Of a stretch of DNA of 64,000 bases, positions 1-64,000 are shown one piece after another. Within the stretch, counting starts at the first letter, position 1. Every line of letters begins with the position of its first letter. The stretch covers positions 1-64,000 of the forward strand of contig NZ_FZTC01000009.1 in the NCBI RefSeq assembly GCF_900200035.1. The letters are read 5' to 3'. The notes beneath the pieces were generated by a model. That model was not told the origin of the DNA and did no database searches. It saw only the letters and a program-made list of their open reading frames with translations. The position numbers were made by a program, and so were the translations under genes. The DNA comes from Klebsiella grimontii (GTDB taxonomy: Bacteria > Pseudomonadota > Gammaproteobacteria > Enterobacterales > Enterobacteriaceae).

Positions 1-67
1 GGGCTTTTTGCGTTTTTGTGGTCTGCGAATGACCGGACAGGAGTTGATCCTTATCCGGCCCCATATT

Positions 68-505
68 TTACTCATGTACCAGATGCAATAACGGATAAGG
101 TTTACCAAGATCGTCCGTCTCTGAACGCCCCGTCACCTTAAAGCCCATCTTCTGATAAAATCCGACCGCTTGCTCATTCTGCTCATTAACGTTGGTCGTC
201 AACTTTGGCGCCAGCGTTAGCGCGTGTTCAATCAGTAATTTACCGACTCCACAGCCGCGGACCGTAGGGTCAACGAATAGCGCATCCATATGTTCACCCG
301 TAAGAAGCATAAAGGCGACGGGCTCATCTTTCTCCGTTACCGCCACCCACAGCGGCGCTTCGGGTAGAAATGAACTCACCAGCGTTTCGAGTTCCACTCT
401 ATACTCTTTTGACAGGAAATCGTGTGTGGCATCAACCGACCGACGCCAGATCGCAACCAGTTTTTCCCCTTCATCATGCCGTGAACGGCGGATACTAATA
501 ACCAT
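68..505 (-). CDS. yjaB: GNAT-family N-acetyltransferase (YjaB-like peptidyl-lysine acetyltransferase)
   Basis: 145-aa ORF with near-identity over its length to E. coli YjaB (MVISIRRSRHEEGE...) as recalled; conserved position upstream of metA. Confidence 0.85.
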   Translation of the reverse strand: MVISIRRSRHDEGEKLVAIWRRSVDATHDFLSKEYRVELETLVSSFLPEAPLWVAVTEKDEPVAFMLLTGEHMDALFVDPTVRGCGVGKLLIEHALTLAPKLTTNVNEQNEQAVGFYQKMGFKVTGRSETDDLGKPYPLLHLVHE

Positions 506-661
506 AATTGCTCCTTTTATTTGTTCTTATATTCTAACCTAAAAATCTCCGTGAAATTTTCTCACCCTGCACCTGCAGGCTCGACATTCACCTTATTCCT
601 GGGTATCTTCAGCTGTCTGGATGTCTAAACGTTTATACGTATGCTATGAGGTAATAAAGTT

Positions 662-1591
662 ATGCCAATTCGGGTGCAGGACGAGCTACCGGCCGTCAAT
701 TTCTTGCGTAATGAAAACGTCTTTGTGATGACGACAACTCGCGCGACGACTCAGGAAATCCGCCCGCTGAAGGTGCTCATCCTTAATCTGATGCCGAAGA
801 AAATCGAGACTGAGAATCAGTTTCTGCGACTGCTTTCCAACTCTCCTCTGCAGCTTGATATCCAGCTGCTGCGCATCGATGCTCGCGAATCGCGTAATAC
901 CCCGGCGGAACACCTCAACAACTTTTACTGCAACTTTGAAGATATTTGCGATCAGAACTTTGACGGCCTGATTGTGACCGGCGCGCCTTTAGGGCTTGTT
1001 GAGTTTAATGACGTTGCCTACTGGCCGCAGATCAAGCAGGTACTGGAGTGGGCAAAAGATCATGTCACCTCCACACTGTTTGTCTGTTGGGCGGTACAGG
1101 CTGCCCTTAATATTCTCTACGGTATTCCTAAACAGACCCGCTCTGAAAAGATTTCCGGCGTATATGAACACCATATCCTGCAACCTCATGCCTTGTTAAC
1201 CCGCGGCTTTGACGATAGCTTTCTGGCCCCGCATTCGCGCTATGCCGATTTTCCGGCGGCGCTGATTCGCGACTACACCGACCTGGAGATTTTGGCGGAG
1301 ACGGAAGAGGGGGACGCCTACCTGTTCGCCAGTAAAGATAAACGCATCGCCTTCGTAACCGGTCACCCGGAATATGACGCCAATACCCTGGCCAGCGAGT
1401 TTTTCCGCGATGTGGAAGCGGGCCTCGATCCGCAGGTTCCGTACAATTATTTCCCGCAAAACGATCCGCAGAACAAACCGCGCGCCACATGGCGAAGCCA
1501 TGGCAATCTGCTGTTTATCAACTGGCTGAATTATTACGTCTACCAGATCACGCCATACGATCTACGCCATATGAATCCGACTCTGGATTAA
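662..1591 (+). CDS. metA: homoserine O-succinyltransferase
   Basis: 309-aa ORF matching MetA ([23 protein letters not shown]... family signature); followed by intrinsic terminator. Confidence 0.95.
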
Positions 1592-1636
1592 TCTTCTACA
1601 CAACGCGATCCTAAAGCGTTTCAGCATTTTGCCTCT

Positions 1637-1660
1637 GGCACCTTCGGGTGCCTTTTTTAT
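1637..1660 (+). terminator. rho-independent terminator downstream of metA
   Basis: GC hairpin ggcaccttcgggtgcc followed by TTTTTTAT. Confidence 0.75.
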
Positions 1661-1736
1661 TTCCGAAACGCAGCTCATATTGTAATTAAACTTTATTCAT
1701 ATTGTTATCAATGGGTTAAATTGTAATTAAATTAAA

Positions 1737-1775
1737 AATGGAAATTGTTTTTGATTTTGAAAAATAAATGCGTAG
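1737..1775. promoter_or_regulatory. IclR operator in aceBAK promoter region
   Basis: aaatggaaattgtttttgattttg matches the E. coli aceB IclR box (AATGGAAATTGTTTTTGATTTTGC) recalled from literature; AT-rich promoter just upstream of aceB. Confidence 0.6.
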
Positions 1776-1850
1776 TCTTAATTGTGCTGAACGAAAACTA
1801 CACAACGATCTTACGTTCGCGCCAACTGGATCAACCAAGAGGAGCAGCAC

Positions 1851-3452
1851 ATGACGCAGCAGGCGACAATTACTGACGAACTGGCTTTTAGCCAGCCATA
1901 TGGCGACCAGGAAAAGCAAATCTTAACGCCTGAGGCAGTGGAGTTTCTGACCGAGCTGGTGAGCCGCTTTACGCCAGAGCGCAACAAACTCCTGGCGGCG
2001 CGTATCCAGCAGCAGCAGGCAATTGACGACGGAAAGCTTCCTGATTTTATTTCGGAAACAGCTTCCATTCGTAATAGTGAATGGAAAATCCGCGGCATTC
2101 CGGAGGATTTGCAGGATCGGCGGGTGGAAATCACCGGGCCGGTTGAGCGCAAGATGGTGATCAATGCGCTCAATGCGAATGTGAAAGTGTTCATGGCGGA
2201 TTTCGAAGATTCGCTGGCGCCCGAATGGAACAAAGTCATTGATGGGCAAATTAACCTGCGCGATGCGGTTAACGGCACCATCAGCTACACCAATGAAGCC
2301 GGCAAGATTTATCAGCTCAAGCCGAACCCGGCGCTACTGATCTGCCGCGTTCGCGGTCTGCACCTGCCGGAAAAACATGTGACCTGGCGCGGTGAAGCCA
2401 TTCCCGGCAGCCTGTTCGACTTCGCACTCTATTTCTTCCATAACTACAAAGCGTTACTGGAAAAAGGCAGCGGCCCCTATTTCTATCTGCCGAAGACTCA
2501 GGCCTGGCAGGAAGCGGCGTGGTGGAGTGAAGTCTTTAGCTTTACGGAAGACCGTTTTGAGCTGCCGCGCGGCACCGTTAAAGCCACGTTGCTGATTGAA
2601 ACGCTGCCCGCCGTATTCCAGATGGATGAAATCCTGCATGCCCTGCGCGACCATATTGTTGGCCTGAACTGCGGGCGCTGGGACTACATCTTCAGCTATA
2701 TCAAAACGCTGAAGAACCACCCTGACCGCGTTCTGCCGGATCGTCAGGTAGTGACGATGGACAAACCTTTCCTCAGCGCCTATTCGCGATTGCTGATTAA
2801 GACCTGCCACAAGCGCGGCGCGTTTGCGATGGGCGGTATGGCGGCCTTTATCCCCAGTAAAGACGCTGAACGCAACAATCAGGTGCTGAATAAAGTAAAA
2901 GCCGATAAGTCGCTGGAGGCGAATAACGGCCATGACGGTACCTGGATCGCCCATCCCGGGCTGGCTGACACCGCGATGGCCGTCTTTAACGGTGTACTGG
3001 GCGAGAACAAAAATCAGCTGTCGGTTACCCGCGAAGACGACGCGCCGATTACCGCTGAACAGCTGCTGGCCCCCTGCGAGGGCGAACGAACCGAAGAGGG
3101 CATGCGCGCCAATATTCGCGTGGCGGTGCAGTACATCGAGGCGTGGATCTCCGGTAATGGCTGCGTACCGATCTATGGCCTGATGGAAGATGCGGCAACG
3201 GCCGAAATCTCCCGCACCTCGATTTGGCAGTGGATCCATCATGAGAAAACCCTCAGTAACGGCACACCGGTAACCAAAGCGCTGTTCCGCCAGTGGCTGG
3301 CCGAAGAGATGCGGGTGATTCAGGACGAACTGGGCGAGCACCGCTACAGCAGCGGGCGTTTTGATGAAGCCGCTCGCCTGATGGAACAGATCACCACCTC
3401 CGACGAGCTGATCGATTTCTTAACCCTGCCGGGCTATCGCCTTCTGGCCTAA
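1851..3452 (+). CDS. aceB: malate synthase A
   Basis: 533-aa ORF, MTEQATTTDELAFTRPYGEQEKQILT-type N-terminus and full-length similarity to AceB; first gene of aceBAK. Confidence 0.95.
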
Positions 3453-3483
3453 TTCACCACACAACAATATGGAGCATCTGCAC

Positions 3484-4788
3484 ATGAAGACTCGTACCCA
3501 ACAAATCGAAGAATTAAACAAAGAGTGGACGAAACCGCGCTGGGAAGGGATTACCCGCCCATACAGCGCCGAGGACGTGGTGAAGCTACGCGGCTCGGTC
3601 AATCCAGAGTGTACCCTGGCGCAGCTGGGCGCGGCAAAGATGTGGCGACTCCTGCACGGCGAAGCGAAAAAAGGCTACATCAACAGCCTGGGCGCGCTGA
3701 CCGGCGGGCAGGCGCTGCAGCAGGCGAAAGCGGGCATTGAAGCGATTTATCTTTCCGGCTGGCAGGTCGCGGCGGACGCCAACCTGGCTTCCAGCATGTA
3801 TCCGGATCAATCGCTCTATCCGGCAAACTCGGTACCGGCAGTTGTCGATCGGATCAACAACACCTTCCGCCGCGCGGATCAGATCCAGTGGTCTGCGGGC
3901 ATTGAGCTGAACGATCCGCGTTATACCGATTATTTCCTGCCGATCGTCGCCGACGCGGAAGCGGGATTTGGCGGCGTGCTTAATGCGTTCGAGCTGATGA
4001 AATCGATGATTGAGGCCGGTGCAGCGGCCGTACACTTCGAAGACCAGCTGGCATCGGTGAAGAAATGCGGCCATATGGGCGGCAAAGTACTGGTACCCAC
4101 GCAAGAAGCGATTCAGAAACTGGTTGCCGCGCGCCTGGCGGCGGACGTGATGGGCGTGCCGACCCTGGTGATCGCCCGTACTGACGCCGATGCGGCGGAT
4201 TTAATTACCTCAGACTGCGATCCTTACGATCGTCAGTTCATCACCGGAGACCGTACCAGCGAAGGGTTCTTCCGCACCCATGCCGGTATCGAACAGGCGA
4301 TCAGCCGCGGGCTGGCCTACGCGCCCTATGCCGACCTGGTGTGGTGTGAAACTTCCACCCCGGACCTTGAGCTGGCAAAGCGCTTTGCCGATGCGATTCA
4401 CGCGAAATATCCGGGCAAACTGCTGGCCTACAACTGCTCGCCGTCGTTTAACTGGCAGAAAAAGCTGGATGATAAAACCATTGCCAGCTTCCAGCAGCAG
4501 CTGGCGGATATGGGCTACAAGTATCAGTTCATCACCCTGGCCGGTATCCACAGCATGTGGTTCAACATGTTCGATCTGGCGCACGCTTACGCCCAGGGCG
4601 AGGGCATGAAGCATTATGTTGAGAAAGTCCAGCAGCCGGAGTTCGCGGCGGCTAAAGATGGCTACACCTTTGTCTCTCATCAGCAGGAAGTGGGTACCGG
4701 CTACTTCGATAAGGTGACCACCATTATCCAGGGCGGAACATCGTCGGTGACGGCGCTGACCGGCTCGACGGAAGAGTCGCAGTTCTGA
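3484..4788 (+). CDS. aceA: isocitrate lyase
   Basis: ORF contains [16 protein letters not shown]-like start (E. coli AceA N-terminus); track ORF begins 5 codons upstream at 3469, but the start was placed at 3484 to match E. coli AceA. Confidence 0.93.
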
Positions 4789-4889
4789 TTGCTGCCCGGT
4801 GGCGCTGCGCTTACCGGGCCTACGAAAGCGGTAGGCCGGATAAGCGTACGCGCCAACCGGCATGACCGGATGCTGGATGGGGGAAAGCG

Positions 4890-6632
4890 ATGACGCGTGG
4901 CCTGGAATTATTGATTGCTCAAACTATTTTGCAGGGTTTTGACGCCCAATATGGTCGTTTTCTTGAAGTGACTTCCGGCGCCCAGCAGCGCTTTGAACAG
5001 GCTGACTGGCATGCCGTCCAGCAGGCGATGAAGCAGCGTATTCACCTTTACGATCACCATGTCGGCCTGGTCGTCGAACAGCTGCGCTGCATTACCGATG
5101 GTAAAAATACCGATACCGAATTTTTGCTGCGGGTGAAAGAGCACTATACCCGCCTGCTGCCGGATTACCCTCGCTTCGAAATTGCGGAGAGCTTTTTTAA
5201 TTCCGTCTATTGCCGGTTGTTTGACCACCGCTCGCTGACTCCCGAGCGGCTTTTTATTTTCAGCTCGCAGCCGGAGCGGCGCTTACGTTCCATCCCGCGG
5301 CCGCTGGCTAAAGATTTCTTCCCGAACCGGGGCTGGGACACGTTATTACGCAAAGTGTTATCCGATCTTCCTCTCCGTCTGCCGTGGCAAAACAGCGCGC
5401 GCGACATCGGATATATCACCGCTTGCCTGCAGGAAGCGCTCGGCAGCGAGTTGCTTTCCCGCTCGCATCTGCAGGTGGCGAATGAACTGTTTTATCGCAA
5501 TAAGGCGGCCTGGCTGGTGGGTAAACTCGTCACGCCGATGGCGACGCTGCCTTTTCTTCTCCCCATCCATCGTTCCGATGAAGGTGAACTGTTTGTCGAT
5601 GCCTGTCTGACGACGCACGCCGAAGCCAGCATCGTTTTTGGCTTCGCCCGCTCCTATTTTATGGTTTACGCGCCGCTGCCCGGCGCGCTGGTTGAGTGGC
5701 TGCGCGAGATTCTCCCGGGTAAAACCACCGCCGAATTGTATATGGCGATTGGCTGCCAGAAGCATGCGAAAACCGAGAGTTATCGGGAATACCTGCACTA
5801 CATTTCCCGCAGCGATGAGCAATTTATTGAAGCGCCGGGGATCCGTGGAATGGTGATGCTGGTGTTTACTTTGCCGGGATTTGACCGGGTATTTAAGGTC
5901 ATTAAGGACCGCTTCGCGCCGCAAAAAGAGATGACCGCCGCCCACGTGCGCGCCTGCTATCAGCTGGTCAAAGAGCACGACCGCGTGGGACGGATGGCCG
6001 ATACCCAGGAGTTTGAGAACTTCGTGCTGGAGAAACGGCAAATTGCGCCCGAACTGATGACCCTGCTGCAAACCGAGGCCGGAGCGAAAATTACCGATCT
6101 CGGCGATCGCATCGCCATCAGCCATCTTTATATCGAGCGGCGGATGGTGCCGCTCAATATCTGGCTGGAGCAGGTCGACGGTCAGGCGCTGCGCGATGCG
6201 GTGGAGGAGTACGGGAACGCCATTCGACAGCTGGCTGCCGCCAATATTTTCCCCGGCGATATGCTCTTTAAAAACTTTGGCGTCACGCGTCACGGCCGGG
6301 TGGTGTTCTACGATTATGATGAAATTTGCTATATGACGGAAGTGAACTTCCGCGAGATCCCGCCGGCGCGCTACCCGGAAGATGAACTCGCCAGCGAGCC
6401 CTGGTATAGCGTCTCGCCGGGCGATGTTTTCCCGGAAGAGTTTCGCCACTGGCTGTGCGCCGATCCGCGCATCGGGCCGCTATTTGAAGAGATGCATGCC
6501 GACCTGCTGCGCGCCGACTACTGGCGGGAGCTGCAAACGCGCATCCGCAACGGCCACGTGGAAGATGTCTACGCCTATCGCCGCCGTCAGCGCTTTTGCG
6601 TGCGTTACGGCAATCTGCAGCAGGCGGGGTAA
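4890..6632 (+). CDS. aceK: isocitrate dehydrogenase kinase/phosphatase
   Basis: 580-aa [31 protein letters not shown] matches AceK; third gene of glyoxylate operon. Confidence 0.95.
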
Positions 6633-6645
6633 CAGGCGGGCTGGC

Positions 6646-7059
6646 TCAGGCCGCTTCGATAACGGCAAACTCTTCGTATACCAGCTCCATATCCGGCGCC
6701 CAGGTGCCCTCTCGTTCAAAGAAGGCCTGATGCGCCGATTGCCAGTAGGCGAGGCTCAAATCGCCTTCGCCTTCCAGCGCGGCGAGCTCCGGGCTCATTT
6801 CGTTAAAACGGATGAGTCTGAGCGTCAGGGTGCGTATCACGCAGACGGCTTTCCCTTTGCCGTCCAGCACAATGTGATATGCCCCTGGCGTCACGGGCGG
6901 CTGTTCCTGCTGATAGCTGACAAGCGAGCCGCAGGTGCCGCGCTTTTTCCCCGCGACGACCAGGGCCGCCAGCTCGTCGGCCAGCGCCGCGGAATCGCCG
7001 AAAGACCAGCAAAAAGCGGAAGGGTATTTATCCTGCCAGTAGGATTTCAGATCGCTCAT
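6646..7059 (-). CDS. ASCH (PUA-like) domain protein, function unknown
   Basis: 137-aa ORF occupying the slot that holds arpA in E. coli K-12; ASCH assignment from recalled family features, not a search. Confidence 0.55.
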   Translation of the reverse strand: MSDLKSYWQDKYPSAFCWSFGDSAALADELAALVVAGKKRGTCGSLVSYQQEQPPVTPGAYHIVLDGKGKAVCVIRTLTLRLIRFNEMSPELAALEGEGDLSLAYWQSAHQAFFEREGTWAPDMELVYEEFAVIEAA

Positions 7060-7887
7060 TTAGCGTACTCCGCCGTAGGCCAGCGTGACTTCTTTCGCCG
7101 CCTTAATCACCATCGCGCCGAACTCGGTCACGCGATCATCGGTAATGCGGGAAATGGGCCCGGAAATAGAGATGGCGGCGAACGGCTCACGATGTTCATC
7201 ATAAATGCATGACGCCACGCAGCGTAGGCCAAGCGCGTGTTCTTCATCATCAAACGAGTAGCCGCGTTTGCGCGTCTGGGCCAGGTCCTCTTTCAGATGC
7301 ACCGGCGATACCAGCGTGGCGTGGGTATAAGCGTGCAGGCCTTGACGGTGCAGCAGACCGGTGACCTGATCTTCACTCAGTTGCGACAAAAACGCCTTTC
7401 CGGCGCCGGAAGCGTGCATCGGTAGCTTACCGCCAATCGGCGCCGACATGCGCATCAGCTGGGTACACTGCACCTGATCGATAATAATCGCCTGATGGTC
7501 GCTCTGGTCCAGCACCGCGAGGTTAACCGTTTCGCCGGAGTCTTCCATCAGCTGACGCAAAATCGGATGGACGATCGCCAACAGATTACGGCTTTGCAGG
7601 AAGCTGCTGCCGACGACGAAAGCATGCGCGCCTACCGACCAGTGTCCCAGCTCACCGACCTGACGAACAAAACCCAGCTGCTGCATGGTCGTCAGCAGGC
7701 GGTGCGTCGTGGAGTTAGGCAAACCAGCCTGCTGGGCCAGCTCGGTCAGCGCCACGCTGCCGTGGGATTCAGCAATCCATTCAAGCAGTTTCAGTCCGCG
7801 AGTCAGGGACTGAACTTGTCCGCCAGCCGGAGCGGCGGCGGGAGAGGCAGGTTTTCTGCCGCGTTTTGCGGGAGCGGGGGTCGCCAT
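7060..7887 (-). CDS. iclR: glyoxylate bypass repressor IclR
   Basis: Near-identity to E. coli IclR (…PAKRGRKPA…GQVQSLTRGLKLLEWIAES…); start set at MATPAPAKRG rather than the upstream in-frame Met of the 295-aa track ORF. Confidence 0.92.
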   Translation of the reverse strand: MATPAPAKRGRKPASPAAAPAGGQVQSLTRGLKLLEWIAESHGSVALTELAQQAGLPNSTTHRLLTTMQQLGFVRQVGELGHWSVGAHAFVVGSSFLQSRNLLAIVHPILRQLMEDSGETVNLAVLDQSDHQAIIIDQVQCTQLMRMSAPIGGKLPMHASGAGKAFLSQLSEDQVTGLLHRQGLHAYTHATLVSPVHLKEDLAQTRKRGYSFDDEEHALGLRCVASCIYDEHREPFAAISISGPISRITDDRVTEFGAMVIKAAKEVTLAYGGVR

Positions 7888-8083
7888 CGCGGACTCCTTT
7901 TTTCTGTATCGTGGAAATGATTTTCGTTTTATTTGGCGATAATGCAATCACTACCCGACTGATCGGATGAGTGAAGCTGAACATGTCTCATCTTGCCCGC
8001 TGTTCTCTTTTCCACCCCTTCGGTTTGTGCCAGTATGGTCTGTTGAGTTTTTTCGGTCTGGTTGAGCGTTGTCGGGAGCGAGT

Positions 8084-11000
8084 GTGAGCAGCAAAGTTGA
8101 GCAACTGCGTCAGCAGTTAAAAGCACGTATTTTGGTTCTGGATGGGGGCATGGGCACCATGATCCAGAGCTATCGTCTGAGTGAGCAGGACTTTCGCGGC
8201 GAACGCTTTGCCGACTGGCCGTGCGACCTGAAGGGCAACAACGACCTGCTGGTTCTCAGCAAGCCGGAAGTGATAACCGCTATCCACGATGCCTATTTCG
8301 AGGCCGGGGCGGATATCATTGAAACCAACACCTTTAACTCGACGACCATCGCGATGGCGGATTACCAGATGGAATCCCTGTCGGCGGAGATCAACTTTAC
8401 GGCGGCGAAACTGGCCCGCGCCAGCGCCGATGCCTGGAGCGCCCGCACGCCGGAAAAACCGCGCTACGTCGCAGGCGTTCTCGGCCCGACTAACCGCACC
8501 GCGTCTATTTCTCCGGACGTCAACGACCCGGCCTACCGCAACATCACCTTTGACGGGCTGGTGGAAGCCTATCGTGAATCCACCAAAGCGCTGGTGGAAG
8601 GCGGGGCGGATCTGATTCTGATTGAGACGGTGTTCGATACCCTCAACGCCAAGGCGGCGATCTTTGCGGTTAAAGAGGAGTTCGAAGCGCTGGGTGTCGA
8701 TCTGCCGATTATGATCTCCGGCACCATCACCGACGCCTCCGGGCGCACGCTGTCCGGCCAGACCACCGAAGCTTTTTATAACTCGCTGCGCCACGCCGAT
8801 GCGCTGACGTTCGGCCTCAACTGCGCCCTCGGGCCGGATGAGCTGCGCCAGTACGTGCAGGAACTGTCGCGTATCGCCGAGTGCTACGTCACCGCCCACC
8901 CGAACGCCGGTCTGCCAAACGCTTTTGGTGAATACGATCTGGACGCCGACACGATGGCGGCGCAAATTCGCGAATGGGCTGAAGCCGGATTCCTGAATAT
9001 TGTCGGCGGCTGCTGCGGCACCACGCCGGAACATATCGCCGCCATGAGCCACGCGGTGGCCGGCCTGCCGCCGCGCCAGCTGCCGGAGATCCCCGTTGCC
9101 TGCCGTCTTTCCGGCCTGGAGCCGCTGAATATCGGCGACGACAGCCTGTTTGTGAACGTTGGCGAACGCACCAACGTCACCGGCTCGGCGAAATTTAAGC
9201 GCCTGATTAAAGAAGAAAAATATAACGAAGCGCTGGATGTAGCGCGCCAGCAGGTCGAAAGCGGCGCGCAGATTATCGATATCAATATGGATGAGGGGAT
9301 GCTCGACGCCGAAGCGGCGATGACGCGTTTCCTCAACCTGATCGCCGGTGAGCCGGATATCGCCCGCGTGCCGATTATGATCGACTCTTCCAAATGGGAA
9401 GTTATCGAAAAAGGCCTGAAGTGTATTCAGGGTAAAGGCATCGTTAACTCCATCTCGATGAAAGAGGGCGTTGAGCCGTTTATCCAGCACGCGAAAAAGG
9501 TGCGCCGCTACGGGGCCGCCGTGGTGGTGATGGCCTTTGATGAAGTGGGCCAGGCCGATACCCGCGAGCGGAAAATTGAAATTTGCCGCCGGGCGTACAA
9601 AATTCTCACCGAAGAGGTGGGTTTCCCGCCGGAAGATATCATCTTTGACCCGAATATTTTCGCCGTGGCGACCGGAATTGAAGAGCACAACAACTACGCC
9701 CAGGACTTTATCGGCGCCTGCGAAGATATCAAACGCGAACTGCCGCACGCGCTCATTTCCGGCGGCGTTTCTAACGTGTCGTTCTCCTTCCGCGGCAACG
9801 ACCCTGTGCGCGAGGCGATTCACGCGGTATTCCTTTACTACGCCATCCGCAACGGTATGGATATGGGTATCGTCAACGCCGGCCAGCTGGCGATTTACGA
9901 CGATCTGCCCGCCGAGCTGCGCGACGCGGTTGAAGATGTGATTCTGAACCGCCGCGATGACGGCACCGAACGCCTGCTCGATCTGGCGGAAAAATATCGC
10001 GGCAGCAAAACGGATGACACTGCCAACGCCCAGCAGGCGGAGTGGCGCAGCTGGGACGTCAAAAAACGCCTCGAATACTCGCTGGTGAAGGGCATTACCG
10101 AATTTATCGAACTGGATACCGAAGAAGCTCGCCAACAGGCCGCGCGTCCGATTGAGGTGATCGAAGGGCCGCTGATGGACGGCATGAACGTGGTCGGCGA
10201 TCTGTTCGGCGAGGGGAAAATGTTCCTGCCGCAGGTGGTGAAATCCGCCCGCGTAATGAAGCAGGCGGTGGCCTACCTTGAACCCTATATCGAAGCCAGC
10301 AAAGAGAAAGGCTCCAGCAACGGCAAGATGGTGATCGCCACCGTGAAAGGCGACGTTCACGACATCGGTAAGAACATTGTCGGCGTGGTGCTGCAGTGTA
10401 ATAACTACGAAATCGTCGATCTTGGCGTGATGGTGCCTGCGGATAAAATCCTCAAAACCGCCCGTGAGGTGAACGCCGATCTGATTGGCCTCTCCGGGCT
10501 GATTACGCCGTCGCTGGATGAGATGGTCAACGTGGCGAAGGAGATGGAGCGTCAGGGCTTTACTATTCCGCTGCTGATCGGCGGCGCCACTACCTCGAAA
10601 GCGCATACGGCGGTGAAAATCGAGCAGAACTACAGCGGCCCGACGGTCTACGTACAGAACGCCTCGCGTACCGTCGGCGTGGTCGCTGCGCTGCTGTCCG
10701 CGACCCAGCGTGATGATTTTGTCGCCCGAACCCGCAAAGAGTACGAAACGGTACGTATTCAGCACGGGCGTAAAAAGCCGCGCACCCCGCCGGTCACGCT
10801 GGAAGCCGCGCGCGATAACGATCTGGCCTTTGACTGGGAAAGCTATACGCCGCCGGTGGCCCATCGCCTGGGCGTGCAGGAAGTGGAAGCCAGTATCGAA
10901 ACCCTGCGTAACTATATCGACTGGACGCCGTTCTTTATGACCTGGTCGCTGGCCGGGAAATATCCGCGCATTCTGGAAGATGAAGTGGTGGGCGAAGAGG

Positions 11001-11767
11001 CGAAGCGCCTGTTCAGCGATGCCAATGAGCTGCTGGATAAGCTCAGCGCCGAGAAGACCCTGAATCCGCGAGGCGTAGTGGGGCTGTTCCCGGCTAACCG
11101 CGTCGGCGACGATGTCGAAATCTATCGCGATGAAACTCGCACGCACGTGCTGACGGTGGGGCATCATTTACGCCAGCAGACCGAAAAAGTTGGTTTTGCC
11201 AACTACTGCCTGGCGGATTTTGTCGCCCCGAAACTGTCAGGAAAAGCGGATTATATCGGCGCCTTTGCGGTGACCGGCGGCCTTGAGGAAGACGCGCTGG
11301 CCGACGCCTACGAAGCGCAGCACGATGATTACAACAAGATTATGGTGAAGGCGATTGCCGACCGCCTGGCGGAAGCCTTTGCCGAATATCTGCATGAGCG
11401 GGTGCGCAAGGTCTACTGGGGCTATGCGGCGAACGAGAACCTCAGCAACGAAGAGCTGATCCGCGAGAACTACCAGGGGATTCGCCCGGCGCCGGGCTAT
11501 CCGGCCTGCCCGGAGCACACTGAAAAGGCGACGATCTGGGCGCTGCTGGAGGTGGAAAAACACACCGGCATGAAGCTGACGGAGTCCTTTGCCATGTGGC
11601 CCGGCGCGTCGGTTTCCGGCTGGTACTTCAGCCATCCTGACAGCAAGTACTTCGCGGTGGCGCAAATTCAGCGCGATCAGGTGGAAGACTACGCGTTACG
11701 AAAAGGAATGAGCGTGGCGGAAGTGGAGCGCTGGCTGGCGCCTAATCTGGGGTATGACGCTGATTAA
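8084..11767 (+). CDS. metH: cobalamin-dependent methionine synthase
   Basis: 1227-aa class protein; GTG start giving (M)[11 protein letters not shown] as in E. coli metH; Hcy-binding, pterin-binding, B12 and AdoMet domains evident along the length. Confidence 0.95.
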
Positions 11768-11799
11768 TTTGTAAAGTGGTCACCTTTTCTTACAACTAA

Positions 11800-11830
11800 C
11801 AGGGCGCTCAATGAGCGCCCTGTCTCTTTA
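11800..11830 (+). terminator. rho-independent terminator after metH
   Basis: perfect hairpin cagggcgctca/tgagcgccctg followed by T-rich tctcttta. Confidence 0.7.
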
Positions 11831-11952
11831 TTGAGCGTAAACCCTTATACTTAAGAGCTTGAGATCGTTGTGGAGCGGATAAGCGAAGCGCCATCCGGCC
11901 TGTAACGGTTTATGAGTTCGGGAACGAATAAATATAAGGAGAAGCTGATTCC

Positions 11953-13584
11953 GTGTTAACTCTGCTACACCTGTTGTCCGCCGTCGCTCTACTAGTGTGG
12001 GGCACCCATATCGTCCGTACTGGCGTGATGCGCGTCTACGGCGCTCGCCTGCGCAGCGTGCTCAGCAGCAGCGTAGAGAAAAAACCGCTCGCCTTCTGCG
12101 CGGGGATCGGCGTTACCGCGCTGGTCCAGAGCAGCAACGCCACCACTATGCTGGTCACCTCTTTTGTCGCCCAGGATCTGGTGGCGCTGGCCCCTGCGCT
12201 AGTGATGGTGCTGGGCGCTGACGTCGGTACCGCGCTGATGGCGAGGGTGCTGACCTTCGACCTGTCGTGGCTTTCGCCGCTGCTGATTTTTATCGGCGTG
12301 ATTTTCTTCCTTGGCCGCAAACAAACGCGCGCGGGCCAGCTTGGGCGCGTGGGGATTGGCTTAGGACTGATTCTGCTGGCGCTGGAGCTGATCGTCCAGG
12401 CGGTGCATCCCATCACCCAGGCCAACGGGGTACAGGTGATTTTCGCCTCTTTGACCGGCGATATTATGCTGGATGCGCTGATCGGCGCGGTGTTTGCCAT
12501 CATCAGCTATTCCAGTCTGGCGGCGGTGCTGCTGACCGCGACGTTAACCGCCACCGGCGTGATTTCGTTTCCGGTGGCGCTGTGCCTGGTGATCGGCGCC
12601 AACCTCGGCTCCGGACTGCTGGCCATGTTAAACAACAGCGGCGCCAATGCCGCCGCGCGCCGCGTTGCGCTCGGCAGCCTGCTGTTTAAGCTGGTGGGCA
12701 GCCTGATTATCCTGCCGTTTGTGCATCTGTTGGCAAACGTCATGGATGAACTCCCGCTGCAAAAATCCGAGCTGGTCATCTATTTCCACGTCTTCTACAA
12801 CCTGATCCGCTGTATCGCCATGGTGCCGTTCGCCGGGCCGATGGCGAATCTCTGTAAGCGCCTGATTCGCGATGAGCCGGAGCTGGATGCGCGACTGAAG
12901 CCGAAGCACCTGGATACTTCGGCGCTGGATACGCCCGCGCTGGCGCTGGCCAATGCCGCCCGTGAAACCCTGCGTATCGGCGATGCCATGGAGCAGATGC
13001 TGGAAAGCCTGCGTAAAGTGATGCACGGCGAGCCGCGTGAGGAGAAAGAGCTACGGCGGATGGCGGATGATATCAACGTGCTTTACACCGCGATTAAGCT
13101 CTATCTGGCGCGGATGCCGAAAGAGGAGCTGGCGGATGAGGAGTCCCGCCGCTGGGCGGAAATTATCGAAATGGCGCTCAACCTCGAGCAGGCTTCGGAT
13201 ATTGTCGAAAGGATGGGGAGCGAAATCGCCGATAAATCGCTGGCCGCGCGCCGCGCATTCTCTATGGAGGGGCTGAAAGAGCTGGACGCGCTCTACGATC
13301 AGCTGCTCAGCAATCTGCAGCTGGCGATGTCGGTCTTCTTCTCCGGCGACGTGCCGAGCGCCCGCCGCCTGCGACGCAGCAAGCATCGTTTTCGCATTAT
13401 GAACCGCCGCTACTCACACGCGCACGTTGACCGTCTGCATCAGCAAAACGTGCAGAGTATTGAAACCAGTACGCTGCACCTCGCGCTGCTGGGCGATATG
13501 AAACGTCTTAACTCGCTGTTCTGCTCAGTAGCCTATAGCGTGATGGAGCAGCCGGATGAGGACGATGAGCGCGATGATTATTAA
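11953..13584 (+). CDS. yjbB: Na/Pi-cotransporter family protein with PhoU-like domain
   Basis: 543-aa polytopic membrane protein; conserved neighbour of metH; matches YjbB. Confidence 0.88.
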   Translation: MLTLLHLLSAVALLVWGTHIVRTGVMRVYGARLRSVLSSSVEKKPLAFCAGIGVTALVQSSNATTMLVTSFVAQDLVALAPALVMVLGADVGTALMARVLTFDLSWLSPLLIFIGVIFFLGRKQTRAGQLGRVGIGLGLILLALELIVQAVHPITQANGVQVIFASLTGDIMLDALIGAVFAIISYSSLAAVLLTATLTATGVISFPVALCLVIGANLGSGLLAMLNNSGANAAARRVALGSLLFKLVGSLIILPFVHLLANVMDELPLQKSELVIYFHVFYNLIRCIAMVPFAGPMANLCKRLIRDEPELDARLKPKHLDTSALDTPALALANAARETLRIGDAMEQMLESLRKVMHGEPREEKELRRMADDINVLYTAIKLYLARMPKEELADEESRRWAEIIEMALNLEQASDIVERMGSEIADKSLAARRAFSMEGLKELDALYDQLLSNLQLAMSVFFSGDVPSARRLRRSKHRFRIMNRRYSHAHVDRLHQQNVQSIETSTLHLALLGDMKRLNSLFCSVAYSVMEQPDEDDERDDY

Positions 13585-13618
13585 GCGCTGATGAGCCGCC
13601 TGACATCCCCGGTTCGCG

Positions 13619-13699
13619 CTGCGCTTAGCCGGGCTACAGGATTACCGCCGTCTGCGGGCCGGTAGCCCGGGTAAGGCGTTTACGCCGCAACCCGGGGAA

Positions 13700-13700
<1 letters not shown>
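13619..13700. repeat. REP/BIME-like palindromic element
   Basis: gccgggctacag…gccggtagcccgggtaaggcg…cgccgcaacccgggg; same family recurs at ~4801-4865, 24900-25010, 44900-44990, 57040-57125. Confidence 0.7.
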
Positions 13701-15020
<1,320 letters not shown>

Positions 15021-15069
15021 AGCCCGGACAGGCGCAACGCGCCGCCTCCGGGACAAGAGCAAGCAGGGA

Positions 15070-15759
15070 TCAGAAACGATGACCAGCGTTGAGGGTTACT
15101 GCTTCTTCTCCGGCTCTGAACACCAGCGTCGGATTCGGGCCGCCGAGGGTGGCGTGGCCCTGCGTCACCTGAATCCAGTTGCCTTCCGGCAGACCGATAA
15201 TCGTCAGCTCTGGCGCAACCACCAGCAGCTCGCGGATCCGCTGCTCGCGGGTCTCGCCTTTATGGCCTTCCGGCAGCGCGTTGGTGAAATGCGGGTTAAT
15301 TTGCAGCGGGAACAACCCCAGCGCAGCAAAACCGTTAGGGTCGACAATCGGCATATCGTTAGTGGTGCGAATCGTCGGACAGGCCAGGTTAGCGCCCGCG
15401 CTCCAGCCGATATACAGCGCTCCGCGCTTCACCACATCCACCATCGGCGCCAGCAGGCCGCGTTCGCGGCACTCTTTCAGCAGCTGAAAGGTGTTGCCGC
15501 CGCCGACGATAACTATCTCCGCATTCGCAATCGCCGACACCGGGTCCGCGACGCTGTGAATACCGGTGACCGTGACGCCCATTGGGCTGAAGACGGCGGC
15601 GGTTTTCGCGGTGTAATCGTCCCAGGTTTGCGTTACCCCGGCGAAAGGAATAAATACCGCAGAACGGCGGCCGTTTAGCTGCCCGGCAATGGTCGGCAGC
15701 GCATGTTCCAGCCAGGCTTTGCCCGGCAGCGTTGAGTTACTCAATAGCAGCAGTTCCAT
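15070..15759 (-). CDS. pepE: dipeptidase E (alpha-aspartyl dipeptidase)
   Basis: Near-identity to E. coli PepE ([22 protein letters not shown]…). Confidence 0.93.
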
Positions 15760-16052
15760 CATTTCTCCATTTGGCCAGATGATTATTCGGGCAGGGATGT
15801 TATCACAGGATATCTTACCGCTTGCTGACGTGGCTCACGCTGAGACGCGCTGAGCATAGCGGAACGGCGATTATTGGCGCAGCGACTCTCTGAATTAATC
15901 TGGAAAGCGCCTCGCAGACTGACTCTACCGGGCGTGACAGGTTAGCGGGAACCGCTTAGTTTTACGTTGATGATTCACAGGCAAAGGAATAGAAAATGCT
16001 CGTTTATTACGCTAATCTGAGGCATGTCATGCGCATTACCATGGGGGCTATC

Positions 16053-16289
16053 ATGCGCACTACGTCGAACGTTAAAAAATCAGTCAATGTCTCGCTTTCG
16101 CCTGAAATCCTGGAAGAGGCGCGTAAACTTAAAATCAACATTTCGGCGGTTTTAACGGAAGCTTTACTTGAGAAATTTCGTGAGCACAAACGTGAAGAGT
16201 GGTTACGAGACAATAAGAAATCGATCGATACGATTAACCAATGGGTAGAAGAAAACGGTTCGTTTAGTGATTTTCAAAGGCCGTTCTGA
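16053..16289 (+). CDS. ccdA: CcdA-family antitoxin
   Basis: 78 aa from MRTTSNVKK… with GGGGG Shine-Dalgarno; C-terminus …NQWVEENGSFSDFQRPF parallels F-plasmid CcdA …ARFIEMNGSFADENRDW; stop overlaps ccdB start (TGATG). Confidence 0.8.
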   Translation: MRTTSNVKKSVNVSLSPEILEEARKLKINISAVLTEALLEKFREHKREEWLRDNKKSIDTINQWVEENGSFSDFQRPF

Positions 16290-16606
16290 TGGAACAATAT
16301 TGCGCTTATGAGAATACGGGAAGCGGTAAAAAGGTTTTCCCTTATTTAATCAACCTGCAGCATCCGGTCGCGAATGTCCTGAAGCATATCCTGGTTGCCC
16401 CTGTGATAGAACAAAACCAACTACCTGATACCCAGCCTCCGACCAAAATTTGCCCCGTGATTACGATTGCCGGTCAAACTTATATTGTGATGACGCATAT
16501 GATGGCGGGTTTGCAGCAAAAAGAACTGGGCAAGTGCGTTGCTGATTTGACGGCGGACAGGGCTGCGCTGCGCGATGCAATCGACTTTCTGATCAACGGT
16601 TATTAG
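16289..16606 (+). CDS. ccdB: CcdB-family gyrase-poisoning toxin
   Basis: 105 aa; C-terminal half …IAGQTYIVMTHMMAGLQQKELGKCVADLTADRAALRDAIDFLINGY aligns with F CcdB …[46 protein letters not shown]. Confidence 0.8.
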   Translation: MEQYCAYENTGSGKKVFPYLINLQHPVANVLKHILVAPVIEQNQLPDTQPPTKICPVITIAGQTYIVMTHMMAGLQQKELGKCVADLTADRAALRDAIDFLINGY

Positions 16607-16637
16607 AGCGCCCTCCCTGGCGCTCACCGTTTTGCCC

Positions 16638-17453
16638 CTACCCTCTGGCAAAGGCCGCGGCTTCAGCGACAAGCGCCGCGTCCGGACGCACGCCGGTGTA
16701 GAGCGCAAACTGCTCCACCGCCTGCAGGGCAATCACCTCCGCGCCGCTGATAACGCGCTTGTCCAGCCTCTGCGCCAGCCTGATAAGCGGGGTTTCCGGC
16801 GGTAGCGCGACCACGTCAAATACCACGGCGGCCCGTTCCACCATTGTCTGGCTAAAGGCCAGGGTTTCGCTTTCCGCACCGCCCGCCATACCGAGCGGGG
16901 TGACGTTAACCAGAATATCCGCCGCCATTCCCTCCGGCCTGGGCTGCCACTGAAAACCGTACTGCTTCGCCAGCGCCAGGCCGCGCTCGCGATGGCGGGC
17001 GGCGATAATCACATCGCGGAAACCGGCATCGCGGAAGGCGGCGATGACCGCTTTGCCCATCCCGCCGCTGCCCTGGATCATCACTTTGGCGGAGGCGTCG
17101 AGCCGATGGCTGTCAATCAGGCTTTTTACCGCGATATAGTCAGTATTCAGCCCGGTCAGCCTGCCGTCGTCGTTGACGATGGTGTTGACCGAATCAATCA
17201 CCTTTGCCGAAGGGTCAAGCGCGTCGAGAAACGGTATACAGCTCTCTTTAAACGGCATCGAGACCGCGCAGCCGCGAACGCCTAATGCGCGCACGCCGTT
17301 TACCGCCGCGGCAATGTCCTGGGTGGTAAAGGCTTTATAGATATAATTCAGCCCGAGCTTTTCATACAGATAGTTATGAAAGCGGGTGCCGAAGTTGCCC
17401 GGGCGACCGGCCAGCGACATGCACAGCTGCGTATCGCGATTAATCATGAGCAA
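16638..17453 (-). CDS. shikimate/quinate 5-dehydrogenase-family protein (AroE/YdiB-like)
   Basis: 271 aa with SDH N-terminal substrate domain and GxGGxG Rossmann (IQGSGGMGKAV); overlaps sorE 3' end by 14 nt, same strand. Confidence 0.7.
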   Translation of the reverse strand: MLMINRDTQLCMSLAGRPGNFGTRFHNYLYEKLGLNYIYKAFTTQDIAAAVNGVRALGVRGCAVSMPFKESCIPFLDALDPSAKVIDSVNTIVNDDGRLTGLNTDYIAVKSLIDSHRLDASAKVMIQGSGGMGKAVIAAFRDAGFRDVIIAARHRERGLALAKQYGFQWQPRPEGMAADILVNVTPLGMAGGAESETLAFSQTMVERAAVVFDVVALPPETPLIRLAQRLDKRVISGAEVIALQAVEQFALYTGVRPDAALVAEAAAFARG

Positions 17454-18669
17454 TATCCTCCGCGTGGGCCAGCAGATACTCCTCCGCCTCTTTTGACCAG
17501 ATACCGTGATGGCGCTCCATGATCGCCGCCAGCTGCGGATCGCGGATTTCTCCCAGCGGCGTCAGCGGGATATTTTTCCCGGTATAGACCAGCTTTTTAC
17601 CGCCGCCAACCGCCGGTAAATCCAGGGTCGTCTCGCCCGCCGCGTTCAGCCCCAGAATATGTGTCACCACCTTCGCGGCCTGGACTTTTTTCGCCTGCAT
17701 CAGCGCGACGGCGGCGCGCATATCGTCGGTATTGCCCCCGGAGGTGCCAACGTAGTGGGTAAAGGCGTAATGCACATCGTAAAAATTGATCGGCGCGCTG
17801 AACTGCTTATCCTGCGGACCGGCGAAGAAGTTCAGGCAGCCGTCTGCGGCCAGCAGCGAGGAAGCCAGGGTGATGAGCTGTTCATTTGGGACGAAGACGA
17901 AGATATCGTCAAAACCGTGGCCGCCGGAGAGCGCCATCAGCGTTTCGCGGCTGGCGTCACGCCCATCAAGATAGTGAATCAACGTTTGCGGCTCGGAGGG
18001 ATAGTGCTGGCGCGCATAGCTGAGCTTGGGCTTATTGGTGTCGGTGACCACCAGCAGCGCCGGATTGATCGGGCCATGCAGCGCGTAGTCGATAGCCAGC
18101 AGCCCCATCGGGCCGGTGCCGCCGAGGATCAGCGTGCGCCCCTGTGGGCGAATGCCCATCACATGGTTATAGCTGCCTTCCTGCAGATGATAGTTGGCGT
18201 TGAACGCGCCGATCACGCAGGAAAGCGGTTCCACCAGCGAGCCTTCAAACCAGGTATCGCCTTCCCAGGAAAGCAAACAATCCTGTTCCATCACCTCGTT
18301 GGGGATCACCACGTGGGTGGCTTCGCCGCCGATCCACGGGAAGGAATAGCCGGGGCAGTCCGGGCGATCCGGCAGCTGCAGGTTGGCCTGAATAACATAG
18401 CGTTGACCAGCGCGAAACTTGTGCTGCCACTTTTTGCCGACGGCGATAATTTCCCCGCAGAACTCATGGCCGATGATGATCGGGTTGGTCGCCACATCGT
18501 CCGGCACCTTTTTGTGGTCCTCGCCCTGGTTCGCCTCTTTCCATGAGGAGAGGCACAGGCTGTCGGTGACCACCCGGGCGAGGATTTCATCATCCTGCAT
18601 CGCCGGGAGTTCGAAGGTTTCCAGGCGCAGGTCGCGTTTGCCGTACAGGCGCAGGGCTGTTGTTTGCAT
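17440..18669 (-). CDS. sorE: L-sorbose-1-phosphate reductase (Zn-dependent MDR alcohol dehydrogenase)
   Basis: MDR ADH signature GHEFCGEI, GGTGPMG cofactor motif; last gene of sorCDFBAME arrangement; start chosen at MQTTALRLYG with GAGGTGG SD. Confidence 0.8.
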   Translation of the reverse strand: MQTTALRLYGKRDLRLETFELPAMQDDEILARVVTDSLCLSSWKEANQGEDHKKVPDDVATNPIIIGHEFCGEIIAVGKKWQHKFRAGQRYVIQANLQLPDRPDCPGYSFPWIGGEATHVVIPNEVMEQDCLLSWEGDTWFEGSLVEPLSCVIGAFNANYHLQEGSYNHVMGIRPQGRTLILGGTGPMGLLAIDYALHGPINPALLVVTDTNKPKLSYARQHYPSEPQTLIHYLDGRDASRETLMALSGGHGFDDIFVFVPNEQLITLASSLLAADGCLNFFAGPQDKQFSAPINFYDVHYAFTHYVGTSGGNTDDMRAAVALMQAKKVQAAKVVTHILGLNAAGETTLDLPAVGGGKKLVYTGKNIPLTPLGEIRDPQLAAIMERHHGIWSKEAEEYLLAHAEDIAHD

Positions 18670-18792
18670 ATTTACCACCTCATCCCCTTCATCTTTCACA
18701 TTACGGGTACGTTCGGTTGCCGCCTTGCCGTACTGCGAAATCTGTTGGGGCTAACTTGTTGAAGTAGCCCCGGCATCGTCGGGGCGGAATAA

Positions 18793-19629
18793 TCAGGACA
18801 GGAAGCCCAGCGCGTTACCGAGTATCCCCAAACCGAACAGGGCGAAAATCAGCCATACCGGGTTCACTTTCTTATTGAGCAGACGCACCATCAGCAGGGT
18901 CAGGCCCAGGGCCAGCAGGCCGGGGCAGAGCTGATCGAGGATGTTCTGTACGGTCATGGTGACGGTCGAGCCATCGGCGCCCGGCGTTTGCGAGACCACC
19001 AGCGGTACATTGATAGTGGTCCACTTGGTGACCAGCACGCCCATCACAAACAGGCCAAGAATGGAGGCGCCTTCGGTCAGTTTTTGCAGCAGGTTACCGC
19101 CCATCTCGCTGACGATATTGACCCCTTTACGGAAGCCAAGCTGCAGCCCGTACCACTTCATAGCCAGACGCACCGCATTGAAAATAAAGAAGAACAGCAG
19201 CGGGCCAACCAGGTTTCCGGAGAGCGCCAGCGAAGCGCCGAGGGCGGCGGTAATCGGCCGCAGCGTGCCCCACACCAGCGGGTCACCCACCCCGGCCAGC
19301 GGGCCCATCAGGCCGACTTTGATCCCGTTGATGGCGCCATCGTCGATAGCGGCGCCGTTGGCCCGCGCTTCCTCCATCGCGACGGTCACGCCAATCACCG
19401 GCCCACACACCGCCGGGGTGGTGTTAAAGAACACCAGATGGCGCTTCAGCGCGGCGACCTGATCCTCCTTCAGCGGATAGAGGCGCTTGATGGCCGGGAT
19501 CATGTCGTAGCAAAAGCCAAGCCCGTGAATACGCTCGAAGTTGAATGACGCCTGCTGCAGGTTGGAGCGCAGAAACATGCTCACCAGGTCGCCTTGGGTA
19601 ATTTTTCTCTGTTCCATGTTGGGCTCCAT
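18793..19629 (-). CDS. sorM: PTS mannose/sorbose-family EIID component
   Basis: 278-aa membrane protein typical of EIID-Man family; position in sor operon. Confidence 0.85.
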   Translation of the reverse strand: MEPNMEQRKITQGDLVSMFLRSNLQQASFNFERIHGLGFCYDMIPAIKRLYPLKEDQVAALKRHLVFFNTTPAVCGPVIGVTVAMEEARANGAAIDDGAINGIKVGLMGPLAGVGDPLVWGTLRPITAALGASLALSGNLVGPLLFFFIFNAVRLAMKWYGLQLGFRKGVNIVSEMGGNLLQKLTEGASILGLFVMGVLVTKWTTINVPLVVSQTPGADGSTVTMTVQNILDQLCPGLLALGLTLLMVRLLNKKVNPVWLIFALFGLGILGNALGFLS

Positions 19630-20426
19630 CAGTCGTCAAGCTGGTCAAGGGCGGTGGAAGAGGTGGCGGCAGCCTGCGGTTCGGATTTGCGCCACTGTGG
19701 ATTGAGCTGGATATAAATCAGCGCGATGATGACCCCTACGCCGCCGAAGGCCAGCAGGCTGAAATCGAGATAGCCGCCCGCAAGGAAGCCGAGGAAGAAG
19801 AAGGGCATCAGATACTTCACGCCCATCATGCGCAGCACCATGGCGTAGCCGACCACCACGATAAAACCGCCGGCGATTTGCAGACCGCGGGTAACGAATT
19901 CTGGGATGGCGTTGAGCATATTGCTGACCATATCCGCGCTGACAAACAGAGAAACGATGAGTGCGGGAATGGCGACGCGCAGCGCCTGAACGCCCAGCGC
20001 CGATACGTGCAGCAGATCGATTGTCCCGAAGCGCGCTTCTTCTGCTGCCTTATCCGCCGCGTGCTGAAACACCACGGTAAGGGTACGGGCGAACACGGTG
20101 AGCACCTGGCCCGCCGCGGCGACCGGCAGCGCAATCGCTATTCCAGTAGCGATACTTTGCTGGCCCACGATCACCAGGATGGCGGAGATAATGCTGGCTA
20201 ACGCCGAATCCGGAGACTGCGCCGCGCCGACGTTCATCCAGCCGAGCGCGATCAGCTCCAGCGTGCCGCCGAGCATAATCCCGGTTTTTAAATCGCCGAG
20301 AATTAAGCCAATCACGGTACAGGCGATTAATGGGCGATGAGTCTGGAATTCATCCAGCACGCTGCCCATCCCGGCAATACAGGAAAAAATAAATATGGCG
20401 ATGATTTGTAGGGTACTTATTTCCAT
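19629..20426 (-). CDS. sorA: PTS mannose/sorbose-family EIIC component
   Basis: 265-aa polytopic EIIC-Man family protein; start overlaps sorM. Confidence 0.85.
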   Translation of the reverse strand: MEISTLQIIAIFIFSCIAGMGSVLDEFQTHRPLIACTVIGLILGDLKTGIMLGGTLELIALGWMNVGAAQSPDSALASIISAILVIVGQQSIATGIAIALPVAAAGQVLTVFARTLTVVFQHAADKAAEEARFGTIDLLHVSALGVQALRVAIPALIVSLFVSADMVSNMLNAIPEFVTRGLQIAGGFIVVVGYAMVLRMMGVKYLMPFFFLGFLAGGYLDFSLLAFGGVGVIIALIYIQLNPQWRKSEPQAAATSSTALDQLDD

Positions 20427-20614
20427 AATTTTTCACCTTGAGGGTATAGAAATCCCTGCCTGTTACGGCATTTACACGCTGTCCTTCAGGCTGCCTCTTT
20501 GTTGACGACACTTTCTCGCCCCAGTCACATAGTTATCTATGCTGCTGGTGACTCGCTCATTTGTCGCCGCGATGCATCCAGAATGACAGTGTGTAATAAA
20601 ACAGGAGCCTTTTA

Positions 20615-21109
20615 TTATTCTGTTACGGACTGCTCTGCTATTTTATCGAGAATATTAACTGACGGATCCGAGGCTACGACGCGTAAATCAAGATTAACAC
20701 CCAACTTATCTAACTGCTGAAAGGCATTAATATCCGCTTCGTCTAATGAGACCGCTTTGGTTAATTGTTTTTTACCCGGACGCCAGGCCATGCCGCCAAT
20801 ATTCAGGGTGGCTATGTTGACGCCCTGCTGCACCATGGTTAGTACGTCCTGCGGGTTGGTGAATAAATAAAAAACGGTTTCGTCCTGATATTGCGGGTTG
20901 TGATAAACGGCGACGGCTTTCTCAAGATTCACCACGTTGACCTTCATGCCCGGAGGCGCGGCCTGGCGAAGCAGCGTGCGGCGAACGTCGTCATTATAAA
21001 CGTCGTCATTACAGATAATAATGCGCTGGGCGTTAGCCACTTTTGACCAAACGGTGGTGACCTGGCCGTGAATCAGGCGGTCATCAATGCGTGCGAGCGT
21101 AATGTTCAT
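20615..21109 (-). CDS. sorB: PTS sorbose-specific EIIB component
   Basis: 164 aa, MNITLARIDDRLIHGQV EIIB-Man signature with phospho-His. Confidence 0.85.
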   Translation of the reverse strand: MNITLARIDDRLIHGQVTTVWSKVANAQRIIICNDDVYNDDVRRTLLRQAAPPGMKVNVVNLEKAVAVYHNPQYQDETVFYLFTNPQDVLTMVQQGVNIATLNIGGMAWRPGKKQLTKAVSLDEADINAFQQLDKLGVNLDLRVVASDPSVNILDKIAEQSVTE

Positions 21110-21516
21110 CAGAAATCCTCCTCAACGGTTTCCGGCTGCCGCCAGGTGACGCAGCACTGGCTGGCGATGGTCTCAAGATGTTGGCACAGTTCTTCTGCAT
21201 GCATCGTTTGCTGGTTATCCACCAGCTCCAGAGCCAGTGGTAGCGACAGGCCGCTGATGACCCGGAGCCGCGGGTTGCGCATCGCCAGCCCGGCGGCGGC
21301 GTTCCACGGGCTGCCGCACTGGAGATCGACGGCGATAAGCCACTCCTCCTCTTTGTGAGTACTTACCAACTTTTCAAGCTTATCGGCGATATCGCCCGCG
21401 TTTTCTCCCGGTACAAATTCCACGGCGCTAACGTTGACATCGCCGTAGACCATGCGCACCGAGTCGAGCATGGCGCAGGCTAGCTGGCCGTGGGCGCAGA
21501 AGATGACGTTAACCAT
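21109..21516 (-). CDS. sorF: PTS sorbose-specific EIIA component
   Basis: 135 aa, EIIA-Man family (MVNVIFCAHGQLA…). Confidence 0.85.
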   Translation of the reverse strand: MVNVIFCAHGQLACAMLDSVRMVYGDVNVSAVEFVPGENAGDIADKLEKLVSTHKEEEWLIAVDLQCGSPWNAAAGLAMRNPRLRVISGLSLPLALELVDNQQTMHAEELCQHLETIASQCCVTWRQPETVEEDF

Positions 21517-21525
21517 TTTCCCCCC

Positions 21526-22329
21526 TTAGCCGCGCGTTTTTCCGCCGGCGATGTTAGTGGTTACTCCGGTCATGTAGCTGGCGCGTTCTGAGAGTAGATA
21601 GCAAACAAAATCAGCCACTTCAGTGAGTCGACCGGAGCGGCCAAGAGGAATAGAATTTTTGCTATAGCCTTCGCGCAGCTGTTCGACGGTAATATTACGG
21701 GTCCAGGCCAACGCTTCTTCATACTCCGGGGTTCGCAGACCGGTTTTTTCCAGAATGCCCGGCGCGACGCCCACCACGCGGATACCGTGCTTGCCCAGCT
21801 CTTTCGACCAGGAGCGGGTAAAGCTGTTCAGCGCGGCCTTGGTCGCGGCATAGCAGCTCTGGCCTTCCGAGCCTTCGAGGCCGCTTTCCGACGAGACGTT
21901 AACAATCACGCCGCTGCGCTGTTTAACCATCTGGCGCGCCACCGCCTGCGACATCAGGAATACGCCTTTCTGGTTGATATTGACCATTTTTTCGAATGCC
22001 GCTTCATTTAATTCATAGCGACCGGACGGTGCTTTCTCATCGACTAATAAGCGCGGGAAGTTAACGCCAGCGTTATTGACTAAACCATCGATGCGGCCAA
22101 AACGTTGAATAATATGGTCGACGGTTTTATGTACTTCGCTGGCGCTGGATATATCGGTAGGCCAGAAGTTATAATTACCGCTACTCTGATGCTTATCGCC
22201 ACCGTGAATATCGATCATCTGCACGTTCGCGCCCTGGGCTAATAACTCATCGACAATCGCCAGGCCAATTCCTGATGCGCCGCCGGTCACGATAATTATT
22301 TTTTCTTTTAAATTTAACCATGTATTCAT
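21526..22329 (-). CDS. sorD: sorbitol-6-phosphate 2-dehydrogenase (SDR family)
   Basis: 267 aa SDR: TGGASGIGLA cofactor motif, S-Y-K catalytic pattern (YAATK); position in sor operon. Confidence 0.85.
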   Translation of the reverse strand: MNTWLNLKEKIIIVTGGASGIGLAIVDELLAQGANVQMIDIHGGDKHQSSGNYNFWPTDISSASEVHKTVDHIIQRFGRIDGLVNNAGVNFPRLLVDEKAPSGRYELNEAAFEKMVNINQKGVFLMSQAVARQMVKQRSGVIVNVSSESGLEGSEGQSCYAATKAALNSFTRSWSKELGKHGIRVVGVAPGILEKTGLRTPEYEEALAWTRNITVEQLREGYSKNSIPLGRSGRLTEVADFVCYLLSERASYMTGVTTNIAGGKTRG

Positions 22330-22399
22330 TATCGACTCCTGTTTCTTTAGATAAAGGGATCCCCCGCAGCAGCGCTGCGTGAAAACATATTCCTGAAAT

Positions 22400-23347
22400 T
22401 TACTTCAGTAATGACTCAGCGGTTTCTCGATTCGTCACCAGACAGTTAATGTAATGACCGTTTAAGGCACCAAGAATGCCGGAGTATTTTTCCGCGCCCA
22501 TCGCGATGCCTACCGAATAGCGCGCCTGTCTGAGTTTCGCCATCTCAATAGAGAGCGTTTTCTCACTCATGGCGGTCTCTACCATCAGGCCATCAATATT
22601 ATAAAAGCGTGAGCAGATATCTCCGGCAACCTGGCGGGCGTTAAGATCGTCACTCTCTTCACTGCCGTAAAACGCGTGCCAGTTTGCGCCGTCGCGGATC
22701 GCCGGGGAACCAATCCCCACCAGCGCGACGTCCAGGTTATCCCAGTAGGAGGCAATCGTTTTAAAGTGCTGTGACTGCATAATACCGTTGCGAATCAATT
22801 TATTATCGAGAAGTGCCGGAAAGTCGGCGAGATGAGATTCCGCTTTCAGCTTCGCCGCTGCGCCGTAGGTCAGCGTATTCACGTGGTAGCGGCTTTCCAG
22901 TTTGCCGGAGGGGCCGCCGATAATCGGCACGCAGATAACCTGGCGGGACTGACCGGCCTGTGGCAGATTCTCCACCAGCGCGCGCACCGCCCGCCCCCAG
23001 GAGAAGCCGATGATATCGCCCGGCTCCAGCAGCCTATCAACCAATTGCGCGCCATGCTGGCCGATGAGATTGAGCTGATCCTCCTCCTGTAGAGCGTCGC
23101 TGGCCGCCACCACCACCTCTTTGAGGGCAAATTTTTGTTTTAGCTGCTGCTCAAGCCACAGATTTTCGTTGTAGTCATAGTTGATGGCGATAGTGACGAT
23201 GCCCTGCTCGCGGCCGCGTTTCAACAGGCGGCTGATGGTGGTGCGATATATCCCCAGTTCGCGGGCTATCTGCGCCTGGGTCATATCCTGCTCGTAATAG
23301 AGCTGGGCGATTTTCACGATCAGACGAATATCGTCGCTGTTTTCCAT
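22400..23347 (-). CDS. sorC: sor operon regulator SorC (SorC/DeoR family, sugar-phosphate binding domain)
   Basis: Begins MENSDDIRLIVKIAQLYYEQDMTQAQIARELGIYRTTISRLLKRG (HTH) and matches K. pneumoniae SorC as recalled; track ORF extends 28 codons upstream. Confidence 0.85.
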   Translation of the reverse strand: MENSDDIRLIVKIAQLYYEQDMTQAQIARELGIYRTTISRLLKRGREQGIVTIAINYDYNENLWLEQQLKQKFALKEVVVAASDALQEEDQLNLIGQHGAQLVDRLLEPGDIIGFSWGRAVRALVENLPQAGQSRQVICVPIIGGPSGKLESRYHVNTLTYGAAAKLKAESHLADFPALLDNKLIRNGIMQSQHFKTIASYWDNLDVALVGIGSPAIRDGANWHAFYGSEESDDLNARQVAGDICSRFYNIDGLMVETAMSEKTLSIEMAKLRQARYSVGIAMGAEKYSGILGALNGHYINCLVTNRETAESLLK

Positions 23348-23695
23348 CGTCACTGTCGGCTCCTGCACATTTGTGCAAATGAGAGAATGGCTGTCATGAT
23401 CTGATATAACCCCATCAGCGGCCCGCTTCAAAGAAATTTTCCTCTATTTCAAGAGGGTGTTCTGACCGTTTGTGTTGCACATTTGCTTTGCTGGCATGAG
23501 GTCGACGGCACGTTTGTGCCAGGCATGCTAACAGCCTGATTCTGCGTTATTTCGCTGAGTAAAGTTGCCGGGATCTCAAGAGTACACTTTTGTGTTGAAA
23601 GGCGGGGCAGATCACACTTAGCGCCAGGCGACGCGCGCGCGATTCTTTTTTATCGCCCGCAAGGTAGGGTATATTTCGCTTTTACAGGAGATTTT

Positions 23696-24568
23696 ATGCT
23701 GCCCGACTCATCAACCCGACTTAATAAATACATCAGCGAGAGCGGAATTTGCTCGCGCCGTGAAGCCGATCGCTTTATTGAACAAGGCAACGTTTTTATC
23801 AACGGCAAGCGCGCCACCATTGGCGACCAGGTTAAAGCTGGCGACGTGGTAAAGGTCAATGGCCGGTTGATTGAGCCGCGCGAAGCGGACGATCTGGTCC
23901 TGATTGCGCTGAATAAACCGGTTGGCATCGTCAGCACCACCGAAGACGGCGAGCGCGACAATATTGTGGATTTCGTTAACCACAGTAAACGCATTTTCCC
24001 AATCGGTCGTCTGGATAAAGACTCCCAGGGGCTGATCTTTCTGACCAACCATGGCGATCTGGTGAATAAGATCCTGCGCGCTGGTAACGATCACGAAAAA
24101 GAGTATCTGGTCACCGTTGATAAGCTAATAACCGATGAGTTTATCCGCGGTATGGGCGCGGGGGTACCGATTCTCGGCACGGTGACGAAGAAGTGCAAAG
24201 TGAAAAAAGAAGCGCCGTTTGTATTTCGCATCACCCTGGTGCAGGGGCTGAATCGCCAGATTCGCCGGATGTGCGAACACTTTGGCTATGAAGTGACGAA
24301 GCTTGAACGGACGCGGATCATGAACGTCAGCCTGACGGGGATCCCGCTGGGAGAGTGGCGCGATCTGACCGATGATGAGCTGATCGATCTCTTTAAACTG
24401 ATTGAGAGCTCGTCTTCAGAAGCGAAACCGAAGGCAAAAGCAAAGCCGAAAACGGCCGGCATCAAGCGCCCGGTGGTGGCGATTGAAAAAAGCGGCGAGA
24501 AATCTTCCCGCCCGGCGTCGAACGGCAAACGCTTTACCGCGCCGGGGCGCAGAAAGAAAGGGCGTTAA
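23696..24568 (+). CDS. rluF: 23S rRNA pseudouridine(2604) synthase
   Basis: 290 aa, near-identity to E. coli RluF ([26 protein letters not shown]…). Confidence 0.93.
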
Positions 24569-24837
24569 CGTCTGCCGCGGGTCGGCGTATTGGCCGACCA
24601 GGAAAACGAGGCCTCTGCATCCGGTTTGTATGCCTGCTTTTTCTTCAGCTGGCGGGCTTTTTTCGCCTCGGTTTCCCGCTGGAGCATCAGCTTATCGATG
24701 TACTCTTTTTTCACGCTATTGGTTTCCGCGTTAGTCAGCGGACGGCCGTGGGCGATGCGCGCGCGGTCGAGCAGGGTTTTCAGTTCTCGCTGTTCGCGCT
24801 CGGTCATCTCTTTTTGGGTGATGCGGGGGAGTGCCAT
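24565..24837 (-). CDS. yjbD: DUF3811 protein YjbD
   Basis: 90 aa, near-identity to E. coli YjbD ([36 protein letters not shown]…). Confidence 0.85.
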
Positions 24838-25023
24838 AGTCGTGCCCTCAGTTAGCCTATGGCTTCAGTGTACGGTATTGGGGCTGACGTCTCACGGTAA
24901 ATTATTGTGCCTCGCAGAAAATCCCTGAGGCGGTGCTGCGCACCTGTCCGGGCTACAAAACCCGCAAGCTGCACGGACCGTAGCCCGGCTAAGCGCAGCG
25001 CAAGCCGGGAAAATTACGGGTTG

Positions 25024-25965
25024 TTAGCTCTCTTTTACCGTTTTACGCGATTTATCAACAATAGGCTTTCCTGACCAGTAACCGGCCAGCAGCGAGCCGG
25101 ACAGGTTGTGCCAGACCGAGAACAGCGCGCCGGGCAGCGCGGCCAGCGGGCCAAAGTAGATTTTCCCCAGCGCGGCAGCAAGGCCGGAGTTCTGCATTCC
25201 CACCTCGATCGCCAGCGTGCGGCAGGTGGACTCGTCAAAGCCAAACAGCCGTCCGCCCCAGTAGCCGCCGAGCAGGCCGATGGTGTTATGCAGGATGACG
25301 GCGATAATCACCACAAAGCCTACGGAAGCGATATGCGACGCGGAACCGGCCACCACGGCGCAGATAATCGCCAGAATGCAGACCATCGAAAAGGCCGGCA
25401 GGAACGGCTCAACCGCCTTGACCACTTTCGGCAGCAGATGATGCACGACCAGCCCCAGCGCAATCGGGATCACCACGATTTGCAGAATGCTGAGCAGCAT
25501 CCCCATCACGTCCACCTGAATATGCGCATCTACGTACAGACGCGTCAGCAACGGCGTGGCGACCACACCGACCAGCGTGGAAACCGACGAGATGGTGACC
25601 GAAAGCGCGACATCGCCTTTTGCCAGAAAGATCATCACGTTGGATGCCGTACCGCTGGCGACGCTGCCGACCAGCACCATCCCGGCGGAGAGCTCCGGCG
25701 GCATATGAAAAATCAGCGCCAGCAGCCAGGCGGCGAGGGGCATCACCAGGTAGTGGAGAAAAATGCCTGCGGCGACCGGCGCGGGGCGGGAAAGCACGCG
25801 CTTAAAATCGTCGACTTTCAGGTGCACGCCCATACCGAACATAATCAGCATCAGCAGCGTCGGGACCCACGGGCCAACGGGAGTGAAAGTGGATGGCGTG
25901 TAATAGGCGATAACCGAGAGCAGCAGCGCCCATAATGGGAACAGCCGCGTAAGCGTGGCGAGCAT
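25024..25965 (-). CDS. bile acid:sodium symporter (BASS) family transporter
   Basis: 313-aa polytopic membrane protein with BASS-family topology/motifs; not present at this position in E. coli K-12. Confidence 0.7.
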
Positions 25966-26076
25966 GTTGTTTTCCTTGCACGTAAGTTGTGTTTGCTTGT
26001 TATAGACCGGCCGGGATCGAGCCCGGCCATCGCTATTGTTTATCGTGCTAAGACATATTATTCAAACAAATTATGC

Positions 26077-27657
26077 TCATGTTCCGCTGCGGACGATCTC
26101 CCAACTGAGTCCGAAGCGCGCTAAATACTTGCGCAGACGGTCGGCATCGTTGGGATTGGCCTTTTTCTGCCGGGAGACGGCGAACAGCTCGCGTCCGGCT
26201 TCGGAGAGCGAAGCGCTGCGTTGGCAGACCGCCAGCACCGTTTCCAGCTGGCGGCGATCGAACAGATCGATTTCCATCGCAATATCAGGAGAAGATGTCG
26301 TGAGCTGCCAGCTCGCTTTCAGCAGCATTATCTCCTCTTCCGCAACGGCCAGCGTAATGCGCCCCTGCTCGGCCAGGGTCGCCATGCGCGTCACGGACGA
26401 ACTAAGTTCGCGGAAATTGCCGCGCCATTGCGCCTGCGGCGAGCAGGCAAAGGCCAGATAGCGCTCGCGGGCGTCTTTATCGAAGCGGATCTGCGTCTGC
26501 CGCTCGTTGGCCAGTCGGCGTAATTCATACTCCACGTTCGGCGCAATATCTTCCCGCCGCTGCGCCAGGCCGGGGAGGGCAAAGCGCCACATATTGATGC
26601 GCGCATAAAGATCTTCGCGAAAGCGCCCCTCTGCCACCCACTGCTGCATATCGCGATGCGTGCCGGCGATCAGCTGGAAGTCGCTGTGCACCTCTTTATC
26701 CGAGCCAAACGGAAAAAAGGTTTTTTCTTCGATGGCCTTCAGCAGCATGGCCTGCTCATCCAGCCCCAGCTCGGCGATTTCATCGAGAAACAGTACGCCG
26801 CCGTCGGCTTCGCGTAATAGCCCGGCGCGAGGCGTCACCGCGCCGGTAAACGCGCCTTTGACATGGCCAAACAGCGTGGACATGGCGTTATCGCCGCGCA
26901 GCGTGGCGCAGTTCACCGCCATGAATTTTCCCGCCACCCGATGCCGCGACTGACGAAGCTGAAAAATACGTTTGGCGAGGACGGATTTACCAGCGCCCGT
27001 TGGGCCGGTAAGCAGGATCGGATCGGTCGATCGGATCGCCACGCGCTCAATACGATCGATAAGCGCGTTGAACGTCGCGTTCCGCGTCTCGATGCCTGCC
27101 TTCAGGAAGGAGACGGACTGCTGCTGCTCGCGCTGAAAGCGGCTGGTGAGCGCCGTATAGCGGCTTAAGTCCAGATCGATCACCGAGTAAATACCGGCGG
27201 CGACGGCTTCATCCGCTGCGCTTTTCGGCGCAGGGCTGGTCTGCAGCAGGCTGGCGGGGAGGTAGCGCGCTTCGGTCAGTAGGAACCAGCAGATCTGCGC
27301 CACGTGGGTCCCGGTGGTGATATGCACCAGATACTCTTCGTTTTCGGTATCAAAGCGATAGCGGTTGGCAAAGTCGAGAAACGCCGCGTAGACCTCTTCA
27401 AAATCCCAGGGATCGTTTATCTCAACCGTATGCGGGCGCACTTCGGTATGCGGCGAAAGCTGGGCGATATCGTCAATCAGCTTTTGCGCCATGCTTTCAT
27501 CACGCGGCTGGTGGAGGAGCTCCAGCCGGTCGACGGGAAAATCGGCCTGCTGGCATAGCCCCACGGTGGGCCGCCATTTTTTAAAGCGGTTCGCTCGCTT
27601 GCCGCGTTTATCCAGTACCGTTCCGAGGACGCCTATCACCACTCGCCGCTTTTTCAT
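26077..27657 (-). CDS. rtcR: sigma-54-dependent transcriptional activator RtcR (N-terminal CARF domain, AAA+ sigma-54 interaction domain, C-terminal HTH)
   Basis: Full-length collinear similarity to E. coli RtcR as recalled (…WRPTLCLCQQ…ELHNPWDFEEVYA…HITTGTHVAQICWFLLAEARYLPA…GAFTGA…ESFLA/GAFTGA motifs, LLxGPTGAGKS Walker A); start at MKKRRVVIGV. Confidence 0.9.
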   Translation of the reverse strand: MKKRRVVIGVLGTVLDKRGKRANRFKKWRPTVGLCQQADFPVDRLELLHQPRDESMAQKLIDDIAQLSPHTEVRPHTVEINDPWDFEEVYAAFLDFANRYRFDTENEEYLVHITTGTHVAQICWFLLTEARYLPASLLQTSPAPKSAADEAVAAGIYSVIDLDLSRYTALTSRFQREQQQSVSFLKAGIETRNATFNALIDRIERVAIRSTDPILLTGPTGAGKSVLAKRIFQLRQSRHRVAGKFMAVNCATLRGDNAMSTLFGHVKGAFTGAVTPRAGLLREADGGVLFLDEIAELGLDEQAMLLKAIEEKTFFPFGSDKEVHSDFQLIAGTHRDMQQWVAEGRFREDLYARINMWRFALPGLAQRREDIAPNVEYELRRLANERQTQIRFDKDARERYLAFACSPQAQWRGNFRELSSSVTRMATLAEQGRITLAVAEEEIMLLKASWQLTTSSPDIAMEIDLFDRRQLETVLAVCQRSASLSEAGRELFAVSRQKKANPNDADRLRKYLARFGLSWEIVRSGT

Positions 27658-27792
27658 GTTTATCCCAAAAGATAAGTATCGATATTTCAAGATAAAAAAA
27701 CCTGCTGGCGTGAGCAAGCGTCACGGTGTGCTTTAAAAATAAAAACTTTACTAATTAATTAGTTAAAAAATAACTTTCGCCATTTTTGTTTT

Positions 27793-27808
27793 TGGCACGC
27801 ATCTGGCA
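27793..27808 (+). promoter_or_regulatory. sigma-54 (-24/-12) promoter driving SPFH-nucleotidyltransferase operon
   Basis: TGGCACgcatcTGGCA: GG and GC with canonical 11-nt spacing (consensus TGGCAC-N5-TTGCA, one mismatch in the -12 block); located divergent from rtcR exactly as rtcBA promoter is in E. coli. Confidence 0.7.
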
Positions 27809-27905
27809 ATAGTCCTTTCGTCACGATGCTGAAGACGCAGGGGATTAAACCCCGCCGGCACGCCAGGAACGGTACAGACCGTTTTTCGGGCGCGTTCTGT
27901 CAGCC

Positions 27906-27944
27906 GATGACCACCAATGGGTTCGATTCCCGATTTCATCTCCA
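27906..27944 (+). ncRNA. candidate tRNA-like minihelix (T-arm + acceptor-like stem + CCA) inside the sigma-54 transcribed leader
   Basis: gatga-ccaccaa-[tggGTTCGATTCCcga]-tt-tcatc-tCCA: the 11-mer GGTTCGATTCC is the canonical tRNA T-stem/loop; flanking 5-bp helix gatga/tcatc then N-CCA mimics acceptor stem, discriminator and CCA end; no full cloverleaf. Confidence 0.35.
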
Positions 27945-28104
27945 ATGAAAACTGGTTGTTAATCATAAAAACACAACGGGGTTGTGCGCAGTCGGCACTC
28001 CCCAAAGCAGGCCGCCGGTAAAGGCGCCGTGCCGCAGGCAAAAGGGAGTTCCCCTGCGGCTCCGCCCCTGCACCCGCGCCTGATTAACTGTTAAGGAATA
28101 AAAA

Positions 28105-29232
28105 ATGACGAAAAAAATTACGGTACGTAAAGGTCAGCTTGGCCTTTTATCCCGCCAGGGTGACTACTATCAGGTTCTGGAAGCAGGCGAGCACCGCCTG
28201 CCGTGGTTCAACGTTCCTGACGTGCTGATCGTAAACCGGGACGGCAGCGAGGTGCCGGAAGCGCTGGCGGAGTATTTACGGCGCTTTCAGCCTGAATGGG
28301 TTGAACGCTACTGCCTGGCGGCGGATTTGACGGATATCGAAACCGGGGCGCTGTATGCCAACGGTGTGCTGCAGGACATTTTACCGCCTTCGACGCGCCG
28401 GCTGTACTGGTCCGCCGGTGACGAGATGCGGCTGCTACGTATCGATACCCGCCAGGTTGAGGTTCCGGCTGACATCATGAATGCGGTGCTGCAGCCGCGA
28501 CGTCACGGGGCGGTAAAAGGCCGCGAAGCGATCCTCACCGTATCGGTGCCGGCGTGGCACGTCGGGGTGCTGAAAATCGACGGCGAGACACAATCGCTGC
28601 TGCAGCCTGGCCTGAGCGCGTACTGGAAGGTCAATCATCTGGTGGAAGCGGAAGTGGTCGATACCCGCCTGCAGGTGCTGGAGGTTGGCGGCCAGGAGAT
28701 TCTGACCAAAGATAAAGTGAACCTGCGTTTAAATCTGGCGGCGAACTGGCGCTACAGCGATGTGCTGCAGGCGTTCGGACAGCTGACGAAGCCGCTGGAT
28801 CATCTGTATCGCGAGCTGCAGTTTGCGCTGCGTGAAGCCGTCGGGACGCGAACGCTGGACGAGCTGCTGGAAGATAAGAAAATCATCGATGAGGTGGTGA
28901 GCGCGCAGGTTACCGAGCGCATGGCGGCATTTGGCATCGACGTCGCCTCGCTGGGCGTGAAGGATATTGTGCTGCCCGGCGACATGAAAGCCATTCTGTC
29001 GCAGCTGGTGGAAGCGGAGAAATCGGCGCAGGCGAATGTGATCCGCCGCCGTGAAGAGACCGCGGCGACCCGTTCGCTGCTCAACACCGCGAAGGTGATG
29101 GAAAATAACCCTGTCGCGCTGCGCTTAAAAGAGCTGGAAACGCTGGAAAGAGTGGCGGAACGTATCGATAAAATCTCGGTCTTTGGCGGTCTGGACCAGG
29201 TGCTGCATGGCCTGGTGAATCTAAAAGGATAA
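28105..29232 (+). CDS. SPFH/band-7 (stomatin/prohibitin/flotillin/HflKC)-domain protein, no N-terminal TM segment
   Basis: 375 aa; C-terminal region (…ASLGVKDIVLPGDMKAILSQLVEAEKSAQANVIRRREETAATRSLLNTAKVM…) has typical SPFH + coiled-coil character; strong AGGAATAA-N-ATG RBS context; stop overlaps next gene. Confidence 0.65.
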   Translation: MTKKITVRKGQLGLLSRQGDYYQVLEAGEHRLPWFNVPDVLIVNRDGSEVPEALAEYLRRFQPEWVERYCLAADLTDIETGALYANGVLQDILPPSTRRLYWSAGDEMRLLRIDTRQVEVPADIMNAVLQPRRHGAVKGREAILTVSVPAWHVGVLKIDGETQSLLQPGLSAYWKVNHLVEAEVVDTRLQVLEVGGQEILTKDKVNLRLNLAANWRYSDVLQAFGQLTKPLDHLYRELQFALREAVGTRTLDELLEDKKIIDEVVSAQVTERMAAFGIDVASLGVKDIVLPGDMKAILSQLVEAEKSAQANVIRRREETAATRSLLNTAKVMENNPVALRLKELETLERVAERIDKISVFGGLDQVLHGLVNLKG

Positions 29233-30026
29233 TGAAAATGACGTATCACGGTGTGAATGCCGCTATGCGCCATAAGGTGCAACGGCAGTTAACGGACGTG
29301 GAGCGGCGCTACGGCGTCAGAGTGCTCTACGCCTGTGAATCCGGTAGCCGAGGCTGGGGCTTTGCCTCGCCGGACAGCGATTATGATGTGCGGTTTCTCT
29401 ACGTTCACCCGCTGGAGTGGTATCTGCGGGTGGACGCGCCGCGCGATGTTATCGAGCTGCCCATCGCCGATGAGCTGGACGTCTGCGGCTGGGAGTGGCG
29501 CAAAGCGCTGGGTCTGCTGAAAGGGGCGAATCCGACGCTGATTGAATGGTTGGATTCACCGGTGGTGTATCGGCAGGATGACGCGACGGTTAAGGCGCTT
29601 AAAAAACTCATCCCGCATTGGTTTTCTCCGGTACGCGCCCGCTGGCATTACTACTCGATGGCCAGGAAAAATTTTCGCGGCTATCTGCAAGGCGAACACG
29701 TGCGGCTGAAAAAGTACTTTTACGTACTGCGCCCGCTGCTGGCCGTCCGCTGGGTTGAGGCGGGAAAAGGCGTACCGCCGATGCGCTTTGATCAACTGCT
29801 GGCGGGAAGCGAGCTGGAAACGGGGCTGCGTGAGGAAATAAACGCGCTGCTGGAACGTAAACAACGTGCGGGAGAGGCGGAGTACGGCCCGCGGCGACCA
29901 TTACTGCATGCGTTTATTCAGTCCGAGCTGCTCAGAGGCGCGATCCCTCCCGCGCTGCCGGATAGCCGGACAGGGGATATTAGGGAGTTGGACAGATTGC
30001 TGATGACCACGGTGATGGGGAACTAA
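29232..30026 (+). CDS. Pol-beta-superfamily nucleotidyltransferase (kanamycin-nucleotidyltransferase-like fold; COG3541-type predicted NTase)
   Basis: 264 aa; minimal NTase signature GSRGWGFASPDSDYDVRF (G[GS]…D-x-D) near N-terminus plus helical C-terminal domain; translationally coupled (TAATG) to upstream SPFH gene. Confidence 0.65.
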   Translation: MKMTYHGVNAAMRHKVQRQLTDVERRYGVRVLYACESGSRGWGFASPDSDYDVRFLYVHPLEWYLRVDAPRDVIELPIADELDVCGWEWRKALGLLKGANPTLIEWLDSPVVYRQDDATVKALKKLIPHWFSPVRARWHYYSMARKNFRGYLQGEHVRLKKYFYVLRPLLAVRWVEAGKGVPPMRFDQLLAGSELETGLREEINALLERKQRAGEAEYGPRRPLLHAFIQSELLRGAIPPALPDSRTGDIRELDRLLMTTVMGN

Positions 30027-30060
30027 AAATGGCCCGGCAGAAATGACGGGCCATTTTTTC
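30027..30060. terminator. bidirectional hairpin terminator between NTase gene and lysC
   Basis: aaaatggcccg…cgggccatttttt inverted repeat flanked by A/T tracts on both sides. Confidence 0.65.
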
Positions 30061-30064
30061 GCCA

Positions 30065-31414
30065 TTACTCGAACAGATTATGATGCAGCTTCTGCACCAC
30101 TTTTTCGGCATCCGCTCCCGGCACCAGGAAGCACAGGTTGTGGCTGGATGCGCCATAGCAAATCATTCGAATGTTGAACGGATCCAGCACGCCAAACACC
30201 TCTTTACCGACGCCGCACGCTTTCGACAGCTCATTACCAATGATGGCGACCAGCGCCAGATCCTGCTCGACCTCAACCCGGCACAGAGAGGAAAGTTCGG
30301 TCAACAGCCCTTGGGTGAGCAGGGTATCGCCAGCTGACGTTGAACCGGTGGTATCCATGGTTAGCGCCACGCTCACTTCCGACGTGGTGATCAGATCGAC
30401 GGAGATGCTGTGACGCGCCAGAATACTAAACACTTCGGCCAGAAAACCACGCGAGTGCAGCATATTCAGGCTGTGCAGGGTTAGCAGCGTCTGCTTGCGG
30501 CGCAGCGCCAGCGCGCGGAACAGCGGCGGGTTTTTGGTGTTTTTGCACACCAGCGTGCCGCCGGCCTTCGGCTCTTTGCTGGAGCCGACGAATACCGGAA
30601 TATCGCTGCGCACGGCGGGGAGCAGGGTGGCCGGATGCAGGACCTTCGCGCCAAAGGTCGCCATTTCCGCCGCTTCTTCAAAAGCGATAACGTCAATGCG
30701 TTTGGCTGCCGGCGCGACGCGCGGGTCGGTGGTGTAGATACCAGGAACATCGGTCCAGATATCGACGCGGGTGGCGTTTAGCGCTTCGCCGAGCAGCGCG
30801 GCGGTATAGTCGCTGCCGCCGCGGCCCAGGGTAGTGGTACGGCCTTTGGCTTCGCTGCCGATAAAGCCCTGGGTGATCACCAGCCCTTCCGCAAGGCGCG
30901 GGGTCAGCTGCTGCTGGGTTAATTCAGATAAGGCGGCGATATCCGGTTCCGCGCGGCCAAAGCGGTCGTTGGTGCGCATAATTTTGCGTACGTCGAACCA
31001 CTGGGCGGCGATACCGCGCTCGCGCAGGATCTCGACAAACAGCAGGGTAGACATCAGTTCGCCGTGGCTGACCAGCTCGTCGGTTAACGCGGTTGAACTG
31101 GCCAGGGAGGCAGCTTCCGCCAGGGTGGTGATGTTTTCCAGCAGGCGCTCTATTTCATCGCGGATCACGTTCGGATAGCGCAGACGCTCCAGAATATTGA
31201 ACTGGATTTGACGCATGGCATCGAGTTTCGCGAAACGTTCGCCGGGTTCCAGCCCTTCCGCTAATGCGACCAGCAGGTTGGTCACGCCCGCTGAGGCGGA
31301 AAGCACCACCACGCGGGTATTGGCATCCAACAGCGCGACGTCTACGCTGCGGTTCATGGCATCAAAATCGGCAACGCTGGTGCCGCCGAACTTGGCTACA
31401 ACTAAATCTGTCAT
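30065..31414 (-). CDS. lysC: lysine-sensitive aspartokinase III
   Basis: 449 aa, near-identity to E. coli LysC (M…VVSKFGGTSVADFDAMNRSA…). Confidence 0.95.
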   Translation of the reverse strand: MTDLVVAKFGGTSVADFDAMNRSVDVALLDANTRVVVLSASAGVTNLLVALAEGLEPGERFAKLDAMRQIQFNILERLRYPNVIRDEIERLLENITTLAEAASLASSTALTDELVSHGELMSTLLFVEILRERGIAAQWFDVRKIMRTNDRFGRAEPDIAALSELTQQQLTPRLAEGLVITQGFIGSEAKGRTTTLGRGGSDYTAALLGEALNATRVDIWTDVPGIYTTDPRVAPAAKRIDVIAFEEAAEMATFGAKVLHPATLLPAVRSDIPVFVGSSKEPKAGGTLVCKNTKNPPLFRALALRRKQTLLTLHSLNMLHSRGFLAEVFSILARHSISVDLITTSEVSVALTMDTTGSTSAGDTLLTQGLLTELSSLCRVEVEQDLALVAIIGNELSKACGVGKEVFGVLDPFNIRMICYGASSHNLCFLVPGADAEKVVQKLHHNLFE

Positions 31415-31539
31415 AACAACCTCGTGTCAGGGGGCCTGACTTATTAAAACGATTCCAGAAAACCAATCCTGGCGGGGCTGGACGCAACCGGATTGCAATA
31501 AAATGTCTTAATAAGCCAGGCCAAATTATTCAGCCATGG

Positions 31540-31840
31540 CACAAGGGAAGAGCGAAAAACAGGGTGGGCGCAGAGCGATAAACAAACTACGATGTCACCC
31601 AGAAGTGCTCCACCTTGTAGACCCGCTTGCCGATGCTTTGTATCAGCTGGCGAGTATGAAACGCCCGACTGCGAACGTTTCTGGTGACAACCCAGGGGAT
31701 TCAGCCCCTGTGGCCGGTGATGAGCGTAACCAGACGCTTATTCACCTCGGCGTTGCTCCCCCTCACGTATTTTCCCCGGACTGGCTCCTCCAATACGGTT
31801 ACCTGGGCAACGCACCTCTTCTGGCAATTACCGACGTCTT
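31540..31840 (-). ncRNA. lysine riboswitch (L-box) in lysC 5' leader
   Basis: Reverse complement reads CCAGAAGAGGTGCGTTGCCCAGGTAACCGTATTGGAGGAGCCAGTCCGGGGAAAATACGTGAGGGGGAGCAACGCCGAGGTG… which matches the E. coli lysC leader riboswitch core (AGAGGCGC…GGTGTTGGAGGAGCCAGTCC…GAGGGGG…GCCGAGGTG) as recalled. Confidence 0.8.
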
Positions 31841-32180
31841 TCACTTTGCCAGGGGGACGCGGGACATTATACCCCCCTGCAATACCCTTTCGCTGTAGCG
31901 TGAAATGCGCGATCCATACATACCTACGTATACGTAAATACTGCCGTTATATAAAGGCTTCAGGCGAAGTATGTCAACGTCAGGGTTATGCGGATTTTTC
32001 ATGGGCGGGTCGCTGACAGAAAAAAGCCTTATGATGTCTATACTATCAGGGGCGTTTTGCGCCAAATCGGTCCAATTTCTGACGCGTATCATCGGCATAA
32101 CATAAAAATCATCACAATTTTTCGTCACCGGCGCTACAATCGACCGCAGTCACAATTCTCAAATCAGAAGAGTATTGCTA

Positions 32181-33830
32181 ATGAAAAACATCAACCCAAC
32201 GCAGACCTCTGCCTGGCAGGCATTACAGAAACACTTTGATGAAATGAAAGACGTTACCATCGCGGATCTGTTCGCGAAGGATAGCGATCGTTTCTCTAAA
32301 TTCTCCGCCACGTTCGACGATCTGATGCTGGTGGATTTTTCCAAAAACCGCATCACCGAAGAGACGCTGGCTAAGCTGCAGGACCTGGCCAAAGAGACCT
32401 TCCTGGCAGACGCCATTAAATCCATGTTCTCCGGCGAGAAGATTAACCGCACGGAAGACCGCGCGGTGCTGCACGTTGCGCTGCGTAACCGCAGCAATAC
32501 TCCGATTCTGGTTGATGGCAAAGACGTGATGCCGGAAGTGAACGCCGTGCTTGAGAAGATGAAAACCTTCTCCGAAGCCATTATCTCCGGCAACTGGAAA
32601 GGCTACACCGGTAAAGCGATTACCGACGTCGTGAACATCGGTATCGGCGGCTCCGACCTCGGCCCGTTCATGGTGACCGAAGCGCTGCGCCCGTACAAAA
32701 ACCACCTGAACATGCACTTTGTTTCCAACGTCGATGGGACCCACATCGCCGAAGTGCTGAAAACGGTGAACCCGGAAACCACGCTGTTCCTGGTCGCGTC
32801 GAAAACCTTTACCACTCAGGAAACCATGACCAACGCTCACAGCGCGCGCGACTGGTTCCTGGCGACCGCCGGCGATGAGAAGCACGTAGCGAAACACTTC
32901 GCCGCGCTCTCGACCAACGGTAAAGCGGTTGGCGAGTTCGGTATTGATACCGCCAATATGTTTGAATTCTGGGACTGGGTTGGCGGCCGTTACTCTCTGT
33001 GGTCAGCCATCGGCCTGTCCATCATCCTGTCCGTCGGCTTCGACAACTTTGTTGAGCTGCTCTCCGGCGCGCACGCGATGGATAAACACTTCTCCACGAC
33101 CGCGCCTGAGAAAAACCTGCCGGTACTGCTGGCGCTGATCGGTATCTGGTACAACAACTTCTTCGGTGCTGAAACCGAAGCGATTCTGCCGTACGACCAG
33201 TATATGCACCGCTTTGCCGCCTACTTCCAGCAGGGCAACATGGAATCCAACGGTAAATACGTTGACCGTAACGGCAACGCCGTGGATTACCAGACGGGCC
33301 CAATCATCTGGGGCGAGCCGGGTACCAACGGTCAGCACGCGTTCTACCAGCTGATTCACCAGGGGACCAAAATGGTGCCTTGCGACTTTATCGCCCCGGC
33401 GATTACCCACAACCCGCTGTCCGACCACCATCCGAAGCTGCTGTCTAACTTCTTTGCCCAGACCGAAGCGCTGGCGTTTGGTAAATCCCGCGAAGTGGTT
33501 GAGCAGGAGTATCGCGATCAGGGTAAAGATCCGGCGACCCTGGAACACGTGGTGCCGTTCAAAGTGTTTGAAGGCAACCGCCCGACCAACTCCATCCTGC
33601 TGCGTGAAATTACGCCGTTCAGCCTGGGCGCGCTGATTGCCCTGTATGAGCACAAAATCTTCACCCAGGGCGTGATTATGAACATCTTCACCTTCGACCA
33701 GTGGGGCGTGGAGCTGGGCAAACAGCTGGCTAACCGCATCCTGCCGGAGCTGAAAGATGGTTCCGAAGTGAGCAGCCACGACAGCTCCACTAACGGCCTG
33801 ATTAACCGCTATAAATCCTGGCGCGCATAA
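32181..33830 (+). CDS. pgi: glucose-6-phosphate isomerase
   Basis: 549 aa from [34 protein letters not shown] (E. coli Pgi N-terminus). Confidence 0.95.
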
Positions 33831-33847
33831 TCGCTAAAACGTTCGCA

Positions 33848-33876
33848 ATGCCGGCCCATGTGGCCGGCATTTTTGT
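33848..33876 (+). terminator. rho-independent terminator after pgi
   Basis: atgccggcccatgtggccggcat hairpin + TTTTG. Confidence 0.7.
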
Positions 33877-34331
33877 TATAGCCGGCGCAGCAGCTTTGCC
33901 GGGTTCCCGGCCCACACGCCTTTCTCAGTAATGGATTTGGTCACCACGCTGCCCGCGCCAATCACGACCCCATCGCAGATGCTGACCGCCAGAATGGTTG
34001 CGCCGCTGCCGATAGACACATCGTTGCCAATCACAATTCTTCCCCAGCTCTCGCGGTCGGCGTTGGGTTTTCCCTCGCGGAACATATCGTTGGCGAACAT
34101 CACGCCGTGGCCGATAAAACAGCGCGCGCCGATGGTCACGTACTCGCAGATAAAGGTGTGGGACTGAATTTTGCTGTCGTTGCCGATGCGGGTATGGCCC
34201 TGAATCTCCACAAATGGCCCGACGAAGACGTTATCGCCAAGCGTGCAGTCGTAGAGGTTGGCGGGCTGGTAAATCACCACGTTTTCGCCGCTGGCGACGT
34301 TGCGAATGGCGGTTTCACGAAGGGTATGCAT
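33876..34331 (-). CDS. hexapeptide-repeat (left-handed beta-helix) acyl/acetyltransferase
   Basis: 151 aa with repeated [LIV]G-x-x-x-x hexapeptide pattern (IGNDSKI, IGARCFIGHGVMF, IGNDVSIGSGATI, IGAGSVV). Confidence 0.7.
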   Translation of the reverse strand: MHTLRETAIRNVASGENVVIYQPANLYDCTLGDNVFVGPFVEIQGHTRIGNDSKIQSHTFICEYVTIGARCFIGHGVMFANDMFREGKPNADRESWGRIVIGNDVSIGSGATILAVSICDGVVIGAGSVVTKSITEKGVWAGNPAKLLRRL

Positions 34332-34339
34332 GCTGCCTC

Positions 34340-34849
34340 TCAGATTGGTTTAGCCAGAATATGGAGTGTGCTTTCCTGGGTTGCAGAATGAAATGCCACA
34401 TCCTTCACGTGCTGCATCCCCTGGCGTTCATAAAAACGGCGGGCGCTGGTATTCGCGGCGAGCACTTCCAGCCATAGCCAGCGTTCACCCTTCTCTTTTG
34501 CTCGCGTCTCGACGGCGCGGAAAATCTGCTCGCCGTAGCGATGTCCGGTGGCGTCGGGCAGCAGATAAAGCTTATGCAGCAGCGTGCCGGAGGGACCCTC
34601 GGGATGAATATTCTGACCACAGGCGTATTTAGCAAAGCCGACAGGACGCGCGGCTTCCGCAATCAACCAACAGCACTGCGGATCGGCCAGGCTGGGCGCC
34701 AGCGCGGCCATGGAATATTCTTGCTGCAGGTAGTGCTCCAGTTCATCGGCGTTGTGCCAGAGATGGGCAAAGTGGTGGCGATAGCTGGCATTGGCCATTT
34801 CGTTGAGCAAGGCTGCATCTTCTGGCCCTGCAATACGAATTTTGAACAT
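34340..34849 (-). CDS. GNAT-family N-acetyltransferase
   Basis: 169 aa with acetyl-CoA binding-like segment (RYGEQIFRAVETRAKEKGERWLWLEV…RFYERQGM). Confidence 0.65.
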   Translation of the reverse strand: MFKIRIAGPEDAALLNEMANASYRHHFAHLWHNADELEHYLQQEYSMAALAPSLADPQCCWLIAEAARPVGFAKYACGQNIHPEGPSGTLLHKLYLLPDATGHRYGEQIFRAVETRAKEKGERWLWLEVLAANTSARRFYERQGMQHVKDVAFHSATQESTLHILAKPI

Positions 34850-34993
34850 GGTTGTTTCCTTTTTAACCTGTCAGTGTGGCAAGTGATTGTTACATTTACG
34901 CCGCCGGTGGCAAAAAGTTAACGAATAATGTCGATCTGGATCACACTTTTGCGTTATACAGGTCACAAATAATGATGATTATGAGGTGTATCT

Positions 34994-35404
34994 ATGCCGC
35001 CGGTTTATCGTCCGTTGGTGAGTTTTATTGCAACCGCAATGCAAACCGTTTTGAATCTTGGCCTGCTGTGCCTGGGGGTCATTCTGATCGTATTTCTGGG
35101 CAAGGAGACGTTGCATCTGGCGCACGTCCTGTTTACGCCGGAGCCTGTCAGCAAGTACAAGCTGGTGGAGGGGCTGGTCGTCTACTTCCTCTATTTCGAG
35201 TTTATCGCGCTGATAGTGAAGTATTTTGAGTCGGGATTTCACTTCCCGCTGCGCTACTTTGTCTATATCGGCATCACCGCCATCGTCCGCCTGATCATTA
35301 TCGATCATGAGTCGCCTATGGCGGTGCTGATTTACTCCGCTGCGATCCTGATTCTGGTGATTACGCTTTGGCTGTGTAATTCCAACCGCCTGAAACGCGA
35401 ATAA
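34994..35404 (+). CDS. psiE: phosphate-starvation-inducible protein PsiE
   Basis: 136 aa, near-identity to E. coli PsiE (…[23 protein letters not shown]…[15 protein letters not shown]…). Confidence 0.9.
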
Positions 35405-35432
35405 AAAAAAGCGGCCTCTAGGGCCGCTGACC
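35403..35432 (-). terminator. rho-independent terminator of malEFG (read on minus strand)
   Basis: minus strand: gcggccctagaggccgc hairpin followed by TTTTTTTT. Confidence 0.6.
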
Positions 35433-35595
35433 AACAGTCACAAATAGAATTTATGTAGGGTCCAGTTGAGGATAGCAGTGGCATTTGCCTTACTTTTTCA
35501 GCTGAGGGCGGCGGCGGCAATGCCCGGTTGGGGACGCGCATTGCCGCTAAACCGCCGGCCCTCATCTGAAATTTGGGGCGGGTGTTACAAAAAAA

Positions 35596-36486
35596 TTAAC
35601 CTTTCACTCCGCCTGCCGTCAGGCCGTTGACCAACCAGCGCTGGGCCAGCAGGAACACTACGGTAATCGGAATAGCGGAGAGCACCGCTGCAGCGGCAAA
35701 GTCGCCCCACAGATAGTTCTGCGGGTTGAGATACTGTTGCATTCCGACCGCCAGGGTATAGCTGTTCACATCGCGCAGCAGCAGGGAGGCCACCGGTACT
35801 TCGGTAATCGCGGCGATGAACGACAGAATAAACACCACCGCCAGAATCGGTACCGACAGCGGGAGCAGCACCAGGCGGAAAGCCTGCCACGGGGTGGCGC
35901 CGTCCAGCGCCGCCGCTTCCTCCAGCGAGCCGTCGATGGTTTCGAAGTAACCTTTAATCGTCCAGACGTGCAGCGCGATACCGCCCATATAGGCGAAGAT
36001 GACGCCGCCGTGGGTATTCAGGCCGACGAACGGTACGTACTGGCCGAGGCGGTCAAACAGGGCATACAGCGCGACCAGCGACAGTACCGCGGGGAACATC
36101 TGGAAAATCAGCATCCCTTTCAGCAGCGTGGCTTTACCCGGAAAGCGCATGCGGGCAAAAGCGTAAGCGCAAGTGGTAGAGAGCGCGACGATGCCAATGG
36201 CGGTAATGCCGGCCACCTTGATGGAGTTCCACAGCCACAGCAGGACCGGGAAGGGGGGCGGCGTGACGCGACCGTCAGCGTGTTCAACGCTGAAGCCTAA
36301 CGCCAGCCGCCAGTGCTCCCAGGAGATACTTTCAGGGATCAGGCTACCGGTGGCGAAGTTCCCTTCGCGCAGAGAGATAGCGATGACCATCAGCAGCGGG
36401 AACATAATCGCCGCGATAAAAACCAGCAGCAGGAGATGCGTGGTAAACAGGCGCAGCTTCTGAGATTTGGGTTGAACCATAGCCAT
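35596..36486 (-). CDS. malG: maltose ABC transporter permease MalG
   Basis: 296 aa, MalG identity level similarity; operon position. Confidence 0.93.
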
Positions 36487-36500
36487 AATCGTTATCTCCC

Positions 36501-38054
36501 TTAATCAAACTTCATACGTGTGGCTTTCAGGTTAACAATCGCAAGCAGGCCTACCAGCAGGAAGATCAGCGTGGCGATAGCCGCCGCGAGGCCGAAGTCC
36601 TGACCGCCGCCGCCTTCAAAGGCGATGCGGTAGGTATAGCTCACCAGCAGGTCGGTGTAGCCCGCCGGCGTGGTGGTGCCGAGCCGGTCCGGCCCGCCGT
36701 TGGTCAACAGCTGAATCAGCACGAAGTTGTTAAAGTTAAAGGCGAAGCTGGCGATCATCAGCGGCGTCAGCGGCTTGATCAGCAGCGGCAGCGTAATTTT
36801 GAAGAAGTTCTGGAACGGCGTAGCGCCATCCATTGCCGAGGCTTCATATAAATCGTCAGGAATCGCTTTCAGCAGGCCCATGCACAGGATCATCATGTAC
36901 GGATAGCCCAGCCAGGTGTTGACGATGATAATCATCGTGCGCGCGGTGGTCGGGTCGCTAAACCAGGCCGGCTTGATGCCGAACAGCGCGCTGAGCATCA
37001 TGTTGATCTCGCCAAAACTCTGGTTGAACAGGCCTTTGAAAATCAGAATCGAGATAAACGACGGTACGGCATATGGCAGAATCAGCAGTACGCGGTAAAT
37101 CGCTTTGCCCTTCAGGGCTTCCCACTGGACCAGACAGGCGAGCACCATGCCGACCGCAACGGTAAGAATCACGGTCAGAACGGAGAACACCACCGTCCAG
37201 ACGAAAATCGCGAAGAACGGTTTCTGGATCCCTTCATCCTGGAACACGCGGGTGAAGTTATCCCAGCCGATGGTTACGGTGTAGCCCGGGCTGAGCTTTT
37301 CGCTGCCCCAGCTGCCGTCGGCGTTGATCGCCTGATAGAAACCGACCTCGGCGTTGGGACGATATTTTACGCCGCTCTGGTTGTTGGTCAGCGTACCGTC
37401 ATTGGCCAGCGCGTACAGCGGTTGAGTACCGGAGAACTGACGCAGGGAGCTCATAATGACTTTGCTTTCATCCGGCAGCACGGCGGTCAGCTGGTTCAGG
37501 GCGGTACGGTTTTGCGTAATCACGCGCAGCGTGGCGCGATCGCCTTCCGGCAGGGCGTCAGCCTCTTTTAAGGCCAGTTTCTGCTCGCCGCCGAATTTAA
37601 AGGCGTCGGAAAGATAGTTTTTGCCGCTTTCGCCGTCGGTCAGCGCCAGCTTCCACTCATCTCCCGCCGGATAGAGCGCGAAGTTGTAGGATTTGCCCGC
37701 CTGGAAGGAGCGGTCCATCAGTACCTGTTGGGCGCGTTCGAAGGTCAGCTGGTTAGTGCTGCTGTAGTTGGTGAAAGCGATTGCGATCGTGCAGATCAGC
37801 GGGAACAGGACGAACAGCCCCATCCCGGCGAGACCCGGATAAACATAGCGCCAGGCGTAGGCCTTGCGATTGGAAAAAATATACAGGCCAACCGAGCTTA
37901 AAATCAGCGTCATGATGGCAAACAGGTACTCCCCCTGGGCGTACATCAAAACAACAAGGTAACCCACCAGCAGGCACAGCAAGCCGATCACAGACCATGT
38001 GAGCTGCGGGCTTTGCCACCAGTGCTTCTTTTTCACGACATCCATGGGGATCAT
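36501..38054 (-). CDS. malF: maltose ABC transporter permease MalF
   Basis: 517 aa, [23 protein letters not shown]-type N-terminus. Confidence 0.93.
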
Positions 38055-38232
38055 CCTCTTTACACTTTATCCTTCGCGCTACCTCTTTGTTGGCTGCGGA
38101 TGCGCACCCCAGTCACTTACTGATGTAAGCGCCTGGGGATTTGTCATCCTTGCCGCCTCGATGTAGCGCGAATGATTTCGTGTAACAACGTATTCAACAA
38201 ACCTTATTCTCTAAGAAATAAGGGAAACCGTA

Positions 38233-42288
<4,056 letters not shown>

Positions 42289-42395
42289 TCGAATCTAACC
42301 GTTCGTAACTAAAAGAGGGGCGTAAGCCCCTCTATCTTAGGCCCAGCGCGCTATTGCCTGGCTACCGCTTGGCCACTGGAATTGAGGTGATAACA

Positions 42396-43328
42396 ATGAA
42401 AATGAAGAAAAGTCTCGTTGCCCTCTGCCTGTCCGTCGGCCTGATGGCCTGCGTACCCGCAGTCAGTTTTGCTGATGTTAATTTCGTGCCGCAGAACACC
42501 TCTGCCGCGCCGTCGATTCCGGCCTCTGCGTTGCAGCAGCTAACCTGGACTCCGGTCGATCAATCCAAAACGCAGACGACAAAGCTCGCCGTGGCCGGAC
42601 AGACGCTCAATGTCCCCGGTATCAGTGGCCCGGTCGCCGCATACAGCGTTCCGGCGAATATTGGCGAGCTCAATATTACGTTAACCAGCGAAGTGGAAAA
42701 ACAAACTGCGGTATATGCGCCGAACGTGCTGATTCTTGACCAAAATATGACGCCATCCGCGTTCTTCCCCAGCAGCTACTTTACCTATCTTGAACCGGGA
42801 GTGATGAGTTCAGATCGTCTGGAAGGCGTAATGCGCCTGACTCCGGCGCTGGGACAGCAGAAAATTTATGTGCTGGTTTTTACCACGCCGCAGGATTTGC
42901 AGCAGACCACTAAATTAATCGATCCGGCGAAGGCTTACGCCAAAGGTACCGGCAATGCGGTGCCGGATATTCCGGATCCCATCGCGAAACACGTTACAAA
43001 CGGTACCATTAGCCTGAAGGTGAAAACCTCTACCGCCTCCAGCGTACTGGTTGGCCCGTTGTTCGGTTCGTCAGGTCCGGGGCCTGTTACCGTCGGTAAT
43101 ACCGCTGCTCCTGCCTATAGCGCGCCGGTCGCCGCTCCGGCCCCGGCTCCAGCGGCGAAAAGCGAACCGATGCTCGACGATACCGAAACCTACTTCAACA
43201 ACGGTATCAAGCAGGCGGTTGCGAAAGGCGATATCGACAAGGCCCTGAAATTGATGAACGAAGCTGAACGTCTTGGCTCGAAATCTGCTCGTTCCACCTT
43301 TATCAGCAGTGTAAAAGGCAAGGGGTGA
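42396..43328 (+). CDS. malM: maltose operon periplasmic protein MalM
   Basis: Starts MKMKKSLVALCLSVGLMA signal peptide as in MalM; last gene of malK-lamB-malM. Confidence 0.85.
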   Translation: MKMKKSLVALCLSVGLMACVPAVSFADVNFVPQNTSAAPSIPASALQQLTWTPVDQSKTQTTKLAVAGQTLNVPGISGPVAAYSVPANIGELNITLTSEVEKQTAVYAPNVLILDQNMTPSAFFPSSYFTYLEPGVMSSDRLEGVMRLTPALGQQKIYVLVFTTPQDLQQTTKLIDPAKAYAKGTGNAVPDIPDPIAKHVTNGTISLKVKTSTASSVLVGPLFGSSGPGPVTVGNTAAPAYSAPVAAPAPAPAAKSEPMLDDTETYFNNGIKQAVAKGDIDKALKLMNEAERLGSKSARSTFISSVKGKG

Positions 43329-43368
43329 CCGTCTCCCCGCAATGCTGATGTTTAGGCACAGCCTTTAG

Positions 43369-43396
43369 GTGCGTCCGTTCGGGCGCACTTTTTTTT
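43369..43396 (+). terminator. rho-independent terminator after malM
   Basis: gtgcgtccgttcgggcgcac hairpin + TTTTTTTT. Confidence 0.8.
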
Positions 43397-43516
43397 AGCG
43401 CGCGGCGGCCTCTGTTGCACGGCTGTTGCGCGGATGATCGTATATTGACGTTTGCCCGCCCCCCATCCTCCATTCTGCGATACAATACCTTTACGTTATG
43501 TACCGGAGATTCAGGC

Positions 43517-44014
43517 ATGCCACATTCCGCGCTTACGCAACTGCGTGCGCTGCGTTATTTTGCCGAGATACCCCCGCTGGATGCGCATCTGCGCGACTGG
43601 CTATTGCTGGAAGACTCAATGACCAAACGCTTTGAGCAGCAGGGGAAGAAAGTCAGCGTCATCATGGTTAACGAAGGCTTTGTTGGATGCGAGGCGCTGG
43701 CCGGTGAGGAGTCCCTGTTACCGAGCGAACCCCGCTACTGGCTGCGGGAAATCATTCTTTGCGCCAACGGTGAACCCTGGCTGGCCGGTCGCACCATCGT
43801 GCCGGAATCAACGCTGAGCGGCCCTGAACTGGCGCTACAACAGCTGGGACAAACGCCGTTGGGCCGCTATCTCTTCACGTCATCGACGCTAACCCGCGAT
43901 TTTATTGAAATTGGTCGTCATGCAGAGCTGTGGGGGCGCCGTTCCCGCCTCCGGTTGAGCGGCAAACCGCTGCTGCTGACGGAACTGTTTTTGCCTGCAT
44001 CGCCGTTGTATTGA
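43517..44014 (+). CDS. ubiC: chorismate pyruvate-lyase
   Basis: 165 aa from [19 protein letters not shown]…, near-identity to E. coli UbiC. Confidence 0.9.
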
Positions 44015-44026
44015 GAGGAAAATGAA

Positions 44027-44896
44027 ATGGAGTGGAGTCTGACGCAGAACAAGCTGCTGGCGTTTCATCGCCTGATGCGTACTGACAAACCGATCGGCGC
44101 GCTGCTGCTGCTGTGGCCGACGCTGTGGGCGCTATGGGTGGCGACGCCGGGGATACCGCCGCTATGGATCCTCGCCGTTTTCGTCGCCGGCGTCTGGCTG
44201 ATGCGCGCCGCAGGCTGCGTGGTCAACGACTATGCCGATCGCAAGTTTGACGGTCACGTCAAACGTACGGCCCGCCGCCCGCTGCCGAGCGGCGATGTGA
44301 GCGAAAAAGAGGCGCGAACGCTGTTTGTCGTGCTGGTGCTGCTTTCATTCCTGCTGGTGTTGACCCTGAACACCATGACCATTCTGCTGTCGATAGCGGC
44401 GCTGGCCCTGGCGTGGGTGTATCCGTTTATGAAACGCTACACCCACCTGCCGCAGGTCGTACTGGGCGCGGCGTTCGGCTGGTCGATCCCGATGGCGTTT
44501 TCGGCGGTGAGCGAGTCGCTGCCGCTGAGCTGCTGGCTGATGTTCCTCGCCAATATCCTGTGGGCGGTGGCCTACGACACCCAGTATGCGATGGTCGATC
44601 GCGATGATGACGTCAAAATCGGTATCAAATCGACGGCGATCCTGTTTGGCGACAACGATCGCTTAATCATTGGTATCTTACAGGTGGCGGTACTGGGCCT
44701 GATGGCCGCGGTGGGCTGGCTGAGCGGGCTGGGCTGGGAGTATTACTGGTCGTTGTTTATCGCCGCGGCGCTGTTCGCCTGGCAGCAGAAGCTAATATTT
44801 AAACGCGAACGCGATGCCTGCTTTAAGGCGTTTATGAACAATAACTACGTTGGGCTGGTGCTGTTTCTTGGCCTGGCGATGGGATATATGCAGTAG
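44027..44896 (+). CDS. ubiA: 4-hydroxybenzoate octaprenyltransferase
   Basis: 289 aa polytopic UbiA prenyltransferase (NDYADRKFD motif). Confidence 0.93.
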
Positions 44897-44994
44897 CGCT
44901 GTGGGTTTCCCGGCTTGCGGCGTAAACGCCAAAGCCGGGCTACAAAACCGCATGGTCCGGTAGCCCGGCGCAGGCCGGGATATCTTGTTAAACG

Positions 44995-47418
44995 TTACGC
45001 TTCATCCTGGGTAACGCTTTCAATCGTTAACCGCACATCAGAAGTAATCAGATCCGCCAGCATGCGGTAGATCTTCAACGTCTCTTCCGGCTCGGCGTCG
45101 CCGGTATCGCTGATATAGCCTTCGTCGCGCAGGGTCAGCACCAGCGTGCTGAACACCGCTTTATCGAAGAACTCCGGCGCATTGATGCCGTGCAGAACGG
45201 ACAGGCGCTGCGCCACGGTGCGGCTCTCTTTCTCCAGCGAACTGCGGTTGATTGACGGGTTGGCGCTCAGCAGCCAGAAGGTGATGGCGTAGCGCTGCAG
45301 CGTTTCGCGCGCGCCTGCGGCCAGCAGCTGCAGAGAACGGGCGTGAGACGGATTAACGCTCACCTCATCGTCGTTCAGGGCGATCAGACCCTGACGCTGC
45401 ATCTCGGCGATCAGCGCATCGACGACGCCCGCCAGCTCCGCTTTTTCCCAACGCAGGAACAGCTCGGCCTTGAGGAACGGATAGAACATCTCGACGTGAC
45501 GCAGAATTTCGGCGCGGGTAATACGACGATGCTGAGTGACGATGGCGGCTAACAGCGACGGCATCACCAGCATATGGGCGATGTTGTTGCGGTAATAGGT
45601 CATCAGGACGGCCTGCTCGCGCGGCAGAATGATGATATCGCCAATCGTATCTTTCTCGACTTCGAACTTGTTCATCTGCAGCGCGTGGTCGATAAGCTCG
45701 CTGGCTGAGGCCGCAGGCGTGGTCGCATCCGCTGAATATGGCACGTTGCGCAGCAGGGCGAGATAGCACTCCAACTGCTCGGTGAGCTGCTCGCGGGTCA
45801 GCGAACGCTGACGCGACGCCAGCAGCGCGGTACAGCACAGGTTCATGGCGTTTGCCGCGCCGGCATTATTGATGCGTACCATCAGATCCGAGGCGATGTT
45901 ATTCACCGTCGGCGTCAGCCAGGAAGGACGGACCGCTTCGATAGGGTCGATAGATTCGCGCCAGTCCGGCACGTGCTGGTTCAGATAGGCCATCAGCGGC
46001 AGCGGTTCGCCGAAGTTAACGTAGCCCTGGCCGAGATTGCGCAGCTTGCTCAAGCCGCGCAGCATCTGCGGCAGACTCTCTTTCTCTTTCGTCGCGCCGC
46101 GCAGCTCTTTGGCGTAGGTGCCGACCTCCATCACGTGCTCGTAGCCGATGTAAATCGGCACCAGGGTGATAGGGCGGTTACCGCCGCGCAGCATCGCCTG
46201 GATGGTCATCGACAGGGTGCCGGTTTTCGGATCCAGCAGACGACCGGTACGTGAACGACCGCCCTCAACGAAGTACTCCACCGAATAGCCGCGGCTAAAC
46301 AGCTCGCCAAGATATTCGCGGAATACGGTTGAGTAGAGCTTATTGCCCTTGAACGTGCGGCGAATAAAGAACGCGCCGCCGCGACGGAAAATCGGCCCGG
46401 CGGGCCAGAAGTTCAGGTTGATGCCGGCAGCGATATGCGGCGGCACCAGGCCCTGATGATAAATGACGTAAGAGAGCAGCAGATAGTCCATATGGCTGCG
46501 GTGGCACGGGACGTAGACTATCTCGTGGCCTTCGTGCGCCAGCTGGCGGACACGCTCGGCGTTATGGACGTTGATACCCTGATACAGCCGGTTCCAGGTA
46601 AAGCCCAGCACGCGGTCGGTCAAGCGAATCATCTCATAGGAGAAGTTCGCGGCGATCTCTTCCATCAGGGCGATAGCGTTTTGCTGAGCCTTCTCATGGG
46701 AAATTTTCTTGCTGCGCGCTTCGTCTTCTACCGCGCGGGCAATGGCTTTTGATGCCAGCAGTTTATTAAACAGATCCTGGCGCGCAGGCAGGCGCGGGCC
46801 AACCGCCGCCAGGCGCTGGCGGGCGAAGTGCATGCGCGCCACGCGGGCCAGCTTCTGAGCGATAGTTTTATCGGTACCGTGCTCGTCCGCCATCTTGCGC
46901 AGCGAGACCGAAGGCGAGAAACGGACGAAGCTATCGCGGCCCAGCCACAGAACGGCGAAGAATTTTTGAATGCCGTTGAGCATACGCAGCGGCGGGTTAA
47001 CCTCGCCTTTTTCACGCCCCGGCGCGCGACCGAACATCACCGAAACCGGCACCATCTGCACGTCAAGATCGGGATGATTGCGGTGTAAATCCAGATAGTC
47101 GTGAAAGAGCTTGATAGACTCTTCTTTCGGCGTGTAATAGGTGAACACGCGCGGCCCGCCGTGGATAAATACGTAGCGCGGAAGCAGGGCGCCGTCGATC
47201 TCGAGCGGCTCCAGCGGGTCCGGTAACTCATGTTCCAGACATTGCGCGCGCAGCGTCAGCAGGTCCGCCTTCGAATTGTAGGGCAGGACGTACATAATGG
47301 GACGCGAGGTATCCAGGCCTAATTCCTGCGCAGGTTGCGCCGGAATCGACTTGCTTTTTACCAGCGCCCTTAATGGTAAATTCAGTAATTTATAGTAAAT
47401 TCGTTGCCAGCCAGACAT
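44995..47418 (-). CDS. plsB: glycerol-3-phosphate 1-O-acyltransferase
   Basis: 807 aa, N-terminus [16 protein letters not shown] and HxxxxD acyltransferase motif ([13 protein letters not shown]). Confidence 0.95.
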
Positions 47419-47547
47419 AGACGATGTGAAGCCTCTGGTTAATCATGCAAATGCGCCGCAAGAATAACAGAAAGTGCGCAAAATTTCCGTTGTAACGCGG
47501 CAAACGCGTACACTCATTGACGTCATTTACATAAAAAGGTTTGTTTG

Positions 47548-47916
47548 ATGGCCAATAATACCACTGGGTTAACCCGAATTATTAAAGCGGCCGGGTATTC
47601 CTGGAAAGGATTCCGTGCGGCGTGGGTCAATGAGGCCGCATTTCGTCAGGAAGGCATCGCGGCCATTATTGCCGTGGCGATCGCCTGCTGGTTGGACGTC
47701 GATGCCATCACGCGGGTGCTGCTCATTAGCTCGGTCCTGTTAGTGATGATAGTTGAAATTATCAATAGCGCGATTGAGGCGGTGGTTGACCGTATCGGTC
47801 CCGAGCATCATGAGCTTTCGGGGCGAGCGAAAGATATGGGATCGGCGGCGGTACTGCTGGCGATTATCATCGCGCTGATCGCGTGGGGAACGCTGCTGTG
47901 GGCGAACTACCGCTAA
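47548..47916 (+). CDS. dgkA: diacylglycerol kinase
   Basis: 122 aa from MANNTTGLTRIIKAAGYSWKG… near-identical to E. coli DgkA. Confidence 0.93.
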   Translation: MANNTTGLTRIIKAAGYSWKGFRAAWVNEAAFRQEGIAAIIAVAIACWLDVDAITRVLLISSVLLVMIVEIINSAIEAVVDRIGPEHHELSGRAKDMGSAAVLLAIIIALIAWGTLLWANYR

Positions 47917-47993
47917 GTCTTGTCGTAGCTGCTCGCAAAACGGAAAGAAACTCCTGATTTTTGTGTGAAATGTGGTTCCAAAATCACCGTTAG

Positions 47994-48030
47994 CTGTATA
48001 TACTCACAGCATAACTGTATATACACCCAG
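47994..48030. promoter_or_regulatory. two tandem LexA (SOS) boxes in lexA promoter
   Basis: CTGTATATACTCACAG (47994-48009) and CTGTATATACACCCAG (48015-48030); both CTGT-N8-(A/C)CAG; identical arrangement to E. coli lexA. Confidence 0.9.
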
Positions 48031-48038
48031 GGGGCGGA

Positions 48039-48647
48039 ATGAAAGCGTTAACGACCAGGCAGCAAGAGGTGTTTGATCTCATTCGGGATCATATCAGCCA
48101 GACGGGCATGCCGCCGACGCGTGCGGAGATTGCTCAGCGCTTGGGGTTTCGCTCCCCAAACGCGGCGGAAGAGCATCTGAAAGCGCTGGCGCGTAAAGGC
48201 GCAATCGAGATCGTTTCCGGCGCCTCCCGCGGTATTCGTCTGCTGACGGAAGAAGAAACCGGTCTGCCGCTTATTGGCCGCGTCGCGGCAGGTGAGCCGC
48301 TGCTAGCGCAGCAGCACATTGAAGGCCACTACCAGGTGGACCCGGCCATGTTTAAGCCGAACGCCGATTTTCTGCTGCGTGTTAGCGGTATGTCGATGAA
48401 GGATATCGGTATTCTCGATGGCGACCTGCTGGCTGTCCATAAAACGCAGGATGTGCGCAATGGTCAGGTGGTTGTGGCGCGTATCGACGAAGAAGTGACC
48501 GTGAAGCGTCTGAAAAAACAGGGTAACGTCGTGGAATTGCTGCCGGAAAACAGCGAATTCTCGCCGATCGTGGTCGACCTTCGCGAACAAAGCTTTACTA
48601 TTGAAGGCCTGGCCGTCGGCGTTATCCGCAACGGCAACTGGCAATAA
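48039..48647 (+). CDS. lexA: SOS repressor LexA
   Basis: 202 aa, [54 protein letters not shown]. Confidence 0.97.
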
Positions 48648-48719
48648 TCTCTTCATCTCGCAGCATCATCATCTGAAGCATGATGCTGCGTCGTTTTTCC
48701 TCATTTAGGCGCTTTCTCC

Positions 48720-50036
48720 ATGCTTTTTAACGCCGCCGACAAAGCCCTGTGGCGCTTAGCGCTGCCCATGATCTTCTCCAATATCACCGTTCCGCTGCTG
48801 GGGCTGGTGGATACCGCCGTTATTGGTCATCTCGACAGCCCGATTTATCTGGGCGGCGTGGCGGTTGGCGCAACGGCGACCAGCTTCCTCTTTATGCTGC
48901 TCCTTTTTCTGCGTATGAGCACCACCGGGCTGACGGCGCAGGCGTTTGGCGCCAGGGATCCGCAGCGGCTGGCGCGCGCGCTGGTGCAGCCGCTGGGCCT
49001 GGCGCTGGCCGCCGGGCTGGCGATTGTGCTTTTCAGGATCCCGTTGATAAACCTGGCGCTGCATATTGTCGGCGGTAGCGAAGCGGTGCTTGAACAGGCC
49101 CGACGCTTCCTTGAGATTCGCTGGCTAAGCGCGCCGGCCTCGCTGGCGAATCTGGTTCTGCTGGGTTGGCTGCTGGGCGTACAGTACGCCAGAGCGCCGG
49201 TGATTCTGCTGGTGGTCGGCAACGTCCTCAACATTGTGCTCGATTTATGGCTGGTGATGGGCCTGCATATGAACGTGCAGGGGGCGGCGCTGGCGACGGT
49301 CATGGCAGAATACGCCACTTTCTTTATCGGACTGCTTATGGCGCGGCGCGTACTGGCGCTGCGCGGCGTATCCCTGTCGATGCTGAAAAACGCCTGGCGC
49401 GGCGATATACGCCGTCTGCTGGCGCTGAATCGCGACATCATGCTGCGCTCGCTGCTGCTACAGCTCTGCTTCGGGGCGGTGACGGTATTTGGCGCCCGCC
49501 TCGGCGCCGATATCGTCGCGGTCAATGCGGTCCTCATGACGATGCTGACCTTTACCGCCTATGCGCTGGACGGCTTTGCCTATGCCGTTGAGGCACACTC
49601 CGGGCAGGCCTACGGCGCGCGTGACGACAGCCAACTGCTTGCGGTCTGGCATGCGGCCTGCCGCCAGTCAGGGTTGGTGGCGCTGGCGTTTGCGCTGATT
49701 TACGGCCTTGCCGGTGAACAAATTATCGCGTTGCTGACCTCGCTGCCTTCGCTACAGCAGTTGGCCGATCGCTATCTGGTCTGGCAGATGATCCTGCCGG
49801 TCATCGGCGTTTGGTGTTACCTGCTGGACGGTATGTTTATCGGCGCGACGCGCGGCGCGGAGATGCGCAACAGCATGGCGGTCGCGGCGGCAGGGTTTGC
49901 CCTGACGCTGTTAACCGTACCGGCGCTCGGTAACCACGGGCTGTGGCTGGCGCTGGCGGTATTTCTCGCCCTGCGCGGCGCTTCCCTGGCGGTTATCTGG
50001 CGGCGGCACTGGCAGCGTGGAACCTGGTTTTCATAG
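48720..50036 (+). CDS. dinF: MATE-family efflux protein DinF
   Basis: 438-aa 12-TM MATE protein immediately downstream of lexA. Confidence 0.9.
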   Translation: MLFNAADKALWRLALPMIFSNITVPLLGLVDTAVIGHLDSPIYLGGVAVGATATSFLFMLLLFLRMSTTGLTAQAFGARDPQRLARALVQPLGLALAAGLAIVLFRIPLINLALHIVGGSEAVLEQARRFLEIRWLSAPASLANLVLLGWLLGVQYARAPVILLVVGNVLNIVLDLWLVMGLHMNVQGAALATVMAEYATFFIGLLMARRVLALRGVSLSMLKNAWRGDIRRLLALNRDIMLRSLLLQLCFGAVTVFGARLGADIVAVNAVLMTMLTFTAYALDGFAYAVEAHSGQAYGARDDSQLLAVWHAACRQSGLVALAFALIYGLAGEQIIALLTSLPSLQQLADRYLVWQMILPVIGVWCYLLDGMFIGATRGAEMRNSMAVAAAGFALTLLTVPALGNHGLWLALAVFLALRGASLAVIWRRHWQRGTWFS

Positions 50037-50172
50037 TGCATTTAGTTCATCTGATGGTTAAAGATTCCGAATAATAAATCTTACTCAGAATACTCATCTA
50101 TAGTTAAGTCATGTCCGGTACACAGCGGGCTGTTCATTCACCGAACGATAACCGAACGATGAGGAATGCATG

Positions 50173-50382
50173 ATGAATAAAGACGAAATCGGCGGTAACT
50201 GGAAACAGTTCAAAGGTAAAGCGAAAGAAAAATGGGGCAAGCTGACCGACGATGACATGACCGTCATTGAAGGCAAACGCGACCAGCTGGTGGGCAGAAT
50301 TCAGGAACGTTACGGTTACGCCAAAGACCAGGCAGAGAAAGAAGTGACCGACTGGGAAACCAAAAACGACTATCGCTGGTAG
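50173..50382 (+). CDS. yjbJ: CsbD-family general stress protein YjbJ
   Basis: 69 aa MNKDEIGGNWKQFKGKAKEKWGKLTDDDMT… near-identical to E. coli YjbJ. Confidence 0.9.
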   Translation: MNKDEIGGNWKQFKGKAKEKWGKLTDDDMTVIEGKRDQLVGRIQERYGYAKDQAEKEVTDWETKNDYRW

Positions 50383-50472
50383 CGAAAACGCCGTGTTTTA
50401 ACCCACTGTTATTGCTTGCACGATCGGTACATGGAGGTGCCGATACCCTTGTTTCCCGCTGCGGCTAACGCC

Positions 50473-50988
50473 TCAGCGGGCTTTCTTTTTGATCTGGATG
50501 GTATGGTCGTGGTGGCAGTGGCCCGGCGTACTGCAGGCTTCCACTTCAACGCAGGCGGCGCACAGGCCGTGAGCCTCAATGACGTTGTGGCGTAGAGCGA
50601 ACCCCATTCTTGCCGCCAGCGTATGCATAATATCTTCGACGCCTTCCGCACACTCTTCCTTGACGCCGCCGCAGCGGTCGCAGATAAACATCGCCGAGCT
50701 GTGGGTTGGCTGATCGAAAAGGTGACACAGCACGTAGCTATTGGTGGATTCCACCTTATGTACGAACCCTTGCTCCAGTAAAAACTCCAGCGCCCGGTAT
50801 ACCGTCGGCGGTTTCGCCTGAGGTTCTTTTTCACGAAGGAGATCGAGCAGGTCATAGGCGCTGATTGCCCCTTGCTGCAGGCTCATCAAACGCAATACTT
50901 CGAGGCGCTGCGGGGTCAGGCGCACGCCACGCTGCGCGCACAGCTTTTCAGCATGCGCTAACATTTGTTGCGAAGTGGTCTTATCCAT
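50473..50988 (-). CDS. zur: zinc uptake regulator Zur (Fur family)
   Basis: 171 aa from MDKTTSQQMLAHAEKLCAQRGVRLTPQRLEVLRLM…; track ORF is spuriously extended upstream to 338 aa. Confidence 0.9.
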   Translation of the reverse strand: MDKTTSQQMLAHAEKLCAQRGVRLTPQRLEVLRLMSLQQGAISAYDLLDLLREKEPQAKPPTVYRALEFLLEQGFVHKVESTNSYVLCHLFDQPTHSSAMFICDRCGGVKEECAEGVEDIMHTLAARMGFALRHNVIEAHGLCAACVEVEACSTPGHCHHDHTIQIKKKAR

Positions 50989-51180
50989 GAGCGTCCTCTG
51001 GTCGCGTGAATCTGAAACTGTTACTTTATCACGATACCGGTAAAACGCCGAGACCCGGCGGGATATAGCCGTCACACTTCGTGTGACATGTGCGTTGGTC
51101 GCCCCGGTCATACGCTTCTGGGGCGCGCTATCTTGCCGCCTTATGCTATACCTGAAGCATCTCATTTTCGGGAGAAAACG

Positions 51181-51669
51181 ATGAAACGACCTGATTGCAT
51201 ACGACACTGGCGTGAACTGGAAGGTGCGGATGATTCCACCTATCCCGACAGTACTGAGCTTTTCTCCATCGGCGCGCCGCTGGCGCGCGGCCTGCGGCTG
51301 AATCGTCTGGGGATCCACCATGAACGTCTGCCGCCCGGGCGTCGTACCTCTTACCCGCATGCGGAAAGCGATGAAGAAGAGTTCATCTACGTGCTGGACG
51401 GCTATCCTGAGGTGTGGATTAACGGCTACCTCTGGAAGCTGGAGCCGGGGGATAGCGTCGGTTTTCCTGCCGGAACCGGCATTTGCCACACCTTCCTCAA
51501 TAACACCGAGCAGGAGGTGCGCCTGTTAGTCGTTGGTGAGGCAAATAAGAAATTCAATCGCATCTACTACCCGCTGAACCCCGGCTATGCCGCCACGCGT
51601 CAGGATCGCTGGGTTGACCATCCGCCGCAGTTTTTTGGCCCTCACGACGGGAAGCCGCGGAAAATATAG
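51181..51669 (+). CDS. cupin-domain protein, function unknown
   Basis: 162 aa from MKRPDCIRHW…; cupin-like G-x5-HxH…E / G…P…G…N pattern (HHERLPPGRRTSYPHAESDEEEFIYVLDG…); track ORF starts further upstream. Confidence 0.55.
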   Translation: MKRPDCIRHWRELEGADDSTYPDSTELFSIGAPLARGLRLNRLGIHHERLPPGRRTSYPHAESDEEEFIYVLDGYPEVWINGYLWKLEPGDSVGFPAGTGICHTFLNNTEQEVRLLVVGEANKKFNRIYYPLNPGYAATRQDRWVDHPPQFFGPHDGKPRKI

Positions 51670-51725
51670 CGTTTATGGCGGGATAAAAAAGGTGAGCGCT
51701 GACGCTATGCGTCAGTGGTTTATCT

Positions 51726-52772
51726 TTGTGCTATAGTAGCGCCCCTTTTTACCCGGATGCTTATTTATTCGCCATGATGTCAGAATCAACGCCTACTGCT
51801 TTCGCCGCTCACCGTTTTTCCATCGCGCCGATGCTCGACTGGACCGACAGACACTGCCGTTATTTTCTGCGTCAGCTGTCGCGCCATACGCTGCTGTATA
51901 CCGAAATGGTGACCACCGGTGCGATTATTCACGGCAAGGGCGACTATCTGGCCTACAGCGAAGAAGAGCATCCGGTCGCCCTGCAGCTCGGCGGCAGCGA
52001 TCCGGCTGCGCTGGCGCACTGCGCGAAGCTGGCGCAGGCGCGCGGCTATGATGAAATTAACCTGAACGTCGGCTGCCCGTCCGATCGCGTGCAGAACGGT
52101 ATGTTTGGCGCCTGCCTGATGGGGAACGCGCAGCTGGTTGCCGACTGCATTAAAGCGATGCGCGACGTCGTATCGATCCCGGTCACGGTGAAAACCCGTA
52201 TTGGCATTGATGACCAGGACAGCTACGCGTTTCTGTGTGATTTTATCGAAACGGTATCCGGGAAAGGCGAATGCGAGATGTTTATCATCCACGCGCGCAA
52301 AGCCTGGCTTTCAGGTCTGAGCCCCAAGGAAAACCGCGAGATCCCGCCGCTGGATTATCCGCGCGTCTACCAGCTTAAACGTGATTTCCCGCATCTGACC
52401 ATGGCGATTAACGGCGGCATTAAGTCGCTGGAAGAGGCAAAGCTGCATCTTGAGCATATGGACGGCGTGATGGTCGGTCGTGAGGCTTATCAGAATCCGG
52501 GCATTCTGGCCGCGGTGGATCGGGAAATTTTCGGCGTGGACGGCGTTGATGCCGATCCGGTCTCCGTGGTCCGGGCGATGTATCCCTACATCGAGCGCGA
52601 GCTTAGCAACGGGACTTATCTGGGACATGTGACACGCCATATGCTGGGGCTGTTTCAGGGGATCCCCGGCGCGCGCCAGTGGCGTCGCTATCTGAGCGAA
52701 AATGCGCATAAAGCCGGGGCGGATATCAACGTGCTGGAACAGGCGCTGAAGCTGGTTGCCGATAAGCGTTAG
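51726..52772 (+). CDS. dusA: tRNA-dihydrouridine(20/20a) synthase
   Basis: Matches DusA (…[19 protein letters not shown]…); true start probably the internal MMSEST Met near 51774. Confidence 0.9.
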
Positions 52773-52855
52773 TTTTTCGCTAAAACCTGGTCAAATTCAC
52801 CACGCCCTGCACGTATCGTGTTGGGCGTTTTTGTTTTTATTCAATAAGTTATATT

Positions 52856-52871
52856 TGGCACGATTTTTGTA
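52856..52871 (+). promoter_or_regulatory. sigma-54 promoter of pspG
   Basis: TGGCACgatttTTGTA about 40 nt upstream of pspG start; pspG is a known PspF/sigma-54-dependent gene and pspA uses a similar TTGTA -12 block (recalled). Confidence 0.55.
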
Positions 52872-52912
52872 ATATCCGGCAAGGTAGATAAAATTTCTTT
52901 AGGGGAAAGACG

Positions 52913-53155
52913 ATGCTGGAACTCTTATTTGTAATTGGCTTTTTTGTCATGCTGTTGGTCACCGGCGTGTCGCTGCTGGGCATTATTGCCGCGATTGTGG
53001 TCGCGACCGCGCTGATGTTCGTCGGCGGTCTGTTTGCGTTAATGATTAAACTGCTGCCGTGGCTGCTGCTGGCCATTGTCGTGGTTTGGGTGATTCGGGC
53101 GATAAAATCGCCAGCCGCGAACCGCTATCGCGGTAATAACCGCTGGCGTTACTAA
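52913..53155 (+). CDS. pspG: phage shock protein G
   Basis: 80 aa, MLELLFVIGFFVMLLVTGVSLLGIIAA… near-identical to E. coli PspG. Confidence 0.9.
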   Translation: MLELLFVIGFFVMLLVTGVSLLGIIAAIVVATALMFVGGLFALMIKLLPWLLLAIVVVWVIRAIKSPAANRYRGNNRWRY

Positions 53156-53292
53156 GGTATTGAGCGGTATGTCACAACCTGAAGATTTTTGCATAAAACA
53201 GCGTAGGCTTTGCTTATTAAATCTGTCACTATTAGCGCGTTAACGAATTCATCGCGCTGTACCCTACATACAGCCGAACAAAAAAAAGTAAG

Positions 53293-53313
53293 GGCTTCCC
53301 ATGTGGAAGCCCT
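53293..53313. terminator. bidirectional terminator between pspG and qor
   Basis: gggcttcccatgtggaagccc hairpin with A8 upstream (T8 for the minus-strand qor transcript) and CTTTT downstream. Confidence 0.7.
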
Positions 53314-53333
53314 AAACTTTTGTGCTCCGGCCA

Positions 53334-54317
53334 TTACGGCAAGAGCAAGCTCGAACCCTGCGTCGCCCGGCTTTCCAGCACCTCATGCGCGCGTCTGGCG
53401 TCGGTTAACGCATATTTTTGACTCTCCGCGACATCCACTTTTATCACGCCGCTGGCGATCAGCGAGAACAGCTCGTTGCTGGCTTCCGTCAGCTCTTCAC
53501 GCGTGGTGATATAGCCCTGCAGAGAAGGGCGGGTGACGTACAGCGAACCCTTTTGATTGAGGATCCCGAGGTTGACGCCGGTCACCGGGCCGGAAGAGTT
53601 GCCGAAGCTTACCATCAGCCCCCGACGCTGCAGGCAGTCAAGTGAGGCTTCCCAGGTATCTTTACCGACGGAATCATACACCACGCGGACTTTCTTACCG
53701 TCGGTGATCTCTTTCAGGCGCTCGACGATATTCTCTTCGCGATAGTTAATGATCTGCCAGGCGCCGGCCTGTTTAGCGCGTTCTGCTTTTTGCGCGCTGC
53801 CGACGGTACCGATCAGTTTAGCCCCCAGCGCTTTTGCCCACTGGCAGGCGATGAGCCCGACGCCGCCGGCCGCCGCATGAAACAGGAACGGCTCGCCCGC
53901 TTTGATTTCGTAGGTTTTACGCAGCAGGTAATAGACCGTGAGCCCTTTCAGGAATGAGGCCGCCGCCTGCTCGAAAGAGATTGCGTCCGGCAAAATAGCG
54001 GCCTTATCGGCGGGGACGTTGTGCACGGCGCTATAGGCCCCCAGCACCGATTGCGCGTAGACCACCCGATCGCCGGCTTTAATATGCTTCACGCCGCTGC
54101 CAACTTTGCTCACCACGCCAGCGGCTTCGGTGCCCAGACCGCTCGGCAATGATGGCGGCGGGTAGAGGCCGCTGCGGATATAGGTATCAATGTAGTTGAT
54201 GCCGATGGCCTTATTCTCTACCTGAATTTCGTGCTCTGCGGGATCTTTCGGCGTGAACTCTACCGCTTGCAGAACTTCAGGCCCTCCGTGCTGGTGAAAT
54301 TCAATTCGTGTTGCCAT
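53334..54317 (-). CDS. qor: NADPH:quinone oxidoreductase
   Basis: 327 aa from MATRIEFHQHGGPEVLQAVEF…; track ORF extended 29 codons upstream. Confidence 0.92.
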   Translation of the reverse strand: MATRIEFHQHGGPEVLQAVEFTPKDPAEHEIQVENKAIGINYIDTYIRSGLYPPPSLPSGLGTEAAGVVSKVGSGVKHIKAGDRVVYAQSVLGAYSAVHNVPADKAAILPDAISFEQAAASFLKGLTVYYLLRKTYEIKAGEPFLFHAAAGGVGLIACQWAKALGAKLIGTVGSAQKAERAKQAGAWQIINYREENIVERLKEITDGKKVRVVYDSVGKDTWEASLDCLQRRGLMVSFGNSSGPVTGVNLGILNQKGSLYVTRPSLQGYITTREELTEASNELFSLIASGVIKVDVAESQKYALTDARRAHEVLESRATQGSSLLLP

Positions 54318-54378
54318 GCTTCCCCCATAAATGTGGTAATCTTTCGACCCATTCACTATCTCGGTAACTCCATTCACT

Positions 54379-55794
54379 ATGGCAGGAAATAAACCCTTCA
54401 ACAAACCACAGACTGAACCCCGCGTGCGAGACTATCCGCTCGATGGGTTGAAGGTCCCGCCGCACTCGATTGAAGCGGAACAGTCGGTGTTGGGCGGTTT
54501 AATGCTGGATAACGAACGCTGGGACGACGTTGCCGAGCGCGTTGTTTCGGAAGATTTTTATACCCGTCCGCATCGCCATATTTTCACCGAAATGGCGCGT
54601 CTGCAGGAGTCTGGCAGCCCGATTGACCTGATTACGCTCGCGGAATCGCTGGAGCGTCAGGGTCAGCTGGACAGCGTCGGCGGCTTCGCCTATCTGGCCG
54701 AACTATCGAAAAATACGCCAAGCGCGGCGAATATCAGCGCCTATGCCGATATCGTTCGTGAACGCGCGGTCGTACGCGAAATGATCTCCGTGGCGAATGA
54801 AATCGCCGAAGCCGGTTTCGACCCCCAGGGCCGCACCAGCGAAGATCTGCTCGACCTCGCCGAATCCCGGGTGTTTAAAATTGCCGAAAGCCGCGCGAAT
54901 AAAGACGAAGGGCCGAAGAATATCGCCGAGGTGCTGGACGCCACCGTGGCGCGTATTGAGCAGCTGTTCCAGCAGCCGCATGACGGCGTCACCGGGGTGA
55001 ATACCGGCTATGACGATCTCAATAAAAAGACCGCCGGTCTTCAGCCGTCAGACCTGATTATCGTCGCTGCGCGTCCGTCGATGGGTAAAACGACCTTTGC
55101 GATGAACCTCGTGGAAAACGCGGCGATGCTGCAGGATAAGCCGGTACTCATCTTCAGTCTCGAGATGCCCTCGGAGCAGATTATGATGCGTTCTCTGGCC
55201 TCGCTGTCGCGCGTTGACCAGACCCGCATTCGTACCGGCCAGCTGGATGACGAAGACTGGGCGCGTATTTCCGGCACCATGGGGATCCTCCTGGAAAAGC
55301 GCAATATTTATATCGATGACTCCTCCGGCCTGACGCCGACGGAAGTGCGCTCCCGTGCGCGGCGTATTGCCCGCGAGCACGGGGGGATCGGGCTTATCAT
55401 GATCGACTACTTGCAGCTGATGCGCGTGCCGTCGCTCTCCGATAACCGTACGCTGGAAATCGCCGAAATTTCGCGCTCGCTCAAGGCGCTGGCGAAGGAG
55501 CTGCAGGTGCCGGTGGTGGCGCTGTCGCAGCTTAACCGCTCGCTGGAACAGCGTGCGGATAAGCGTCCGGTGAACTCCGACCTGCGTGAATCCGGCTCCA
55601 TTGAGCAGGACGCCGACTTAATCATGTTTATCTACCGTGACGAGGTTTATCACGAGAACAGTGATTTAAAAGGCATCGCCGAAATTATTATTGGTAAACA
55701 GCGTAACGGCCCTATCGGGACGGTGCGCCTGACGTTTAACGGTCAGTGGTCGCGTTTTGATAATTATGCTGGGCCACAATACGACGACGAATAA
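54379..55794 (+). CDS. dnaB: replicative DNA helicase
   Basis: 471 aa, MAGNKPFNK… and Walker A ARPSMGKT; near-identical to E. coli DnaB. Confidence 0.97.
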   Translation: MAGNKPFNKPQTEPRVRDYPLDGLKVPPHSIEAEQSVLGGLMLDNERWDDVAERVVSEDFYTRPHRHIFTEMARLQESGSPIDLITLAESLERQGQLDSVGGFAYLAELSKNTPSAANISAYADIVRERAVVREMISVANEIAEAGFDPQGRTSEDLLDLAESRVFKIAESRANKDEGPKNIAEVLDATVARIEQLFQQPHDGVTGVNTGYDDLNKKTAGLQPSDLIIVAARPSMGKTTFAMNLVENAAMLQDKPVLIFSLEMPSEQIMMRSLASLSRVDQTRIRTGQLDDEDWARISGTMGILLEKRNIYIDDSSGLTPTEVRSRARRIAREHGGIGLIMIDYLQLMRVPSLSDNRTLEIAEISRSLKALAKELQVPVVALSQLNRSLEQRADKRPVNSDLRESGSIEQDADLIMFIYRDEVYHENSDLKGIAEIIIGKQRNGPIGTVRLTFNGQWSRFDNYAGPQYDDE

Positions 55795-55939
55795 ATCTCC
55801 GTCATCCTTCATGCCGCAGATGCGTTGACTACGCCTGTTCACCCCGGTCACTTAGTTTACTAAGCTCCCGGGGATTCTCAGGCTTGTCGCCTTCCTGCAA
55901 CGCGAAGGATTCAGGAGATTCTTTTATTAAGGAATTCAA

Positions 55940-57019
55940 ATGCAAGCGGCAACTGTAGTCATTAACCGCCGCGCTCTGCGACACAACCTGCAACGTCTGC
56001 GTGAACTGGCGCCCGCCAGCAAACTGGTTGCGGTGGTGAAAGCGAACGCCTACGGACACGGTCTTCTTGAGACCGCGCGAACGCTCCCTGACGCCGATGC
56101 TTTTGGCGTCGCCCGTCTTGAAGAAGCCCTACGCCTGCGCGCGGGCGGTATCGCCCAGCCGATTCTCCTGCTGGAGGGGTTCTTTGAGGCCGCCGACCTG
56201 CCGGTGATTTCCACCCAGCGCCTGCACACGGCGGTACACAGCCCGGAACAGCTGGCGGCGCTGGAGGAGGCAGATTTACCCGAGCCGGTCACCGTATGGA
56301 TGAAGCTGGATACCGGGATGCATCGATTAGGCGTTCTGCCCGAACAGGCCGAAGCGTTTTATCAGCGTCTCAGCCAGTGTAAAAACGTCCGCCAGCCGGT
56401 CAACGTGGTCAGCCATTTTGCCCGTGCGGATGAGCCCGAGTGCGGCGCGACCGAACGTCAGCTGGATATCTTTACCACCTTCACGGAAGGGAAACCGGGG
56501 CTGCGCTCTATCGCCGCATCCGGCGGTATATTGCTGTGGCCGCAGTCGCATTTCGACTGGGCGCGTCCGGGGATCATTCTCTACGGCGTGTCGCCGCTCG
56601 ACGGTGGCTCTACCGGCGCGGACTTTGGCTGCCAGCCGGTGATGTCTCTGACCTCGAGCCTGATCGCGGTGCGCGAGCATAAAGCCGGGGAGCCGGTGGG
56701 CTACGGCGGAACCTGGATCAGCGAGCGTGATACGCGTTTAGGGGTGGTGGCGATGGGCTACGGCGATGGTTATCCGCGCGCCGCGCCGTCCGGAACTCCG
56801 GTGCTGGTCAATGGCCGCGAAGTGCCGATTGTCGGACGCGTGGCGATGGATATGATTTGCGTCGATCTCGGGCCCGAAGCGCAGGATAAATCGGGCGACC
56901 CGGTCGTGCTGTGGGGCGAAGGCCTGCCCGTCGAGCGTATTGCCGCAATCACAAAAGTAAGTGCTTACGAACTTATTACCCGCCTGACTTCGCGGGTATC
57001 AATGAAGTACGTGGATTGA
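55940..57019 (+). CDS. alr: alanine racemase (biosynthetic)
   Basis: 359 aa, PLP-lysine motif [10 protein letters not shown]. Confidence 0.95.
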
Positions 57020-57233
57020 TTTCAGCCAGCGCTCTTTCTCCCGGTGACGGCTGACGCCTTACCGGGGCTACGGGTTCGCTACCGGCTGCGGGCCGGTAGC
57101 CAGGATAAGGCGTTTTAAGCCGCCATCCGGGATGGGCGATCAAACCCAGCCATACGCCAACATCCTCTCGACCTTCTTTCACATCCGGTTTATTGTGTTA
57201 TGACGAGCCCATGTAAACCTGGAGAAACATCCC

Positions 57234-58427
57234 GTGTTTCAGAAAGTTGACGCCTACGCTGGCGACCCCATTCTCTCCCTGATGGAGCGTTTCAAAGACG
57301 ATCCGCGTAGTGACAAAGTAAATCTCAGCATCGGTCTTTATTACAACGAGGACGGGATTATTCCGCAGCTGCAGTCGGTTGCCGCAGCGGAGGCGCGCCT
57401 CAATGCCCAGCCGCACGGCGCCTCGGTCTATTTACCGATGGAAGGGCTGAACACCTATCGTCACGCTATCGCGCCGCTGCTGTTCGGCGCCGATCATCAG
57501 GTGCTGGCGCAAAATCGCGTGGCCTCCATTCAAACGCTGGGCGGTTCCGGCGCCCTGAAGGTGGGCGCTGATTTCCTGAAACGCTACTTCCCGGGCTCGC
57601 GCGTATGGGTGAGCGACCCGACGTGGGAAAACCACATCGCTATATTTGAAGGGGCAGGATTCGAAGTAAGTACTTACCCTTGGTTTGATGAGAAGACCAA
57701 TGGCGTGCGTTTCGCGGCGTTCCTGGAAAAACTCAATTCGCTAGCGGAGCGCGATATCGTGCTGCTGCATCCGTGCTGCCATAACCCAACGGGAGCCGAT
57801 CTCAGCAACGCCCAGTGGGATCAGGTGGTTGAGGTACTGAAAGCGCGTAATTTGATTCCTTTCCTCGATATCGCCTATCAGGGCTTTGGCGCCGGAATGG
57901 AAGAGGATGCTTACGCTATTCGCGCCATTGCGAACGCCGGTATGCCAATGCTGGTCAGCAACTCGTTCTCAAAAATCTTCTCCCTGTACGGTGAGCGCGT
58001 TGGCGGGCTGTCGATCGTCTGTGAAGACGCTGAAACCGCGATTCGCGTGCTGGGGCAATTAAAAGCGACCGTACGTCGCAACTACTCCAGCCCACCGAAC
58101 TTTGGCGCGCAGGTGGTTGCTGCGGTGCTGAGCGACAGCGAGCTGAAAGCCTCATGGCTGGCGGAAGTGGAAGGGATGCGTACCCGTATTCTGGCCATGC
58201 GTCAGGAGCTGGTTAATGTGCTTAAAGAGACGGTGCCGGGCGGTAATTTTGACTATCTTCTGAAGCAGCGCGGAATGTTTAGCTATACCGGGTTCAGCCC
58301 GGCCCAGGTCGACCGCCTGCGCGATGAGTTTGGCGTCTACCTGATTGCCAGCGGCCGCATGTGCGTCGCGGGGCTGAATTCACGCAACGTACAGCGCGTG
58401 GCGCAGGCCTTTGCCGCGGTAATATAA
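57234..58427 (+). CDS. tyrB: aromatic-amino-acid aminotransferase
   Basis: 397 aa with GTG start ([14 protein letters not shown]…) exactly as E. coli tyrB. Confidence 0.95.
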
Positions 58428-58624
58428 ATCCTTACTGACCGCTTTTACCCTCGCCAATATTTTGGTGAGGGTAATTCCCTCCCTGAAGTGTGATCATTCT
58501 CTTTTTATATGACATCTGAGCAGAAAAACCTTCCTATCCGCCTCAGCGGGGGGTAAGGTCTTGGTGCATTAATAAGCGTACACATTATTGAAAACTATAA
58601 CGATTCGATTATTTAGGGAAAAAT

Positions 58625-59338
58625 ATGCGCAAGATCACCCTGGCCTTTGGGGCCATCTGCTTACTGTTCACGCTAAATAGCTCTGTCGTTGCTCGCGCCT
58701 CCACACCGCAGCCGCTGTGGACGGGCACCAATATGGCGAAACTCGCCGAACAGGCGCCAATACATTGGGTTTCCGTGGCTCAGATTGAAAATAGCCTGCT
58801 GGGACGCCAACCGATGGCGGTCGGCTTTGATATTGATGATACCGTCCTGTTCTCCAGTCCGGGCTTCTGGCGCGGGCAGAAAACCTATTCACCCGGCAGC
58901 GATGACTACCTGAAAAATCCGCAGTTCTGGGAAAAAATGAACAACGGCTGGGATGAATTCAGCATGCCGAAAGAGGTGGCGCGCCAGCTGATTGCGATGC
59001 ATGTGAAGCGCGGCGATAGCATCTATTTTGTCACCGGACGCAGCCAGACCAAAACCGAAACGGTATCAAAAACCCTGCAAGACGATTTTCTCATCCCGGC
59101 AGCGAACATGAATCCGGTTATTTTTGCCGGCGATAAGCCTGGTCAGAACACCAAAACGCAGTGGCTGCAGGAGAAGGGCATTAAAGTCTTCTACGGCGAT
59201 TCGGATAACGATATTTCTGCCGCCCGTGAGGTTGGCGCACGCGGGATCCGCGTCCTGCGGGCATCCAACTCTTCCTATAAGCCGCTGCCGATGGCGGGCG
59301 CTCAGGGAGAAGAGGTGATTGTGAATTCAGAATATTAA
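58625..59338 (+). CDS. aphA: class B acid phosphatase
   Basis: 237 aa with signal peptide and DDDD-type HAD motifs ([11 protein letters not shown] … YGDSDNDI). Confidence 0.93.
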
Positions 59339-59370
59339 GCTGACGACGGCTTAATTATGAATTGCTAAAA

Positions 59371-59397
59371 CGGCAGCCAGCGAGCTGCCGTTTTTTT
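59371..59397 (+). terminator. rho-independent terminator after aphA
   Basis: cggcagccagcgagctgccg hairpin + TTTTTTT. Confidence 0.8.
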
Positions 59398-59479
59398 GTG
59401 CAAAATAGCGTGCCAAAGGTTTTACCTTTTCGCTTATTGCTGCACACTTAGGAAGGTTCATTAGTAGAAGGAGTCGCCT

Positions 59480-59896
59480 ATGTGGCATCAGCAAACCCTG
59501 ACGTTAGGCCCAAAATCACGGGGCTTCCATCTGGTCACTGATGAAATTCTCGGTCAAATCCGTGAACTGTCGCGGGTGAAAACGGGCCTGCTGCATTTGC
59601 TGCTCCAGCATACATCTGCTTCCCTGACGCTTAATGAAAACTGCGATCCGACCGTCCGTTACGATATGGAGCAGCATTTTCTTACTGCCGTACCGGATAA
59701 CGCGCCGTATGAACACGATTATGAAGGTCCTGATGATATGCCTTCGCACATTAAGTCGTCGATGTTGGGCGTATCGCTGATGCTGCCCGTTCGGGATGGG
59801 CGCGTCAGGCTGGGGACCTGGCAGGGTATCTGGCTCGGGGAGCATCGTATTCATGGCGGATCGCGCCATATCATCGCGACGCTGATGGGGGAATAA
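59480..59896 (+). CDS. yjbQ: UPF0047/YjbQ-family protein
   Basis: 138 aa, conserved YjbQ fold protein at syntenic position. Confidence 0.85.
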
Positions 59897-59898
59897 AA

Positions 59899-60252
59899 AT
59901 GACAATTTCGGATTTATTGCAGTACTGCATGGCTAAGCCGGGCGCGGAACAAAGCGTACATAGCGACTGGAAAGCGACGCAAATCAAAGCGGCTGACGTA
60001 CTGTTTGCGATGATAAAAGAGGTGGAGGACAACCGGCCCGCGGTCTCGTTAAAAACCAGCCCCGAGCTCGCAGAGCTGCTGAGGCAGCAGCATCGCGATG
60101 TGCGCCCCAGCAAACATCTCAATAAAGCCCACTGGAGCACGGTGTTTCTTGATGGCTCCTTGCCTGATTCACAAATTTACTATCTGGTGGATGCGTCATA
60201 TCAGCAGGCGCTTGATTCTCTTACTGAGAACAAGCGTAAGCTGTTGTCATAA
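59899..60252 (+). CDS. yjbR: MmcQ/YjbR-family protein
   Basis: 117 aa at syntenic position after yjbQ. Confidence 0.8.
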   Translation: MTISDLLQYCMAKPGAEQSVHSDWKATQIKAADVLFAMIKEVEDNRPAVSLKTSPELAELLRQQHRDVRPSKHLNKAHWSTVFLDGSLPDSQIYYLVDASYQQALDSLTENKRKLLS

Positions 60253-60460
60253 AGCGATATTCAACCCAGCAGCGCCATATCGATCAGACGAAGCAGCGTC
60301 GACTGAAGATGCGTCTGCATGGCGATATGCGCGTTGTTGGCGCGAATGCGGGCAATATCGCGCTGCCCTTGCAGAAGCAGAGCCAGGTCGTCATGGGTTA
60401 ACCAGCCGCGCGTTTTCTCCTGCACGCGTAGATTATTCTGTCATAGCGCATCGCTATCGC

Positions 60461-60691
60461 TTAACGCCAGGCTAACTTGCTGACGAATCTGGCGATCTTC
60501 TTGCCTGAGTCATTGTCGGTCGACCGGCGCGGCCGCTGCATCGCTGATGAACTGCAGATAAGTTCTTCCAGCACCAGCACCAGCAGCTGCTGATATGCCG
60601 TGCTGCTGTAGCTATCAACCCAACTGCAGGCGGTCATCAAAAACAGCGCCGCGGCGAGGGGCAGGCGATAAACTCCAGGCTGTAAATACAT
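60461..60691 (-). CDS. hypothetical small secreted/lipoprotein-like ORF
   Basis: 76-aa ORF with N-terminal hydrophobic segment and Cys (LFLMTACSW) resembling a lipobox; no recognised homology; weak. Confidence 0.25.
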   Translation of the reverse strand: MYLQPGVYRLPLAAALFLMTACSWVDSYSSTAYQQLLVLVLEELICSSSAMQRPRRSTDNDSGKKIARFVSKLAWR

Positions 60692-60823
60692 GATGCATCC
60701 TGCAATTTATGGCTGTGGTGCTATCTGATAACAGATGCCGTCCGGCCGCAAATCACAAAATATCAGCGGGAAAAAATGAGAGGAAATGATGCCTCTTCCC
60801 GGGACGGGAAGAGGCAGATGAGA

Positions 60824-63649
60824 TTACTTCAGCATGGGCTTGAGGAAGCGAGCCGTATAGGAGGCCTCGCACTCGGCGACCGTTTCCGGGGTACCGGAAA
60901 CGAGGATCTCCCCGCCGCCGCTTCCGCCCTCCGGCCCAAGGTCAACGATCCAGTCAGCCGTCTTGATGACGTCCAGGTTGTGTTCAATCACCACGATGGT
61001 ATTGCCCTGGTCGCGCAGCTGGTGCAGAACTTCCAGCAGCTGCTGAATATCGGCAAAGTGCAGACCGGTGGTCGGTTCATCAAGGATATACAGCGTTTGC
61101 CCGGTACCGCGTTTGGACAGCTCGCGCGCCAGCTTGACGCGCTGTGCTTCGCCGCCGGAGAGGGTAGTCGCTGACTGGCCCAGACGAATATAGGTCAGGC
61201 CGACGTCCATCAGCGTTTGCAGCTTACGCGCCAGCGCCGGTACCGCATCGAAGAACTCACGCGCTTCTTCGATGGTCATATCCAGCACTTCATGAATCGT
61301 TTTGCCTTTGTACTTTATCTCCAGCGTTTCGCGGTTATAGCGCTTGCCTTTGCACTGGTCGCACGGCACGTAGATATCCGGCAGGAAGTGCATCTCGACT
61401 TTGATCACGCCGTCACCCTGGCAGGCTTCACAGCGACCGCCGCGCACGTTAAAGCTGAAGCGGCCCGGCGTGTAGCCGCGCGAACGCGATTCAGGTACGC
61501 CGGCAAACAGTTCACGGACCGGCGTAAAGACGCCGGTGTAGGTTGCCGGGTTAGAACGCGGCGTACGACCGATGGGGCTCTGGTCGATATCAATGACTTT
61601 GTCGAAATGTTCCAGCCCCTGCACGTCGCGGTACGGCGCCGGTTCGGCGATAGTGGCGCCGTTGAGCTGACGCTGGGCAATCGGGAACAGCGTGTCGTTG
61701 ATCAGCGTGGATTTACCCGACCCGGAAACGCCGGTAATGCAGGTGAAGAGGCCTACCGGCAGCGTCAGGGTCACGTCTTTCAGGTTATTGCCGCGCGCGC
61801 CGGACAGCTTCAGCACTTTCTCCGGATTGGCGGGCACGCGCTGTTTCGGCACTTCGATTTTACGCTTGCCGCTCATGAACTGGCCGGTCAGCGATTCCGG
61901 CACCGCCATAATATCTTCCAGCTTGCCTTCGGCCACGACCTGACCGCCGTGTACCCCGGCGCCCGGGCCGATATCGATAACGTGGTCGGCGGCGCGAATA
62001 GCGTCTTCATCGTGCTCAACGACGATCACGGTGTTGCCGAGATTTCGCAGATGGATCAGGGTGCCAAGCAGGCGTTCGTTATCGCGCTGGTGCAGGCCGA
62101 TAGAGGGCTCATCCAGTACGTACATCACGCCGACCAGGCCCGCGCCGATCTGGCTGGCGAGGCGGATACGCTGCGCTTCGCCGCCGGAGAGGGTTTCCGC
62201 CGAACGGGAGAGCGTCAGGTAGTTCAGACCGACGTTGACGAGGAACTTCAGGCGATCGCCAATCTCTTTCAGAACTTTTTCAGCAATTTGCGCACGCTGG
62301 CCGGAGAGCTTCAGGTTGTTGAAGAAGTCCATCGCGTGGCCGATGCTCATGTCCGAGATGGTCGGCAGCGGGGTATTTTCCACGAACACGTGCCGCGCTT
62401 CGCGCTTCAGGCGGGTCCCTTCACAGCTGGTGCAGGGACGGTTGCTGATGAATTTCGCTAACTCTTCACGTACCGCGCTGGATTCCGTCTCTTTATAACG
62501 GCGTTCCATGTTATGCAGCACGCCTTCGAACGGATGGCGGCGCACCGAGGTATCGCCGCGATCGTTCATATATTTGAATTCAATATTCTCTTTGCCTGAG
62601 CCGTACAGGACCACTTTTTGTACGCTGCTATTCAGCGTGCCCCAGGGGGCTTCAACATCGAATTCATAATGTTCCGCCAGCGACTTCAGCATCTGGAAGT
62701 AGTAAAAATTGCGCCGATCCCAGCCGCGAATCGCCCCGCCCGCCAGCGACAGCTCAGGGTTCTGAATCACGCGTTCCGGGTCAAAATACTGCTGCACGCC
62801 GAGGCCGTCGCAGGTCGGGCAAGCGCCCGCCGGGTTGTTGAAGGAGAACAGGCGCGGTTCCAGTTCGCGCATGCTGTAGCCGCAAATCGGGCAGGCGAAG
62901 TTGGCGGAAAACAGCAGCTCTTCAGCTTTCGGATCGTCCATATTGGCGACGATGGCGGTGCCGCCCGACAGCTCCAGCGCGGTTTCAAAAGACTCGGCCA
63001 GGCGCGTGCTGAGATCGTCGCGCACCTTAAAGCGGTCAATCACCACTTCAATAGTGTGTTTCTTCTGCAGCTCCAGCTTTGGCGGATCGGAGAGATCGCA
63101 GACCTCGCCGTCGATCCTCGCGCGGATGTAGCCCTGCCCGGCAAGGTTTTCCAGGGTTTTGTTATGTTCGCCTTTGCGCTCTTTAATGATTGGCGCCAGC
63201 AGCATCAGGCGCTGGCCTTCAGGCTGGGAGAGCACGTTATCGACCATCTGGCTCACGGTCTGCGCCGCCAGCGGGACGTCGTGATCCGGGCAACGCGGCT
63301 CGCCGACGCGAGCGTACAGCAGGCGCAGGTAGTCGTGAATTTCGGTAATGGTGCCTACCGTTGAACGGGGGTTGTGGGACGTTGATTTCTGTTCAATGGA
63401 AATCGCCGGCGACAGCCCTTCAATATGGTCGACATCGGGTTTCTCCATCAGCGACAGGAACTGCCGCGCGTAGGCGGAGAGCGACTCAACGTAGCGACGC
63501 TGCCCTTCGGCATACAACGTGTCGAAAGCCAATGAGGATTTGCCTGAACCCGAAAGCCCGGTGACGACAATGAGTTTGTCGCGCGGGATGACGAGGTTGA
63601 TATTTTTGAGATTGTGGGTGCGGGCGCCCCGAACTTCGATCTTATCCAT
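60824..63649 (-). CDS. uvrA: excinuclease ABC subunit A
   Basis: 941 aa, [64 protein letters not shown]. Confidence 0.97.
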
Positions 63650-63732
63650 TCACCTTTCCCGGTAGATACGCGGATTGCCTGGTTTGTTAGAAGGACAAAC
63701 GGCAGAAACGGCTAATTATGACACAATTTAAC

Positions 63733-63748
63733 CTGTTTGAATATACAG
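63733..63748. promoter_or_regulatory. LexA (SOS) box in divergent uvrA/ssb promoter region
   Basis: CTGTTTGAATATACAG = CTGT-N8-ACAG. Confidence 0.8.
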
Positions 63749-63896
63749 TATTGGAATGCATTTTCCGGCGGGATGTGTAAAAATGTCGCACCGCGAGAGT
63801 TATCTGGAACCTACTTCCCAGCTATCAACATAGCACCTGGAAATGGTACACTCGCGCGTTTACACTATTAAGAAACGCATTCAGGAGACACAAACA

Positions 63897-64000
63897 TGGC
63901 CAGCAGAGGCGTAAACAAGGTGATTCTCGTCGGTAATCTGGGCCAGGACCCGGAAGTACGCTACATGCCGAGTGGTGGCGCAGTTGCCAACATTACGCTG
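63897..64000 (+). CDS. ssb: single-stranded DNA-binding protein (5' partial, runs off window)
   Basis: [35 protein letters not shown] = E. coli SSB N-terminus. Confidence 0.93.

Follow-up and report, generated by a model that had tools for sequence, protein, structure and literature searches.

The regulator RtcR is activated by tRNA halves with cyclic phosphate ends (PMC7790460), and in E. coli both RtcA and RtcB are required for this activation and bind the RtcR CARF domain (PMC9650030). In E. coli K-12, rtcR adjoins rtcBA. In Salmonella (rtcR | rsr-yrlBA-rtcBA), the enzymes are preceded by non-coding tRNA mimics and a scaffold protein, Ro60 (bioRxiv 10.1101/312249; PMC7790460). [quoted passage not shown] Two RlaP enzymes from Pseudomonas rtcB-rlaP-rtcA operons add one or two NMPs to RNA 3'-OH ends, and their product, again a 3'-OH end, was flagged as not ligatable by RtcB (bioRxiv 10.64898/2025.12.29.696909). 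The P. aeruginosa SPFH protein PA14_60630 (PaFlo8) has been noted as embedded in an rtc locus and was grouped among the SPFH membrane-microdomain proteins of this species (PMC13086221).

The window analyzed here is a 64-kb stretch of Klebsiella grimontii DNA in which rtcR and a two-gene operon encoding an SPFH protein and RlaP are located between yjbD (PF11656) and lysC. As in the RtcR-regulated Band-7/b7a-tRNA/RtcB/RlaP/RtcA operons (e.g., the Pseudomonas rtc loci), RtcR is encoded divergently from a sigma-54 promoter and the gene order is RNA, SPFH, then enzymes, with a tRNA-like RNA 5' of the same SPFH subfamily (45–61% identity) and an orthologous RlaP (56–63%). Unlike these operons, the window operon lacks RtcB and RtcA, contains a single tRNA-like element (element A) without an ARAGORN-detectable canonical b7a-tRNA, and adds an Enterobacterales-specific element B. 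The overall system is already known computationally, and the ligase-less form with elements A and B is a cut-down derivative of it.

Regulator, promoter, and extent of the module

The rtcR gene (26,077..27,657, minus strand) encodes a 526-aa activator with CARF, sigma-54 AAA+, and HTH domains, starting from an ATG at 27,657. An earlier note on this DNA had described a full-length RtcR with three domains, and this was borne out by matches to the Pfam HMMs RtcR/CARF (3.7e-83, aa 3–188), Sigma54_activat (2e-49), and AAA_lid_14, by a score of 827 bits against the NCBIfam RtcR equivalog (cut-off 650), and by the PADLOC model RtcR--CARF_AAA_HTH (1.4e-262). The GAFTGA motif and a Walker A motif, GPTGAGKS, are both visible in the translation. 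The protein is only 63% identical to K-12 RtcR, and the dN/dS of rtcR between the window and Citrobacter is 0.066.

Abutting the rtcR start codon is a conserved block (27,658..27,700) that reads TTATCC-N5-AGATAA ... CGATA ... AAGATAA. It is kept beside rtcR in Klebsiella, Citrobacter, Superficieibacter, and Mangrovibacter, is retained at the rtcR-free SPFH loci of E. coli, and partly resembles the rtcR-rtcB intergenic sequence of K-12 and K. oxytoca (TATCC..AAAAGA..CGATATTTCA). Judged by its sequence, this GATA-rich block is a candidate upstream activating sequence to which RtcR may bind. The spacing from the rtcR ATG to TGGCAC is ~136 bp in all compared loci, including K-12 and K. oxytoca. 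The regulator family, promoter type, spacing, and part of the upstream sequence are thus features in common with the E. coli and Salmonella rtc operons.

The sigma-54 (-24/-12) promoter that had been proposed for the operon was confirmed at 27,793..27,808 (plus strand), where the sequence reads TGGCACGCATCTGGCA. Two matches to the promoter pattern were found in the window, compared with 0.18 expected by chance, and the promoter is conserved in E. coli, Citrobacter, Mangrovibacter, Lonsdalea, and Providencia. The similarity of E. coli DNA to the window begins exactly at this promoter (27,793). Transcription is predicted to start near 27,818, and element A, a second hairpin domain, the SPFH gene, the overlapping rlaP, and a bidirectional intrinsic terminator (30,030..30,061, reading AAAAATGGCCCGgcagaaatgaCGGGCCATTTTTT) are predicted to form a single transcription unit. 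The rtcR gene (minus strand) is divergent from SPFH-RlaP (plus strand), and lysC is convergent at the 3' end, sharing the terminator. A weak isrO-like Rfam match in the window is accounted for by this shared terminator hairpin.

Neither RtcB nor RtcA was found by tblastn in the whole window, in agreement with the reported lack of rtcBA in cis, and no Rsr-type ORF is seen in the 22–34 kb region. Because activation of E. coli RtcR needs RtcA and RtcB, an RtcR without rtcBA in cis may be regulated differently. The insertion between yjbD and lysC also stood. The BASS transporter that had been named in this insertion next to the module does not belong to it, as rtcR-SPFH-RlaP occupies the yjbD-lysC site of Citrobacter as well, with no such transporter.

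Structured RNA in the leader

The leader from promoter to SPFH gene spans 297 nt (~300 nt). The possibility that this stretch is an empty leader was rejected, as it contains structured RNA supported by covariation. Element A (27,823..27,947, plus strand) is a non-coding RNA that resembles tRNA and lies 5'-most in the predicted transcript. It consists of an acceptor-like helix, a D-like hairpin, an extended "anticodon" arm of ~40 nt, a variable region, and a T-arm (GGGUUCGAUUCCC). Across 11 Enterobacterales sequences, 93% of cells are paired, compared with 40–53% when the partners are slid, and 23 of 31 pairs have changes on both sides; none of 500 shuffles attained the observed values. Element A is 72–82% identical to its E. 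coli and Citrobacter counterparts, while synonymous sites differ by 59–71%. Its closing helix is ambiguous, with the acceptor-like pairing 83.6% paired and an alternative CUGA/UCAG helix 90.9% paired.

A covariance model, R1, scores element A of the window at 117.8 bits and, in full operons, also finds the element immediately 5' of the tRNA-like gene that ARAGORN detects (e.g., locus L018, E = 4e-11). In a census of 80 SPFH-anchored loci, a tRNA-like gene is located 240–430 nt 5' of the SPFH gene on the same strand in ~50 loci, and element A adjoins such a gene in ~25. ARAGORN recovers element A only when its settings are relaxed and a 38-nt "intron" is allowed, and no Rfam family matched it at E ≤ 10. 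The arms of element A follow one another as in a normal tRNA (D, long arm, T), in contrast to the circular permutation of YrlA (T, closed acceptor, D), whose Rfam model gave no match.

Element B (27,980..28,081, plus strand) occupies the 3' half of the leader and is composed of a short hairpin (27,980–28,002) followed by a long irregular one (28,010–28,081). RNAalifold predicted 27 pairs from nine Enterobacterales sequences, with compensatory changes in 14, and nhmmer found the element in Enterobacterales only. The non-coding RNA in the leader had been overlooked in the earlier note.

The SPFH protein and RlaP

The first protein of the operon (28,105..29,232, plus strand) is a soluble SPFH/Band-7 protein of 375 aa from an RNA-repair-associated subfamily, with a Band_7 match of 6.4e-27 over aa 147–318. 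Its highest 19-residue Kyte-Doolittle mean is 1.33, and the protein therefore has no membrane segment, as had been claimed. The predicted structure contains two soluble beta-repeat domains at the N-terminus, the SPFH domain, and a long helix. The domain order of the model matches that of the major vault protein, which likewise has beta-sheet repeats, an SPFH "shoulder", a long helix, and a linked small non-coding RNA. The window protein has two repeats rather than the nine of the vault, and its identity is only 12–16% in a comparison with vault, stomatin, and HflK/C proteins.

It is highly improbable that this protein belongs with the ordinary stomatins that act in membrane microdomains or modulate proteases (HflK/C or QmcA type) and that its linkage to RtcR and RlaP is incidental. 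Membrane SPFH proteins are the best structural matches of the model, HflK/HflC matches are present, if weak, NCBI applies the label "slipin family protein", and the P. aeruginosa orthologue PaFlo8 has been treated as a membrane-microdomain protein. However, the hydrophobic segment is missing, the two beta-repeat domains replace the N-terminal membrane anchor of stomatin and HflK/C, and no gene for an NfeD or FtsH partner lies next to it. Furthermore, in Beta- and Gammaproteobacteria and in Cyanobacteria, genes of this subfamily are linked to divergent rtcR, to rtcB, and to tRNA-like genes located 5' of them.

The stop codon of the SPFH gene (TAA, 29,230–29,232) overlaps the ATG at 29,232 of a 264-aa nucleotidyltransferase ORF (29,232..30,026, plus strand); a second ATG at 29,238, chosen by public gene calls, gives 262 aa. 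This Pol-beta-superfamily protein, predicted to act on RNA 3' ends, carries the GSRGWGFASPDSDYDV motif and matches PF10127 ("RNA repair pathway DNA polymerase beta family") across its full length with E = 8.6e-96. The label "KNTase-like" should accordingly read RlaP, and the supposedly uncharacterized enzyme belongs to a family already tied to RNA repair. Pfam family and catalytic motif are those of the P. fluorescens and P. aeruginosa RlaPs, which are encoded between rtcB and rtcA, unlike the window RlaP, which follows the SPFH gene without a ligase and whose activity is predicted. The dN/dS of rlaP is 0.08. The invariant residues of RlaP (ESGSRGWGFASPDSDYD...) are all kept, and this, together with the identity to RlaPs from RtcB-RlaP-RtcA operons, argues for the same biochemical role.

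Distribution and possible function

Operons under RtcR control in Beta- and Gammaproteobacteria usually have SPFH as their first gene. In the census, this subfamily is the first gene 3' of a divergent rtcR in at least 35 of the 80 loci, which does not support its description as a non-canonical cargo. The order RtcR|SPFH-RtcB-RlaP-RtcA was found in 16 loci, RtcR|SPFH-RtcB with or without RlaP or RtcA in at least 12 more, and RtcR|SPFH-RlaP only in six, all from Enterobacterales. The genes rtcB and rtcA are missing from the operon in six genera. All related genomes checked (E. coli, K. oxytoca, and one Superficieibacter) have an RtcB gene at another place. K. oxytoca strains, to which the named RtcB clusters belong rather than to K. 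michiganensis, contain glpR-rtcR-rtcBA-malT, and Superficieibacter sp. 1612_C1 has RtcB on a different contig from its ligase-less module (L006). The phrase "instead of rtcBA" is better read as a loss of rtcBA from this operon, with the two genes frequently retained at another genomic site. Among 5426 complete E. coli genomes, promoter, leader, SPFH, and RlaP are present at the yjbD-lysC site in 1632 (~30%) without a local rtcR. None of these 1632 has a window-type rtcR, and the resident rtcR is present in 5425 of the 5426.

The module is probably a reduced, ligase-less RtcR-controlled RNA-damage response operon for which sealing is supplied in trans or by another ligase. It appears to be the widespread rtcR | tRNA-like RNAs-SPFH-RtcB-RlaP-RtcA operon minus its ligase and cyclase genes (rtcB and rtcA) and the canonical tRNA-like gene that comes second. 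[quoted passage not shown] The tRNA-like RNA would be freed from the 5' end of the transcript and assemble with the SPFH protein, which may form a stomatin- or vault-like ring or cage. Such an RNP, suggested by the gene neighborhood, could serve as a scaffold much as Ro60 does with Y RNA, with SPFH in the place that Ro60 has in Salmonella. RlaP would restore one or two nucleotides on the 3'-OH ends of trimmed RNA halves, and sealing and end-cyclization would be provided by RtcB and RtcA from elsewhere, such as glpR-rtcR-rtcBA-malT of related genomes, or by another ligase. The need of E. coli RtcR for RtcA and RtcB, the 3'-OH product of RlaP, and the ambiguous helix of element A count against this reading. 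The observation of the earlier note was confirmed and its interpretation partly upheld, in that an accessory RtcR/sigma-54-type module with RNA-acting cargo is supported. The module also offers a small, tractable system for studying RNA repair.

A self-contained, ligase-independent effector, such as an anti-phage or RNA-marking system, is an unlikely but not negligible alternative. RtcR would sense cleaved tRNA, RlaP would add tails to broken or foreign RNAs that mark, block, or destabilize them instead of readying them for ligation, and an SPFH cage with the RNA would sequester substrates. SPFH, RlaP, and RtcR are under strong purifying selection even though rtcB and rtcA are missing in all six genera, RtcB cannot use the RlaP product, and some E. 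coli strains have the module in a variable spot beside a zeta toxin or prophage. In addition, ~19–25 more distant SPFH loci have the tRNA-like RNA without RtcB, RlaP, or RtcR nearby, and the RNA-plus-SPFH core can therefore work without a ligase in cis. The similarity of RlaP to its counterparts in ligase operons and the RtcB genes elsewhere argue against such an effector. The anti-phage role put forward earlier is without direct support. PADLOC models match RtcR only, and neither the SPFH protein nor RlaP is covered by one.

Finally, the module could be a decaying remnant that persists by chance after losing ligase, cyclase, and its function or induction, and in E. coli also the regulator. 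Of the genes in full operons, it no longer has rtcB, rtcA, or the canonical second tRNA-like gene; E. coli copies have no adjacent rtcR, one is interrupted by IS4, and one is truncated. Selection data already refute this explanation to a large extent, leaving it very little credence: the ORFs are intact, with dN/dS values of 0.06–0.13 between genera at which synonymous sites are near saturation, the leader is conserved with compensatory base changes that preserve its helices, and the promoter and candidate upstream site are conserved even in E. coli. Of the E. coli copies, 1625 of 1632 are full length, and the exact SPFH protein occurs in 919 blocks of the assembly index.

Gene content and neighborhoods of the rtcR-SPFH-RlaP locus

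The region at 26077–30061 contains four features distributed over both strands. On the minus strand, rtcR runs from an ATG at 27657 to 26077 and encodes a protein of 526 amino acids with an RtcR/CARF domain, a sigma-54 AAA+ domain, and an AAA lid. Residues 3–188 at the N-terminus matched the full Pfam profile for RtcR/CARF (PF06956, 3.7e-83), the AAA+ domain matched the Pfam sigma-54 interaction domain (PF00158, 2e-49), and residues 3–523 scored 827 bits against the NCBIfam equivalog NF038308 (cut-off 650). The GAFTGA and Walker A motifs are both present in the translation. With its CARF domain, GAFTGA-containing AAA+ domain, C-terminal DNA-binding region, and equivalog score, the protein belongs to the CARF-type sigma-54 enhancer-binding proteins, in agreement with the full-length RtcR with recognizable domains described in the earlier note. 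On the plus strand, a gene for an SPFH (Band-7) protein (28105–29232, 375 amino acids) starts 297 nt after a sigma-54 promoter and is followed by a gene for a Pol-beta-type nucleotidyltransferase (29232–30026, 264 amino acids). The ATG of the latter overlaps the SPFH stop codon (TAATG), an arrangement that matches the translational coupling proposed for this pair, and a second ATG is located six bases downstream of the first. Between the nucleotidyltransferase gene and the convergent lysC lies a GC-rich hairpin with runs of A and T on either side (30030–61). A canonical rtcBA RNA-repair operon encodes the ligase and the cyclase 3′ of the RtcR-dependent promoter, whereas tblastn with E. coli K-12 RtcB and RtcA as queries returned zero matches in the 64-kb window, as the earlier note had stated.

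The nucleotidyltransferase, called KNTase-like in the earlier note, is a member of PF10127, "RlaP, RNA repair pathway DNA polymerase beta family" (8.6e-96; score 320.9 bits, cut-off 23, covering profile positions 1–248 of 249), a family with published biochemistry. The Pol-beta GS...DxD motif, ESGSRGWGFASPDSDYD, is invariant among 12 RlaP orthologues, and the protein of the window is 56–63% identical to RlaPs from RtcB-RlaP-RtcA operons, with all invariant residues present. The family is named "RNA ligase-associating Pol-beta" for its adjacency to RNA ligase; orthologues adjoin RtcB in at least 16 loci, whereas this adjacency is absent here. Two Pseudomonas RlaPs from rtcB-rlaP-rtcA operons, characterized in a December 2025 preprint, add 1–2 NMP to RNA 3′-OH ends and partly rescue aminoacylation of a tRNA lacking one anticodon-loop nucleotide before ligation (bioRxiv 10.64898/2025.12.29.696909). 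By analogy to these two enzymes, the RlaP of the window is predicted to catalyze the same addition of 1–2 NMP. RlaP can be placed in the pathway only tentatively, because RtcB cannot join its 3′-OH product; a sequence search of the PDB returned no released RlaP structure.

The census of RtcR neighborhoods suggested in the earlier note was run on SPFH-anchored loci. A profile of the SPFH subfamily was searched against one genome per species, the best 80 loci were retained, and RtcR, RtcB, RlaP, and RtcA were placed in them by tblastn. A divergent rtcR facing SPFH-RtcB-RlaP-RtcA was found in 16 of the 80 loci, including those of Pseudomonas, Chitiniphilus, Azonexus, Undibacterium, Delftia, and Acidovorax, and at least 12 further loci have RtcR and SPFH-RtcB with or without RlaP or RtcA. 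The ligase-less arrangement of RtcR and SPFH-RlaP was identified in six of the 80 loci, all from Enterobacterales (two from Klebsiella, two from Mangrovibacter, and one each from Superficieibacter and Lonsdalea). Extended RtcR operons thus regularly have SPFH as their first gene, and the SPFH-nucleotidyltransferase pair is not the uncharacterized replacement of rtcBA that had been proposed. From these gene orders, the module of the window appears to have been derived from the full operon through loss of rtcB and rtcA.

These gene orders agree with the literature. Burroughs and Aravind reportedly described, in 2016, modules that combine SPFH/Band-7 proteins with a new kind of tRNA-like molecule and a new nucleotidyltransferase. 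[quoted passage not shown] According to a 2026 study, PA14_60630 lies within the rtc locus of P. aeruginosa (PMC13086221). An experimental test of the role predicted in 2016 for the Band-7 protein and tRNA-like RNA was not found in the literature. The module is a ligase-less enterobacterial variant of this computationally described RtcR/Band-7/tRNA-like-RNA/RlaP repair system, and any mechanism proposed for it is one that we infer from gene neighborhoods and family biochemistry.

The earlier note placed a BASS transporter in the same insertion as the module. Citrobacter has rtcR-SPFH-RlaP at the same site, between yjbD and lysC, without this transporter, which is therefore not a component. The content of the yjbD-lysC interval varies: in Citrobacter an HTH_37 gene (locus L084, 5607–5945) takes the place of the Klebsiella transporter, in E. 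coli D6 the tail genes of a P2-like prophage lie directly 3′ of RlaP (L001, 9259–16134), and in E. coli O177:H21 the interval contains a zeta-toxin family gene (L002, 9276–10202). Elsewhere in the window, the expected lysine riboswitch (RF00168, 91.3 bits, E = 1.3e-23) is located upstream of lysC at 31595–31828 on the minus strand. Upstream of rluF (21526–23431, minus strand), genes for an SDR oxidoreductase and a sugar-binding transcriptional regulator match the sorbose PTS neighborhood that E. coli D6 and Citrobacter also have; they are unconnected with the module. Distant SPFH loci without RtcB have downstream ORFs that look heterogeneous, and in several RtcR-less loci (L054, L063, L071, and L077) SPFH-subfamily genes are situated within arrays of 6–19 tRNA genes. 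In Anabaena, the slipin gene alr0740 is derepressed jointly with rtcB and the 26-gene trn tRNA operon, both in a trcR mutant and under translational stress (PMC10272220).

Structured RNAs in the leader

The DNA match between E. coli and the window starts exactly at the sigma-54 promoter, and the leader of the window shares 72–82% identity with those of E. coli and Citrobacter, compared to differences of 59–71% at synonymous sites in the genes on either side. With transcription predicted to start at about 27818, the extreme 5′ end of the transcript is occupied by a covarying tRNA-like fold (element A, 27823–27947, plus strand), the structure of which was derived from an alignment of 11 enterobacterial leaders. 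A short acceptor-like helix is followed by a D-like hairpin of 6 bp, an arm of ~40 nt with two internal loops at the anticodon position, and a T-arm with a canonical T-loop, UUCGAUU, in the right place. The variable region carries an additional hairpin in Superficieibacter and Mangrovibacter and an insertion of comparable length in Lonsdalea and Providencia. Pairing was found in 93% of cells, compared to 40–53% with the partners slid, both-sided changes occurred in 23 of 31 pairs, and none of 500 shuffles reached the observed values. The closing helix is ambiguous, as an alternative CUGA/UCAG helix is paired in 90.9% of cases versus 83.6% for the acceptor-like helix. The 3′ half of the leader contains a further hairpin system (element B, 27980–28081, plus strand) with compensatory changes in 14 of 27 pairs; nhmmer searches with this half returned no match outside Enterobacterales.

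Element A and the leader as a whole matched no Rfam family, including tRNA and YrlA, at the gathering score or at E ≤ 10; weak leader matches to mir-252, nuoG, mascRNA, and osmY are due to chance. ARAGORN identified no tRNA in the leader of the window with default or lowered thresholds. Only its intron mode at ps80 produced a tRNA-like call, with the proposed anticodon stem CGGC/GCCG, but Mangrovibacter and Superficieibacter do not conserve this stem, which was therefore replaced by the covarying long arm. The possibility that element A is a YrlA RNA was also considered. YrlA (RF02553) has a circularly permuted tRNA-like module, in the order T arm, closed acceptor, and D arm, on a Ro60-binding stem, and is encoded near rsr, whereas element A is ordered like a normal tRNA (D arm, long arm, T arm) and has no rsr gene nearby. 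Because the arm order differs from the published one, this identity was rejected; element A also has no RF02553 match at E ≤ 10.

In ~50 of the 80 surveyed loci, default ARAGORN called a same-strand tRNA-like gene 240–430 nt upstream of SPFH with canonical D and T arms and odd or variable anticodons; this gene is the predicted b7a-tRNA. Element A resembles an authentic tRNA in part: its arms are ordered as in a tRNA and its T-loop is canonical, but its D arm is divergent, its anticodon arm is ~40 nt long, and both ARAGORN at default settings and the tRNA model of Rfam miss it. None of the SPFH loci from Enterobacterales received a default ARAGORN call for a b7a-tRNA. A covariance model of element A matched ~25 full operons directly 5′ of the canonical b7a-tRNA (e.g., L018, E = 4e-11, and L016, L038, L020, and L042), indicating that full operons encode two tandem tRNA-like RNAs, of which the window keeps the first alone. 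In the Pseudomonas loci L011, L022, L031, and L043, two tandem near-canonical ARAGORN tRNA-like genes with aberrant anticodon loops are located about −430 to −250 from SPFH. The first RNA of the pair thus varies in form by lineage.

Public annotations of three loci contain a hypothetical ORF of 67 amino acids antisense to the leader RNA (L089–L091, 2659–2862, minus strand), the counterpart of which in the window encodes 92 amino acids (27763–28041, minus strand). This ORF is probably a spurious gene call that hides the non-coding RNA.

A vault-like SPFH protein as a putative scaffold

The SPFH protein matched the Pfam Band_7 domain at residues 147–318, and its highest 19-residue hydropathy mean is 1.33, so that no hydrophobic stretch is present and the lack of a membrane anchor noted earlier holds. 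It belongs to a large and distinct subfamily, with 551 representatives after clustering at 50% identified at E ≤ 1e-30, mostly in full-length alignments; CP055412.1 and CP055315.1 encode an identical SPFH protein. Its SPFH domain and C-terminal coiled-coil helix fit a Band-7/SPFH scaffold associated with RNA repair; of the genomic partners of this subfamily, RtcR and an upstream tRNA-like RNA (element A) are present in the window and RtcB is absent. An AlphaFold2 model of the monomer, built from 42 diverse homologues (pLDDT 83), has two N-terminal units of ~70 residues, in each of which a five-stranded sheet is combined with a helix; the SPFH domain comes next, and after it a helix of 65 residues. 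In sequence and fold, the C-terminal two-thirds are similar to stomatin, HflK/C, QmcA, and prohibitin, all of which build rings or cages. Near-whole-chain structural alignments were obtained for major vault proteins only (405–462 alignment columns), in which beta-repeats, SPFH shoulder, and cap helix follow in one chain in the same order as in the model. Longer family members of 505–680 amino acids also occur (e.g., L009, 8001–9530; L025, 3304–4869; L050, 8001–9521; and family proteins P0391–P0505), and in many of them the N-terminal region of the query is matched twice, which points to extra beta-repeat copies, as a modular vault-like wall would have. The natural inference from the model is that the SPFH protein may assemble into a soluble ring or cage accommodating the tRNA-like RNA.

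A more far-reaching proposal, which we advance tentatively and consider rather improbable as a whole, is that element A, possibly with element B, represents an uncatalogued class of tRNA-like RNA that would form an RNP with the vault-like SPFH protein and, together with RlaP, a minimal RtcR-induced, ligase-independent RNA-damage module in Enterobacterales. If true, the element A/SPFH RNP would be a bacterial counterpart of the Ro60/Y-RNA and vault/vault-RNA particles. In a search of the defence models of PADLOC-DB 2.0, SPFH and RlaP matched no family and only RtcR was recovered, through CARF regulator models; a role in defence is thus possible but unsupported. The enterobacterial module isolates the unexplained parts of the system (regulator, RNA, scaffold, and RlaP) from the ligase and cyclase, and its occurrence in Klebsiella, Citrobacter, and ~30% of complete E. 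coli genomes opens it to standard genetics and makes deletion, induction, and pull-down straightforward. New here are the census that traces the module back to the full operon, the division between two loci seen in E. coli, K. oxytoca, and Superficieibacter, the covariation-supported tRNA-like RNA absent from Rfam, the second structured leader domain, and the vault-like scaffold architecture.

Promoter, regulation, and ligases at other loci

The promoter divergent from rtcR (TGGCACGCATCTGGCA, 27793–27808, plus strand) fits the −24/−12 consensus, in line with the good sigma-54 promoter of the earlier note. The pattern matches twice in the 64-kb window compared to 0.18 expected; the other exact match, TGGCACAACAGTGGCA, is located at 42092–42107 on the plus strand. 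In every enterobacterial locus, the rtcR-rtcB intervals of K-12 and K. oxytoca among them, ~136 bp separate the start codon of rtcR from TGGCAC. A GATA-rich block, TTATCC-N5-AGATAA...CGATA...AAGATAA, adjoins the rtcR start, is kept in E. coli SPFH loci without rtcR, and has partial likeness to the sequence upstream of K-12 rtcB. These repeats are a candidate RtcR-binding site, and they stay no more than a candidate, because a 2016 review gives the binding sequence (UAS) of RtcR as not known (PMC4987338). RtcR is predicted to switch on the divergent promoter in response to RNA ends with 2′,3′-cyclic phosphates; what the sequence displays is the consensus promoter and, upstream of it, the conserved repeats. 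In E. coli, the CARF domain is bound by RtcA and RtcB, both of which are needed for activation (PMC9650030); an RtcR that lacks both enzymes in its operon may therefore be switched on differently.

A module without ligase and cyclase could be a decaying remnant of the full operon. However, dN/dS between genera is 0.06–0.13 for SPFH, RlaP, and RtcR, and conservation extends to the promoter, the upstream GATA-rich block, and the helices of the RNA, which together argue strongly against decay.

In relatives, the ligase is encoded elsewhere. The stretch from promoter through RlaP was found in 1632 of 5426 complete E. coli genomes at ~75% DNA identity, in 1625 of them at full length. The two copies inspected lie between yjbD and lysC without rtcR alongside, and an rtcR of the window type was found in none of the 5426 genomes. 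A resident rtcR, which adjoins rtcBA in K-12, is present in 5425 of them. Strains of K. oxytoca have the canonical glpR-rtcR-rtcBA-malT arrangement, with one RtcB sequence on at least 1000 contigs, and Superficieibacter sp. 1612_C1 has the ligase-less module (L006) and RtcB on different contigs; a literature search on rtcB in Klebsiella yielded no useful information. Relatives thus provide documented cases of a split system, in which one locus encodes the ligase and cyclase and a second one the RNA, scaffold, and RlaP. The GATA-rich block kept in E. coli loci without rtcR hints that the resident RtcR may drive the module in trans, and the leader and module would then constitute an unrecognized second member of the RtcR regulon in strains carrying them. 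Occasional inactivations were also observed: of the E. coli matches H37 and H45, one copy is interrupted by IS4 and one is truncated to 37% of its length.

Follow-up and report, generated by a model that had tools for sequence, protein, structure and literature searches.

RNA-repair operons controlled by RtcR are switched on by broken tRNAs. Among the RNAs described from such operons is YrlA (RF02553), a tRNA-mimicking Y RNA of the Salmonella rsr-yrlBA-rtcBA operons (PMC4201824; 10.1101/312249). The b7a-tRNA (band-7-associated tRNA) was predicted by Burroughs & Aravind 2016, as reported by Wang et al. (bioRxiv 10.1101/312249), and according to this 2018 preprint it lacked experimental validation at that time. 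Members of the RlaP family have been found to add 1–2 NMPs onto the 3'-OH ends of RNA (PMC12776372). The locus compared here with these systems lies in a window of 64,000 nucleotides from Klebsiella grimontii (contig NZ_FZTC01000009.1, positions 1 to 64,000), and it is proposed, at a probability of roughly 0.6, that the leader of its RtcR/sigma-54-controlled SPFH–RlaP RNA-repair operon is a conserved structured RNA of ~260 nt that serves the repair system as an RNA cofactor, a scaffold or a decoy. Its predicted parts are a three-way junction at the 5' end, a tRNA-like module, and a stem domain on the 3' side; the module would be a minimal mimic of the tRNA 'top half', descended from the first of two tandem tRNA-like elements.

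The genes found within 4 kb on either side of the tRNA-like element are panS, rtcR, SPFH, RlaP and lysC. The rtcR gene (27657–26077, minus strand) is divergent from the leader and encodes a sigma-54 enhancer-binding activator with a CARF-type RtcR domain (Pfam RtcR 3.7e-83 and Sigma54_activat 2e-49; NCBIfam RNA_repair_RtcR 827 bits, cut-off 650). On the plus strand the SPFH/Band-7 ('slipin') gene (28105–29232; Pfam Band_7 6.4e-27) encodes a protein of 375 aa with no predicted transmembrane helices, N-terminal beta repeats and a long C-terminal helix. Its AF2 model (pLDDT 84) matches stomatin/HflKC over ~230 columns and the major vault protein over 404–473 columns in Foldseek. The RlaP nucleotidyltransferase gene (PF10127; Pfam RlaP 8.6e-96) then follows at 29232–30026 on the same strand. 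A gene for RtcB is absent from the Klebsiella locus, and other loci show the same rtcR/SPFH/RlaP layout with RtcB added.

A sigma-54 (-24/-12) promoter, TGGCAC-GCATC-TGGCA (TGGCACGCATCTGGCA), is present at 27793–27808 on the plus strand, where the original prediction had placed a TGGCAC-N5-TGGCA motif. Its -24 GG and -12 GC are at consensus spacing and its neighbour, rtcR, is the gene of an enhancer-binding protein. The motif is kept in the Citrobacter and E. coli homologues, and in 33 of 81 related loci the pattern YTGGCAYR-N3-4-YTSGCW precedes the first T loop by 130–190 nt. The conserved motif and the adjoining rtcR support the predicted RtcR/sigma-54 transcript, which would start near 27819–27821, about 285 nt upstream of the SPFH gene. 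The tRNA-like element is situated 185 nt upstream of the SPFH ATG on the same strand.

The T arm of this element (27917–27933, plus strand) is canonical, with a UGGG/CCCG stem, formed from 27918–21 with 27929–32, and a T loop TTCGATT at 27922–28; the outermost A·A (27917 with 27933) is unpaired. The loop and three G–C pairs are invariant in 32 distinct enteric sequences, and the fourth pair covaries (UA 8, CG 6, UG 6, AU 2, GC 1). A random match to the T-loop 11-mer GGTTCGATTCC was said to be expected only about 0.03 times in 64 kb on both strands. It is an exact and sole copy in the window, at 27920–27930, but with one mismatch allowed 1.2 chance matches are expected, and the significance of the GGTTCGATTCC element comes from its conservation rather than from the 11-mer count. 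The only similarity of the T arm in Rfam is to the tmRNA T arm alone (13 nt, 7.2 bits). Directly after it a closed acceptor-like hairpin, TTTCAT-CTCCA-ATGAAA (27934–27950, plus strand), is defined by pair counts and ensemble folding. This hairpin is 92.5% paired in the 32 distinct sequences, with compensatory changes, from a few lineages, in three of seven pairs (UA/AU, UA/CG, UA/CG), and ensemble folding prefers it in 38 of 41 variants.

The module ends with a single-stranded ACTGGTTGT (27951–27959, plus strand), which is invariant in the independently found genome loci barring a C-to-A change in one of them (L005). Part of the enteric set was retrieved with a pattern requiring both GGTTCGATTCC and ACTGGTTGT, so that their invariance is partly circular and rests on the seven genome-derived loci (the window and L001–L006). 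A connector similar to ACTGGTTGT, 'n2-5-TGG-tg', comes after the acceptor 5' strand in the betaproteobacterial reduced element. ACTGGTTGT is proposed to stand in for the D loop, with its GG touching the T loop, a contact suggested by conservation alone, since covariation cannot arise in a motif without variation. The T arm may be stacked on the closed hairpin, with ACTGGTTGT docking on the T loop to give a tRNA elbow. The module has no D stem, anticodon arm or free CCA end. A covariance model of it scores 60–90 bits in Klebsiella, Citrobacter, E. coli, Superficieibacter and metagenome variants, and 25–30 bits in Lonsdalea and Mangrovibacter. A 4-bp ACCA/TGGT helix, drawn by eye as closing the linker on ACTGGTTGT, does not hold up from one genus to another. 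The claim of a genuine tRNA-mimicking module in the leader is borne out, in an RtcR RNA-repair setting like that of Salmonella YrlA.

This fold differs from the one first drawn, in which the T arm was enclosed by a GATGA/TCATC acceptor helix followed by a discriminator base and CCA (27906–27944), and which would make the element a substrate or sensor for a CCA-adding enzyme or RlaP. The helix and CCA can be drawn in the window sequence, the complementary upstream strand is kept in Mangrovibacter, Superficieibacter and Lonsdalea, and the homologous betaproteobacterial first element has a real 7-bp acceptor stem with NCCA; the nucleotide addition to RNA 3' ends by RlaP (PMC12776372) also fits such a role. 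However, the pairing of 27906–27910 with 27936–27940 is not maintained: in the Klebsiella/Citrobacter/E. coli clade it is 73% paired (19 distinct homologues), three of its five pairs break uncompensated, and it is missing in E. coli and K. oxytoca. The TCATC strand has a summed pair probability of 5.2 with downstream positions against 0.05 with upstream ones, and in the folding ensemble the acceptor helix receives ~1% of the pairing weight. The CCA at 27942–27944 sits in the hairpin loop and becomes CCG or CCT elsewhere. Since the conserved fold consists of the T arm, the closed hairpin and single-stranded ACTGGTTGT, a free substrate end for CCA addition or nucleotidyl transfer is not conserved in enterics, and the minihelix is a very unlikely explanation of the element.

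It had also been suggested that the same segment is a vestigial tRNA 3' end, left as an att site at an island junction. The rtcR–SPFH–RlaP block is variably present between yjbD/panS and lysC, and its E. coli copies, at the same chromosomal site, adjoin prophage or IS material, as an island might. Nevertheless, the 39-mer 27906–27944, found at the coordinates predicted, is unique in the window: no second copy exists with up to three mismatches allowed, no direct repeat occurs within 3.5 kb on either side, and none of the repeat families in 24500–31600 involve it. The element is situated inside the transcribed leader, between the promoter and the first gene and not at the edge of the block, it shows compensatory changes across genera, and it holds the same operon position in distant beta- and gammaproteobacteria. 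The att-scar reading is thereby refuted.

The module is flanked by two further structured domains, as seen in RNAalifold predictions and pair counts for 17 enteric leaders. The 5' domain (27828–27904, plus strand) is a three-way junction with a closing stem GCTGA/TCAGC (27828–32 with 27900–04), a hairpin P1 GCAGGGG/CCCCGC (27837–43 with 27850–55) and a long bulged hairpin (27856–73 with 27878–99). It carries an invariant motif, CCCCGCCGGCAC, and its helices 1–3 are 95–98% paired with compensatory changes in 8 of 27 pairs. In 31 of 81 loci the first T loop is preceded, at a distance of 70–120 nt, by the pattern CCCGCCGGYRC. The predicted upstream hairpins, GGGG/CCCC at 27840–27853 and AACGGT/ACCGTT at 27868–27883, both exist, but the second, with its TTTTT, is not the terminator-like structure it was taken for, as it forms the tip of the longer covarying stem and no plus-strand terminator was detected. 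Other pairings in this region did not hold. ACGCCAG/CTGGTTGT, a tRNA-like closing stem obtained with RNAalifold on the first four sequences, is replaced with 17 sequences by pairing of the strand inside the long hairpin; its CCAG varies without compensation while CTGG is fixed. The GTCA/TGAC hairpin (27899–27911; model R1) is weakly supported, three of its four pairs departing only by unpaired cells, and it overlaps the better supported closing stem GCTGA/TCAGC.

The 5' domain is joined to the module by a linker, CGATGACCACCA (27905–27916, plus strand), which includes the GATGA at 27906–27910 and is variable in sequence between genera. On the other side an A/U-rich variable linker (27960–27979, plus strand), poorly conserved in alignment A6, leads to the 3' domain (27980–28081, plus strand). 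This is formed from hairpin E1 (27980–86 with 27996–28002) and the long stem E2, which is made of three segments (28010–18/28073–81, 28023–27/28064–68 and 28031–42/28049–60). Its helices 5–8 are 91–99% paired, with compensatory changes in 17 of 26 pairs. The predicted ccgcagg...cctgcgg hairpin exists and is part of stem E2, but its position is 28032–28059 and not 28062–92, about 30 nt away.

Conservation across genera extends over the promoter and the T arm as well as most of the leader. Conserved leaders are present in Klebsiella, Citrobacter (77% identity across the whole spacer), 1632 of 5426 E. coli genomes (~30%; ~74% identity over 290 nt) and other enterics. Its fold has three covarying parts and 57 pairs, which are 95% paired in the 17 leaders. 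Of these pairs 26 show compensatory changes, whereas shuffles give 15.0 ± 2.1 and none of 500 attains 26; the covariation score of 0.324 compares with at most 0.085 in slid controls. These values, together with the conservation across genera, support the claim of a structured leader.

The leader could alternatively be a decaying relic, a non-functional remnant of tandem tRNA-like genes left after the enteric loss of RtcB and of the full tRNA-like gene. The D stem, anticodon arm and CCA have gone, and the T loops are lost altogether in two Pseudomonas loci. In addition, the element is unrecognized by tRNA finders: ARAGORN returned 0 genes and no tmRNA on the window, the Rfam tRNA model gave no match at E ≤ 10 in the 601-nt and 101-nt scans, and the Rfam YrlA model likewise gave none to the element at E ≤ 10. 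Decay is nevertheless difficult to reconcile with a T arm and ACTGGTTGT that are invariant across genera while the flanking linkers have diverged freely, with compensatory substitutions in the hairpin and both flanking domains, and with retention in so many E. coli genomes. A relic is very unlikely, if anything a shade more so than the acceptor minihelix.

A purely cis-acting leader must also be weighed. Here the module and its domains would attract RNases, whether of tRNA processing or of another kind (RNase P, Z or E), or shield the 5' end, setting the stability or translation of the SPFH–RlaP mRNA, with no trans-acting RNA. The element is indeed inside the 5' UTR, and neither a plus-strand terminator nor a separate promoter was detected between it and the SPFH gene. 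The module is flanked by A/U-rich linkers, and the tandem elements of other proteobacteria adjoin in the manner of co-transcribed tRNAs, with a 2-nt overlap between the first one's CCA and the 5' end of the second. On the other hand, the Shine–Dalgarno AAGGA and the ATG of the SPFH gene (28093–28107, plus strand; ATG at 28105) are both left free in the consensus structure, and no attenuator is present. A closed acceptor end such as that of the enteric module is a poor substrate for RNase P or Z, and ~260 nt of covarying structure exceeds the usual need of a stability element. A purely cis role is thus unlikely.

In other proteobacteria the slot between rtcR and SPFH–RtcB–RlaP holds two tandem tRNA-like elements, and such genes in the same operon position support reading the enteric element as a tRNA mimic. 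A tRNA-like gene is found 250–400 nt upstream of SPFH in most non-enteric loci (ARAGORN, Rfam), where two T loops 70–76 nt apart are the rule. The first element is reduced, like the tRNA-like domain of tmRNA, and in most cases its CCA is encoded. A full cloverleaf with Rfam tRNA scores of 37–64 bits, the 'b7a-tRNA', forms the second. As MAFFT alignments (A4, A7) were too misregistered for pair counts, the reduced betaproteobacterial elements were tested by complementarity against shuffled strands. In 27 of 34 loci at least six of the seven pairs in the 7-bp acceptor stem of the first element are Watson–Crick, where shuffles give 4.4 of 34, and in 25 of the 34 the stem is followed by CCA.

The enteric T loop GGTTCGATTCC is of the first-element type. 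When the enteric leader was used as an nhmmer profile, it aligned collinearly with three non-enteric loci (L018, L016 and L020), the matches extending from the promoter or the 5' domain through the first element's T arm. Because the profile reached only these 3 of 74 non-enteric loci, the wider homology rests on motif, position and architecture. Judged from sequence, the enteric element is collinear with the first tandem element, with a permuted, YrlA-like strand order. The module would be the enterobacterial descendant of that element, its strands circularly permuted into the topology of YrlA. The second element and RtcB are both missing from the enteric operon, a joint loss seen in a single clade.

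Both the b7a-tRNA and the window element immediately precede a Band-7/SPFH gene in RtcR-type RNA-repair operons, and they have a T-arm sequence in common. The enteric leader is also collinear with leaders carrying the b7a-tRNA, although it matches their first, reduced element and not the cloverleaf. Whereas the b7a-tRNA is a full cloverleaf found by tRNA finders, the window element has neither D stem nor anticodon arm, its strand order is permuted and its operon is without RtcB.

The comparison with YrlA used the Rfam model and the published description. Both RNAs belong to RtcR-controlled RNA-repair operons, are co-transcribed with repair genes (in the window, as predicted) and lack a free CCA. 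Similarly, both run from a T arm through a closed 6-bp acceptor-like stem to a GG-containing D-loop region. However, no Ro60/Rsr (TROVE) gene occurs within ±4 kb of the window element, and the Ro-binding motif GNCGAA is missing, with no CGAA in 27819–28104. The window element is also without the UA dinucleotide and D stem, has A-C-T (3 nt) from hairpin to GG where YrlA has 9, and lies between two structured domains rather than on a Ro-binding stem. The Rfam YrlA model, silent on the window element, matches the junction of the two tandem elements in one locus (L014) at 28 bits.

For the leader as RNA cofactor, scaffold or decoy, the following sequence of events can be envisaged. Damaged tRNA would activate RtcR, and the leader would be produced along with the SPFH and RlaP mRNA. 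Either in cis or once processed at the A/U-rich linkers, the elbow mimic may then be a handle for a partner that binds tRNA elbows; this partner could be RlaP, the SPFH assembly or an enzyme of the host that acts on tRNA. The module would in this way act as an RNA partner or decoy of the repair proteins, by analogy with the service of Y RNAs to Ro60. A more far-reaching version of this proposal is ventured only tentatively and is rather doubtful. The whole ~260-nt leader would be a new, uncatalogued ncRNA family and would serve as dedicated RNA subunit to an SPFH assembly that is soluble, vault-like and works with RlaP, as a counterpart, independent of Ro, to the Ro60–Y RNA particle. The leader would have arisen from the tandem tRNA-like pair by circular permutation, a route that may have produced YrlA. 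The leader element matches no Rfam family; at gathering thresholds the window and 16 loci gave only the lysine riboswitch and tRNA matches to the cloverleaf element, with the leader domains unmatched.

A minimal, rearranged tRNA mimic that is missed by standard tRNA and Rfam searches is carried by Klebsiella, Citrobacter and ~30% of E. coli. It is embedded in a larger covarying RNA and is paired here only with an SPFH protein and the RlaP nucleotidyltransferase. The locus is a genetically tractable two-gene system in which the partner of the mimic and the part played by the Band-7 protein in RNA repair can be pursued, and the related loci supply concrete intermediates for the origin of a permuted tRNA mimic such as YrlA.

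Finally, the window element may be compared with tRNA mimics from other settings. Like tmRNA (RF00023, RF04321), it has an acceptor/T-arm stack and a D-loop analogue without a D stem, as far as the predicted fold goes; E. coli tmRNA has GGGGCTG-ATTCTGGAT, and ACTGGTTGT resembles ATTCTGGAT. Two-piece tmRNAs also have a permuted gene order, with the T arm and 3' strand before the 5' strand. Unlike tmRNA, the window element has no mRNA-like reading frame or pseudoknots, and aminoacylation is excluded because its end is closed. One reduced element (L066) matches the tmRNA model end to end with the body deleted. The mascRNA/MEN-beta and viral tRNA-like structures are similarly tRNA-shaped modules within longer transcripts, but they have no evolutionary or contextual link to the window element, which their models leave unmatched; the reduced betaproteobacterial elements give weak mascRNA matches of 25–31 bits.

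The 447-nt spacer between rtcR (26077–27657, − strand) and the gene for an SPFH/Band-7 protein (28105–29232, +) contains the tRNA-like element within an extended, structured leader. The SPFH gene, whose product is 97% identical to its K. michiganensis counterpart, is followed by the gene for the nucleotidyltransferase RlaP (29232–30026, +). The block is preceded by rluF (23696–24568, +) and panS (25024–25965, −) and followed by lysC, with its lysine riboswitch (30065–31414, −), and pgi (32175–33830, +). All the features listed in the original prediction were found within the spacer: the sigma-54 promoter TGGCAC-GCATC-TGGCA (27793–27808), a GGGG/CCCC hairpin (27840–27853), an AACGGT/ACCGTT hairpin (27868–27883), the 39-mer (27906–27944) and the T-loop 11-mer GGTTCGATTCC (27920–27930). 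The ccgcagg/cctgcgg hairpin also exists, but is located at 28032–28059, some 30 nt upstream of the place assigned to it.

Conservation of the spacer extends from promoter to start codon: identity is 77% along its full length in Citrobacter freundii and ∼74% across 290 nt in 1632 of the 5426 complete E. coli genomes. The E. coli copies occupy the same chromosomal position (yjbD...lysC), 5' of the same SPFH–RlaP pair and without an adjacent rtcR. Further loci were collected by an SPFH-profile scan of one genome per species (80 loci), and extra enteric variants by a pattern scan of metagenomes; as the pattern included two of the motifs, the invariance of those two is partly circular. Aligning 17 distinct enteric leaders gave support for eight helices with 57 base pairs in total, and 95% of cells are paired. 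Compensatory changes occur at 26 of these pairs; column shuffles give 15.0 ± 2.1, and none of 500 reaches 26. The covariation score of 0.324 falls to 0.085 or less when partners are slid by 1–3 columns. These two controls answer only in part the objection that the tested structures derive partly from the same alignments. Decay of the element is an unlikely explanation.

The leader fold begins with a 5' three-way junction, closed by 27828–32/27900–04 and carrying helices 27837–43/27850–55 and 27856–73/27878–99. It continues through a linker, the T arm, a hairpin, a conserved single strand and an A/U-rich linker to the 3' domain, formed by 27980–86/27996–28002 and, in three segments, 28010–42/28049–81. 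The consensus fold leaves the ribosome-binding site unmasked. The AACGGT...ACCGTT sequence with its TTTTT run makes up the apex of the long 5' hairpin and is not a terminator; no + strand terminator was detected. The motif CCCGCCGGYRC (27846–27856) in the 5' domain is nearly invariant from enterics to betaproteobacteria (31 of 81 related loci), and also recurs 3' of tRNA-like elements in six related loci.

The T arm is real. Its GGG-TTCGATT-CCC core is invariant and its fourth stem pair covaries (UA, CG, UG, AU, GC) across 32 distinct sequences. The acceptor helix proposed to enclose it, GATGA (27906–10) with TCATC (27936–40) followed by U and CCA, is not kept: pairing is 73% among 19 distinct homologues, three of the five pairs break without compensation, and E. 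coli and K. oxytoca are unable to form an equivalent. Instead, the sequence following the T arm folds back on the adjoining downstream segment to give TTTCAT-CTCCA-ATGAAA (27934–27950), and other lineages form the same hairpin with ATTCAT/ATGAAT, TTCATT/AATGAA, TTCATC/GATGAA, TCACC/GGTGA or TTCGCC/GGTGAA. This hairpin is 90–92% paired, with compensatory changes at three of seven positions stemming from a handful of lineages. Ensemble folding favours it in 38 of 41 variants, and in the window pair probabilities sum to 5.2 for the downstream pairing and to 0.05 for the upstream. The supposed acceptor CCA therefore lies in the loop of this hairpin; in Citrobacter, E. coli and another Klebsiella the triplet reads CCG or CCT. 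A CCA-ended minihelix is unlikely.

Directly 3' of the hairpin is ACTGGTTGT (27951–59), which is invariant in independently retrieved genomes save for one C-to-A change. The sequence after it is A/U-rich and variable, and a D stem is lacking. With a covariance model of the module, scores are 60–90 bits in Klebsiella, Citrobacter, E. coli, Superficieibacter and the metagenome variants and 25–30 bits in Lonsdalea and Mangrovibacter; elsewhere only T-arm-level scores are obtained.

The enteric element fails to qualify for any RNA family considered. It forms no cloverleaf, and ARAGORN detected neither tRNA nor tmRNA in the whole window. Rfam scans of the spacer (601 nt and 101 nt) gave no match even at E ≤ 10, save for 13 nt of the T-arm core against the tmRNA model (7.2 bits). 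YrlA, the tRNA-mimicking Y RNA of Salmonella RNA-repair operons, resembles the element in topology; no Ro60 gene was found within 4 kb, and the element has no GNCGAA motif, no UA dinucleotide plus D stem and no match to RF02553. The suggestion of an att scar, left by a tRNA 3' end at an island junction, also falls, as the 39-mer is unique in the window, no repeat is present at the boundary and the element sits inside the operon. In genomic context and homology the element agrees with the Band-7-associated tRNA-like elements.

The corresponding loci of beta- and other gammaproteobacteria consist, in order, of rtcR, a sigma-54 promoter, a leader, SPFH, RtcB and often RlaP. ARAGORN and Rfam place a tRNA-like gene 250–400 nt 5' of SPFH on the same strand in these non-enteric loci, with 37–64 bits against Rfam tRNA and odd or variable anticodon loops. 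Most contain two T loops, 70–76 nt apart; the downstream one belongs to a cloverleaf (element 2, the predicted b7a-tRNA) and the upstream one to element 1, which is usually a reduced form. Its 7-bp acceptor stem is free in sequence: in 27 of 34 loci at least six of the seven positions are Watson–Crick matches, and shuffled strands reach this in 4.4 of 34. Next come a connector, n2-5-TGG-tg, and frequently a mini-hairpin with a GNRA-type loop, then the T arm and the acceptor 3' strand, which ends in N plus CCA in 25 of 34 loci and overlaps the 5' end of the cloverleaf by ∼2 nt. The tRNA-like domain of tmRNA has the same architecture (compare the start of E. coli tmRNA, GGGGCTG-ATTCTGGAT), and the Rfam tmRNA model aligns end to end with the element of locus L066, its 328-nt body deleted. 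Relaxed Rfam scans of element 1 gave tmRNA (body deleted) and mascRNA matches of 22–31 bits (L066 3608–3658; L051 3458–3507). The YrlA model matches locus L014 (3617–3722; 28 bits, E 2e-4 in 231 nt) across the junction of the element 1 T arm, the abutting acceptor strands and the element 2 D arm, which hints that permuted mimics of the YrlA type can arise from tandem tRNA-like pairs.

Sequence comparison ties the enteric element to element 1, not to the cloverleaf. The two share the GGTTCGATTCC T-loop type and the 5' motif, and profile alignments are collinear from the promoter or 5' domain to the element 1 T arm in three loci (L018, L016 and L020). In Mangrovibacter the strands still follow the ordinary order (GCGAA-AAGTCGGTTA-T arm-TTCGC); upstream and downstream complements are both present in Lonsdalea, Superficieibacter and a metagenome relative (L135); Klebsiella, Citrobacter and E. 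coli keep the downstream complement alone as a conserved helix. The simplest reading of the enteric strand order is circular permutation by duplication and loss. Its product would run T arm, 3' strand, loop, 5' strand and GG connector, the same topology as YrlA, and the L014 junction match is consistent with this. In several genera the segment just after the T arm can pair with either neighbour, as seen in the window (27906–27910/27936–27940/27945–27950) and in L002 (C. freundii), L006, L008 and L135; this double complementarity may be left over from the permutation route or may act as a conformational switch. One T loop with RlaP and without RtcB is found in ten loci, all enteric, and two T loops in 32 of 38 RtcB loci, a correlation that reflects a single clade. 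In the Pseudomonas entomophila and P. soli loci (L027 and L050) the sigma-54 promoter and a CCCGCCGGTGC motif are retained ∼460–380 nt 5' of SPFH and no T loop occurs in the 700 and 1000 nt scanned 5' of that gene; here the tRNA-like elements have apparently been lost naturally.

The signal that activates RtcR is a 5' tRNA half bearing a terminal 2',3'-cyclic phosphate (PMC7790460). RlaP extends RNA 3'-OH ends by one or two nucleotides and has been proposed to replace nucleotides lost from damaged tRNAs (PMC12776372). YrlA has a conserved T-loop/D-loop elbow, regarded as a docking site for an unknown factor (10.1101/312249). tRNA damage would fire the sigma-54 promoter, so that the leader is made along with SPFH and RlaP. 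With ACTGGTTGT docked on its loop, the T arm would stack on the closed hairpin to form a tRNA elbow without usable ends, which may recruit or occupy a tRNA-recognising partner as a cofactor, scaffold or decoy. The main rival explanation is that the leader acts purely in cis, affecting the processing or stability of the mRNA. No transmembrane helix is predicted in the SPFH protein, which is therefore predicted to be soluble. Its predicted architecture (pLDDT 84) consists of two N-terminal β-repeat modules, the SPFH domain and a long helix. The longest Foldseek alignments are to major vault protein (404–473 columns, E ∼1e-9), and stomatin/HflKC matches are limited to the SPFH part. Given the predicted solubility and the vault alignments, an RNA–protein particle is a reasonable hypothesis.

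Many non-enteric SPFH(-RtcB) loci have 9–28 ordinary-looking, same-strand tRNA genes immediately 5' of SPFH (L071 671–5985; L051 18–3583; L056 807–3580; L026 1332–3294; L077; L054; L082), and in L071, L077 and L082 also 3' of it, which suggests that tRNA gene arrays are linked with this RNA-repair module. The E. coli SPFH–RlaP pairs of IAI39 (L001, 8258–12293) and PT62 (L003, 8286–9900) have no adjoining rtcR; they lie next to P2-like tail genes and to a zeta toxin and IS1, respectively, and the site is therefore an insertion hot spot. The lysine riboswitch 5' of lysC (31595–31828, −; RF00168, 91.3 bits) contains a 60-nt insertion in one loop. Finally, the 425-kb L002 record (NZ_CP151862.1, C. 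freundii 'plasmid unnamed2') contains lysC, pgi, rluF and the rtcR–SPFH–RlaP block in chromosomal order and, despite its label, is probably chromosomal sequence or a misassembly.
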